From assembly GCA_965655095.1 (NCBI GenBank), contig OZ296650.1, forward strand, positions 97,960,001 through 98,024,000: a stretch of 64,000 nucleotides of DNA, given 5' to 3'. The notes beneath the pieces were generated by a model, which worked only from the letters and a program-made list of their open reading frames with translations, made no database searches and was not told where the DNA came from. How positions within the stretch are numbered: the stretch's first letter is position 1; each line of letters opens with the position of its first letter. The translations under genes were made by a program, and so were the position numbers. Shown one piece after another: positions 1-64,000 of the stretch. The DNA comes from Haplodiscus bocki (Eukaryota).

Positions 1-3000
1 GGAGAACTTTCTAGTTCGCTGTTTATGAAAGTCTTACAGAGTTAACTCTGAGCAGAACCTAGTAAATATTCAAGGCATTACACCGAACTGACTAATGTTT
101 GGTAATGTAGTGTCTATTCCCGAAAGATGGTGAAGTGAGGTGCAAATCTCACAAGGTCGTAGTTATGTACTTGTTCTGGCCGGTGTGGAGATACTTTGAT
201 GAACTGATCAAACTTTCAGTAGTGGTACTCCTGGACAGTTGACTACTCTGTTGAACTTGTGCCATAATCATATAGATCGCATTTGAGATTAATACATTGG
301 TTATCGAAGGCGCTTCTAATGTGGTTATACTATAAGTGATACACTGTATTGAACTAATTCAGGTGCCGCGAACTTGTTTGCAGTCTTGAAAGTAGCTCTG
401 AAGGTATCATCTGATGTGACACTATGTTATACTGATGTCTTGCTGTTGGACTCGGTAATCTGAATTTTAAGGTTTTTTCCTTTTTTGGTAGTGTTCGCCA
501 TCGTAAAGTTTGAAAGTTTCCTTGCGCATTGAAAATTCGCATGCTAGCTAGTACGGGCTGTATCCTATTTGAATGTCAAGTACTCACTGCAGGCCAATCA
601 TGAATTTCATTGGGGCCAATTGAAAATAAAGAGTTTCACGTTCAACTGGGCGCCAGTTGTAGCACAAAGTAGATACCTCTCGAGCTGTGAAGAAATTAAA
701 ACTAAGCGATCGCCAGACAAGCTGTTTCATGGACAAAAGAAGTTAACTTTCATATGGTTTTAGCACGGGAGTTCAAGTATGCTTACGGTAAATCATTCGT
801 CGATTTCCAAAGTCCAATCTTTGGATTTTTGAAGTTGCTTAACCGAAATTTGATTGATTTCCTGGACGCTGTCACTCCTTATCTTCTGCTTCTGAAGGAC
901 GCGAATAAGCTGAACTTATTCACAGGTCAGAATCCTTGACCTTGTATCGGAACAAAGATATTTGCAGACTCTAGTTTTTGTAAATATCAGTTTCGTCTAA
1001 AAACGCAGTGGTTGATCAAGGATTTTGACGTTTTTTTTTTCATTTTAGAGGGAGAATGAAGCTATCATTTTGTTCTGAATTATCAGGAAATTTCAATTTT
1101 ACAGTTGAAACATAATTTTTCTCATTTTCCTTGACTTTTGTTAATTGTAGATATCTTTTTAGGCACGAATAATGTTCCACAATGAAACAGCAAAAGAATT
1201 GAAACCATGAAAACAATTCAATTTGCGACGAATCGAATTGAAAAATTTCTGCCGAATAATAACAAATATGCGATATCCAACATGCATAAACATAATAAAC
1301 ACTGAACCATTAGTTTATTTATATGACAGATGTGAAAAACGTATTTTGAAAAAATAATTAAATATTGGTATATTGGTAACAAGTTCCTTAAAAAATTTTG
1401 AAGTTTCATCACTAATTTCGATGTTTCAAATTCATATTTCCAGGTCGTTTTCCCAACTCCGGGAAACAGTATAACATGGAAGTTATTCAACTAATTTTTC
1501 TTCAGGTTCTTACAGGACATCTTCAAATGATGACTGCACTCTCGAAAGTGTCGAGCTGCTATTGAACACCCCTTGCCTTTTTTCTATCCAATGTTTTCCA
1601 TACCAAATGTCATCTCTGCCTCCGAAAACTACCATAGAACATAAAACTGTTATAGAACACTTCCTGCCTCCCTTCTTTTAATGAACTTTCCTGATCGGGC
1701 GTTAAAAGTTTTATATGAATGTTTTAAAATGATTCAAAAAGTCATCGGTAGCATACAAAATTTTCATGCAACACTCACTAGGGTTCCCACAATATTAAAA
1801 ACCGAGAGACCAAGCTGCAATGCGCAACACTTCCGCCGAAAAAATACTAGTGAACGAACGAATCGAACAAGTACAACTGATATTTGAAGGCCCCATGGTA
1901 CTACTGATTGAAAGATGAAGCAAAAATATAACTAACTCAGTTAGCTCATAGATTTATATACAACTGTATCAAGTACGAACGACTATAGCAGTTATATTGT
2001 CTTATAATTATTGAAGCCAAGCGCGCACGCTGGAAAAAAGGCAACGTGATTAAGATTCTGAAACTGAGCGAGTGCGCATGAACAAAATTTAAAACTATTT
2101 GAATCTAGGAACAAATGCGAGTTGCGAACGGATCAGAAAAAAAAACAAAATACCAAATCTTGTCATCACTTGCTTGCGCAAGCGTAATCAATAACAATCA
2201 GCAAGAACTTTAATTTTTCATGGTTTTCGTACAACGATTGTTTTGTTGTCATTGAACTTGCTGTAATATTAGTTTTACCTTGTCAACATGAAGTCAAGAT
2301 TGTTCCAAAATCTTGGCAAGCACTTTATACAATCTCAGCATGAAAACTATGGACGGTCATACCGCCCATTTAACATCCTTGATGGATAGCAGTCATCATT
2401 AGCATAATGCAGTATTCAATTTCATGAGTTTTCTTTCCAGAGTTCAATATTTTCGAGACCCCGTCAGATTTATCATGTATAGTCAGTCATCCTCATTGAT
2501 GAAAGTGTCCTGTATTGCTTGTCTTGGACAAGAAGAAAGTTTTATATAGCGAAAGTAAACATTATAAAATTATATAAATATTCACAGGTATATATTATTA
2601 TGCCTAAAGTTCACATGGAACGGTGTCAGGTTTAGGAACCATTTCTACACACCATACCAAGTGACACCACTGATAACTAAACTACATGAGTGAGGCCCAA
2701 AATTTGTTTAAAGATTAAAAATTGACTTAATGGCAATTATGTTGAATGACAGAATCAACGATATTGAGACACACTAAGCTTCTTTGTAGCACCTGTATGG
2801 TTGATGTAGTTTCAGTATGCAAGTATCTAGTTGAGGGGGGCATTACGAGTGTGTAAGGACTAAAAATTTCAGCCAAAAGGAGAGTAGCCGTTAAAAAACG
2901 AAAAGAAAGTGCATGAAAACTCACTTCTCACATCCAAGTTCCGATATTTTCTGAAACCTTTCGGTAGAATCAGTCATGCCGTACTCACAGACTGAGCAGC

Positions 3001-4290
3001 CGGCCCTTTCCCCGCTGCCACCAAAGTGTATATTTGGCGAGAATGGAGCTAACAGGGAACGCAGACGCTGGGGACGTAAGCTCACAGAAAGAATCACCAT
3101 ATGCAACCCCAACGGTCGTCTTTGTTAGCGATGTGTAAAATTTATGACCAAGATAAGATTATTTCTACAGGATCGCACATTTCACAATTCTGGGCGTAAT
3201 TGCATAGATTCTTTCAGTTAAAATTTTAATTCCAGAGATTAGGGATATTCCATAATCTCAAATCAAGGCTTGAAAATTTTTCAAACTTATCATCAATGCA
3301 TTAGAGTGTTGATCACATTTCCGAGCAAGCAGGGAACGGGCCAAGTCAGCGCCGCTCGTAAAACTCAAATATCCATGGGTTGAGTTGTTTGTGGAAAATC
3401 GTGCTTTTCCGACAAAAATGGGTATAATCAAATTGTTGTGCTGGCAAAACAAACAGCCGCTCAAAACGGATAAAATTTAGGCAAAATTTGCGGATAATCA
3501 GTGCCCCCTTTACCCTTATTCCGATTTCCCGTGAATTCGGATAAATGGATTCAAAATATCCTGGGGTGTAGACTTTTATAAGTATATTGAGTGAGGAACA
3601 ACAATAAAATGAATTTTTTGTCAGCGCTCTTACTGATACTATGATTGTCTGTATGCTTCCTGTTGTACTTTGCTGCGTTTTGAAACAAATTTCAAAATTT
3701 TGCACGAAAAATTGTCGCAAGACGTCGTAGGAAAAAGCGTTTTAAAAAAAAACAAAACAGAAACCGAGTAATAATATATTTCGTAAAATTGAAATTTTCC
3801 GAAGTCTTTAAAACTGTCCTTTTTCCCGAGTTTTTTCCAAAAGAAATTGAAAATTTAATAGAGGAGCTCTTTGGCACTTCATCTACTGTCTGAGAAAGTC
3901 TTTATATCAAACATCTTTAGTACATGCCTCTGCGGAAAATTTTGGTATATGTAAAGGGGTGTCACGCAATTCTGGGCCAAAGCCCCAATGTTTTTCCTCA
4001 CCTAAATACGCGTTTTCCGTTCTTGTTATGTAATTCTGGTATCCTTCTCTAAATTGACTCTAAATTCGTAGTTTTACGTTTACGCAGTGAAAAAAACCAG
4101 TGTAATTAAATCGCCGACTAAAAACATCAATACCACTAACGAGCCTGTATTTAGGATTGTCTATGTTGAAAGTCCAAGCATAGGAGTAACAGACAGCTTC
4201 ATTGATGAGGATGACAATTCACGAACCTAATTAAAGCTTTTACTGAACACATAGGCAAAGTGAACTCTAGTGAACCAGTCGCACAAGTAT

Positions 4291-5452
4291 GGTGACAGGT
4301 CAAAATCTCCTAAGTCAAAATCTCCTAAGTCAAAATCTCCTATGCCAAAATCTCCTAAGTCAAAATCTCCTACGCCAAAATCTCCTAGGTCAAAATCTCC
4401 TAAGTCAAAATCTCCTAAGCTGAATTAATCACTCAGTAATTTAATTAATAGCTAAGTTCCATTTTCTTGTCGATTATCAAGTAAGCCTAATTTACATTCA
4501 CAAGTGACAATTAAAGTAAGTAACTAAGAGAGTACGATGGCAAAATTAACACCCTGCACAAATCGCACGCTAAAAAGGTGACAAAATGAAGCTGCGAAAG
4601 TTACTGAAATTCCAATCAATCTGATCATTCATTTAAAAATCATTTGCTGCAGATATGAGTTTCGAGTACGGTCTTTCAAACAAAAACAAAACTACCTTAA
4701 TTTATAATGGCTTGGTCCTCCCCCGGGTGCCAAAGTTGCGCACTACCCCTCGTTACTGCTCTTTTATGTAGCCATATTAGAACCATGCCCATGAAACTAC
4801 AGAGCGTGACAGAGGAACAGACCAACCTTTTAAAGGAGTAGCACTTGTCTAAATTGTTAATTGTAACTGACCCAAACTTTGGTTTTGGCTAAATGTTTTA
4901 AAATTTAGGTTTACAAAAATATTAGGTGTTTATTTCAGGGTATCTTTTTGAAAACTATTTCCTAATCGAACAGTTCACTGAGGTCTGAGTTTTGGAAGTT
5001 TGTGATTTAGAAAACTTGAGATGTTTGAAAACTTGTTATGGTATTTGCAAGTTCATGTGAATCTTCTCTTTGATTTTTTTCACCGCCATTGTAACATTAG
5101 TCCTAATGTTATTCAAAATCGATTACAGCTGCGTTGATTGACAGCGCGCACAACAGCGCAAGAAAAGCAGAAGTCTTATATTACGTAACTTTTGAGCTCA
5201 CTGCGTTGACTTGATTCATTTCGCTTTGTTTATTGTTACGCATCAACAACGAGGTTAGCTGTTTTTGAATTACGAACAACTTTCAACTTCAAGAGATAAA
5301 GAAAGTTGTTTTCCGATGAATTTTCTTTTGTTCTTTAATTTAGGAGATTTTGACTTAGGAGATTTTGACTTAGGAGATTTTGGCGTAGGAGATTTTGACT
5401 TAGGAGATTTTGGAATAGGAGATTTTGACTTAGGAGATTTTGACATGTAACC
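4291..5452. mobile_element. Non-autonomous foldback-type (Mutator/MULE-like) DNA transposon with modular terminal inverted repeats
   Basis: Exact 9-bp direct repeat CACAAGTAT at 4282-4290 and 5453-5461. The ends GGTGACAGGTCAAAATCTCC and (reverse complement) GGTTACATGTCAAAATCTCC match. Each TIR is built of 15-bp units GTCAAAATCTCCTAA: 8 on the left (4299-4418) and 7 inverted on the right (5340-5444). No internal transposase. A 9-bp TSD with tandem-repeat TIRs is the known FB/MULE pattern. Confidence 0.88.
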
Positions 5453-6841
5453 CACAAGTATAACCGATTTTGAAGGGGTCACGGTACGAAAACTACTGAT
5501 TAAACAATTAATCCAAACTTAATTAACGCAATTAATTCTTATACAATTATTTATATGTAAAAGTAACAAATGGGAACAGGTATAAGCTTCCATTTGCTTT
5601 ATATTCATATAAGCAAGCGAGCAGGCTGGAAAATGGGTCACGTGAAAAAATTTTTGCAAGAACACGGGAGCGCATGAACAAATCTTGGCAACATAACAAT
5701 GCAGGCACAAATGTGAGTTGTGAACGGATCGGAAAGAAAAAAATCTGTGACAAAACAATTTCTTGAGCAAATGTAATTAAGGTCACAGGCTTACTTTTAC
5801 CAGGTCGTTCAAAAGTCTCCATGAGCACAAAAAATATTCACTTTATTTTACAGCAGCAACTTGACAAAAATGCTGTTGATAAGTTTCGAGTTGATAGTTG
5901 TTGAACTTATTGAGCACTTTTCTTGAGACTATAAATTCATCCAGTTTTTCCGGAGGAATCAGTAGTTGCACATTTCTGACCAAGGGAAGGCCGCCTAAAA
6001 CTATCGGTCTAACCTCGAAATTTTTAAATCAAAGTCTGACGCTCAAGGGCGCGCTTTTAACCTGGCTTATATAAATAAAGTCTGAAAAATTCTGAAGTTC
6101 TCGGTAATGAGCAATAGCCTTAATGAAAATGAATGTGCAGCGATTTCTCTTCGTAATGAACGGAGACTTTTCATGAAAGATATTGATTGCATGTTGCAAC
6201 TGTTAGCACCTTTTGTGCTCTTCAATGCTAACACTGATGGCGAGGCATCTTTGCTTAGCAGACCTAAATGCGATTAAAAAAACAACCTAACTGAATTCAC
6301 GAACAAGATCTTGGTAAAGTTCAAACAGTCCCGGAAGGTAAACAATTTAATAGGAAAAAATTTTTCACGTGCATAAGAACACATGATTTTTTTAAGTTCC
6401 GTACACAATATATTTTAGAAAATTTCCTTCTTCAAATCATGTTCCTGAGACATTTCATGTAGTGTTAGACAGGCTTTTGGCGAATTGTTACACTCGTTAG
6501 TGCAAAGTGCTGCATAATAATATAGAAAACGCTTAGGAGGTATGAACTTTATTTAGGTCGGTAATTCAATGATTCATACCAAGTCATTCAGGTCAAGAAG
6601 TCAAGTTTAGAAAATTTATTTTCATTTTATTTACATGATTAGTTCATAATTCATCAGACAGATAAATACATCATTTCATACCATCACGAAAGCTTAGTTC
6701 CCAAAAAATAGACTTTACAACTTTTTGTTACAAGGACCTTTCAATCATACCAAAAATGCTTTTCGAGAAGACCAGTATTTTATACCGAGTTTAATTCACC
6801 AGGTGATCCTTTGTTTAATAACAGCTGGGTTTTTCAGTCAC

Positions 6842-7759
6842 TCAATAAATGAAGACATTTTTATGTCCAACTTTCTCCAAGTTGGTTTTGCAGGATGACG
6901 TCATAGGCGGAGGTCCACACATGACAATGAGCACATCATCTCCTGGAGGCGGCAAATGTTCTTTCATCATAGCTTCACTCACAAACCCAGTTCCGTATTG
7001 CCAGTCTTCGGGTGCATCTCTGTCCACAGTATACCACACTTTGAACCTATTCGGTTTGTGAAGAGCCAAGTCGTCAATTTCTCCTCTCAACAAAATATCA
7101 TCAGGCGTTTGGTTTCCGAAAATTAATGAAATGTGACTTTTGTCTTTGGGATTGTAAAGCATTTCTCTCACAAGTTGCAGCATGGGTGTGATGCCAGTTC
7201 CTCCGGCTATCATTCCAATTCTGCGGTAGAAAAACATCTGAGGTGGACTCGGTTTGTCGGGTTTGATTGCGTAATGACATTCGCCCTCGTAAACTATAAG
7301 ACCCCCAGGACCACGGATGTCGATGGAATCGTTGATTTGCAGATTATCCAAGTACTGGGACAGCTTACCACCGTCAGGAAACCGTGGGTTGATCCCTTTT
7401 TTGTACACTTTAATGACCAGATCGAAGAACCCAAGATCACGCTCGCATGACACAGGTGTATAAGGTCTGACCACAAGTTCACCGTGAATTCTAGCTGAAA
7501 GGTAAATATGTTTGCCAATTGGAAGACCCAGCGAATGTCCGGCAGGAATTTTGAATCGGAATCGTTTCGTGTCCGGACTGAGTTCTTCTTTGTCTACTAA
7601 AACAACTGGGTATTTCACCTGTGGGTCTTTCAACAGGACAGGCTTGGCTTTCTTCTTTGATGGGAAAAACACCACTTTGATGACGTATGCTGTGGATAAC
7701 ACTACAGCGGCGCCGGCCGTTGCGATAGCAAGTGTCGTCCAGTTTGTTGGCATTAGGAA
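6842..7759 (-). CDS. CYB5R: NADH-cytochrome b5 reductase (CYB5R family, membrane-anchored), main coding exon
   Basis: N-terminal hydrophobic anchor, FAD-binding motifs RPYTPVS and GGKLSQYL, NADH-binding GMIAGGTGITPMLQ and CGPPPM. The track start at 7768 is a TTG inside a splice acceptor (TTTGTTTCAG, AG at 7761-7760). The first in-exon ATG is at 7753. Confidence 0.95.
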   Translation of the reverse strand, partial: FLMPTNWTTLAIATAGAAVVLSTAYVIKVVFFPSKKKAKPVLLKDPQVKYPVVLVDKEELSPDTKRFRFKIPAGHSLGLPIGKHIYLSARIHGELVVRPYTPVSCERDLGFFDLVIKVYKKGINPRFPDGGKLSQYLDNLQINDSIDIRGPGGLIVYEGECHYAIKPDKPSPPQMFFYRRIGMIAGGTGITPMLQLVREMLYNPKDKSHISLIFGNQTPDDILLRGEIDDLALHKPNRFKVWYTVDRDAPEDWQYGTGFVSEAMMKEHLPPPGDDVLIVMCGPPPMTSSCKTNLEKVGHKNVFIY

Positions 7760-7879
7760 CTGAAACAAAGCAAGCAGATAATTTTATCACTACTTAATCG
7801 AAAATCAAGCCGATCGTCTCAACAAAATTGTTGGTTTCATATACTCACTGACAAACAATTCGACGAGGATTCGACAACT

Positions 7880-8658
7880 AATTCCATAATACTTATGTTG
7901 ACAAAAATGGATTACTTCAGTTTGCAAAACATCCAAGTTACAATATGGATTCGTCCATAAACCCAGTTGACAAAGTGAAAGATCTCGGAATAACGATTAG
8001 CAAAAATCTCAAATGGAACAATCATGTCAAATATCGACTGAAAATCGCTTACTCTACATTTATCAGTTTCCGGAGATGTCTCCCTGCGTCACTCAACCCG
8101 TCAACGAAAGCGAATATCTACAAAACATACATGCTATCCTCACTCACATATGGTTCTGAAGTGTGGTCAACTAGCAAAGATGCTCTGAACAAATTAGAGA
8201 TATTTCAAAAACGTGTTCTGAAATGGATCAGCCCAACTGCAACCTATGATGAAGGTCTTCAGCGTTTCAACCTACTTCGCATGAAAAATCTGTTCGTCTA
8301 CAAAGATTTCTACCTGCTGAACAGTATATTAAGAGGAAACGGTGACTTCCCAATTTTTCACAATATAACGCTGTCAATCCAAAAGAGAGAAGGCCTGCGT
8401 AGCGCAACCATTGTATTCTTCGACGTTCGCAAAACTTTAAAAACTAAAACTAATGAGTGCTTCTTGATTCGCTCCTGTGTGGCTGCAAATAAACTCCTTA
8501 ACAATACAGACATGACAGTTTTCTCTGAACCAAAAGTGTTCAAAGCTAGGTTCAAGAACTTCTTAAAATCTCGGTCTGATTTTTTCTTTTAATTTTCCTT
8601 TACCTTCTATCTTTGTATTGTCTAACCAACAATAATTAAAGTCTCTCTCTCTCTCTCT
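7880..8658 (+). mobile_element. 5'-truncated non-LTR retrotransposon (CR1/L2/Jockey-like), 3' part of ORF2 with (CT)n tail
   Basis: ORF 7945-8592 has post-RT motifs KVKDLGITISKNLKWNNHV and LTYGSEVWS...KLEIFQKR. It is followed by a short UTR and a (CT)n run at about 8642-8658. It lies antisense within the predicted CYB5R intron. Confidence 0.85.
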
Positions 8659-9276
8659 ATTGCTCTGAATCAACATTCTTGGCAGAATGAAAACAATGTT
8701 GAGTGTAATTTTCATGTCGTTCAAAAAAAAACTCGTGCCCCAATGCATGATTCTATGAAACAGTATTTCGCACGCTACAATTATTTCGAGCAATGAAGCA
8801 ATATGAACTCATTAATGAGTTTCCAACGACGTTATGAGAACAGTAAATGCAAAATATTAGTTCAAAATAAATATAATCTTTGAACAAACGGGGACCAGCT
8901 CAAGTTGGATTCGCCCGTACAACCCAAAATACTCGTAGAGGAAGCCCATGATGTTTTCAATAGTACTGGCTTTTAGGAGAACTTAGTATACCAAAGGGGT
9001 AGCGCAATTTTTTTTGCCGATCGCACAGGAATCCAGTGGAATTTGTGCCCAGCTGCGTCGAAGGAAACTGGGAAGTGCACCAACGGCATGGCGCTCGCCA
9101 AAACAGCAGTTTTGTTAGAATTGGCTGAAAACCTGCTGCATTTTTTTGCTGTCGGTATTCGCAGGGTTCAAAACAGGATAAACAACCCAAGAATGGCCCC
9201 GATTTTGATGTTTGAAAAAAGATATATTTCGGTGTAATTTTTGGTATAATTCTTTTTGGTATAATGAAACATAGCT

Positions 9277-9570
9277 TATGCTGGGATTCGAACCAATTAC
9301 ATGTTGATTCTGTACATTTTTTGAAAATAGGTAGATTTTTGGTATAGTTACCGATGTAAACTGAAAAAAAATATATATCTTATGCCGGGGTTTGAACCGC
9401 TGACCTGTGGTTTCGCAACCCTTTATTTCTACTCACTGGGTCATATAAAATGTAGAAAAAAAAATCAAAAATAGACACTTCCAGGAGAAAAACATTTGGG
9501 GCATAGTCTCGAACCCGTATCTATGGCTTAGGGACCTCCTTGTCCTATCATGTAGACCAGCCGTGACTTC
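9277..9570 (-). repeat. Cluster of degenerate tRNA-derived (SINE-like) B-box units
   Basis: Minus strand shows GGTTCGAATCCCAGCATA (~9278-9295), GGTTCAAACCCCGGCATA (~9381-9398) and GGGTTCGAGACTATGCCC (~9499-9517). No complete cloverleaf seen. Confidence 0.45.
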
Positions 9571-9820
9571 TAGAGTAGCAATCATTTTGGGTTGAGAGTT
9601 CACTTTTTGTAGAATTTCGTCGATTTCGATGTCTGTAAAAAACAAAAACAAAAGCTACTGTAATAGTCGGGCACTAAAAACGACAGACTATCAAAACCTA
9701 AACAAATGAGCAGTTTCCGGGAAAAATTACAGATAATACAGGCAATTACAGCAAAAGTACAAAAGGCATGAAGTGAAATAGTCACCATGGATGAAGCAAA
9801 TGAGATGAAACAGATCTTAC

Positions 9821-9835
9821 CTTTGAGTCAGCCAT
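9821..9835 (-). CDS. CYB5R: Predicted upstream coding micro-exon of CYB5R (MADSK), within exon 9844-9821
   Basis: Minus strand reads TTTGTTTCAG|AAGCAATAAATGGCTGACTCAAAG|GTAAGA. The phase-0 donor joins in frame to TTC CTA ATG at 7759. The ATG has A at -3 and G at +4. Inferred from splice signals only. Confidence 0.6.
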
Positions 9836-11859
9836 TTATTGCTTCTGAAACAAATTTTAAGACTGCAAAATTTTAATATTCGTGCCTCTGAAAGATTCAA
9901 CTCAGTTATTCGATTATTACTTCAACAAACTTTAACTACGGCACAATGTATTTACGCAGCGCACATGAATAAATGAGCTCACTTACTTCTGAATTAGTTT
10001 AGCTGAAACTTTTCAAATTTGGAGATGATTTGTTCCAGACGTTTGCAAATCTATTCAAAATTACTCGCCAAAAGCTTTCAGTCTAAAGGTCGTTGAATTT
10101 GGTTTCCAAAGTTCACTTCAATTTTACGAACAGTAAGAAGTGATTCCACAAAGATAACTGCCATAAATTATTTATTTTCGCACATTTTCCCTCGAAAATT
10201 TTTTGAAAAATTTTGACGTTTATTTATTAGACAAGACGCGGAATTATTTTTCATCGTTTATCGATAATTTTCAGACCTAAGATAGCCCGATGATAAGGAC
10301 TTACTTGTCCAGTTGAAAATCCAGTTAATTCAGTAAGTGCAAGCCAGAGCTTTTAGCTGTAACACAATTGATGTTAATTTTGGAGACTAGTAACAAACTT
10401 TTTACAGAATCGCGAAAAGACATGTTAGCGCTTCTAGCATGCTCAGTAGACGGTATATTTTTGATCTACAGTATAAAGCAAAGAATTTCAACATAATGCT
10501 TAGCATTGAACAGCACGTGATCAAGAAGCTTACCACAATGGATTTTTTAAATCGTGAATTTATTCTGAACAGTTCATTTTACAAAAGTTGTAGAAACAAA
10601 AATTATAAAAATAGCCTGTTCACATGCCTCGAATACCGCAGCACTGAGATCTCTAATTGCCATGTAAATCCAATCAAAAACTTAACAGAACTGAACTGAC
10701 TAAAATCTAAGACAATTTCACATTCCGCGACCTTTCACGGTTCTTTACATGAAATAAGAAACGAAAGGCAAAATCCGTTTCATTAGACTTTTCTTTCCAG
10801 ATTTCCAAAAGCTTTAGTTGAAAATGAAAAGATGGAGAGTTTTGAAACTTTTTGTGGAATTTTAGTAGTGAATGTAAAATGAAACACCAAAATGCTGCTA
10901 TTTTAATTTAAAAAATTCATTGGTAGTTAAAAAACACAGATTCAACATAAATCCAATTAAACTTTAGAGAAAGAATCATAGAATATGAAACTATGAAGAG
11001 AAGTAGAAAAAACTGGAGTTGTGCCGGGTAAACTGGAAAACTCCACTTTTGGTTTCTAACGGCAGGAGTCGCCCTTCAGCGGCAAATAGTATGACTAAGA
11101 TTTGAATGACTCATTGTACAGTTGACTTTAACCTCCGTAAATGAAGTGAGACTAGGGTCTGCGACAAAGTTTGCTATCTGGAAAAAAGATCAGCATCGTA
11201 CCTATAATAAATTAGACCTTCGATACAAAAAAAACTTGAAGACTATTGAATTTGATTAACCTTATTTCATTATTTTCCGTCGGTGAATTTTTTCGCAAGG
11301 AAAATATTCAATTCACTAGTTGGAGTTTATTTCTTTTCCTGAACTGCTCATGACGCGCAGACTTCAACACTACGTCGGGTTGCTTAATCAATAGTGGATT
11401 ATATAAAACAAAAGTGGGGGGTGTCACCGCGGTTAGGTACCCCATAGGTGGCGGGTTCGAATCCCTCTGTAACCACCTTTTCACACTGGCATCCAATGTT
11501 CCGATTTTTTCGAAGCAGAAAAATATTAATGGTTCGACAAAATTCAGAAATTTTTCGGTAAAATGGATATTTACTCAAAACCCTTCTTTTTGCGACATAA
11601 CGGAAACAATTCGTTCATTTTCAAAAAAAGTGACATTTTTTCTTGAAATATTGAATTTTTCAAACCAGCCGATTTTTTTTTCAAAAAAAAGTTAATTAGA
11701 AAACGAGATAACAGAAAGTTTTTCCGGTTTTTGAGATGAGTTTTTTTCTACTATCCTGGTTTGTGCTGAACATAAAAACAGACAAAAACTTCAAAAATAA
11801 TCCTGCTGGAGAGAATGCCCGTTCTAAGAGGGAAAGCCAAAAACCGCAAATAGTAATTA

Positions 11860-14800
11860 TTATGTTCGATGTTGAGAATGACTTTTCTCCAAAATGCCAC
11901 AGTTGAACTCTTTTAACAAGGTCTCAATTGACAACATTCAACTTGAAGAGAGCTATTCGATTTGATAACTGATCGATTTTTTTGGCCTTGGAACCCTGAT
12001 ACACTGAAAACGCCAATAAGTGCCTTTTGTTTTTAAAGATATCCAAGTTCGATAACATATTTCTGTGTAGCTACATGCTCGGTTTCTTCCGTCAATGTCT
12101 AAATTGCCAGCATTTAACTTTCAGAGGACGATGTCGGATGCAAAAATCTTGGAATTTGTTCCTTCGTCGGAATCTTGTGATGGGTCGAAGAATGCACAAA
12201 AAGTTATTAATAACGACAGATCTCGATCTTCAAACTCATATTACTCTATAGCCGTTGATTTCAAATGTTCCATCAAGGTTTTATTCAGCAGCTTACAAAT
12301 AAAAGACTATGAGAACAAAATACATACGGTGCGATTCTTCCGATGAAACCCCCCTTGTCCCAAAATTGCTTGAAATAACGAGAGCACTCTTTCAGCAAAC
12401 TCATATTCATTCGACACTCACAGCTTTGATCCAGCTGGAAAGATCTTAATCAAAAGCTCTTTCGTTGAGGAGGACTATTCGAGACGTAAATCAAGTAAGT
12501 CCTTTGTGTCAGAATGTTCATAGGCCGAAAGAAACAAAAAAAATCAAACAAAAAAGATCTCAATATTTAAAATCATATTTCTACAATACTACCAGCTTGA
12601 CGTCTACCATCGGGGCCTCAATCGTAAACATTTTACTTGAAGAAAGTTTCGAAATAGAAAAAGCCTACTTTTGGTGCTTTCAGTCGGCATGCTGATAGTA
12701 GACAATGGCAGAAACTGACATGTCTCGATATTCTAATTAATCTCTCTCGCGAACTAATGGGACGACCTCGTATTCCATCAAGTTCGCAATCATTAACTTT
12801 TTCCTTCAGCGAGACTATTCGACAGACAATTCCTTAACATCTCCCTTGCGTCAAAATCTTGAATGTCCAAACTGCCAGGCATTAATAATACTAAACTTTG
12901 ACATCTCTCGATAGTCAAGTTCAAATTTCTACTCCAATACCACCTCCCTCAAAACTGAAGAGGCCTGAGCGAACGGCTTTTAACTGAGAAGGACTCAGCA
13001 AAAGGAAAAAGACCGTTTTTTTCATTGCTTGTGAACTCAGATACACCGAAAAATGCTATTTCTAATTAAAGCTTTCGTTTTTCAAATTCAAAATTCACCA
13101 GATCCACTAGTTTGACTTTCTCTATCAGGTGTTAAATGATAACTTTATACTTGCGAGCGAAGACGCCATCACAAATCATCGGTGATGTTCGTAACGGCTG
13201 GATCCATCTAGTAAAAAAATTGCCAATAAAACTGACATAGTCTGATATTTAAACTCATATTCTCCAAAATTACAAGTTTGGCTTTTTTCAACTAGGACTC
13301 AATCAACACATTTTTGATTGAAGAGGAAGAATAAATGAAAAACGATCTTGCTCGGTGTTTCGGAATCCTGATACTCAAAAATGCCAAGTGCCAATAGCAT
13401 TAACTTATATCGATATTTAAATTCAAATTAATCCATAACTGTCGGCCTGATTTCAGCCGTCACGGTCTCAATCATGAACTTTCTTATTTTCGAGAACTAT
13501 TCGATAAAAAAATATTGGGATATGTTCATTCTGTCGGAATCCTGGTAGTCCGTAGACAGCCAAAGTGTCATTAATTTTGACATGAAACGTTTTCCATACT
13601 CAAATTTCTTTAACGCTACCTGCTTCATTCCTCCTGCGAGAGTCTGAAAGAACTTCTTTCTAGTTGGAAAGAGGACTAGGCGCCAGAAAAATCAACGAAT
13701 CCTTTTATTTGTCAAATTCTCGAGTCTGCCAAAAAAAATTCTAATGATAATTAGGGACCTCGGAATTCGAAACCATGTTTCTCCACAACTACGGCCTAAT
13801 TTTTAGCATCAAGGTCTCAATCGAGAGCTCTCTAGTCGAGGGGATAAATAGGAAAGAAAAATCATTGATTATAATATTTACATCCGAGTCGTGACAGTCC
13901 AAAAAAAAACAAAACTACCATGGACATATCCCGATATTCGAATTCAGATTTCACCATGACCAGAGGCTTGATTTCTTTCATCACGGTCTCAATCAGAAGC
14001 TTTGCACTTGAGAGAACACTGGATTAGGAAATCATCAATTTTCATCTTCCCTTCGGAATCCTGACATTTCCAAAATTGCTGGTAGTATTGACAGATCACG
14101 AATTGCAAGTTCTTCTTTCTTCAAACCTATTGCCTTGACATCTTTCCTCAGAATCTGAATCTGTAGCCTTTTACATGTTGAGAGCAATGCAATTAGAAAA
14201 TTATTGAGTTCCTCTTTTCCGTTGGAATTCTGAGATTCGAAAGGCAAAAACTGATAACAAGAATTGAAAATCTCGATTTTCGAGTTCACATTACTCCATG
14301 GCTACTGGCATCAATTCTTTCATCTACGTTCTAAGCAGCAGCTTTCTACATGTTGATGCCTATGCGATTAAAATAAACACGGTGAGATTCATTCGGTGAA
14401 ATTCCTTTTGTCCGAAAATTGCTTGAAATAACGAGAGCACTCCTTCATCAAACTCATTTTCATTCGACACTCACAGCTTCGCTCTAGCAGGAAAGGCCTC
14501 AATCAAAAGCTCCTTCATTGAGGAGGACTATTCGACAGATAAATCATCAAGTATGTCCTTTGTGTCAGAATGTTGATAGGCCAAAAGCGCCAAAAAAATC
14601 TAATAAAAAAGATCTCGATATTTAAAATCATATTTCCACAAAACTACCAGCTTGACTTCTTCCGTCAATCGTAAACTTTTTACTTGGCGAAGACTTCGAA
14701 ATATGAAAAACCTACATTTGATGCTTTCAGTTGGAAACCAAATAAAAGAAAACAGCAAAAACGCAATCAAAACTGACATGTCTCGTATTCAAATTCATTA

Positions 14801-15730
14801 TTCTGCAGAACTAATGGCACGACCTCGTATTTCATCAAGTTCTCAATCATTAACTTTTCCTTTTAGCAGGACTAGTCAACAGACAATTCTTCCAATTCGC
14901 CCTTGTTCCGAAATCTTGAATGTCCAAACTGCCAGGTGTTAATAACACTACAAACTTTGAAATATCTCGATATTCAAGTTCATATTTCTTCTTCAATACC
15001 ACCTGCTTCACTCTTGCAGATGTCTGAGTGAACGGCTTTTTACTTATGGAGGACTCTGCGTTGAAGATTTTTTCTTTGCGGTTGAATTGAGACAGACCAA
15101 AAATGCAAGAAAATGCAATTAACATTTACATATTTCGGTTTCCAAACTCATAATTCCCCAGACCCACCAGTTTGACTTCCTCCATCAGGTGTTAATTGAC
15201 AACTTTATACTTGTGAAGGAAAATGCGATCACAAATCATCGGTATTGTTCGTTCTGGCGGAATACTGTCAGAACAAATAATGCCATCAAAACTGACATAA
15301 ATTGATATTAAAACTCATATTTCACCAAAACTACAAGCTTGACTTCATCCATCAAGGATTCAATCATCACCTTTCTGCTTGAATGAAAAAAATCAATGAA
15401 AAAATGAACAATCTTGCTTGTTCTTTCGGAATTCTGATAGTCTTAGAATGCCAAGTGCTATTAATTTTGACTCATGTCGATTTTCAAATCAATATTTCTC
15501 CGTAACTATCGGCTTCATTCATTCCATCAAGGTGTTAATTGAAAGCTATCTATCTCTGGAGATTAGTTTGAGTAGGAAATCTTTGATTTTCTCTCGAACA
15601 TCATAATCCTGATACGTTGAACATGCCGAAAAATGCGTTAAGTATTGTTGTTTTGCTATATTCAAACTCATAATTTTTTAACTCTACAGACTTGAATACT
15701 TCAACAAGGTCCAATTAGACAGCTTCATTT
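11860..15730. repeat. Diverged ~171-bp tandem satellite (~22 monomers) with a ~2.05-kb higher-order duplication
   Basis: The motif ATCTCGATATTCAAACTCATA...CATCAAGGTCTCAATC...GTCGGAATCCTGA recurs at about 12220, 12390, 12555, 12722, 12905, 13075, 13242, 13410, 13586, 13757, 13930, 14096, 14270, 14440, 14611, 14780, 14964, 15133, 15302, 15476 and 15655. Block ~12350-13500 is much closer to ~14400-15600 than neighbouring monomers are to each other. Confidence 0.85.
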
Positions 15731-16806
15731 TTCAAAATTCTGTGAAAGTAGTTAATTATATGTTCGATTAATCGTTTCTGTGCTTCTTTGACGAAAACTA
15801 TCGCCGCTCGACTGCGTCTCTTGTTTTGTATTCGATCGTTTATTTGCAAAGTTATGATTGTCAGATTTTGCTCATCAATTGCTTTTTACTCGGCGCTTTG
15901 GTTATTCATAAAAAGCTCAACTATTACAGTTTTTTCGAAGACCTGATACTGCATAAAACCTTTCTCCTATGAAATTGTACGTTTTTAGTACATGCGTTCT
16001 CAAAGTTTTTATAACGAATCAAAAACACCCATATGGTACATACAGATAACATGTACGTGCAAAAAAATTAGCTTAGCCAAAAGTGAACAATTTTTTCCAA
16101 AGCCCGGATATCGCGCACAAAACTTGGGAAGAGTTGGACCTTTCTGATACCTCACTGCATGAACCATTTTTTTTCATGAAAAAGTATAACAAAATTTTTG
16201 AATTGATTTTTTCAGGCAATGATTAGGTAACCAAAAAACGCGATTATACCAAAATTTTTGTTAGAAAGACTAAAATTCCACAAAAAGGGGTCACCAGGGA
16301 TATTTTGAGCCTTTCAGTTTGAGCATCAACTTGGGCCATTCTCGGCTTGTTCCTTGCAGAACTGACCAACTATCTTTCCGAAGAAAATTTGATAGCACGT
16401 ATTAGTAGCTGTCTCCTCTACAAAGCTATCACAAAAATCGATTTTGCTCATTTTTGTCTCGAATGCTTAAAATATTACCAAAAATTTTAGGTAATATTAC
16501 CAAGAAAGGTTAGTTGCAATTTAAAATGTTTTCGTTATTTGCGAAGAGGGCGCGACTAGAATGTGGGCAAAGCAATTCAATTGAGCTAAGAAGCGTGGCA
16601 GGCGAAAAAGAAGACAAAACGGTTAAAATAGGTATTCGGAAATAAATATGAAGAAGGTGCTCTTCTAGCAATGTGCTTCATAATCTGTTCCCGAAAAACA
16701 CTCAATTGCCAATAAACAATTGAAATTCGAATGATAAATAACTAGACGGACAAAACCCAAAACTTCATCAGCAAACGGTCAATGAAAATACGGTGAATGA
16801 AAGCTC

Positions 16807-17475
16807 TCAATCATCCATGTAACTTCGAACAAGTCTCGAAATTTCCATTTCCGTTGCCAGCGACACTGCCAACTTTTCATCTTTATTCAGAATTTTGGGG
16901 TCGGCGCCAGCCTTCAATAAAGATGCACAGATTTTGTGATGATTCCCTTCACACGCCAAATGCAGAGGCGTATTGCCTTCGCAGTCAGTCGAATTAATCT
17001 GCGCTTTAAACTGCAGTAACAAATCGGTGACTTCTGAATGACCCACAGAACAAGACCTATGTAGAGGAGTAGCACCGTAAGTATCAGCGACAGATGGGTT
17101 GCACCCGTTTTGCAGAAGCAATTGAAGCACTTGTAATCTGTTTTTGGAACTAGCATAGTGAAGAGGAGATTGACCAGTTTGGTTTTGTTGGTCTAGTTTG
17201 ATACCATAGTGCACTAGTATTTGCAGGATTTCTATGGCGCCCGTTGAAGCACAGATATGCGCACATGTCCAGAGGGTGTCATCAGGTTGGTTGGGGTCGC
17301 ATCCGAGAAACAGTAGTTGTTTGACAATGGAGATGCTTCCACCAAGACATGCCCACATCAGAGCGGGTCTTCCGCTTTTGGTAGCAGTAAGAGCTAATGT
17401 CGAGTTATCCAGAAGCACTTTCTCGACAAGTTCTTCTTTCTTTTCTAGGCAGTAATCGCAAAACTGATCATCCAT
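16807..17475 (-). CDS. PSMD10: 26S proteasome non-ATPase regulatory subunit 10 (gankyrin/Nas6), ankyrin-repeat chaperone
   Basis: 222 aa of ankyrin repeats with gankyrin-like strings LMWAC, PLHYASSKNR, GATPLHR, EGNTPLHLACE and NKDEK. Length is similar to gankyrin and the ORF is intact. Confidence 0.9.
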   Translation of the reverse strand: MDDQFCDYCLEKKEELVEKVLLDNSTLALTATKSGRPALMWACLGGSISIVKQLLFLGCDPNQPDDTLWTCAHICASTGAIEILQILVHYGIKLDQQNQTGQSPLHYASSKNRLQVLQLLLQNGCNPSVADTYGATPLHRSCSVGHSEVTDLLLQFKAQINSTDCEGNTPLHLACEGNHHKICASLLKAGADPKILNKDEKLAVSLATEMEISRLVRSYMDD

Positions 17476-17661
17476 TACTGAAATTCAGTTATAGTAGCAC
17501 TAAGCCAACTGATGTTTTCAGCAATAATTTGAGAACACAAAGGCAATATAGAATTCAATGCTTAAAGGTCCTCACTCAAGTCATCGATCGTCGTGATTCA
17601 TCATTCTTCAGCTATTCTTCTAATGCTCAAGTTGAACAAACCAGGAATAGCTAGTCGAGAC

Positions 17662-19022
17662 CAGGGATGGTCAACAATTAATTGCATTGCAATTAATTGC
17701 AATTATTGCATTGCAATTAAGTAATTGCAAGGGTAGAAACATTGCAATTATTAATTGCAACGGCCGCAATGAATTGCAATTACATTGCTATTATGGTATG
17801 TCTATTTCCCTGAAATAAGCAGCTTTTATTTGCTTCATATTACCATTTCTCAGAAATATAAGCCGTATTGTTCCGTTGTCTTATTACATGTCCGCTTTGT
17901 TGTATCATTATACTTATCCGCTTTGCTTCTAGATACAATGCCTGCCCAGAACGTTAAAGCAATCGTCAAGCGGTATTTTACGGAGTTCCCGGAAGATAAC
18001 AGCAAATGGAAGTGTAGATGTGGGAAGATACTGACCCAAAAGCCGAACACAGGTTGGAGCAATCTGTTTCAGCATATCAAAAGTCAGCATTCCGACTATT
18101 TACAGGACTCTCAGTCAACACCAAAGTTTTGTAGTATCAAAGCCAGCTAGCACGAAAAAGGCAGCGAATATTTACTCCTGGCTAGAATGGATATGCTGTG
18201 GCCTCAAGCCATTCAACTTTGTGGAAATCGAGCTGATGCGGAAATACTGTAACTTGGCGCCCATTGCGGAAAATACGCTGAAGGAATATATGGATATCGT
18301 GACAAAAGAGGTGGAAGTTGTGATTAAAACCAAGCTGCCCCATCGGTTTGTACTAGTGACTCATTTCGTTGGTGTATTTGCTTCCTATTCTTGTGAAAAC
18401 AATTTGGGATATGAGTCAGCATTACTATCGTTTTCACTGCTGCTAACGGAAACAAGTTTCAACGCCAGGGACCATTACGACTACCTTGAATAGGTATTAG
18501 GGTTGTACAACTAGACATTCGAAAATGTTGTGGTCAAACTACGCGGTCTAAAACTCTGGCAAACTCCGGAAACTTACCGATCTGCGGCCTGTTTACAAAA
18601 ATGACACACGATGGCTCAGTGTTTATGAGGAAGAAGATTTCGCCAGCTCAATCATCAAGAAGCGAAGGCAGGAGTGCAAGACAAAGAGCCCAGATAGAAT
18701 GTACATCGACACTCGATTTTTACTGCCGACATCCAATATCCTTGAACGTTTTTTCAGCCTTGCAGATATCACGTATTCTGATATCCGACAACGTCTACTG
18801 CCACAAAACTTGGAAATGCAACTCTTCCTGAAGATAAACAAAAAGTTTGGGACACTTGATGTAGTGGAAAAGTGCGTAAATTCAGTTGATACCTGAATAT
18901 ATCCTTTTGCTGGCTATTTGTTTTCAACGTTGAAATAAATGCAATTATTAATTTTTAAGTTGCTAACATTGCAAGGTATGAAAATAATTGCAAGGAGTGC
19001 ATTTATATTCTGACCATCCCTG
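17662..19022 (+). mobile_element. hAT-superfamily DNA transposon, internally deleted and defective
   Basis: Perfect 12-bp TIRs CAGGGATGGTCA/TGACCATCCCTG. 8-bp TSD GTCGAGAC (17654-17661) and GTTGAGAC (19023-19030). Subterminal AATTGC/TTGCAA arrays at both ends. Confidence 0.93.
17938..18896 (+). pseudogene. Fragmented hAT transposase
   Basis: BED zinc finger (YF...WKCRCGK...WSNLFQHIKSQH) from the ATG at 17938 and a C-terminal hAT dimerisation motif (PTSNILERFFS...RQRLLPQNLEMQLFLK). Frameshifts, stops and loss of most of the catalytic core. Confidence 0.85.
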
Positions 19023-20949
19023 GTTGAGACGGCCCCCACGGTTCAAAACACATTGTTCTTTTGAAAAGTTATTTCAAGAAAATTCATCATACCAAGGATA
19101 ATAAGCATTAAGCGCTTAAATTTGGCATAGTAAAACACAGATACGAAGCGGAACTTCGGAATACATTTTAACTAGTCAGTTAAAATCAGTGATGAACAGT
19201 ACACATGCAAGACTCAGAGATATTTGGAGCCATGATCAGAGATGTGATTGACACTTTAGAGAAAATTACAAGAGCTGTCGATCATACAATTGATTTGAAG
19301 TCGTCCGCGTTGAAGAGACCTGTCTACGTGTATCGTACTCCAAAATTTGGCCTGTCAATCAGTTTTTTAGATTACATTTTACGACCCAATGTTTAAATTA
19401 TTCGAACAGTAAACAGAGCAAAGACGAACAAATACTCGCCTACACTGTCTCAATCACAACATTGATATATCGAACAATACCTTTGGGGACGCTGAAGTTC
19501 ATTTTTCAGACTAATGTTATTCATTCATTAATAGCATAGATATTAGCAAGGCATACACACGGGAAGAAGTCAGCCAATTTTACATTAATTGACTGCTATT
19601 TTTGGAAAAGTAGAACACACTTAATGCGAATAAAATTTTCAGTTTAGAGAAAATATTAATGACTTATCAATCACGCGGAAGTGACCTCCATTAAGTTGCA
19701 TCACTTGAAGGTGATGCAACGTATTCGAGTTCACTTTTGCGATCTGATCACAATTGACTAAAATGGACATCATTGACATCCGCAAGGTTTCATGAAGTCA
19801 GCACGGAATATTTACTTAAGAAGCAAAAGATTCAATTCAAGAGATGAATTAAGCAAAAAGGAACAAGAGGCACATCAGCGCTGCGATAGTTGCCGTCGAT
19901 GGGGTGCTGACATATCGAAAATACGTGATCAATTTGACTAAGAGACCCAGTACTTTGGAGGGAACGTGGTTTCAAAGTAACAAAAACAGGAATTACAGTT
20001 TTGGTCATTTCAGGCCATGAAGCTCTCAACCTAAATTATTCAACCGTAGACCTTTCACAAACAGCTGTCAATAAAGACCTTGATGGAAGAAATTCAACCC
20101 CGTAGTTATGGCAAAAAATGAAGTTGGATTGAGTGAATATCATGACTTGTTACAATTTTGGAAGGGTGGACCTATCAGGATCTCTATGTTAGGCAGATAC
20201 TTTCATTCAATTACAATTTATAACTACAACGCTGCTGATTGAGATCTTGATGAAAAATGCCGGTAATTTCGGGTGAACAGTCATTGAAAAATGATTTCAA
20301 CGGGCGCCAGAAAAAACGCCGAGGATTTTCCGAACAGAAATCAGGAAATTTCGTCAGAAAATTATGAAGAAGTTAATCAGTGCCACTGTACCCACCACAA
20401 GGTAATAAGAGGTCAAAGTATTACCGGATGGACGCGTTCCGATCGATAGTCTTAAGCAAACACTACAAGAACGACGCAAGTAAAAAATATGTCAAGTTTG
20501 TAATCACAAGTCAAAATTTATTGACAGGAAAATACGATGTAATTAACCCCAGCCACTCTACAGGACCACTATGTAGCAAGATGTCCAATTAGCACTGCAT
20601 GGACACAATTTAATCAAAACTCCCGGAAAAAAACACTTGGGGAACGATTAAAGTGAAGACATCGTTGATTTTCTAATTACAAGTTAATTTTCCTCAAGTT
20701 TTTTCCAGAGTTCAAGCACCTCACCTCAATTCTTTCCCACGTAGTCTGATAATACGTTTCGTGAAAAAACTTTTGAGCAGCAGCAACGCGGCAGAAAAAA
20801 TAGCAACACAAGCGGGAACGAATATACTGCCAGCAAGAACGCATACGTCGTAAGTTTTGAACGGATCGGAAAAAAGGTTGACAATCATACTCCATGACAC
20901 CTGCTATTCAATAGTTCAACACAGAAGCGAAACAGAACTTCGCAAAGCT

Positions 20950-22350
20950 GGCAACCAAGAACCATACAAATAATTGACAACTAGAATTATCAGTATTGGA
21001 AACAAACACAGGAAAACTTAAACTTCGTAGAACTTCTAAGAGTATGAAAAACAATTTCCTAAATTTTCTCAGCAGCATTGAACGGTGATACAAAGTGATA
21101 AAGATTCATCTAAGAAGGAGGTTGTTAAAATCCCAGAACTTCCAATAATGGACTTTTCTCTGAAAAACATGGAAACGATGTAAGAAAAGCTTTGGGAAAA
21201 AAACGAAGTTGAAGTTCTTGTGAGATCCAAAAACAACGTCACATAATTTGGAAAAGAAAAAATACAAAAAGGCAGTCACTGACGCTGAGCAGCTCAGCTC
21301 TACAACTTGGCGGAGAATTGAACAGATGGCTATCCTTTAGGTATTCTCCAAAAAAGAAAGCCTGGTGAAAGACGCAAGTGAAAATAATTTTGAATTACCA
21401 ATCACATAATGATGATTTGAATTTCAGTTATATCCAAGGAAAAGTAAGAAAAATGCAAATCCTACTACTTATCAGACAATCTACATTGCAAGTGTTCCGC
21501 AATGTCTATCAGTGCTCCAGATCGGCTACCTTCTTATTGAGATTAACACTTTAAAGCAGGCACAAATCTTGATATTTCAGAATTTGGAAACGCAAGTAGT
21601 TAAATCGCGGAAGCTGTGAAGTAGAGATCCGTTTTGACAAAGAAGTGTCAGAAAATAGGCGAAATCATTAATTGACTCACTGGGTGAACACGGTTGATAA
21701 AGTGCAAAAGATTTGAAATTTTGCCACAATTAGTATTTTTTTGGAAGTATTGTCGACAAGAAGCACCTTAAAGACCGACTCAAAATCTAAAGAACTTGAA
21801 TGGAGGCCATTAGGTGTTACAGATTTTTTCCGTGCAGTGGGTTGATGAAAATGCAATGGATGAGTTCAATCCCAACATGTATTCCGATCAAAATAAATTT
21901 GGAAAAAAAACTACTGAAATGTTCTCGAAAATTCAAGGACAAGTAAGGACATTTATCGCATTACGGACCCAAATGTTTCGCAGAAACCTACTTTCAGTTT
22001 GGAAAAAAATTAGTAGGAAACTTATGATTGTAACTGAGCAGCAGCCAGTATGACATGAAGTCGCAAGCGTGTTTACTACAAAAATTTTTGGGGCGTTTCA
22101 GGTACAAAAAAACCTTGAAGACCGATTTTTGAAATTTGGCAACCCTTATGAAATTCTGCATTCTGCAATGAACAAATTGACCCGAGAAAATTAGTGAAAA
22201 CGCAGCCAGAACCGAGTAAGAATTGAGTGATTACGCAATCAATGTCAGTTGTGAACGATAAAAACGTGGGTCGGCAGTAATAAGGTGCCGTTTGCCAGCT
22301 TAAGATGGTCGAGTTGAGACAATAACTCTCTCAGTGTCTCATACTCGAAC
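20950..22350 (+). mobile_element. Possible heavily decayed LTR-retrotransposon gag-pro-RT remnant
   Basis: Only faint motifs: a Cys/His knuckle-like stretch at ~21480-21520 and RT-like 'AFQV...EDR' at ~22090-22125. No LTRs found. Confidence 0.3.
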
Positions 22351-23210
22351 ATTTCATCTGTCAATCATGCCTTCTGAGGTTACGCCACTTTGCAGCCCAA
22401 AGTTAAAGCGATTCGCGCAGAAAAAATCGGTAACGAACAAATACCCACCCACACTGTTTTATATTCAAAACATTGACATCTCAAACAAGACCTGTCTGGA
22501 CGCTGATGTTCATTTTGCAGACTAAGTTCGAAAAATACCATTTGTCAGTTGGTTTGTTAACAATTGTGAGGTTTTTTTACGAAAAATATTTAGATTTTGA
22601 AAAGTTGGAAAACTTAATGAAGTTTTTTTCCAAAAGTAACGCTTTCATGCATCTAAATGAACTCTTTAACAAAATTGGAGGGCAGAAAATATGCCGGTGG
22701 TAGCTGGGTGTCGTCTTTTGCATACATTCAAATTGAATTGTCACTCAGCATCAACCGTAAATGAAAGAAATAAAAGCGTTTATATTTGCTCAGCTGTAAT
22801 AGCGGGAATTGATTTTACGCACCTGGACTATGCTAAGCGTGCTACTGATTTGTCTCTACCCCGACACATTAGTCCCTGTTTTGCTACAGTAATTTACTAT
22901 AAATTTATTTCACTTCTGGAACTTCAAAACCTTCATACTAATAATCCACATAATCAGTGACCTCTGCTGTCTCAGCTTTATTTCGTGATTTTTGGAAGAA
23001 AAACAACTATGCTACATTAAATTCATGCATACTACGAGCAGTTTCACAAGACAGTTCAACAATGAACAAGAAAATGATGTCTCTCTTTGAGCAATACAAT
23101 TCTATCACTTAGGTAGCTCTGAAAAGTAGCTGGGAGTGTAATCAATACAACTTCCATCTTTTGCAAACAACATCTACTCAAATATCACGTCCAATACAAC
23201 CACATTCTAT

Positions 23211-24515
23211 TTAAGGACATTTCTTTTCCACGATATTCTTACCAGTTTCTTCAAACTCTTGTTTAGAAATCCACAACTGATGGAACGAGCCAAGACTTCC
23301 CAAAATTGAGCCGCCAACCCACGTACTGAATCGCCTTTCTGCAGTTCCGCTGTTTGAAACGACCTTCAATTTCACATTAGAAGGAATTCTACTGCCCAAG
23401 TCTTTATTGAGTCTTTCAGTGAAGCCGAGAATTAAAGAGTTGCCACCAGTAACAATCACATTGCCATACAAAGCTGCCCGAATATCAATATCACACAACC
23501 CAACAGCGTTTTGCACAGCCTCGCCCATAGACAATGTTGTACTTGCAGATACACTGCCTGTACTTCCCACAGTTTTGATAGAGGAATGAGAGATGATCAT
23601 ACTGCAATCGAACAAACCCTCGGGAATTCTAAATCGCTCTTCTCCAAACGATGCATTATAGCCATTAGGAAAATCGTAAGAAACTCTTGGCATTTGCGAA
23701 ATAGATTCTTTATCATAGCACACGTCTGTATTAACTTGGAGAACACCGGCAGTGAAATCTTGTATCAAATCCTTCACCATAAAATCATGGTAAGAACATG
23801 TTGTCTTGCCAATGTTAGTTTTTTTCTTCCAAACAGGTGGTGCACCTTCGACAACCTGTTCCTTAGAGCCTACGCAATAAAGAGGGACTAATTCGACATC
23901 TGAGCTTTTGAAATACTCAATACATTGCCTAGTTATGAAGTCGCCAGCTAAAGGGCTTCTAACAATTCCATTTTTTAGAACGTAGCCGTCATGCACCGGT
24001 ACTGCAGCAGTTTGCTCGGCTCCGCTGTCAAGAACAATTCCACAAGTCCGACCATGTGCGAAGGCAGCGAGAACTGGACTTTTGACTAAGAAAAAAGCAG
24101 GGATAGAAAATTTTTCAAACATAATTTCAGTCAACTTTTCGCGGTTGGATCTGCTGTTCCAAGCTGCTTCTGACATAACTACGGGGTGGAAAGAGCTCTG
24201 CGACTGTATAGAAAATGTATATAAATGCTCCAAAATTCGTTCGAAAAGCTCCCAGTCTGAAATCATGCCATCTTTAATAAGGTTCTCAATTTCCATATTC
24301 TCGATGGGTAGACGCACTTTATTAGTTCCAATATAGTACTTTCTTCCCGATGAACCATAGTTTATATCTTCCGGGTCCAAAGTTAACACTCCAATATTGG
24401 TAGGTAGGTCGGCTTTAGGCGTGTCTTCTCCAGCGAATCCAGCTCTGATACTATTGGACCCGAAATCAAAAACAACGCCTCCGATCTCATCTCCCCCGTA
24501 AATTCCACCACTCAT
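23211..24515 (-). CDS. ACTL6: Actin-like protein 6 (BAF53/Arp4), subunit of BAF, INO80 and NuA4 complexes
   Basis: 434-aa intact ORF beginning MSGGIYGGDEIGGVVFDFGS, with RAGFAGEDTPK, ERFRIPEGLFD and a C-terminus ERRFSTWVGGSILGSLGSFHQLWISKQEFEE...EKKCP. These termini are characteristic of BAF53/Arp4. Confidence 0.96.
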   Translation of the reverse strand: MSGGIYGGDEIGGVVFDFGSNSIRAGFAGEDTPKADLPTNIGVLTLDPEDINYGSSGRKYYIGTNKVRLPIENMEIENLIKDGMISDWELFERILEHLYTFSIQSQSSFHPVVMSEAAWNSRSNREKLTEIMFEKFSIPAFFLVKSPVLAAFAHGRTCGIVLDSGAEQTAAVPVHDGYVLKNGIVRSPLAGDFITRQCIEYFKSSDVELVPLYCVGSKEQVVEGAPPVWKKKTNIGKTTCSYHDFMVKDLIQDFTAGVLQVNTDVCYDKESISQMPRVSYDFPNGYNASFGEERFRIPEGLFDCSMIISHSSIKTVGSTGSVSASTTLSMGEAVQNAVGLCDIDIRAALYGNVIVTGGNSLILGFTERLNKDLGSRIPSNVKLKVVSNSGTAERRFSTWVGGSILGSLGSFHQLWISKQEFEETGKNIVEKKCP

Positions 24516-25823
24516 TAAGCACTAAAATTGGCGACTCGTTCGAATTCCTTCGTCAATCTAAGATACTTTAGTTTTTTATTTTTCACCCATATTTAAATAT
24601 GGAAGGAAAATCATCCACTCAACGTGTGCCTTCTTTACGTTCACTAGCCAATTGCACAAGATTTGGACCATTTTGAATTTGAAAAATTCATGAGACCAAA
24701 TTATAGCAAATTTGCGGTAGAATGCAAATGAAATAGTAGGGTTTCGTAAAAATGAACGAAAATAGTTTTTATAGTCAAAAAAGTTTTGATTATTTCGATA
24801 AAAACAAAATTGGGAAACAGTAGATTTGATATAGAACGCAAACAGAACAGTATTTTTCCTCAAAAGGCAATTTGAACAAAGTTGCATGGCGAAAAAAACC
24901 CCAGTGGTAGCCAGCTGTCGTGTATTGAATTAATTCTTGCAATAGATGTCTAAGTAAGTGGATATTCTTACCTCCGAATTTGCATTTTAGCCTCATAGCC
25001 ACAATTTTTCTCATCTCCAAAAGCAAGATTATTGCAAAATCAATCAAACAGCTTTCCATAATAAACATTTTGTCAATAATTCATGAGTGAATGGTTTGTA
25101 CAGCCTCAATTTGAAAGTTTAAGGTCTCCTTCCTTGAAGTCCAAATCATTCCACCCTTCACAGCTGATTGTTATTCGCATTCTAGAGGGTCTGTCAAAAG
25201 CATGACACTTCTGCGGAAGCGCTAGGGACTGTGCGTTATAATAAAATGACATGGTATCGGAAAGAAGTCCGGGTGGTCTACTCACTCCTTGAATCAAAAA
25301 CAGCATTTCGATTTTAATCTATCGCCAGGAATTCCATGGTAATCTTTTTTCGCAAATGTTTTTTTTCATGATATTCATCACTATTTTCTACTTGTTTTAG
25401 AAATTACGAACAAGAAAAAGAATTTAAATTCTCTGATGAGCAATTAGAAAATAACACTATTATAGAATAATACAAATAACACCAATTACATGTAGATATA
25501 TAATATAAATAGCACCATCAGAGGGGAGCCTCCAAAGTATGAAATGAAGACCCGACTAAGGGTAACAGCACATGATGAGCAATCTCATTGAAAAATTATA
25601 TTTGAAATTTGATCTTTTACTATTACATGTAGCATGTGTTTTAATGTTTTACGCTTGATTTTTATCCAAAAAATCAACTGTACACAAACCTGTTTCTAAT
25701 AATCAAATGACCAGCTTTGCAACTTTGTGACGCAAAGAAATATACCTAACAGCGTGATTCATTTGGTAAAGAAAAAAGGTTAGGTTGAGCTTTTCTGGTT
25801 TGAACAATAGATACTTTGCGCTC

Positions 25824-26010
25824 TGTTGTGATCTCTAATACTCGAACGATAACCAGAGCTAGGTAATCTTGAAGGAAACAATTACTTGCAAAGATTCAAC
25901 TCACTATATCTATATATTTATATATTACTGGCACGAACATGTCACTGAAAACAAAACAACACTTTATATATGATCAACCGTATCAACTAATAATAGATAT
26001 AGTCACCACA
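25824..26010 (-). repeat. 3' LTR (187 bp, TG...CA)
   Basis: Direct repeat of 29800-29986 with termini TGT...ACA. Confidence 0.97.
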
Positions 26011-26027
26011 CTCTCCCTCTTTCTTCT
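26011..26027 (-). promoter_or_regulatory. Polypurine tract
   Basis: AGAAGAAAGAGGGAGAG on the minus strand, immediately before the 3' LTR. Confidence 0.9.
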
Positions 26028-26089
26028 GCCTCGTACGCACGCTTCGTCGTAATGGTTGGTCAGGAATGTTCGATTGGCATGAATGCGTC

Positions 26090-28600
26090 TTAGCCTCGAA
26101 CGGCGAAGAAGGCAACGGTTGAATAGGCTGTCTGGCTGGTATTCGGAAGTTTCAAGGTTTCTGATTCATCGATTGTCGAAAGGCTACTAGTCCCCTGAAC
26201 GTCAACAGCTCTCTTCGTGACATCCGGTACTGAAGAGTCAGCATCATCAGGTACCAGTACGTCCTTCCCAGACCCTGATCTTCCATCTGTGCTCTCAGCA
26301 GTAGTTCCTCTCGCGACATATTTCGTATTCACTGTATCCACGGTGTTCTTGTCCGTATATGCCACTACAGCATGGTGAGGTGACAAAACTTTGACAACTG
26401 TAGCTGGCTGTACTAACGGATCGTCCTTAGAAGTCTTGTTGAAGTTCTTCACGTATATCGGCTCGCCAGCTCTCATCCAGGCGGGCGTCAATGTAGGGCT
26501 CAAACGAGTAGTCATCTGTTCTTTCTGCAGATCGAGTGATGATCTCCTGCTGAATCCAAAGAATCGATTATGAGGTGACTCGAAACCTATAGCACAACTT
26601 CCTAATGAACGAACGTTCACCAATGCTGCGGGTAACTCTTCATCCCATAATACAATCGACTTGCTAGACAGTTTTAGACGTAGCTTCACAGTTCTCCAAA
26701 TGATACCATTGACACGCTCACATTGACCATTTCCGGCTGGGTTGTACGGGGTTGTTCGAGTCTTCCGGACGTTCCACCGTTCCAGAAAAGATCTGAAGTC
26801 GTGACTCTCGAATACACTTCCGCGGTCAGAGTGCACCGATTCAGGTGGACCGAATAACATGAACAACTGGTTTAATGCTTTGATCGTATTAGCTGTAGTT
26901 CCCTCTTTCATAGCAAAGGCAAAAGGGAATCGTGAGAATTCGTCGACGACCGTCAAGAAATAACAGTTTCCACCTTTCGATGGCTTCTTAAGGCCGACAA
27001 AATCGATGGAAATCCGTTCCCATGGAGTAGACGACGTCACTAGATGATTTACTGGTGGACTGTGAAATCGTGGCTTCAGCTCTAAACACACTTGGCACTT
27101 CTCAATGTGTTGTTTCACCTTTGACTGTAAACCTGGAATATCAGCAATCCGCTGGATGAACCCCACTGTTCGGGCAACCTCAGGATGACCCATCTTGTCA
27201 TGAACTTGGGATAAAATATAGTCAATGTTTCCCGAAATAAATGGTTTCTCTAAGTCTGCATCGGCATAGGCGAATTCACGGCTCATGGCATCCGCCACGG
27301 TATTCAACCTTCCTGCTCGATATTGTATATCGAAAGTATATTCCGATAAAGCAAGCCTCCAGCGGCAGAGTTTGCTGTTCTTGATAGAGGACTTTGGCCT
27401 GCTATCGAAGAGGTATGAAACTCCCTGCTGGTCTGTAATAATTGTAAATTTCGACCCAAGAAGATATTGCCTGCATTTCTGTGTGCACCAGACTATAGCG
27501 TATGCCTCCTTCTCGATGGCAGACCAATGCTTCTCTTGGTCGGATAGTTTGTGAGATACAAACGCAACAGGCCTACCTTCCTGGGAGAGAACTCCTCCGA
27601 GTGCTGTACCAGAAGCATCGGTTTCCAAGATGAACGGTTTTTGTCTATACGGTATCCAGAGGATAGCTTTCGCAACTGCCTTCTTGATGTCATCAATGCA
27701 ATCAAGAGCGTCTTTCTGCAACGGCAATAGGCCATCCGTTCTGGCAATAAATAGAGGTTCCGCAAATTTTGAAAACTTCGGAATCCACTTCGAATAATAG
27801 ACACTAAGGCCGACAAACCTTTCTAGTTCCTTCATGGTCGAAGGGGTTGGAAAATTTAGCAATGGCTCCCAGCGCGAACTGTCGGGACTGACCGTGCCCT
27901 TGTGAAAGTGGTGTCCTAGAAACTTTAGGTCCTGTGTATTGAATTTGCACTTGGCCTCGTTCAGCACCAAGCCGAACTATTTCGCTCTTGCTATGAACGC
28001 TTGTAAATTAGCGTCGTGCTCGGCTTTCGTCGTACCTCCAACGACCACGTCATCGATGTCAGCTACAACACCGACCAAACCATCGATTATCCTGTCGATG
28101 GTTCTTTGGAAAGCAGGAACTCCATTCGTAACTCCAAACGCAAGGCGCGTAAACTGGTAAAGTTTCCCATTAGCTTCGAATGCCGTTACTGGCTGCTCCA
28201 CCTTCCGCAAACGCAACTGGTGGTATGCGGATTTCAAATCAATGTATGAGTACCACTTCCAATTGCTAACCCTTGAAAGCAACTCGTCTATTACAGGAAT
28301 CGGATAAACATCCGGGATAGTAAACCGATTTAGAGTGGAAGCGTAATCAATGCAAAGTCTCTTCTTGTGGTTAGCAGTCGTGCTAATAACCACCTGTGAG
28401 CGCCAAGGGGACTGGGATTCTTCAATGATCCCCGTTTTCAGCAACTTCGCTATCTCGCCTGCAATAAACTGCTTGTCTGACTCCGTCCTGAATCGGGAAG
28501 GGCAACGGACAGGACTTGCGTCCTCCGTCAAAGTAATAATCGGGAATGGATCAATTTTCACCCAACCAGTTGTCTCATCAGAAGACGAGTCACTACACAA
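26090..28600 (-). pseudogene. pol: pol (RT-RNase H-integrase) with an in-frame TAG at 27977-27979 and a mutated RT catalytic motif
   Basis: RT motifs RLCIDY, IDLKSAYHQ, RLAFGVTNGVPAFQR and DIDD in place of YxDD. RNase H ETDASG...EKEAYAI...TDQQ. Integrase HHCC (HDKMGH...CQVC) and D-D-E (SIDF, SDRG, GQCER). The two track ORFs are one frame: AAA TAG TTC GGC TTG. Confidence 0.93.
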
Positions 28601-29777
28601 TCAGAGGCGGTGCCAACCTTCCATAGTTTATCGTAAGTGACTGAAATTTCGCTAGGGCTGAGGACCCAAGGATAGCTGAGTCGCATAGCTGCTCGGCGAC
28701 AAATACCACTTCGGAAAACGTGATTTCCTTGATACTCATGCGAACCTTCGCTCTCCCAATGATCGCGAGTCCATTGTTTGACACTGATCTAACTTTGGAT
28801 CCCTTTACCGGCTTGTATGGTATCTGCTGCTCCTTGGCAAATTTCTTGTCAACCACAGAGATGTCACTGCCGCAATCAAGCAACCATGGCTTTTCAGTAC
28901 CCTTGATTAACACGTTCACGAATCTGCGTTCCCGCTTTTTGAAGGATAAACCCGCCACCACGTCTGAATCGTCGGATTGTCCAGCTACAGCAGCAACGTT
29001 CTTTGTAGACATGCATACAGCTTTTAGGTGACCCACACGCCCACACTTGTGGCATTTTCTTTCCTTGGCGGGACAATCAGCTTTGCCATGCAAGGTAGAC
29101 GATCCGCACCAGTGATAACGACGTTTGCCACCAGATGATCCTTCCTTCTTAGCGAACTTGGATAAACCCGGTCGGTGTTTGTTGGCAGCTACAGCAACTA
29201 ACTCCACAGGTCCGCTGGATTGCTGGGCGGCTTCCTCCACTTCCGCTGCCGAAACTGCATCGTCCAATGAAAATGCTTGTCCTTTCTGATTAGCTGCTGC
29301 GAATCCTCTGCAAAGGGCTCGTTTGGTTGTGTCCGTTTGCAGTCCTTGGCAAAGGGCGTCGCGAAGGGCCTCGTTTGAAATTGCGTTTGGAAAGTTGCAG
29401 AATTTCGCAATTTGTCGTAATTCGCTGAGAAAGTCATTCAGCGACTGGTTAGATTTCTGCTTTGTAGAATAAAGTTTGATTCTCTCGCATAAAATATTTC
29501 TGCCCGCAGAGAACTTCGATGTAACAAACTCCACTGCACGTGAATATTCGGTAATCCCAGCGTCTGTCTGCGCTTGAGTCAGGTCCGGCCATGTCACTTC
29601 GTTGTAAAACTTGGCTGCTTTGTTGCCTGCACATAGCAAGAATAATTCCAGCTTGTCGTTGTCATTCGGCTTCGTAACTTTGATATATCGCGTGAATTGA
29701 GATAACCAAAGATTGTAAGATTCCAAGTCGCCACCGTCGAATGTTGGAGCGTGGAGAGAAAACTTCGCCGACCTCAT
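28593..29777 (-). CDS. gag: gag-protease ORF of the gypsy element
   Basis: 394 aa. Tandem zinc knuckles: the first degenerate (YHWCG...H...C), the second intact (CHKCGRVGHLKAVC). Aspartic protease LLDCGSDIS...ILG. pol continues in the +1 frame at the stop. Confidence 0.9.
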   Translation of the reverse strand: MRSAKFSLHAPTFDGGDLESYNLWLSQFTRYIKVTKPNDNDKLELFLLCAGNKAAKFYNEVTWPDLTQAQTDAGITEYSRAVEFVTSKFSAGRNILCERIKLYSTKQKSNQSLNDFLSELRQIAKFCNFPNAISNEALRDALCQGLQTDTTKRALCRGFAAANQKGQAFSLDDAVSAAEVEEAAQQSSGPVELVAVAANKHRPGLSKFAKKEGSSGGKRRYHWCGSSTLHGKADCPAKERKCHKCGRVGHLKAVCMSTKNVAAVAGQSDDSDVVAGLSFKKRERRFVNVLIKGTEKPWLLDCGSDISVVDKKFAKEQQIPYKPVKGSKVRSVSNNGLAIIGRAKVRMSIKEITFSEVVFVAEQLCDSAILGSSALAKFQSLTINYGRLAPPLIV

Positions 29778-29781
29778 GAAA

Positions 29782-29797
29782 ACGTTCGTGCCAGTAA
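29782..29797 (-). promoter_or_regulatory. Primer-binding site complementary to LTR positions 29901-29916 (candidate self-priming PBS)
   Basis: Minus strand TTACTGGCACGAACGT begins after a 2-nt spacer beyond the 5' LTR end. It forms a perfect 14-nt inverted repeat with the LTR, extendable to 16 with one G-U pair. Confidence 0.75.
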
Positions 29798-29799
29798 AC

Positions 29800-29986
29800 T
29801 GTTGTGATCTCTAATACTCGAACGATAACCAGAGCTAGGTAATCTTGAAGGAAACAATTGCTTGCAAAGATTCAACTCACTATATGTATATATTTATATA
29901 TTACTGGCACGAACATGTCACTGAAAACAAAACAACACTTTATATATGATCAACCGTATCAACTAATAATAGATATAGTCACCACT
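29800..29986 (-). repeat. 5' LTR (187 bp) with TATA box at 29946-29939
   Basis: Direct repeat of 25824-26010. The terminal TG is mutated to AG. TATATAAA on the minus strand. Confidence 0.97.
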
Positions 29987-32579
29987 CGCTCATATACCGA
30001 GTTAAGATATTCAGTCGATAGAACACTGCGAACTGATCTTAGGAAAAAACTTAAAAGCTCAAGAGTGTAAAACGCATACACAATCAACACAATTAATTCA
30101 TCAAAAAGCTCTCCAGATGGAAGACAAAGAGCTTTAAAGGAAATTTGTCGGAGTACCTTTTGCTGTAAAACAAAAACAGTTTTCAATCTGTTTTTTGAAG
30201 TACAGCCAAAAATTGAGAGACCATATCCAACAACTGGTTTATAGTATTATAGTACCGGAGAAGCACAGGCCTTCCAACAAAGCTTAGACACCATCGATTG
30301 CAACAGCTTCATTTTTTTTTCAAAATACATACCGTTTCAAAAACCTCAGTCATATTGGTTGGAAAGGCAAACATTGTGTCATCACTATTATCAAAAATTT
30401 TGACACATTCTTTAAGCTCCTGTGTGGTTGGACCTTCAACAGTAGGTGCAGAGTTAACAGTCTTTGGTTGAACAACTCGGCAAAAATTGTAGCGGAATAA
30501 AAATTTTCTTTAATTTCTTTTTTAATATTCAGATTTGTTTCCACGCTTCTTTTACCTGTCGTTTCATCAGGCGTCCTATGGAACTTTTTTGGTTTGCTCA
30601 TACAAATTGAAAAGATTTTTGAAGAATGATTACATTTGGCTTGTTTAGAATTACAACTTGTTTTGTGACTGACTTCTAGGAGTCTTGAATTATTCGAGGA
30701 AGCTGGTATTTCTCTAAAACATTTCACAGCCTGCTTTTTCTTACTGATAGCATTTTAAACTATATTATTAAACCCAGGTGGTTTACATTTTTCCTTTTTG
30801 CACTGTTTTACAGAGCTGCATATTTCAAAACTGTTTTGCATGGAATCCAAAAACTTTTAAAGTTGCTCTTCAAGGCCATCAAAGAGATTGGGCGTTTTCA
30901 ATTCATTTGAAAGTATTTCCAATTAAGCTTGTCTTGCATTTTCTTTATATATAAATGCAAAAACTTTATGTTTAGTTGCAGTATCATCATATATCTTACA
31001 ACAGAATGGCAATTTCACGAAAGTGCCACAGAGTTCAGTTAAATCAGTATCGACTATACCACAGTCAGGATCTTCAAAGAAATGAGTATGAAACACACGA
31101 TCGATCAGTGTAGCCGAATTTATGGTAATTCGTATTGCAGTCGTTAGTAGTTGCGTCATTCCGTTATAATGCAATCAAAAGGAGTAAATACTAGACGAAT
31201 GGTTTCGTTTCAGAAGTTGAATATTCTTATCGCCTACGTTGAGAACTGGGGAGCCCATTGATATGGAAATGTAATTTAAAAACAATTCAATATTTATTAA
31301 TTTTAAAGAATGTTTGAAGGACGGAGGGATGTAGAGACAAACCACAACAAAACATTCTTTGCTTTCCTGATTTTATGACATAAGTTTGCTTTAGTGCATG
31401 TCATCTCATATTTGATGGATTCAAGTACATAAACGACTACACCGTCATTTTTATTGAATCCAGGATGGAACATCGGTAGGAAGTAAGTGTTTAGGTGTAA
31501 CATTGGAAGTTCGTTTAATTTTGACACCGATGCTTCTGATAAACAAACAACTGATGTCTTTTTATTGCCAAAAATTTCTAACTAAACCTCTAAATTATCG
31601 AATTTGTTACGAAGCGAAACAATCCTGACGTGAAAAAACCATTCATTGCTTTCTCTACTGGTTTCAGTGTCTTTGGTGAAAATGTTTTTACCTCTGTTTG
31701 TATATGTGGGTGGGGTCGTTTCATTTGAAATGTCCCTTACCGAATATGCGCAAAATCATCACGTACAGTTCCAAAAAATTCCATGGCTTTTTTACTTAAA
31801 CCAATGAAATTATTAAAAATATGCCTTTCATCGTTGGACATTGTTAGAACTACTTTTTTGTTAAACAGTATATCATATTTAAGATCGGGGCGCTGGCCAA
31901 GGGCTCTTGCTCAATTTGCCCGCAATAGTGTCGCAACTTCATTGAAAGAAGTTTATCTGGATGAGTTTTTCAATTTTTTTTCATGTGTCAAAACGCGAAT
32001 ATTGTTTTCACATCGAAGAAATTCTGCAAATATTGAGCGTGATCCTGGGTTTCTGGAGGGCGGGCGATGAAACACCTTGATGTCTTGTTTTGATTTAGTC
32101 ACTCCGAGTTCGTTTGCCACCTCCGCCACACGCTCATATACATCCTTATCATTTAATTTCTCAACCACACAAATGCGGATGTTGTTACGTCAACCAAACT
32201 GCTCATTTGAATCTGCACAAAACAAACTCGTAATATGGACGCTATTTGATGGTTGAGATTTTTCGCACTCTTCAAACCCCGATGCGGCGCAAAAACTACA
32301 TAAAAAAGGGCAGTCCATGAAGTTTCTCGGTAAGCGCTTTGGCAGCCATATAAATGTCCACGCGACACAATTTCTGCCGTCCGGACCAGTCCCAGTGCAT
32401 TGAATGAGATGCATTGACCATCAATATTTTTCTCATTGTCTGTCACAGACTTTTGCCGTACTTTGGTGGGCATATTTCCTAAATTATGTGAAACTGTTTT
32501 TTAATTTTATCACATCAATTAAGCAATTTTCCTAATCTTTTCTATATATTCTATCTTTAAACAATTTTATCTATTTTCC

Positions 32580-35190
32580 CTTTTTTGTTGCTCTTTTGTA
32601 AATACGTTTTTGATGCAATATGTAACCCATAACGATTAATGAAATCAAAAAACTTTTTGCCACCACCCCGTTTTTTATTCAGACACTTTGCTGTGGGAGG
32701 AGTTTTACCAGGAAAATTACTTTGGAATGAGAAACACAGACAAGGTGCGTGGATTTTTTACCGAGTCTCTGAAAGTAGATACTGAAGAATATTCAACGTA
32801 GGATATTCAAAATGTTCAACATAGGAACTTTCTGGAACGATGAATACCCAACAATGTGACACCCAACTTTCTCACGTTCCCTGAGCCAACCAACGGTTGC
32901 TTTAAAAAGGAAAGTGTATTGGCTTTGCAACAAGAGATCCTAAAGGAGGAAATCTCGAAAAGTAAACGATATAGAGTTGTCATGCAACGTAATCTCGACC
33001 AAGCCCGCAGTGAAGAGAAATTGAAAAATCCCGCTGTACTATAACCATCAATCTTGTTCCATGTCCGTCAAAAAAGTGGCAAGGTTGAGGCCACCAAATC
33101 TAGACACATGCGTGAAAGGGAAAATTTGAGTGCTTTACGGACCACTTTTGCAAACAAAGGGTTATCTATTTGTGTTGGATGACAACGCTTTTCCTGTTCT
33201 TGTCGAGGACGTTTTGCGACCTGGATCAAAACGTCTTGTCACAACGTTTGATAAACTGTGAGGAAAAAAGCAGTGAAAATGGTGTTCCCAGTAATTTGCT
33301 CAACAAGATCAACTCGCTAACGGTTGGTTAGGTGGCAGTTAACAGAAACAGCAAAAATGGCGACTGTTTCGCTCATGCAAAGGAGTGGCTAAAAGAAAAT
33401 CAAAGACTAGCAGCGCGCTTTGATAAAAGTACTGGATTTTGTATTTTGAAACGCAACTTTGCTAACAGAAAGATGAATGATGTTCTCAGAAGTAGTCAGT
33501 TCAAACTTTGTGTGAATGATGGCCGGAAGCTAGTGCTACAATAAGAAGATTTACGTGAACGGCGAAAAATAATGAGGAGCACTGGTAAAACCGAGAAGAC
33601 GTTCAAGGACTTCCGGCAGTGTGAGACTCAACCAGCGTGGTTACATGCTTTAGCTAAGGTCCATAAAGGTAAAGTAACACTGCGGTTGTTTATGTGGACG
33701 CCAGGATCAGTTTACTAGACATTTGCCAGGCAGCTAGTAGAATGGAGATCTGAGCTGCCACAGTCTTTGGTAAACACAAACGCCAAAGCAGTGGCGGACA
33801 AACTTAGTTCCGTTACGCTTGACAAGGATGAAATTTTAGAGAGTCTCGATTTTGAATCCCTTTTCACGAACGTGCCGTTCCATGGAGCAATTGATGCTAC
33901 TGCGGCGTTGCATTACGCGTCTTGATTTAAAATGCCGCGCGTGGACGAAACCACGTTCACAGAGCTTTCAAAATTGTTCACTGTAATTGCCCTTTTTCTA
34001 ACTGAGTCTGGTTAATATTGTGAAGCAGATGGTGTGGCTCCAGCAAATCCAGTTGAACGTATGTTGGTCAACTATTTCATTTCGCAAATCGATGAAAAAA
34101 TTAGCTCTATTTCGCGATTCGCGATTTTTTTCCGTTAGTTTGATAATTTTTTGAGAAAAATGAGGAAGGGTGGAAGGTCTTATTTGCTCGGTTTTTTCAA
34201 CACACCGCACCCGATTTTGAAAATCACTGTTGTGGTGGAAGGTTCTGTGCGTGGCATGTAATTTTGTCGAACAATACTGGTAGAATGTTTTCATTGTGGT
34301 ATAGAAGGGCGATAGACACGGTTTCTGTCTTAAACTACCATTCAATCTGTCCAAATACCTTTCAATCGAGTTTTGTTTCTTGTTTTGTTCATCGGATCTT
34401 TAACAGTGCAAGTCATTGGGCTCCGTTCCACGAGGGAAGTTTGAGAGCCTAGGAGCTTTTGCACGCGAACCATTATCCAAAAACTGTGATTCAGATTATT
34501 ATGAAAACCAAGCTTACTAAACTGTGTCACCTGTAAAGAAGCCCCACGATCGTCCTACCACCACGCGTAGTAGCGCATTTTACAGTTTAAAGCTCAGTTA
34601 TCGGGGAGTGCAACCTGAGACATTTGCTCCAAATCTGAAAAACGTTCCTGGTAACATCAGCATTTACTTCACTATTGATAAATTACGAAACCAATTAGGC
34701 TCACAGAAAACAGCTGTACCTCGTGGCCTTCGGAGCCACTTCGTCTATGGGATTACGTTTCCCTCATGTGGAGAAATATATGTCGGTCAAACAACTCAAC
34801 ATCTTGGCGCCTGAACTCGCGAAGATCAGTGCAGAAAAATTCTGAGTGGAGGTCAAATCATATCTTGCAATGGGGGAACCCGTGTTACTATGGATAATAT
34901 CAAGATTTTTGCACTGGAATTCCACTCGCCGATATTACTTGCACTGCAAGCAGTTTTTGGCGAATAAAGCCGTCTTTGAACAAACGGGATGATTCTCGCA
35001 GCCATACTTTCAATTACGTACTCTGATAGTTCCTGCACACACCGGGAGCGTGGTGATTTTTAGTTTGATGATATCAGTGGTAACTTTTTTTCACTTGTGT
35101 TTCAGAAATTCTATCTTTGTTGCTTTTTTGTAAATACGTTTTAGATGCTCGATGTAACTGATGATAAAAGATGAAACCGCAAAACTCATC
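32580..35190 (+). mobile_element. Decayed Penelope-like element (RT + GIY-YIG endonuclease) with short flanking direct repeats
   Basis: PLE RT motifs: RFDKSTGF (~33420), QPAWLHALAKVHK (~33630), SLDFESLFTNVP (~33845) and WY...DT...LNYHS...FVHRIF (~34300-34400). GIY-YIG: VYGITFPSCGEIYVGQTTQHL (~34745-34805). A similar ~65-bp segment containing TTTGTAAATACGTTTT occurs at ~32585-32655 and ~35117-35186. Confidence 0.85.
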
Positions 35191-35399
35191 ACCTTCACTC
35201 TCCTTTTCTGTCAAGCCGAAATTTTCGATAGTTGGGAAAACGACCTGAGTGAATCGGAAACAACAGATGCAATTAATTGCTTGCAAAAATTACTGTGCTC
35301 TTCTAATATAAATCTTGTCCCACAATCAGAAAAAATTCGGGTGCTTAGTGAAGAATTTGGCAATTTGGGAAACCTGCCAGACTTTATCAAAGTCTCCGG

Positions 35400-37750
35400 C
35401 AGTGATGAAAATTTTACCTTCCCAGTCCGCAAGAATAATGGGAACCTCTCGCTTGTCAGGCATTCACTTTTACTCGAGAGAATGATTTTTCGCAAAATCT
35501 TTTTTTTAGAACGACAACCTCTTTGCGAACAACAGCATGGTTTTACAGAAAAACTCTACCTTGATTCAACTCTTACCTACATTAACGATTTGTTCAGTAC
35601 AAATGACGAAAAAGACTCAAACTGCGTAGTGTATCTTTACTTTGAAATGGCATTCGACTTTGTAATGTATCGTACATTTTTTGAGATACTGATTGCTCTC
35701 ACGCTCGGCAGTATTTTCCTAACGTTTTGTAGATCGTTTTCTCATTAAAGCTATAAAACTAACTATCAAGAGAACTCTATCTAGGTCAGCCAACACTTCA
35801 AGGAAGTTACCCATGGAAGTGTCCTTGGTCCCCTCTTTTTTATAAAAACTTCAGTAACGGCTTTCCCAGCGCAAGTGAGAAGTTGTTAGTCTACCTTTTT
35901 GATGACAACAGTAAACCACTATCCTGGGCTGACGTCTCATAAGTATCCAGAGCTGATCAGCTGTGATTCAGAAAAATTTAAAATTTGTTTCACCGCTGAT
36001 TAGTACCTGAAAATTTCTGAAGAGAGCTGATTCAGCTCAAAACATCGCTGAGAACGGAAACTTTCAGAGGTAAAAATCAGCCCTGTTTCAGCCCTGGTTA
36101 TCAGAAGCAACGCTGATTCAGAGCTGAACAGTGTTTCTTAAGAGCTAATCAGAGCTAATTCAGAGCTGGCAAGTCATGATATCCTCTAAAACAGCGCTGA
36201 TTAGCGCTGTTTTTTGATGGATTCAGAATGGGATTTTTTGATCAAGTTGTCAAAACTTCCGAGACACCAATTTTGAGGAACAGAATTCAGATTTGCAGCT
36301 CAAATTGCGAAACAAATTCAACAAAAAACGAGTTCATCATTTTTCCATTTTTCTTACAGGTCAACGATATAACAATTGTTGGAAAGTTTAGATTTTCTGT
36401 TACTGCTCATTCAAGAAAACTGTTATAATTCATTTTTTCAAAAGCTTTCTCCCGTTAAGTTGGATTATTTTTCAGGAATATTCCAAAAAAAATCGGAATT
36501 TTGCTGCCATTTTACAGAATTTTGTAGGAAATTTACATATTTTGCATACGAGGAATCTTATGATGATGACCACTTCAAGTGTTTTCATCACTACTGATTA
36601 CGTTAACACAAAATGATATTCCCTTCTACATGTGTTGTTATCAGAGCTACTTCAGAGTAAAAAAGCAATGTTCAGCGCTGGAAACGAAATGTTATAGTGC
36701 AAAAGAAATCAACTCCGAACAGCGTTGATTCATAACTGATTCTTTTCGGAACAGCGTTCACTTTTTTAGTTCTGAATTTCGCTGATTCAGTGAAAGTTAC
36801 AGCTGATCAGTTCTGAAATAGATCTGATCAGTTTGCTGTTTCTGATGTTCTGTGAATCAGCGCTGAAAGACATCAAATCTCTGAAGCAGCGCAATTCAGC
36901 GATAGTTATCTTTGGGATTTCAACAATTCAAGTTACAATTGGATACCGTCGTTTTTGTGCATTGGCCGTTAAAAATTCAAATAAAATCACCGTTGACAAA
37001 AGCAAATCTATATAGTTTTTCAAAATATCCTCTACACTTGCTCCAGTACATGTAATGGGTATTGGCTTTAACATAGCTAACTCAATCAGAGTTGTGGGAA
37101 TAAATTTATTTCGGAATTTGTTTGGCGATTAACATCCGCAAGCAAATATGACAGCATTAAAAAAATTGTAATTTCTAAGCGAACCCTGCCACCGAACTTT
37201 TCTTCAATGACGACATGTCTATTCTATCGCCTGTGTCTAGAAGACGTCTCCAAAGGGATCACAGGCATGTCATCTTTCTTTTAATTTTAAACAAAGCCAA
37301 GAATCGTTCGATAAAGCATTTTTATTTTGGGTCGCTGTGTCATCCGACTATACATATAAATTTGCCCGATCGCAAAATTTCCTTATCGTTCTTGTTCTGA
37401 TTTCCTTTGGCATGATGGTTTTTTTCAGAAGGTTAGTAAAACAAATACGATTTCGACAGTAGCTTTCATATCTGTTCCAGCTCCTATGCTGAAGATCTAC
37501 GAAGCAGCCAATAAAGTCGGCATGAATAACAGAAAAAAATTCCTCAAAAAAAAAATCTTACTTTGAAAAAGACTGTTGCTGTTTTATTACTTTTTGAGAT
37601 AGATGTCAATGTTCTGAATTCCTCTGACAATTTCAGACTTGTTCTGGCTATATTTCTCTATAAATTCGTCCCATCGTTAAATGTGAAAAGAATGTACTCC
37701 GGCTTCATCAAAGCTGACTGTTATTTCTGTCACGCCTATCTTTTTGTCCT
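35400..37750 (+). mobile_element. Decayed LINE RT fragment (CR1/L2-like), split by a ~0.95-kb insertion
   Basis: QQHGF, YLYFEMAFDFV (YLDFxKAFDxV-like), HGSVLGPLFF (~35812-35840) and FDDNSK (FADD-like, ~35900). Post-RT sequence appears to resume near 36920. Confidence 0.7.
35940..36915. repeat. Non-autonomous element rich in short TCAGAGCTGA/TCAGCGCTGA motifs
   Basis: Many copies of CAG(A/C)GCTGATTCAG cluster at 35948-36225 and 36640-36900. The segment interrupts the LINE RT. Termini not resolved. Confidence 0.55.
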
Positions 37751-37794
37751 CGGTAACTTTTAACAGCCATAAAAAACCTCCTAATATGGCTTGT

Positions 37795-38332
37795 GTCCCC
37801 GGGTCAACCAGTTTTGGGAATATGCAGCTCTTTTTCCGATATAGTTGCGTAAACGCAAAACACCGTTCACGCTCTATGCCGCAAGGACCAGCGTTAACGC
37901 CTTTAGCGTTTCAGTTGAATGCCGTTAACACGGAATGCGTCTACAAAAAGTATTTAAGTTTGTCACTTCGAGAAAAATCAAAAAATGACGATCATTCAAA
38001 GTTGTTTTCGTCCAAAGATTGCATAGCTTTCAGAGCAATATGTCCTCAAAAGTTTTTCTGATCGCTGTTTTTCACTGTGGCTGATTTCAACTGTGATGAT
38101 GGGAAGTTTCCAGATTTTGCGAGCAAGGTGACGGAAAAAATAGTCACTGGTTTTTTCCGGGATACCAGCGTCAGAACTTTGCCTGTATTACACTGGTAAA
38201 ACAGCTGAAAAAAGGCAGTATTTTTCATTAACAGAAATCACCAACGCCAGTTTGCTAGTGAAATGCCGTTAATGCGGCTATTTTTCTAGTTAAACGCCGT
38301 TAAATCCACTCTTTTTCTGGTTCAATGGGATG
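37795..38332. repeat. Probable MITE with internal AATGCCGTTAA motifs
   Basis: Imperfect inverted ends TCCCCGGGTCAACCAG and CTGGTTCAATGGGA. (AAT/AAC)GCCGTTAA repeats at ~37918, ~38262 and ~38292. Confidence 0.4.
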
Positions 38333-40239
38333 TCTGGAACTAAAAGTGCTTTTGTTAGTTGGATTATTGTCCGAAATTTGTCAAATTTCACTTTTACTGT
38401 CAATTATTCGGCTATTGAATTTTTTCATCGTCGCCTGTATTTCCTGAAATAAAAACAAGTGTAATCTAGAATCCATTGAATATATGAATTTGCGGTAGCC
38501 AGTTTTTGAGACTGTTTTTTAGCAGAAGTTGTAAGAATAAAGAAGTTCTTTTGAAAAACAAAGCCTTTTTTCAAAGTGCAAATTATTGCTCGGCCTCACA
38601 TCGCAGCGTCTTTTTGGGAATGCTTATGACTATGCTATTTTCAGGGGCAACCTTCAAGAAAGTTTGGCTCATTTTCTCCGACAGCCTTACGCCGAGAACC
38701 TTAGCACCTATGTATTTCCCATCCGGACTTTGTGACAACCCTCTGCGTTTCTTGATTTTGAAGCGCTAAACCTCTAAGCGCATTGGTCCGAATATTCTAT
38801 TTTTTTTTCAATACCTGATTTTCAGGAACGTAATAGGCCATATCCAAAGTATTTGACGTCAAAAACGTTTCGCTAAGAATTTATCAGCGAAAACACATAG
38901 AAAGCACAGAACGTTATTTAGGCAAATCGTTCATTTTAATTTTGTCGCTACCATATGAATAAACATATAAGATTTATATGTTATGCTGCCTTTCTAGCAA
39001 AACAAAATTCATGGTTTTTCAGCAGACTTTTAGCACAAAATTTTTCAAAAACTGTCCGGAATTTCACGTTCACCAGAGCCAACGCAGACGTCTTGGTTCG
39101 TATGACTAAGTCATCGAATGATTCGCCAAAGATCACTACTTAATCTGCTGGGTCAGTTCTTGCGCTTTTTTTTTCAACGAGATGTTTCACAGAAAAACAT
39201 AGAAAAGTATTTTTTTCTCAGGCGAGATTTTGCTTGCCTGTTTCGAGGATTGAAAGGGTTTTTCGGTTCTATGGTTAAGGTGCCGAATTTTTAATGTTCC
39301 ATTCCACAGCTTCTAATGGAAACTTCATGGGGCTTTTCCATTTTTCGCTTGTCTTTTTTCACTTCCAAATGAAAAATATAACAGAATCAATTTTTTCATA
39401 TTATTTTTCACAATACTGTGTCGTTTTCATTAAACCATGTTTCAATATGGAACTTAATTGATTCTAAAATCTCTACTTAAGTAAACCAAAGTATTTCGCT
39501 GAAACATGTGAAAGCTTTTTTTCTGCAGAAAACGTCCTTCTTGTTGGATGATTTTCTTGACTTCAGCATTTAAAGCTGCTAAATTTATTTCTTTTGGAAT
39601 TTCAATGTTTTTCTTCGAAGAGTGATTTTTGCGGTAAGCATTGAGTGGGATGTCTTAAGTTTGCCACCAACTAGATGGATAAGTAACTTAGCAGGACTTG
39701 GTCATGTTTTCTGTTTCGAAAAATGTTGTGAAGAAAAATCTTCACAAAGCCTATTTTAACTTTGTTCTTCAATGTACGCTTACGATAAAGTACAGCGCTC
39801 ACTCAAGCAGAGCGTTTACTCTGACGTTACTTCACCTCATCACGAGCTCAGCGCACTTACTAGTGTTTTTTATATTGCAAAAATCCCATTTCTACGTTTT
39901 CCTGGAGGCTCGGAGGATGACTCTATGCGATCAATTTGAAACAATTAGATTAGTTTTTTTCTATGTCTTCCCAGATTTCTGACCATCATATAAAAACGCC
40001 ATTTGCCTACTGAGAATCTCAATTTTAAAACGTATATCGCAATGATTATTCATCGGAGTGTTTTCGTGTTTTGAAAAGCTGCTTATCTAGGCTGTCTCTT
40101 ATCATATCCTATTATCAAATTGTCCGCGTCCGGATAAGTTTCGCTGAGACTTTCTAAATGAAAATCAATGCTGGATATCGCAAATTTTCACTCAGTTAAC
40201 TCAGTAAACTGTCAGCATCAGTATCATATGCGCATTGCA

Positions 40240-43200
40240 GGTCTTTATTTTAGACGCATCGACGCGAAACCAAGGACACTTTATGTGCTAACAGTTCAAA
40301 GAAATCCGATTTTAATAGGCAAAGTTTTGTTGGGAATTTTTTGAGGAAAAATGATAAATTCATGCTTTCCATGGTTCCCATCAGCCAGAAAGCCAGCATA
40401 AGGCTTGTTCTGTTGTTCTGTTTCATGGAATGGGCCCTGCAACCAATTGACGATATGATAGAATAACGATAACGAGATTTTTTTGTTTCTTCTGCTTCAT
40501 TTTCTTGCTGAAAATATAAAGAAATTCTACTTTCCATCGGTATAAATAACATTTCTCGAAAAATTATAGCTTTTTCTCGATAATCTAACCTGAATTAGTC
40601 AAGTACTCTAACTTTTGGTCCCATTGATAAGACTGAAAGAGTTTTGTGATAAAAGGAAAAAAAAACAAAAAGTCATCTTTTCTTTGTTTCAGCGGTAAAC
40701 TACCGGAAAAACTCTTTTTACGTCTTTTGCAACACTTTTGATTTCTAATTTCCTTAAGGAAATCAAACAGTTTAATACAGCTCCACAACTCAACTATTGT
40801 GGTCACACTGGCACAAGATGTTGCTGCGTGGCAGAGAACTAAATTTCAGGCTCGGAAAAATGAAAATTTGGCAATACAAAATGAAAAACAAACCTTTTTT
40901 CAGCCGATTAGCGAAACTCTTTGAAACTCTCCTGTCTGCATTTGCACCAAGTCCTGGCTTAACCAAGTCCTGTCGACTATAGCAATTGTGATGCTGCTCT
41001 TCGTGAGCCTTGACCAAAGCAAACTGCACCTATGCTTTTTATGCTTTTACCCTTCTTAGGCTTCGAGTGGAGCGAGAAGCTTTTTTCTGTTTGTTTTTTT
41101 CCTAATATTTTTTTTTGTTTTTCCGAAGAAATGCGACTTTGCCCAAAATTTCCGAATATGGAATCCTCTTTATGGGAAACTAACAACAAAATTAGTGATT
41201 TTTTAATGCGGTTGTTTCCGCAAGACTTCGGCTTTTGCTTTCACCGAATAATATTTGCAATTGTTCCGTCTATGTGTGTTTCTTTATCGAAAAATTGTCA
41301 AAAATCCAATTCTTTAGTTTTAATCTCAGTAGTGTGTTCTTTGGTTACTACTCAAACTCTAATGCAGCTCCTCATGAGCATCCAATACCTTGTTAGATGC
41401 TTTAACTGCCATATAGGTAATACCTGAACAGAAAATTTGGGCATACACTTGTCGTACTTTTGCAAAAATGTTTACAACAAGCCAAACCGAGTCCGAAATT
41501 TTGCAGCATTCAACTTTCTTATTGTGCGTGATTAATATCTCGGTCACCTCTTGAGAATTTGGAGGGAAATGAAAAGTGTGGGCAGCCGTATTGTAGTGCC
41601 TCATGGTCGCTAAGTTGTCAAAAGATTTGGGTTTGAAAAGCTCTGGCCGAAAATTGTTACATCATTACAAATCTTGATTGTCGTCCTATGTAAAGCTCTA
41701 ACACTGAATAAACCATACCGTAGTTTCTGCACATACACATGGGCTCCTCAGTTATTTCTTTGCGCTTGAAATCTTGGCATTGCTCATTTTTTGAAGTTAC
41801 CATTTGCGCAGAATTGTTCAAAAGTTTTTTGAATTCCATTTACTGATAGATAACAATGTGGAAGAGCTTGCTGTAGAATCTTTTAGAACCAAATTTACTG
41901 GTATAGAAAAACAGTTGAATCTGGATAAAACAATTCTTTGAACGGAAACTTGAAAAAATATTTGACGTCGATAGCTCTCTAAAGCTTTCGTCGACGTTTC
42001 TCTCTTTTTAAACCTAACTGATAGTCAATCCTTTCCGAATACGGATCTTTTGGACAGCCTTTCAGAGCACGGTGGTGCAATCCTTCCGGTAGCGAAAAAC
42101 ACAATTTTGGGGCCTTTCAAGACATTGAATGTTTTTGGGATAATTGAATTATACAGAAATTCAACTTTTTGTCGATTATCTGCCCAATCTGTCCTCAGAT
42201 GGCCACTGAACTGCGTTCTGCTCCAATTTTTTGTATTTACAGAACCACTAGCTCAATTCAGAAGTACTACATGAACGTTTTGTATCAGCTTTTTCTCACG
42301 GAACTTCTTGCAGCCAGCTAAATTTTGTCGAATAACAAAAACTTTAATTCGTCGTGATTAACGGCAAAACCGTTGTTTTTTAGCGTATTTACGTAGGACA
42401 TGACAAACGTTCACTCATACTTTCGTTATACGACTCATGTTAAATGATTCATACATCTATATTGCGAACTGAATTAAAATTATTCAATTTCCTGTGACAA
42501 ATGACAAAAATTCCATATTTTTCTCCAATTTTATCGATAAAAGTTCATAATTTTTCGGCAAACATTTCCGAAAAGAAAATAGTTAACATCGATTTTAATC
42601 TTGTTCACGATAACGAAATTAGAGAAGTTGCTGCAAAAAGTCAATGATCAGCACCATAATATAAATGATGTCATTTCCATCGCCAACTTTTCTAGTTTAA
42701 CCATTGCGAGGAACCAATTGCCCAATGTTGGAGGGCCACCCTCCAGAACTTGGAAAACGGCCTTCCCTTGATGGTCACAGCCATATAGGCTGGAAAATTC
42801 AAGACTGAGAATAACACCAAAAGTTTGAAACTCTCAGAATTGAAGACTGTGGTACACCAGTCTACTTCAAAGAAGTGAAAATTCAAAAAAACTACGCTTA
42901 ATTTTTCCTTAGGTTTAGTTTGTGAATATTTAGCTTTCAGGGTATTTCTTTGTTTTTGTTAAGAAAAAAGAGTCGAATGATCTCGCTGTCGACATATCCA
43001 GCTACTGTCAGTACCTGACTGCAGTTGTTTCAGATTCGCAAAAGAAACTGTTGGCGAATGAAAGGTGTCCTTGTTCGTTGCTTCAGAAAGCCCTTGCTCA
43101 TAACAAAAAAAACTCACCGATATTGGTATCGCTTCGGTATTTGCCCCGGAAATCAAACTTCAGTCCCCCGAACTTGGAGGGGAAGACTGTTGAGGGAATA

Positions 43201-43240
43201 GATCGAGTCAAGTGAATGCTGTTGTTTGGTGGTCATGTCT
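40240..43240 (-). pseudogene. Highly decayed DNA transposase, tentatively Kolobok-like
   Basis: Minus-strand fragments TYMAVKASNKVLD (~41385-41420) and SLFYHIVNWLQGPFHETEQQNKPY (~40400-40470) resemble motifs I recall from Kolobok-type transposases. No TIR or TSD found, and the extent is a guess. Confidence 0.3.
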
Positions 43241-44299
43241 GAGTGATGAAGGATGATAATTTGTTGTGTTTTTACAACTTAAACAAAATATACACAAGGG
43301 CTGAGGCCTATATACATCTAGAGTCTAAACATAACTTGCGTCCGTGTAACTGGATATAGATTTAGCTCAGTTTAATTTTATTTTAGCAGTTAGGTGAACG
43401 ACTGTATCCAAAAAACTAGTGGCACTCCAAAGATTAGTTTTATTGAAGACATTAATCTTTATGACAACCTTCCAGATCACCTCTGGGAGGATCATTTTGG
43501 ATGTCAATATTGTTGCAGATCAGTAGTATTTAGGAAAAAAATACACTCTTTTTTGTCAGCCTGGCCTCCTAAGTATTTTTGATATATTAATAAATTCACA
43601 TTTTGTTTTTTTATTACCATTACCTGAAGTATTATAGCGAGAGGTAAATATACCAATAAACAATTCTATTTACAAAACTCATAACTGATTTTACTTAATA
43701 TTTCTATTTGAAACAGCGTCAGAGATTCAATAAAAATCTTACATTTACTTTCCTACACAAAAAAATCTACCAAAATATTAAGGTATATATCCATAAACTT
43801 CATAAACAAACACAAATTTAAGTAAAAGAATGTAAAGATAAATTTTTTCTTGACTACTTCATCCTTTTCTACAACGCCCCAAATGAATGTTAGATAAAGT
43901 CAGTTATGAGTTTCGAAAATGAAACTTCTTATTGGTGTAATTGCTTTCCACTATGATATTTTAGGTATTGGGTATAAAAACAAAAACAAAAGGTGTATAT
44001 AATACTTTATCAAAAACAAAAAAGGAAGTCAGCTTAAAAAAATCGAACTTGATTTATTTTCTGAATATTGCCACTACTGTCGTTGCTTGCATAATAACTT
44101 TTCAATAAATTGGTGTATAGTGAATGACAGCAACAGTCGAAAGTTATCCTCGTGATCTTTTCAGAAAAATTGAAGTCGAATTAATTAACAGACTGTGTGA
44201 TATATGCAAGAGATGTTTCAAAAGAACTGACTATCATCTAATATAGATCTTTTAAATAAAAAACACTTTGCTACAACATGCAAAAACATATTTGAACAA

Positions 44300-47200
44300 A
44301 GTTTTCGGCTAATATGTGGTCGAATCGTCACTGACTGTCACTACTATAAAATGTGATAAATGCAAGAAATCTATACAAGAAAAAAGTTTTGACAGACATT
44401 TGAAACCTAAATCCCACTTAACTATTGCAGCTGAAAAAGTAAAGTCTAGAATCTGTAACTCTGTATACGATTCCACCAATCATACTAAGCATATAGGGTC
44501 TGATTTTTGTATTAACGAGCGAGGAACCACTTGCGATGTTTTTCCTATTCACCAGTATAATATTTTTATTATGAGCTTCGAAACACACTCATCCACATAA
44601 ATGAAGGTGTTTTTCAAGAATTTTTTCAGTTGAAAGAATTCTTCCGGAAATCTAATGAAAGAAACTTCATGCCTTCAAAATTGTTTCTGGTGAAATTTCT
44701 AATTGGTTATCTGATGTAAAAGCGTTGAAATAAAAACTATAAATTTTCACAAAGACTACATACTATGGAATTATCTTTTTTTTATCGAACAAAATTAATT
44801 TCCCAATTTTTTAAGTCTAACGAATTTATCTTTTCATTCTCATCCTCTGGTACATTTCTTGTACAATATGGCGGTAAAACAATGGTGGAATTGGTTGTTT
44901 TCCATTTAGTTCGCAAACATCTTTTTTGACTGATTTCATTTGCCGTATCTGGAGATCAGTTTTGATTGAATTCATGACTAAAGTAAGACATAGAGGTAAA
45001 CATAAAATTACAAGAAACCAAATTGATAATACAGTTTAAAGTCAAACACCAAGAAATTCTAATTTAAATTGCGACTCTTTTGAAAACGGTCTCAAGAAAA
45101 CAAAGACAACCCAAACAACATCAAAATCACATCGTAAGCAAGTACCAAACCAAAAACGAAGTAGAGATGAATCATTGAAGCATTGAACTAACCAAATCTA
45201 AGAAACGCAAAAAAAACGGAATACCCTATACAAATTTATTTACTTTCTCGAAAAAAGTTATCTTGGGATTTTAACACAACAATAGCATTAACCTCGTTAT
45301 GTTTTTTTTACTACTGCGGTCAGAATACAAACTATTTTTGGCAAAAAAAAAGAATTAATGGAAGCGATGACAAACCAATACTTAACAGAAGAACATAAAA
45401 TTTTCTCATAAAAATAGACAACCTATGTTAAGATTTCAAGTTCTTTCCTGCTACGTTTCAGAAAGAACACTAAGATGCTGATTACAAAAAACAGAAACTC
45501 GTTATAAATTAAGCATTTATATTTTTGAAAAAAAAAAGAAATAAATGCTGCGGAAGTTATCAATGAATTGAATACTGAGTCAAAAATAGTTGATTCTGTT
45601 GAAAACCTAAAAAAGTATCGATAAGGTTGGGTACGTGACCGAATTACCAGTAAGAGCGTTGAGCTTCAAAACGGAACGACACAAGGTGGGTATAGTTTTG
45701 TTTAATTTCTTTTCAAATTTTAGATTGTTTTCGAATGTCAAAAATGAAGATAATTACTGTGGTATTTGAAGGGTTTCAGCGGTTTTTCACCCGGAAAATA
45801 TGACTTTAAATCGAACTAAAAGTACTGAAAAACTTTTTATTAGAATTTGAACTTTTTTGATAAATTTAGAAAACGGATTTTATATAAGAGTGGTTCTAAA
45901 TTAGGAAAAATGAAGTATCTAGGAAAACAATTTTCAAGTTACATGAAAACCGACTATTTCTACTTGTGTTTTTACCACTAGAATAAACAAGAAACCTACC
46001 AGAGGATGAGGATGAAGGACAAAATGCGTGAGGTTCAAATTTGTAAGAAAACCCAATCTCTTTCAACAAACAACCTTCCATAGGCCGTTGGCGTTGTGAT
46101 GACTTATGTGGAGACTATTTTAGCGTTTATTTTAGCGTAAAATCACCAAGAAGTATGTCTACGACAAGAAACTTGTTTCATGAGAATCCCGAAAAAAATA
46201 CTTCACGTTTTATGTTCTGTTTTATGGAACAACTTTGCTATATCTCAGATGTGTGTTTTCTGAAGCTCTCAATGAAAAAGTTCCTGTTGTAGAACGAACT
46301 AGAACAAAAGCTATATAGGAAAAAGACCTGATTTTTTTCACATCCCCTTTGAATTGAGTAAATCAATTTATTTTGATAGTGTATGTCAACAAACTGTATG
46401 AGAGATTCTTTTTTATGGTTTATTTGTTTGAAAGGTTTCATGTCTACGTTTTTCAAAGACGAAAAAAAGCCAACTGAAGGTTTAATTTAATGACTAATGA
46501 AATGGGTTAAAACTAATGATGAAGCTTGTAAATGTTGGTTTTGCAACAAATCTTTTCAGAAAGAAGAAAGAGAAGTGAATGAAAAAGTATTGTAGTGGCA
46601 AAATTTCATGAGGCATAGCACGTTGATTGTAACTTCAATGCAAAACATTTTTACTGCCTTTTTAGCGAAAGCTATGCATTATAGGACTAATTATGAGACA
46701 AATTATTCCCTCAAGTTAGTCAATCAAAAGACGTACTTTTCACCTTTCAACGTCATCCAGAAACTGACGAAAGATATATGTTTATTACTTACGAGCAAAA
46801 AAGATTAATAATTCTCCAAACTTGAAACAAAAGTTGAAGCATTTGCTTAAAGTTTCTTGTTCAAACCTGCATAAAAAACTGGAGATGAATGGGAGTCATT
46901 GAGTAAAAGACTAGCCTATTCTCATCAAAGACTTGAAAAGTAATACTGAATACAAAAAACTTTCAACACTTTTCGAGAAAGCAGATTTTTTCTCAAAATT
47001 GACATGAAAGCTACCCAATCATGACGATATGACAAAAACTAAAAAAAAATACAGAAAATTTGCTTGTTAAAACGTGAAAAGATGTGACAATGCTTTAATG
47101 TTAATCAAAAAGGAATTTATTAGCAGGTGCGTCTTCGAAATTCATCAAACTTGTTTTTTATTTTACTGTTTTTATCCTTTATTTTGTGTCTCTTCGGCAA

Positions 47201-48700
47201 GATACACTTATCAATGTAGTTTATATGAAAATAAACAAAACCTAGAAACATCCAGAACCTAAAACTCTACCTTTTTGTTGCAAGAGCATTACGAGGGGCG
47301 CATCAAGTGTACACGGGTTTGGATACGTCTAAAGTGGAGAAGATTTATTTTTCTGACGATTATGCAAATGTTTCATATGGATCATCAAAAACAGAAGCTT
47401 TACCAAATCTGAAGATTGCATTTGAAAAAAAAACATCCTCTAAAACCATACTTGCTAGAGAAGTTGACGCTGGAATTGGTTTTTAATTGAAAAATTTTTA
47501 AAACACCCTGATATCAGACACTGAAACGCAAGATGATTCTACATTTGTCCAGAATATACAGAAAGATCTTTCGTTTTTCACAGACTTCTTGAAAAGTCAT
47601 GCATTGTCAAAGCAAGAACTTAAGAAATAAACTTTTGTGATAGGACAGTCGAAAAAAATTGTCTTTGTCAATACAAAAAAAGTTTTTGGAAGTTACCCAG
47701 CTAACGAGAGTTGAAAGATATAAACAAAAACCGTCGCTTACAAAGCACATAGACGAAATCACTAGATTAGGATCGGAAGCGAAAACAGAGTTTCGGAAAA
47801 CACTTCCTGAAAACATGAACACTAATTTATCAGTCAAAACAAAAGAGGTTGTAAGAAGAGGAAAAAAATCGAAAGTAACTAATCAGAAAACTTGCACAAA
47901 AAAACAGTCTAAAAATAGACTCTTGGCTTGAAAACAGACAATACCAAGGGAATTGATCCGTTTTCGTTGTCAATCTGTATAAAAGAAATGTTATTTGATA
48001 AACTAAAATTTTTGGGTTTACAAAGTAGGAATCATCAGAAATACATACCTAAGAAAGCAATTATAATATGTAATATGTTACGACACTTTGATGGCAAAAT
48101 GGACCTATTATTGATTTATAAGGACAGGTATTCTTTTAAATGTAATCGTATAGAGAAAACATGATCATCGTTTGGTCATTTGCAAGATCAAAAAAAGAAG
48201 AAAAACCTACGGTTTTTGAAAACTGAAGAAGTTTTGAGAAATTTTTTCAAGCTAATGAGAGTGTACTTGCTAAATTGAACAAACAAATTCCTGAAACAAA
48301 TTAGCCGTTGTTTCCTATGCCTTAAAATTGAAAAAAAAATGCATACAAAACGTAAATAAAAAGAGCAAAATATACTACTAGGGACAATTTGGTAGAAAAA
48401 TTATTTGCTACTCAAATTGAATGTCTTTTTATTGGGCTACAGAGGAAGAAAAACGAATTCGCAAATGTGCTGTTCGAAGTGGAAAACGTGTAAAGGATTT
48501 ACAAAGAATGGGATTAAAAAGTCGTGTACTTTGATGACAGAAGGTTGTTTGAACATGCAATTTAACACGAACTATGGAATTCAGACAAATATAGATATAT
48601 ATATATATACGTTTCCGCTTTGCGAATGGTTGGCATCGCCAACAAATGTAACTAACCAAGTTTCAAAGAACAACACTTTATTACAAGTGAGGTTTTCAGT
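44300..48700 (+). pseudogene. Protein-primed family B DNA polymerase remnant
   Basis: Collinear degenerate motifs: N-terminal C2H2-like fingers (CDKCKK...RHLKPKSH), CWFCNKSF (~46533), DDYANVSYG (DANNLYG-like, ~47355), EVTQLTRVERYKQKPSLTKHIDEITRL...EAKTEFRK (47659 ORF), FDKLKFLG and LLLIYKDRYSF (YxDTDS-like, ~48105-48135). Confidence 0.72.
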
Positions 48701-51539
48701 ATTCCTCAAAAAAGACTTTTGTTACCCACAATACTGGTGCTATTCTGACTGATGACACCTGAAGTAGTGACTTATTAGACTTTTAAGAACAAAGCCTGAA
48801 AGATTGAGAAAGTTTCAGATCGGTGTTGATATATTCCTCGAGTTCAATATTTTTGAATGGACAGCACTACAGAAAACCGAAAGTTCTCAGGCCATAACAA
48901 GCTCATTGGAAAACATTATTTTGTTGTCAAAAAGAAACCAAAGTCAAATGAGACAGCTGATGGAAAATATTTTGTATGAAAAACCTTCACAGATTTTGAA
49001 AAAACAGATTCAAACAGTTCAGTCGTTATATTTCAAAAACTGCAGTCTTTGCCGACAATTTCACAAGAACTGTTAGAAACTTTATGCAAAAAATCTGTTT
49101 TTAAATAGGTATTACTGAATAGATATATGAAATTAACTCAGCAACAAAAAAAGAGTAATACAGTACAATGTTCAGACGTGTTAACGCCAACCCAAAGAGC
49201 TCTGAATTAGAATGAAAAACTTGTTGACTGGAAACATTTAGATACAAAAAGGTAAACGGCGTCAAAGTTCTATATCAAAGATTTGTTCATGACTGCAGAG
49301 AAACGAACTTTTTTCCTGGAGTTCAATTGAAAAAATGAAATCATGAGCTTTATACAACTACAGATGAAATTATTGCTGCAATGCCATTTTGAAATATCGA
49401 TATTTCACCTGATAGACACAACCAATCTTTACTAATGAAATCAGAAATAACAGAGGAATTAAACCAGAACAAGAAGAAAAAACTAAATTGAAAATGAATT
49501 AGGTGAGGTTAAATTGGCTTTGTCCATTACTACTAACTAAGAACAATTTGTTTCTTAAGACCATTTTCTTTCTACTTTGTTCATTTACGTTAAACAGAAA
49601 TAAAATTTACTTAGTAACGCATCTCAAAAACGAAGAGAATTTAACCTATGTTCCTGGGAGTTTTTCCCGACAAAGTTAAACGTTTGAGTTTGAGAGTCTC
49701 CTTGTTTTATATTTGGCTGGAAAAGCATTTTTTGGTCGAGTGCTTGAAACCTGATAAAAGTTCATCATAACCTCGCACTGCCAGTCATCTGCAAATAATT
49801 TAATATTAGACGAAGAAAACCGAAAGTCTATGGAAGTTAACAGTATATAGTTCTTTTGAGTTTAATTGCCTCTCTCCACTGAAATCCTTTCAAACATGAA
49901 AAGCTTCAATAAAAACCGTTTTTACTTTTAATGCAGAGTGTCATTCACGGTAATGTTCTACATCTTTTACAATAATAGTTCATCCAATATACGACTTATC
50001 AGTTTGATTTACTCCTAGTATTTTAAGTTAGTTAAGTTTGATGGGTTACATTTGGCATTAAACGTGGTACATGGTAACTAACGTCGAGCAAAATGCTTTC
50101 ACTGTTTACTTTATGAACATTACGAGTTTTTACAACATTGTTATCTTCTCTGTCATTTTAAAGTTTACACATAATGGTTAAATCATTTTTGGATGATATA
50201 GATGTTTTACAAATGAACCAATTCATTTGAGAATGACCAAAAATCCCCAAATGTTTTCCAGTACTAGGTGTCAGTTTTTATTCACTAAATAAAGTAATCG
50301 GACCTTATTTAATTATCAGATCAGCAATTACAAGTTTTTCCGTAACACAAACTTTTTGAGGTACATCGAAATCTAATTCAAGATTTTCTCTTTGAGAAAA
50401 ACTTACTGAAATTTTTCTTGATTTTTCAGAAAAAGAGAACTTGGTTCGTTGGTCGGTTTTTTTGACAGCGTAATATAACAAAGGTAATCACATTTCAGGG
50501 TTAATCCATCTACATTAAAAACTTCAAACAGCCTTAACGTGGTTATTACTTGAAAATCAATTGAAATTTTTTTCTGTTGACTTGGGATAATACATCTGTA
50601 CTCTAACTGTTCATCGAATTTTGCTGTTATTTCTTCCTAAAATTTTTTTGTGTCTTCTCCGCTATTTTTCTAATATTAAACGTAATATAACACACAGTTG
50701 ATCTGGATTTCCACAAGGACTAAATTTGGACCTGGGACCGATTTCACTTCCTGCAACGATGTGTGTACGACTTCAATTTTGCTTTTCCCCGGACATAAGT
50801 ATTGATCATGTAAACATCTTTCTGAGCAGTTGTACCTCCAACGCTTTTATTATCTGGAAGAGAAACCAGATAATACGAAAGCATTTGATGAACCGTTTTT
50901 AAAGAACTTTATCATTCATCAATTCCGAAAAGTCTCCTGCTAGCTGACATCTTCTTTCAGTATTTGTAAATATTGAAAGTTTCCTTTCGTCTTAAAATGA
51001 AATAGTCTTGAAAGCGAGGAAAAGATTCATCCCTGAACTTGTAACATGTTTAATTTTGCAACTGGTTTTCATTTTGGCGATTCATGTTTGCCGATAAATC
51101 GACTAATATTTCGAGATGCCTTTGCTCAATTTATAGAACTGATACCAAAACTTTTGGAAAATTATTGTTTTTTCAAACTGCCGGAAGTGAAACCTGTTTG
51201 CTTTAGTCAATTTTGTTATTTCTATTTGCTATAATTTCAGTTTCGTTATCCTTTTTTCGGCTCGTATCTTGAACAACGTTTGCAATTGGTTCCCGAAGAT
51301 CTTCAAGATCGTACAAAAAACCCTGTGTACCCGGTGTTTCTTGAATAAATATTTGTTTTTTTAGTTGTTACTACGCCACTTTGCCATTTTTCAAAAAGAT
51401 CTAAAACTTATTTCAAGAGAGTAAAATATAATTTTTTGATGGAAATCAACTATATTGTTCCTGTTGCTTTTCAAAAAATGTTTTTTTTCTGAAGTAAACT
51501 ACATATACATTTCTGACTTTCTTTCGCCAGAAACACAAA

Positions 51540-52030
51540 TCTCACCTTTACTTTTCTTTCAGATAAATCATTTTTAAGATAAGTATAATCTTCTTCTTTG
51601 CAATCTTCTCTATAAACGTATTTAAGTTCATTACAGCTCCTATTTTTTACAGAATTGCCTCTTTATTTGTTTTTCACATCTCTTAAACGTCGGTCAAACA
51701 AAGTTTTTTTTACTTTAATTTTTCGACGTTTTTCAAATGATCAAAAGGGAAGGGAGATAAACAATAAACATCTAAATCGTTATGGCGCCGTTCGGCAAAA
51801 ATTCGATCAATTGCGTTTTGTTTAAACTGTAACATGTCAACAGAAACAACAATACTATCATGATATTCGGCAATCAATGAACTTTTCTCACTGATAACTC
51901 ATTTTTCATACTCCTCTCAAGATCTGAATAGTATAAAAATGTATCCATTGATGATGATTCCCAGTTTTTTCTCTGAGGGACAAAATTTACCAGAAAAAGA
52001 AGGACTATCAATAACTCTTCTTTTTCCAAA
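51540..52030 (-). pseudogene. A32/FtsK-HerA-type DNA packaging ATPase remnant
   Basis: Walker A-like VIDSPSFSGKF (~51983-52015), Walker B-like IVVSVDML (~51830-51853) and ERRHNDLDVYCLS (RGRH...SQ motif). Confidence 0.7.
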
Positions 52031-53384
52031 TAGGATGAATTTTTTCACATTTCGTGATGGTAACCATTTTTTCGCCAAAAATTTGTTCACGCTACTGGCA
52101 TTTAGTTTTCTTAATCAGGCAGTTTTTTTCATGCAGTCTTTACTTTTCTATAGAACTTCTCAACATCCTGAGTATCTTGACAGTCTTTAGAAAAAACCTG
52201 TTCTCTTTTGAAAAATAAAAGTTGTAGTTAATACAATTCAAGGAAAAGTTCTAGGGTGGCTGGAAGAGACAAGTTCCCTGCGGAAAGGTTCGTTACAGGG
52301 AAATTTCTGCATTCGAAGTTTTTCTTTTATTACTACGAATTTCATGTTTTTCAGAATAATTTCACTTTTGAAAAAGTTTTTTTGTTCTTCTTCTCATCAT
52401 TATAGTTTCAAAAGTTTCTAAACGAAGACATATATGCTTTTTCATCATTCACATCATCTTGTAAGATTTTTTAAAATGACATATCAAAAAAACTGATAGT
52501 TGGTTGGACTATCTCATAATGTTTTTTATGTACAATGTCTTCATACTGTTCAAGAATACTAGGTTTTAAAGATGTATCTCCTCACTAACGCCCCTCAATT
52601 TTTTCAAAATAAGATTAGTTTTTGACAAAAGGAGGGACCAGAAAACAATGAAAATATTTCTCTCTGTAAATGATAAAGCAGAAATGCACAGTTTTTAACA
52701 GAATTATTAAATATGTCAACTGACTTTAAAGTAGTGGAAAACATTTCAGATTTTGTTAATTCTTTTAATTTGGTATTTTCGTCTTTAAAATAGGTGAAAA
52801 GTTCTCCTGGATTCAGGAAAGTAGTTTTTGAAGAAGTTAACGTTATTTCTTTTCTTTCCCAGTATCTCTTCAAACTGTCAAATTGTTCATTTTGGTTGAG
52901 ATAGATTTAGCGTTGTAGTATTCAATTAAAAAAAACAATAGATGTGTGCTTGTTTTCGTTTTTGAACGGTTGTTTCAAAGTGAAATCCTTTACCAACATG
53001 ACAAACGTATAAAAATTAGGATAGTGTAGAAAACTGTTTTAGGTTATCTAAATAAAGCTGCAGTACCATTTTTTTGCACTTCGTTCAAAAACTGTCGCTG
53101 GAATCTTGATAACATTAGTAGCTGGTCGTTTAGCGAATGTAGCAGATTTTTTTTAGTCATCAAAAAGTGTCCCTATTTTTAAGCCGAAATAGTTTTATCA
53201 TTAACAGATGTTATTTTTTTCTATTATAGTTAAAACACTTCACCAACAAAAGTTTATTCCAGTTTTTGTTTAACTACCTCGAGAGTTACTTAATCCAAAA
53301 ATGATAAAGACGACCACGATCACAATGACATAAGTTGTTTCGGAAGACACTCCTTGAAGAACAAAATAACAGTACTTCAATTTT

Positions 53385-53740
53385 TTTGCTGATAAAGAGG
53401 TGAGCTTCCTAGTTTCTTCATTCAAATCAATTTCCTTCGGTCATCATCTTCTAGCTGAAATGTTATTTTATTCAATACAGACTCATTTAATTTCCCATAA
53501 CGTAATGTTCCCGTGGCATAAAAATTTTTTATTCAGAAGAGGTATCTGAAATGAAACTAAAAAGTGTTGGTTCTACAAAACTATATAATTTTGAATTATC
53601 AATATAATCACAATTCAAACGTATTTCATCTAACGTAGTTCTATATTTCGCAACTAATGTATACAGTATAGGTTTTGTAATCCCAGGATGGTTGACATCC
53701 TTTGTATAGGTTTTTTGAACTTTTGGCAAAAAACCATACC
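53385..53740 (-). pseudogene. Polinton minor capsid (penton)-like C-terminal remnant
   Basis: IRLNCDYIDNS...EPTLFSF, then after a stop and frameshift YGKLNESVLNKITFQLEDDD...IDLNEET. This matches the C-terminal pattern I recall for Polinton penton proteins. Confidence 0.55.
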
Positions 53741-53999
53741 TGGCAAGAACACCCGTGATGCTGAAAAAGTTTTGGAAAGGCGATGTTATCCTTAGCAGAA
53801 TGCGATGAAGCATCAAACTTCCTCAGCATCACATCAATCAGTTCATCATGAAGAAACATGCACAGAAGCAAAAAATGTTTCGTTAGTCAACGGTCTCCTC
53901 ACAGCCCAACGAGTGCACGCTGTACTTAAAGTAAAACATAGAATTTTGACCAATCTGCCCATTGACAGTCCATTTTCAGCCAAGAATTCTAACGCTTAG

Positions 54000-56600
54000 C
54001 AAGTAGTACTGGGAACAGGAGTCAAAGTTCCTATGTCTCAAAGGACAAAGTGCGTTTTGTGGACGAAGTGCCTTCAAGGAGCAAGCAGAGTCGTGCTTTC
54101 GAAACCCAGTAAAGATACCGCACTTTTTTCACTGCGACATGACACGAAAAAAACTTGACAGCCTTCATGAGGGTAAAGGAAGGAATGTGAAGTCAGTTCT
54201 GCATTGTCATGATTGGCACGGCCTACGGAGGGAGATTAGGAAACACATATCTGCTTGTCAAACCAGCACAACAATGCTAAGCGATTCAGATTGATGAAGG
54301 TTCGCAGTGAGATTTGCTATGAACATTTTTTACAAATTGATCTGATGTTTTCTTACGTCAAAACTGGACTTACATGGTTCATACTGATCGAAGATCAACT
54401 CTTATGTACTATGTACGCCGAAGCAGTATCAAGCAATGCGTACGAGCATACTGCTGAAACGGCACTTCGACACTTTTTGACCCACTTGGCACACAAGTAT
54501 TTTGGTATTCACAGAAATGAACACACTTTTAGCAGGATTAGGCTGAAAAATTCATCATTCTGTCAGCATCCTTCAAGTGTTCTCCACAGTCACACAGTGG
54601 CCGACGAAATCTTTGTTGGAAGCCGATACCGAACCCTAACATCAATCTGCTACGTGTTAATTGCAGGCGAGTTGTGAATGAAAAACACTCGCCAAACATA
54701 TTGGCCTATGGGGTGAGTTTAGGCGCCCGAGGCCCGCAACTGCTGATGCTTCCGAATGGATGTAGGGTTAACAGGCGCAAGACAGGAAGGCGGTTTCGCT
54801 CGATTGGCCAAAAATCTAATTAAAATTATCCATTGGGACGCCGAAGACGCTTTGTTCAGAGTAGTGGAATCATTTTCTGATGCATCATTTGCAATCCATC
54901 CAACACACCTGCACCCAGTAATAATTCTCGTCAAGGGGCATGTTCCTGATCTTCAAATTGGGACCGCACAAGAGCAGACTTCTGCACCACCATTTGAGTT
55001 GCTACGAACCCTTTAGTTCTTCTCAGTCATTTCGATGATCCGATAGCACCCGAAGTTATGGAATGCATAAAAAACTTCAATCACGGCAACCTGCCAGGGA
55101 CGTCTAAGCTGAGCAGTGGGATACAAGAAAGGAACTTTTTCTGTCAGTGGAGCTCACACCACCATCTGTTTTGGATCGTCTTGGTGTCTTGAGAGATTGT
55201 CCATACAAATGATGGTTGTATGGTTTTCCCTCCACGCAACTTATTCCAGCAGCACCCCCATCTAACCTTAGCATTTTCACGGCACCACGCTCTGTACTTC
55301 CAACGATGATGACAATCCAGTGTCGTCGAAAGCAGTTTTAAAGCAGGCTTTTTGTGAAACGGAATAACAAAACTGGAACAAGCAGTTCTCGGAAAAGAAC
55401 TAACACACATAAGCCTTCATCATATTGTCAACCAAATACACATTTCTTCAGTAGAAAGCCTTGCATTTATCGTGCTAGGGACCTGGAGCATTTAGATGCA
55501 TCAGTCTGTGGATTTGAAACTGAATTGTTGGAAAAAAATTGACAACACAGTCAACATGCTTTATGAAATCCAACTCAATTCCAACCAACACGAGCGTCCA
55601 ATTAACATCCGTTTCTCGAGGAACGCTAGCCCTCATCCAGATATGCAAAGTCGTTGTTATTTGTTATTTTTCTGCTCACCAAAGCTTCACTTGTAGCTAC
55701 GAACTTTTGACGCCCAAACATCATTGTAAATTATTGCAGGGAGCTCCTAAGGTTTCTGCGCCATGATGAGTACCGCGAGGACCATGGCAACCGACAACCG
55801 AAGAGCAGAAAACGTTACACGACGTAAAATCAGCGTTAAACGAGAATCGAAAGATGAACACATTGTAGGCAAAATTCGATTCTCAGCTCAATTAGTTTAC
55901 CAGAAACTGGATCAACATGCGAAACAAACTGGAGACGATGTCCAGCAAGCAACACGAGGAACTAATACTTCTGGAAAAACGTGTGTGAAAATTAAAGAAA
56001 GACCGCAAAATGATTGGAATTTTTTTCGAGACCATGGTACAATTCGAAAAAACAACTGCAATTTTCCCTGTTAATCTCAATGTGGACCAGAATGCTGCTT
56101 GAGTCGTAGCAGTGAGCTGAGATGAAAAAAAGTTTTACGTTCACAACTGTTTTGGCCTACTGTTGACGGCAATAAAAGGATTTGAGTCTTGCCCGGATGT
56201 GTGCGGAGTTTCAAATCGATAATTCCTCCAGGTGAGAGCAATCTTGTTTTTTTCCATTTTGTCGAGAGAAATTTGTTTTTCCAGCAATGGTACACTCTTG
56301 TTTAATTACTTTCGTCTGTGAGTCAACCAGTGATTGTCCATCATGTGAAGTTCTCCGATAAGCAGCTCGGAGCCCCTGAAAATTTTTGAGTGTTTTTCTC
56401 AATCACCAAACCAAACACGGAAGGACATTCAGTCAACAGAAACTTTTGCACCGCAGAAACGATACATTCTTTGCAGACAGACTGCAAGTCAATCATAGGT
56501 GCTCCCAAAATTGGCGAAGAAGTTTTTTTTAAGAAATTACAAAAAGACGTGACGACAGAGTGTTCACCTGATCCGAAGAGACGATCATCTTTCAAGTGAG
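54000..56600 (-). mobile_element. Old, decayed Ty3/gypsy pol remnant
   Basis: In RT-RH-IN order on the minus strand: GLRAAYRR (~56360), IIDLK (~56215), CCLLDIV (~55940), QTDASK (~55495), HKKP (~55350) and integrase-like NSPA (~54665). No LTR pair found. Confidence 0.55.
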
Positions 56601-59431
56601 AAGAAGCACATTGGTAGCCACCCCATGGACTGGCAAAAAAACTCTGGGACGAAGTTTGCACTAATGAGACAATTTGGCGAAGACAAGATGCTGAAAAAGA
56701 GGTCAAATGCGGGGAACGTCATCCAACCTACACCCCAGGCTACCTGGGATTTCAAATGCAACTTCTGCATGATGTTCAATGCCACCATTTCCAGAAATGA
56801 CCTTTTCAACAAGACAATGTACTTGTGCTTTGATGAATTCCTGAGACATTTAGCTGTAAACGACATTATTGAAACTCGCTTTTCGCTTTATCTTTCATTC
56901 GAGGATGTAACAGTTTGCAACGATGGTGTGAACACTTACATTTCATGGAATGTTTCGAAAATACTGGAACACCGTTTCACTGCTTTTTTAATTTCGCTTG
57001 CGTAGAGCCACTTTGAAAGGACAAAAACAAGTAAAAGCCGTGTTGATACACTACAATAGTTAAAGGATCAACATCTGGTTATAGACATGAAACCCGTAAA
57101 CTATCTAAAGCTGAGCGTCCCAAATTTTCATTAAAAGATGATTATGAAGGTTGCAAATTTTCGGGCAAAAAAAACAGTTTTTTCCTTGTGTTGGACCTCG
57201 GACCTCAAAAACTGCAGCTGTCGCCACAACGGGTGTGCTCACTTCTCATCTCAAGCACTGTTGGAAGAAAATAGAAGATTCGCCCCAGCCAGATGTCTAG
57301 GAAAAAACAGTACGCTTTGTCAAAGTTTTCGAGGATCAGAAAAAGGCAAGAGCAACCAAAAAAAACCTTCTAGAAAAAAACTAAGCTTACGAATACTAGA
57401 AAAGATGCTAAAGGGAAATCACAAGTTGTACCCCTCAGCTAACGGCCAACTTCTTCACGAAACCGGCAAAGGCAAGCAAGAACAACTTGATTATTCTTAG
57501 GCGGACTGAAACACAGAACATCAACTACTAGAAAAAATTCACTTTTACTTGAACCCGAGTAAACCGGATAGAACAGATTACAGGCCATGCTGTTTTCAAT
57601 TCCAGGAACAGAAAAGCCCAGCAGTCATCAACAGACTCAAGAAACCTAATATTGACAGATAGTGCAATCTGATGGTAGCAGACTTGACACAGAAACTGTG
57701 AGAGGAATATCTTTGCTTGATCAGTGATGTAAGCTGAAATTCCATTCCCAGGATCGAACCCTCAAACGTCACCCATCTGATGCTGGAGATATTCTCAAAT
57801 ACAGCGACCAGGAGCTCACAGTTCCCACCACTAATTTTCTGCAGTAACATCTCAGACCATCTTGGCTCCCAGAAATGTTATGCACACAAACTTTTACTTT
57901 GCCAGACAGCATGCAAAGAATAGGCTATAGCAGATCTGGTTACACACAAATCTAAAGTTGCCCGAAGATTGACGAAAGTGGGATACGATTCTTCTCATCA
58001 CATCTTTCCCGGAATTATCAATTGGTCTCCGTGTTTCAAGGGAACCTTCCGAACCATTAAGAAAATGCAAGGATTGTAACTGTTGGCTAAAACAGAATCT
58101 CCCAACCAGCGGATTAGTCCGGAGACACTGAGTGTTCACGAGCCGGCTTGCGAAGACTTTTTTTGATTATAGAACTTCACAACTTTTGTGCCTGTGAACT
58201 CCACCGGAATTTATCAGCTCTCGAACTGTGATCTGTTAGCTTTCAAAAGTGAATTGAAATGCTACACAATATCCGGGTTAACCTCGGAGGGGTGAAGCTC
58301 ACCACTGAGGAAGAATGTTTCCTTTGAGTGGTCATGTTTCTTCCTAAGGAATCCTGGGCATTATCAGTAACAACAAATTTTCTCGAATTTTATCTCAGAC
58401 ATTGTTAAAGGACTCTGCAAACCGTTGTGAAAGGCTATAGTAGTGTAGAGTTATACGAAGTGATAAACTTGTTCGGCTGGACGTGGAAGCCGATATTCGT
58501 GCAAACAACCTACCTTTCATTGGAAAGAAGAACGGCCGCATACAAAGGCTCCCTAACGAAATGCAACTTGGCTGATGTGCTGGCTACAAGGACCTCCTTC
58601 AACGAGCAAGCTTGGCTAGATATTCCAATAGGCATGATTCATTATTTGACGGCAGTTGGCAATCTAGGTTTAACCCTGAGTTTATTGCTAAATACCGGGG
58701 GAAAGCAGCCCACCTTTGACTTCTTGTAAGAGTTGTTAGTCAATCAAGCAACCAAGAAGTCAAAAAATTTTACACCCTTAAAAGTGATGGGAAAAATTCT
58801 CGATGACTGATTGCTCACAGATCTACTCTACCATTGCCAATGGGTCAGGGTTCGTGGGAACAACTGCCAGTAAAAAAATCAAGGTAGAAGATTCCGGAGT
58901 CTCGATGCCATATCATCAAGCCCTCGTCGTAAACTATAGCGTTGAAGACATCTTACCTGCCATGTTTCCCCTGAACCTCAGCATATTTGCCTCAATGCAA
59001 TGATGGCGATATCCAACGAGCTTTGCGATTGGTTGTACAGCAGCTTGAATGTTCCCTGACGTTTATGCAGAGCAGGAAAACGATGAGTTTGGAATGCAAC
59101 CCGCTTCAACGGATTGCGATTGTCGTGAGTGAGTTCACACCATTGTGCAGAAGCCTGGAATAGTGAGGTTGAAAGATCAGAATTTTTTGAACAATGACTT
59201 TACATGATTTTTGAAACGCTCCCAAACTACAAAACGTTCGAAAGGAATTTTTGAGCCTTTGAGTGAAGCAAATTGAAGTCCTGGGTGTCAGGATGGACCA
59301 ACAAGGAAGTTTTCTTTGAGATACAACATAATCAAAGCTAGTTCTAAGTGTTCATCGCCCACCGAATACTTGACATCAACTTCTTTTGACGCAGTTACCA
59401 ACAGCGTCTCCCTGTAAAACATTCAAGTCTC

Positions 59432-59458
59432 CCTGGGTACCCTGGGTACCCTGGGTAC
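59432..59458. repeat. 9-bp tandem repeat (CCTGGGTAC)x3
   Basis: Direct reading of the sequence. Confidence 0.9.
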
Positions 59459-62330
59459 GATATCAGCACCAAACGCTCTGGGCATTTGATTCGGACTAAT
59501 GCAATGCCTTTTGGTAAAGCGACTGCAATTTCAAAAGTGATAGGCAGAAAGACTTAACTAGCCTCCATGAGAACGGAACGACAGTGATAGTGATCTTTAT
59601 GATCCAAGCATAACCGTTCAAAGTTTTTGCTGCAAGCACAGTCACGCTCCAGATCCTCAAAGCGACACCAAGAAAATATCTTCCTGAAACAATGAAAAAA
59701 CTTATCCCGGAAGCCACAGGCGCAGACACATAGGTCCTTGTGGAGTGCCATGCGACGAAAATTGATAGTGGACCGTCTCTTTCACGCCGAGAAAACAAGC
59801 TGAAAAAACTGACCAATAAGAATTCTAAAAACAACATTCGATCTTGAAATGCAGGAAACTACAGCCTGCCACCGTGAAACATTGGAATCCCTAATCTTTA
59901 TAGCGGTGCTCCAATTGTGGCATATCATCTTTCCAAGTCGAGAGATTCCGGCCATTTATCATTTTGCCATAGCTAATGCCTTTTAGACAATGTAGTTCTG
60001 GCATTTAATGTAGTTGTGAAAAGTTTTTGTGGTTGTTGGAATGATTTAGTCAAATTGTTTAGTTTCAAAAATTATAGAAACAATAGTCTTCAATAATGAA
60101 CTAATCCAATATAAAGTGTGTTAACGGTGAATTTTTGCAACGAAACTCCAGTATCCGTCGCTAAATTTCCAAGAAACACCGACATCCGCTGCTGTTTTCC
60201 TGCAAAATACCGCAGTCATTTTCGATTTTTTTCCCGCCGATTCCCCATTGTATTCAGAATATCTTCCAAAAATTTGGAACCGAGTCGTAAATTTTTTTGT
60301 GGTTTTTGGAGGGGGTTTGAATTTCAAAGGGGGCTAATGAAAAGGTGAGATTTAAAGTAGTTTGAGAAGGCGGTGTCGTAAAGAAGAATCTGAATTACCA
60401 AACTTTTGGTCACTCAAGTTTTGATATCAAAAGTACTCTTCGATATTATACATTGTTCAATTATTTCAATGATTCAATCCAAATTTAATTGAGCATCACT
60501 ATAATTCTAATAACTAAATTGCAATTGCAATATTTAATTGATAGAATACAATATTTTTTCCAAATCAATATATTACGATGTTGCAACAAAAATTTGTCAG
60601 TTTCCTGAACTACTGTATCAATCAAGCAATCATAATTAATAACTATAATTCTAGTTAGTTTAAGCTATGATTAATTGCGACCAAAAGTTAGAATCTGAGC
60701 GGACTTACATATATGTACATATATATTCACTGTAGTGTAATGGAAAGATTTCACTTCACATTGAGAAACTTCAAGTGAGTCCCATATGAAAAATAAGCTA
60801 AGTCCCAAGAATTTTATATGGATTGCAAAATTATTTGTTTTCACAGAAAACTTTGAAGTTCTCTCGAAGATTAACCCACATAATGTCCTTGTTTCTCAGT
60901 AGCATTTGTTTTTTTCCTGTTGCGTCAATAATAATGCCAATTTCTTCGAAAAGTTGGAAAATTCAAATTTCAAAAAATTTATATCTGAAAAATTAGTTAT
61001 TCCTACCTTTTGGAATATGAAACTGTAAATGAAGATCCGCTCACACATAGGAATTAGGCAACTGACACTTTATGATTAACCAATACCTCAGTTTATCGAC
61101 ATCATATTTCTTCAGAACAACTAACGGCTTTATCGAACAATTTTATTCGAGCTTTTATCTTGTTTCAAAAATCACCCGTCCATTTTTTTCTGTGTTTCTT
61201 CAACCATTCTCCAACAAAACCGGGTCACCTACCCCAGAGGTAACTTACTCCGGTCCTGTTATGGACTTAGCTGAGTAAGAAAGAAAACGCACAGCAAAAT
61301 CCAGAATTTTTCTTTTGAGCAAGAAACAATAAGTCAAATTTCACAAAAAGGAGGAAATTTTTCGGAAATCTATGGACAATTCAATAGATAACATTTGGAC
61401 AAAGAATAAGAACAGAAAAACGAACGAGGGATTTGATCTAAGACTTCAACCAGCTTAAACTTCGAACAACTCGGCGTATTCTCCAACAGGACTCATGTGA
61501 CGCTATATACGCGTATACGTTATATTCGGAATCAGATCTTAGATCAAATCCCGCTTCAATTTTCTATCATAACTCAGAGATGAATAAATTCTCACTTTTT
61601 GTGGACGTTTTTTTGGTCAGAAATAAATTTAGTACTGTTAAAATCAGTACTGTAGTTTTGTCCATTTTTCAAAGAAGACATTGTTCCTTTCTGCGAATGT
61701 TAGCAACAAGTCAATGAGATTTGATCTTTGACAAAAAAAAGTTATACAGAAAACAATTTCGCAAGAAAAAAAAACGAAATTTACTGCACTAAAAAGTAAG
61801 CCGGTACGTTAAAAATGGCCGGTTATTTTGTTCGAATATGGAAAACTTTTAGAAGAATTTCAGCATGCAATTTTGACAGACTTCCACGCACAGATTGATT
61901 ATCCCGAGTTTAGCTTTCATGGTTAATAATCGATGGCCAATCGATTCTCTCGATTGAGAACGATTTCAATTACGCCATTTTTCAAATACAGATCGATGGA
62001 CAATTGAACAATTGATTCAATTATGATAACTGCTTTTTCCCAAAAAAATTACGTTCACAAAAACATTCCCTGGAGTTTTCTAACTTGGGAAATAGTCAAA
62101 AACACCAAAAAACCTCATTACAGAGTTAACGTTGAAGAAACCACATTGACAAAAACTGTAACAATATTGAGTTCCATCTTCAGGATGGTTTCCCGTCATC
62201 TTCCGCAGCAAAAATATTGCGCTTTTGAAAAGACGCGTTGTTTTTTGTGATTCGAGAGCAAATTTGGAACATTGCAAATAAAGGCTGTTTTTCTGCAAGG
62301 TTTTGTCATAACCCGGGTCGACCACCTCTG

Positions 62331-62438
62331 AGGTAACTTACTACGGTCCAGCTCTGGACTCTTCTCTGTCAGTGATAAAACAATTGCAAGATCTTGCTAA
62401 GAATGCCCAGGCCCAGAGATGGACTCAGTAAGTTACCT
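62331..62438. repeat. Short hairpin-forming inverted repeat; a related arm occurs at ~61221-61270
   Basis: AGGTAACTTACTACGGTCCAGCTCTGG (62331-62357) and CCAGAGATGGACTCAGTAAGTTACCT (62413-62438). CGGGTC...GAGGTAACTTACT...GGTCC also occurs at ~61221-61256. Confidence 0.7.
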
Positions 62439-64000
62439 ATGGTCCGAAATTAGGATTCAAGAGATCTCTGTTACCCCTGTAGGTTCACCCATGTCTCACT
62501 AAGAATGCTAAGTTTCATCGCTGGGAGGGCAACCCGGGACGTGCTGCTGAAAATTTCAGGAGCAGCCAAGCTATAGATATTATAAATATTCACTATGTAA
62601 ACCATGATGATGTTCAAGAGGTAACGAAAGTTCGTATTTACATTTCATATGGCCTAAAATGCAAAAGAAACTTATTGTTAGTCATCAGTTTCAGCCAAAA
62701 AGTCTTTATTTTTCTGCGATTTTATTTTCAGAACTACGTTATTGAAAGTTCAAGAATTAACTGAATGTAAATGAATTTTGCATTCTGATTGGTTGTTGGG
62801 CACATGTAAGTACGATCGATTACCATCTATGGACCTTTGATGGAAATCCATTTAATCGATGGGAAATCCATCAAAATTAATTTTTATAAAGTGACGCTCG
62901 CTCAACCCGGGATAACAATATGGGATGTTGATTTCAACGAAGAACAGAACAGAAGAGTGAAGAATTGTGGATTGTTGCACGTGATCAGCAGAATTTGTAT
63001 TTTATGTCGGCAAAAACAGTGGCTTCTTCCTCTAAAGTATGAACGATCAATTCCAACTGATATAATAAAATAGGCAACTACCAAATTTTTCATCAATGAA
63101 ATGAGAAAAACAATGGAAAAAGTCAACCTCAAATAATGAAGCCTGCTGACGGGTCTCGATTTTCGGATGTATTGACTTTTCAGGGAAAAGTGATAACTTC
63201 GTATAGCGTAGATATAGCAGATTTAACATGCTTTACGAATGGAGCATGTTGTGAATGTGTAGAGGACTTGAAGGTCGATACACAAATAGAGATGAAGTCT
63301 TTATGCAAGTTGTAACAAGCACCATACCCGTCCTGTGTCACTGGCCCATAAAACATGAACTGCTTTGTTCCCGTGGAAACCTATAAACAATGTAGGAGAA
63401 TGTTAGAAACATTACGCAACTACAACAGTACGGTCAGAAAAGATTCGGAATCTATTTCTGCATTTTACAACTTGAAAGTCCGTAAACTGTAAACTCTATT
63501 TAATACCTGTGAACACAAACTTGTCATCATTAGAATATCGACTATTTTCGTCTTTCGAAATTTTATTGAAATCAACTATATCAGTACCTTCGAGAGATTC
63601 AGGGGAACCAATTTAGCGCAAATTATTTCCGAGAAACCCGTCTTGGAAACTGGTAAAAAGTGCAAAAAAACTTCATATTTTATTCAAAGTTGACCAAAAA
63701 TGACATTTTCTAGCTGCTGTAATATTGGCCGGATAAATTCATACAAACACTATTGTAAGCTAGATGAAAAAATTGGGAAACTTTTGTCACAGTGTGGTTT
63801 GAGAAGTTGATCTCCAAAAATGCAAGGGGATTTTTCCAATTTACTACCGTGAAAAGTTCCACTTGCATCACATTCCTTGATATTTCAAGTGCCTCAAACT
63901 CCAACCACATTTACATTTTCTTAGATGCACATCGCCTACTGACTGGAGTCAAAAATTAAGAGCTCGAAAATGTTTACTCGGCCTGAAAAAGTTCAAAATC

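Follow-up and report, generated by a model that had tools for sequence, protein, structure and literature searches.

The window, that is, the whole 64,000-nucleotide stretch of Haplodiscus bocki DNA analysed here, contains a Gypsy LTR element of 4163 bp (~4.2 kb). The element and all of its features given below lie on the minus strand. It is flanked by 5-bp target site duplications (left copy 29991-29987, right copy 25823-25819) and bounded by two LTRs of 187 nt each (5′ LTR, 29986-29800; 3′ LTR, 26010-25824). The LTRs show three differences, one of which is the first base: the 3′ LTR has the form TG...CA, and the 5′ LTR ends in CA but has another base in place of the usual initial T. Within the 5′ LTR, the sequence TATATAAA, reported in a first-pass annotation of this DNA and found at 29946-29939, is a candidate TATA-like box, but may instead be an AT-rich outron. 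It is followed by a T-rich tract ending in AG (29921..29937, AG at 29922-29921), which is the splice acceptor for a host leader in three family copies and can also be read as an initiator-like motif. The first 20 nt past this acceptor form the primer arm (29901..29920), of which positions 29916-29901 pair with a self-complementary, 16-nt PBS (29797-29782), separated from the LTR end by a 2-nt spacer (29799-29798).

The coding region comprises gag, with tandem Cys/His knuckles, and protease (28593..29777; ATG 5 nt past the PBS), the N-terminal part of RT up to an in-frame stop (27977..28600), and the C-terminal part of RT with RNase H and integrase (26090..27976), which has no chromodomain or Tf2-type SH3 match. 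A polypurine tract of 17 purines (26027-26011) adjoins the 3′ LTR. The window copy is broken, with a frame break near 28600 between protease and RT, and a second lesion in the form of the in-frame stop in RT (27979-27977).

Elsewhere in the window, a 15-nt unit is present in two inverted, foldback-like arrays ~920 nt apart (4284-5472), and a diverged duplication with a spacing of ~2055 nt has subrepeats inside it (12208-15549). Open frames of 436 and 313 aa are found at 23211-24521 (minus strand) and 6842-7783 (minus strand), respectively.

Pairing between the LTR and the PBS

Re-reading of the sequence bears out the annotated positions of arm, spacer, and PBS, as well as the proposed duplex of 16 pairs (14 Watson-Crick, one G-U, and one A-U). 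In folding calculations, the arm/PBS pairing is the minimum-energy helix and dominates the ensemble, with an inner pair probability of ~1.0. When the LTR was dinucleotide-shuffled 2000 times, the best helix had a mean of 7.1 pairs and a maximum of 15, and the absence of any shuffle reaching 16 (0/2000) rules out a chance origin. For Watson-Crick pairs only, the mean of 2000 shuffles is 5.2 and the maximum 10, with 0/2000 reaching 14. The arm/PBS complementarity is beyond chance, and the feature is real. The annotation had further placed the 5′ end of the RNA at 29916. The pairing of ordinary copies of the same family (family A) stops exactly at this position, 30 nt from the TATA-like box, which fits such a start; 29916 as a transcription start is a prediction rather than an observation.

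A DNA search of the genome with the LTR gave 35 matches to family A, of which 30 were fetched and 19 contained a PBS junction; these junctions are partly dependent, with L010/L011 being a local duplication and L009/L012 a tandem. Pairing is as in the window in 9/19, includes one or two extra wobbles or mismatches in 7/19, and is perfect in the remaining three (L017, L019, and L025). The G-U pair is kept in 15 of the 16 ordinary copies. The extra wobbles or mismatches of the seven junctions are not compensated, and in L005/L029 both LTRs have a change in the arm to which the PBS shows no counterpart; both observations count against the self-priming reading. The sole compensatory change within the family is that of L019, in which an arm change is matched by a complementary PBS change (the 3′ LTR of L019 was not recovered). 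At another locus (L222, G000:C1:27405000-27414900), two family A elements stand in tandem and share one LTR, resembling the integrase-independent tandems described for Tf1.

Sister families and the tRNA test

An RT search identified three related groups in the genome, and a second genome search revealed no further family of the clade. Family B is ~65% identical in RT to the window element, and its LTR and PBS are unrelated to those of family A. It has a 2-nt spacer, a 12-nt PBS, and a perfect 12-bp arm that opens at an acceptor AG preceded by a pyrimidine tract. Full pairing is observed in 8/9, 34/35, and 2/2 in separate sets, the second of which comprised 37 stretches, two of them without LTR. 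Family C (~44% RT identity) has no self-complement, with at most six self-pairs in the eight copies, out of 11, that have resolved LTRs. Most of its copies have TGG 2 nt past the LTR, and in the three copies tested the PBS shows matches of 11, 14, and 19 nt to a tRNA-Ser cluster. The family C tRNA pattern has 328 genome matches against 15 for the control, so that family C carries the marks of a tRNA-primed element and serves as the positive control. A large tRNA-Ser tandem cluster (G000:C1:26317918 onward, L199-L206) accounts for most of the 328 matches. A high-copy Gypsy family with an 1847-aa pol was also encountered (L241:1804-7344, L243); it shows a weak Macro-domain match in the protease-RT interval (E 3e-4, just under the Pfam cut-off).

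Comparison of the PBS with host tRNA 3′ ends, one of the checks proposed with the annotation, gave a different outcome for family A than for this control. Targeted tRNA patterns were used in place of a genome-wide scan (63 candidates scored); an exact canonical T-arm plus 7 exact nt was required, and the test covers 3′-end matches only. For genes ending as the family A PBS requires there were nine matches against six for the control, and 0/9 are tRNAs, whereas family C matches tRNA-Ser. The window element thus lacks the features of tRNA-primed Ty3/gypsy elements, namely TGG ~2 nt from the LTR and a tRNA match of 10-18 nt. It had been suggested that the arm is a captured tRNA-end mimic, in which case a host tRNA would prime at the TGG inside the PBS. 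Such a TGG exists (29793-29791) and the sister family does use tRNA-Ser; however, it lies 6 nt from the LTR end, compared with 2 nt in family C, the required 7 nt were found at the end of no tRNA gene, and neither family B nor any of the 13 metagenome junctions described below has a TGG. The mimic is largely refuted by these results and has scarcely any probability left.

Self-pairing in a wide animal clade

Metagenome searches yielded 79 loci, 32 of which include 1.5 kb upstream of pol. Thirteen of the 32 have a junction, one (L116) has an ambiguous 12-bp match, and 18, which are truncated or decayed, have none. Seven junctions are fixed by an LTR pair, independently of the hairpin; all seven self-pair (8-16 bp, 1-2 nt past the LTR), six of them with 12 or more pairs. 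The six junctions located by a hairpin search have 9-16 pairs, which is circular as a count, yet they contribute further unrelated sequences. Shuffling gave 0/200 for 11 junctions and 1/200 for the other two. Complementarity in related families, another check proposed with the annotation, is therefore kept with unrelated letters in family B and 13 metagenome relatives, and on this comparison self-pairing appears to characterize a wide clade of animal elements. A lone origin in the window element, as first envisaged, is rejected because the pairing is spread across this clade. Many metagenome arms start away from any acceptor, and many have an AATAAA-like hexamer at their end. In nine relatives (L119, L121, L123, L125, L128, L130, L141, L146, and L169) the arm end TAAA is followed by ACC or GCC, possibly a cleavage-site motif or poly(A) signal.

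Families A and B and the metagenome relatives form one clade in trees (SH-aLRT 96 in a 66-row quick tree), with family C as its sister (99). The same clade receives 79/83 in a 22-row RT-RH tree, and support for monophyly is moderate. In-genome elements with a Tf2-type SH3, which have no chromodomain, were used as outgroups. Inside the clade, these trees, which contain no named reference elements, also place database proteins with the labels isopod, aphid, moth, and sea anemone; the ESM Atlas provides only generic names for the clade. In one database protein (P0037) the clade pol is fused to a HECT domain, which is probably a gene-model fusion.

Tandem knuckles and tRNA priming are traits of the Mag lineage. 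The window element has tandem Cys/His knuckles in Gag, the domain order PR-RT-RH-IN, and no chromodomain, and probably belongs to the Mag lineage of Ty3/gypsy, named Mag references being absent from the trees. The Ty3 RT scores 84 bits, about as low as distant Gypsy families here (in a different database), and family C ~150. The tandem knuckles and the missing chromodomain had both been recognized in the first-pass annotation and are borne out by Pfam: no chromodomain or Tf2-type SH3 matches at E<0.1 in the window, and none is found in P0001, P0003, P0004, P0023, and P0037 or in the precomputed Pfam lists of 120 relatives. On account of its domains (the defining one being absent), its hosts, and its tRNA-primed sister group, the element is not placed among the Tf1/sushi chromoviruses, of which the trees contain no references.

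Copies bearing the host spliced leader

In the three perfectly pairing family A copies (L017, L019, and L025), the LTR complement reaches as far as 29922; 30 nt of non-element sequence come next, after which each copy resumes at a separate internal site. Both LTRs and target duplications are present in L017 and L025. The two L025 junctions are bridged in one of four contig runs from a single study, which resemble DNA rather than RNA data (records 3 and 4; the run may be that of the source sample); the bridging argues against an assembly error. The same locus includes a two-LTR mini element of 541 nt with a target duplication (L025:1467-2007, G000:C8:44235096-44235636), which is TRIM-like, was seen in one copy, and has a short interior that opens with PBS and anti-leader.

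Read on the opposite strand, the non-element sequence is a 32-nt unit with an AG end. It has 1264 genome matches at ≤1 mismatch, arrays included, against 0 for the control, and all 30 of the matches read (30/30) show it at the front of varied sequences, where its 5′ edge is sharp. The unit followed by a GT donor gives 705 matches; eight of the 30 read lie in a 2-kb tandem array, the units of which contain the leader, GTAAG, stem-loops, and a U-rich, Sm-like site (the last identified by eye). An array of ~2-kb tandem units with a spliced-leader RNA gene in each begins at G000:C9:72473751 (L103-L110), and the unit tested (L104) also holds a 5S rRNA gene. The published acoel leader is identical to the 31 3′-most nt of the 32-nt unit (PMC9911081), which makes an acoel host, or a host with the same leader, probable. 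With a multicopy gene, a GT donor, stem-loops, and a leader on unrelated 5′ ends, the sequence has the properties of a spliced-leader RNA, and the captured 32 nt are the host spliced leader. Many unrelated repeat families in this genome open exactly with the spliced leader, as leader-capped retrocopies (L031-L060, L261-L290).

Leader-bearing copies number six in two families (A, 3/19; B, 3/46). Two of those in family B were selected by a targeted pattern, and the third turned up unasked. All six are rearranged: each has the PBS, then anti-arm and anti-leader, then a jump to a different site, and five contain the full 32 nt of the leader. Two family B copies have the PBS and full anti-leader and resume via microhomologies of 6 nt and 3 nt. 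In L310:234-290, also of family B, the PBS and 26 nt of anti-leader come before another U5 end, to which a normal PBS is attached, so that L310 reads as a primer copy and a template PBS in tandem. The family B PBS matches the leader end for 2 nt beyond the arm (9/9). No further family yielded such copies among 30 other leader matches or among 30 read of the 53 from a second search.

These fossils, which are DNA copies, place the arm immediately after the leader, with the join at 29920. The anti-arm and anti-leader behind the PBS indicate that leader-capped element RNA, joined at this position, served as a template and was reverse transcribed; most simply, it would also have acted as the primer. 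The trace of primer copying would look no different from that of a plus strand switching to leader-capped RNA that had not been cut, and an error-prone minority form of the RNA may be the source of the leader copies. Since 29916 lies downstream of the acceptor at 29922-29921, one molecule cannot have both 5′ ends, and, judged from these copies, the start at 29916 cannot apply to leader-bearing molecules. A TATA-driven start is possible.

Two further explanations have to be weighed at this point. Self-priming might proceed from a promoter-set cap, either at 29916 (TATA) or at 29922 (initiator-like), with leader RNA as a read-through side product that gives rise to defective copies only. The pyrimidine tract and AG placed directly at the arm in both host families oppose this, as do the lack of a TATA box at −30 in family B, the two additional leader bases matched by its PBS, and a frequency of leader copies (3/19 and 3/46) too high for a rare form. 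It is consistent with the end of ordinary family A pairing 30 nt from the TATA box, with the 12 nt paired in family B counted from the A of the initiator-like motif, with the rearranged state of all six leader copies, and with the many metagenome arms that begin away from acceptors, but is considered unlikely. The second explanation is that the duplex is regulatory (hiding of the 5′ LTR poly(A) signal, packaging, or dimerisation), that another RNA primes, and that leader copies are products of template switching. While the hexamers at the ends of metagenome arms, a pairing partner downstream of the LTR that is present at the 5′ end only, and the commonness of leader-capped retrocopies in this genome all agree with it, the helix ends 1-2 nt from the LTR end in 15/15 self-pairing rows, exactly where a primer must end, no alternative primer site is present, and the other leader matches (0/30 and 0/30) lack the combination of PBS and anti-leader. 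This second possibility is judged very improbable as a replacement for priming, although regulatory and priming roles of the duplex are not exclusive.

Discussion

The best explanation, which is held to be probable, is that minus-strand DNA is primed by the cut-off 5′ end of the element's own RNA, carrying a trans-spliced leader in this host. Confidence is high for self-priming as such, and more guarded, though still favourable, for the leader-bearing form as the usual route. Self-priming outside the chromoviruses was the central proposal of the first-pass annotation; it is well supported by pairing that is kept with changed letters, by the lack of a fitting tRNA gene, and by six copies of arm plus leader, while the 5′ end, the tRNA mimic, and the lone origin have been revised.

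RNA from an upstream start in the LTR would be joined at the acceptor (29922-29921) to the host leader of 32 nt, as indicated by the DNA fossils. The arm would then fold onto the PBS, 2 nt beyond the LTR end, a pairing for which computation and covariation argue. By analogy with Tf1, a cut after 29901 by RNase H would yield a 3′-OH and a leader-plus-arm primer of 52 nt (42 nt in family B), the extension of which would cross the spacer into U5. The plus strand would subsequently copy the retained primer up to the cap, and the leader part, having no minus-strand partner, would form an unpaired flap that is normally lost. Flap loss would restore the template PBS, which fits the retention of the G-U pair in ordinary family A copies, and occasional annealing of the leader flap elsewhere may have produced the six rearranged copies. 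In other hosts, the arms of relatives probably start at the transcription start itself or close to it.

The experimental demonstration of self-priming comes from Tf1 of fission yeast; for other elements it has mostly been predicted on the basis of complementarity. The window element displays the Tf1-type hallmarks, a PBS complementary to its own LTR with the complementarity ending at the LTR boundary, and no tRNA 3′-end complement, and by analogy would work like Tf1, including the RNase H cut. Both signs of self-priming are missing from Dictyostelium Skipper (PMC5006619). Beyond Tf1, it has been proposed that Tj1 and relatives, which range from fungi to vertebrates, are self-primed as well (PMC4600332). 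Tf1 and Tf2 of Schizosaccharomyces pombe, Tj1 of S. japonicus, and Tf1/sushi elements likewise have an LTR-adjoining PBS complementary to a 5′ segment of their own RNA; in Tf1, Tj1, and sushi elements cleavage is needed, and the end of the cDNA contains a DNA copy of the primer (PMC4600332, PMC11042837). In Tf1 particles, a single-stranded DNA copy of the PBS is retained on about half of the cDNA (PMC11042837). In contrast to Tf1/sushi elements, the clade described here lacks a chromodomain and Tf2-type SH3, has tandem knuckles, and occurs in invertebrate hosts, and its nearest sister family is tRNA-Ser primed. A further difference from Tf1 is that the 5′ part of the primer likely comes from the host, as its spliced leader, and not from the start of the element itself.

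Self-priming was already predicted from PBS-LTR complementarity for moss Tcn1 and for the Ty1/copia TAR elements Houba and Osr-1, and the TAR prediction implies that it also arose outside the chromoviruses (PMC6317226). TAR elements and Tcn1 are plant elements that belong to another superfamily or to a chromovirus clade, and have no trans-splicing; the accessible text of PMC6317226 contains no fossil primer copy. Chromoviruses are described as absent from protostomes, echinoderms, and urochordates, and Mag as the oldest metazoan lineage (PMC2774666), within which clades A, B, and C have been described (PMC6238403). The clade of the window element has in common with the Mag lineage (Mag, CFG1, Gulliver, Hydra2-1, and SURL) a pan-metazoan spread (PMC2774666, PMC6238403) and short LTRs. 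No description of self-priming for this lineage was found in the accessible parts of the literature searched. The Gypsy element Cer1 of C. elegans has RNA that receives a spliced leader; in that case, however, the leader is carried by spliced subgenomic RNA only, the genomic RNA is without it, and the PBS fits tRNA-Pro (PMC3315495).

The accessible portions of PMC6934838, PMC3601003, PMC13524379, and PMC4402516 offer no precedent. In the literature searched, outside subscription journals, Repbase, and GyDB pages, the titles, abstract openings, and accessible passages yielded no report of self-priming for this clade and none of a leader-bearing primer. Some Oikopleura Tor elements are said to have a PBS complementary to SL RNA, which, if true, would be the nearest precedent, with a different primer. 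What is likely new here is the wide animal clade, a primer that likely includes the host leader, and genomic fossils of the primer. The broader statement, that a non-chromovirus Gypsy clade of pan-metazoan spread does without tRNA in priming, that its primer here joins host leader and element RNA in a chimera, the 5′ end of which is set by spliced-leader trans-splicing, and that the frozen copies are the genomic proof, is leaned towards with some caution.

With six genomic records of primer-site copying, a prediction becomes a sharply testable claim, which takes the form of leader-capped RNAs of 52 nt and 42 nt and a new 5′ end at 29900. tRNA-free priming would be extended to a widespread animal Gypsy clade, and because a tRNA-primed sister family resides in the same genome, the switch in priming is open to study. 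Trans-splicing would be tied to reverse transcription, and a fixed acceptor would free the 5′ side of the primer from the position of the transcription start. Such elements would presumably be missed by tRNA-based PBS filters and by tRNA-fragment defences.
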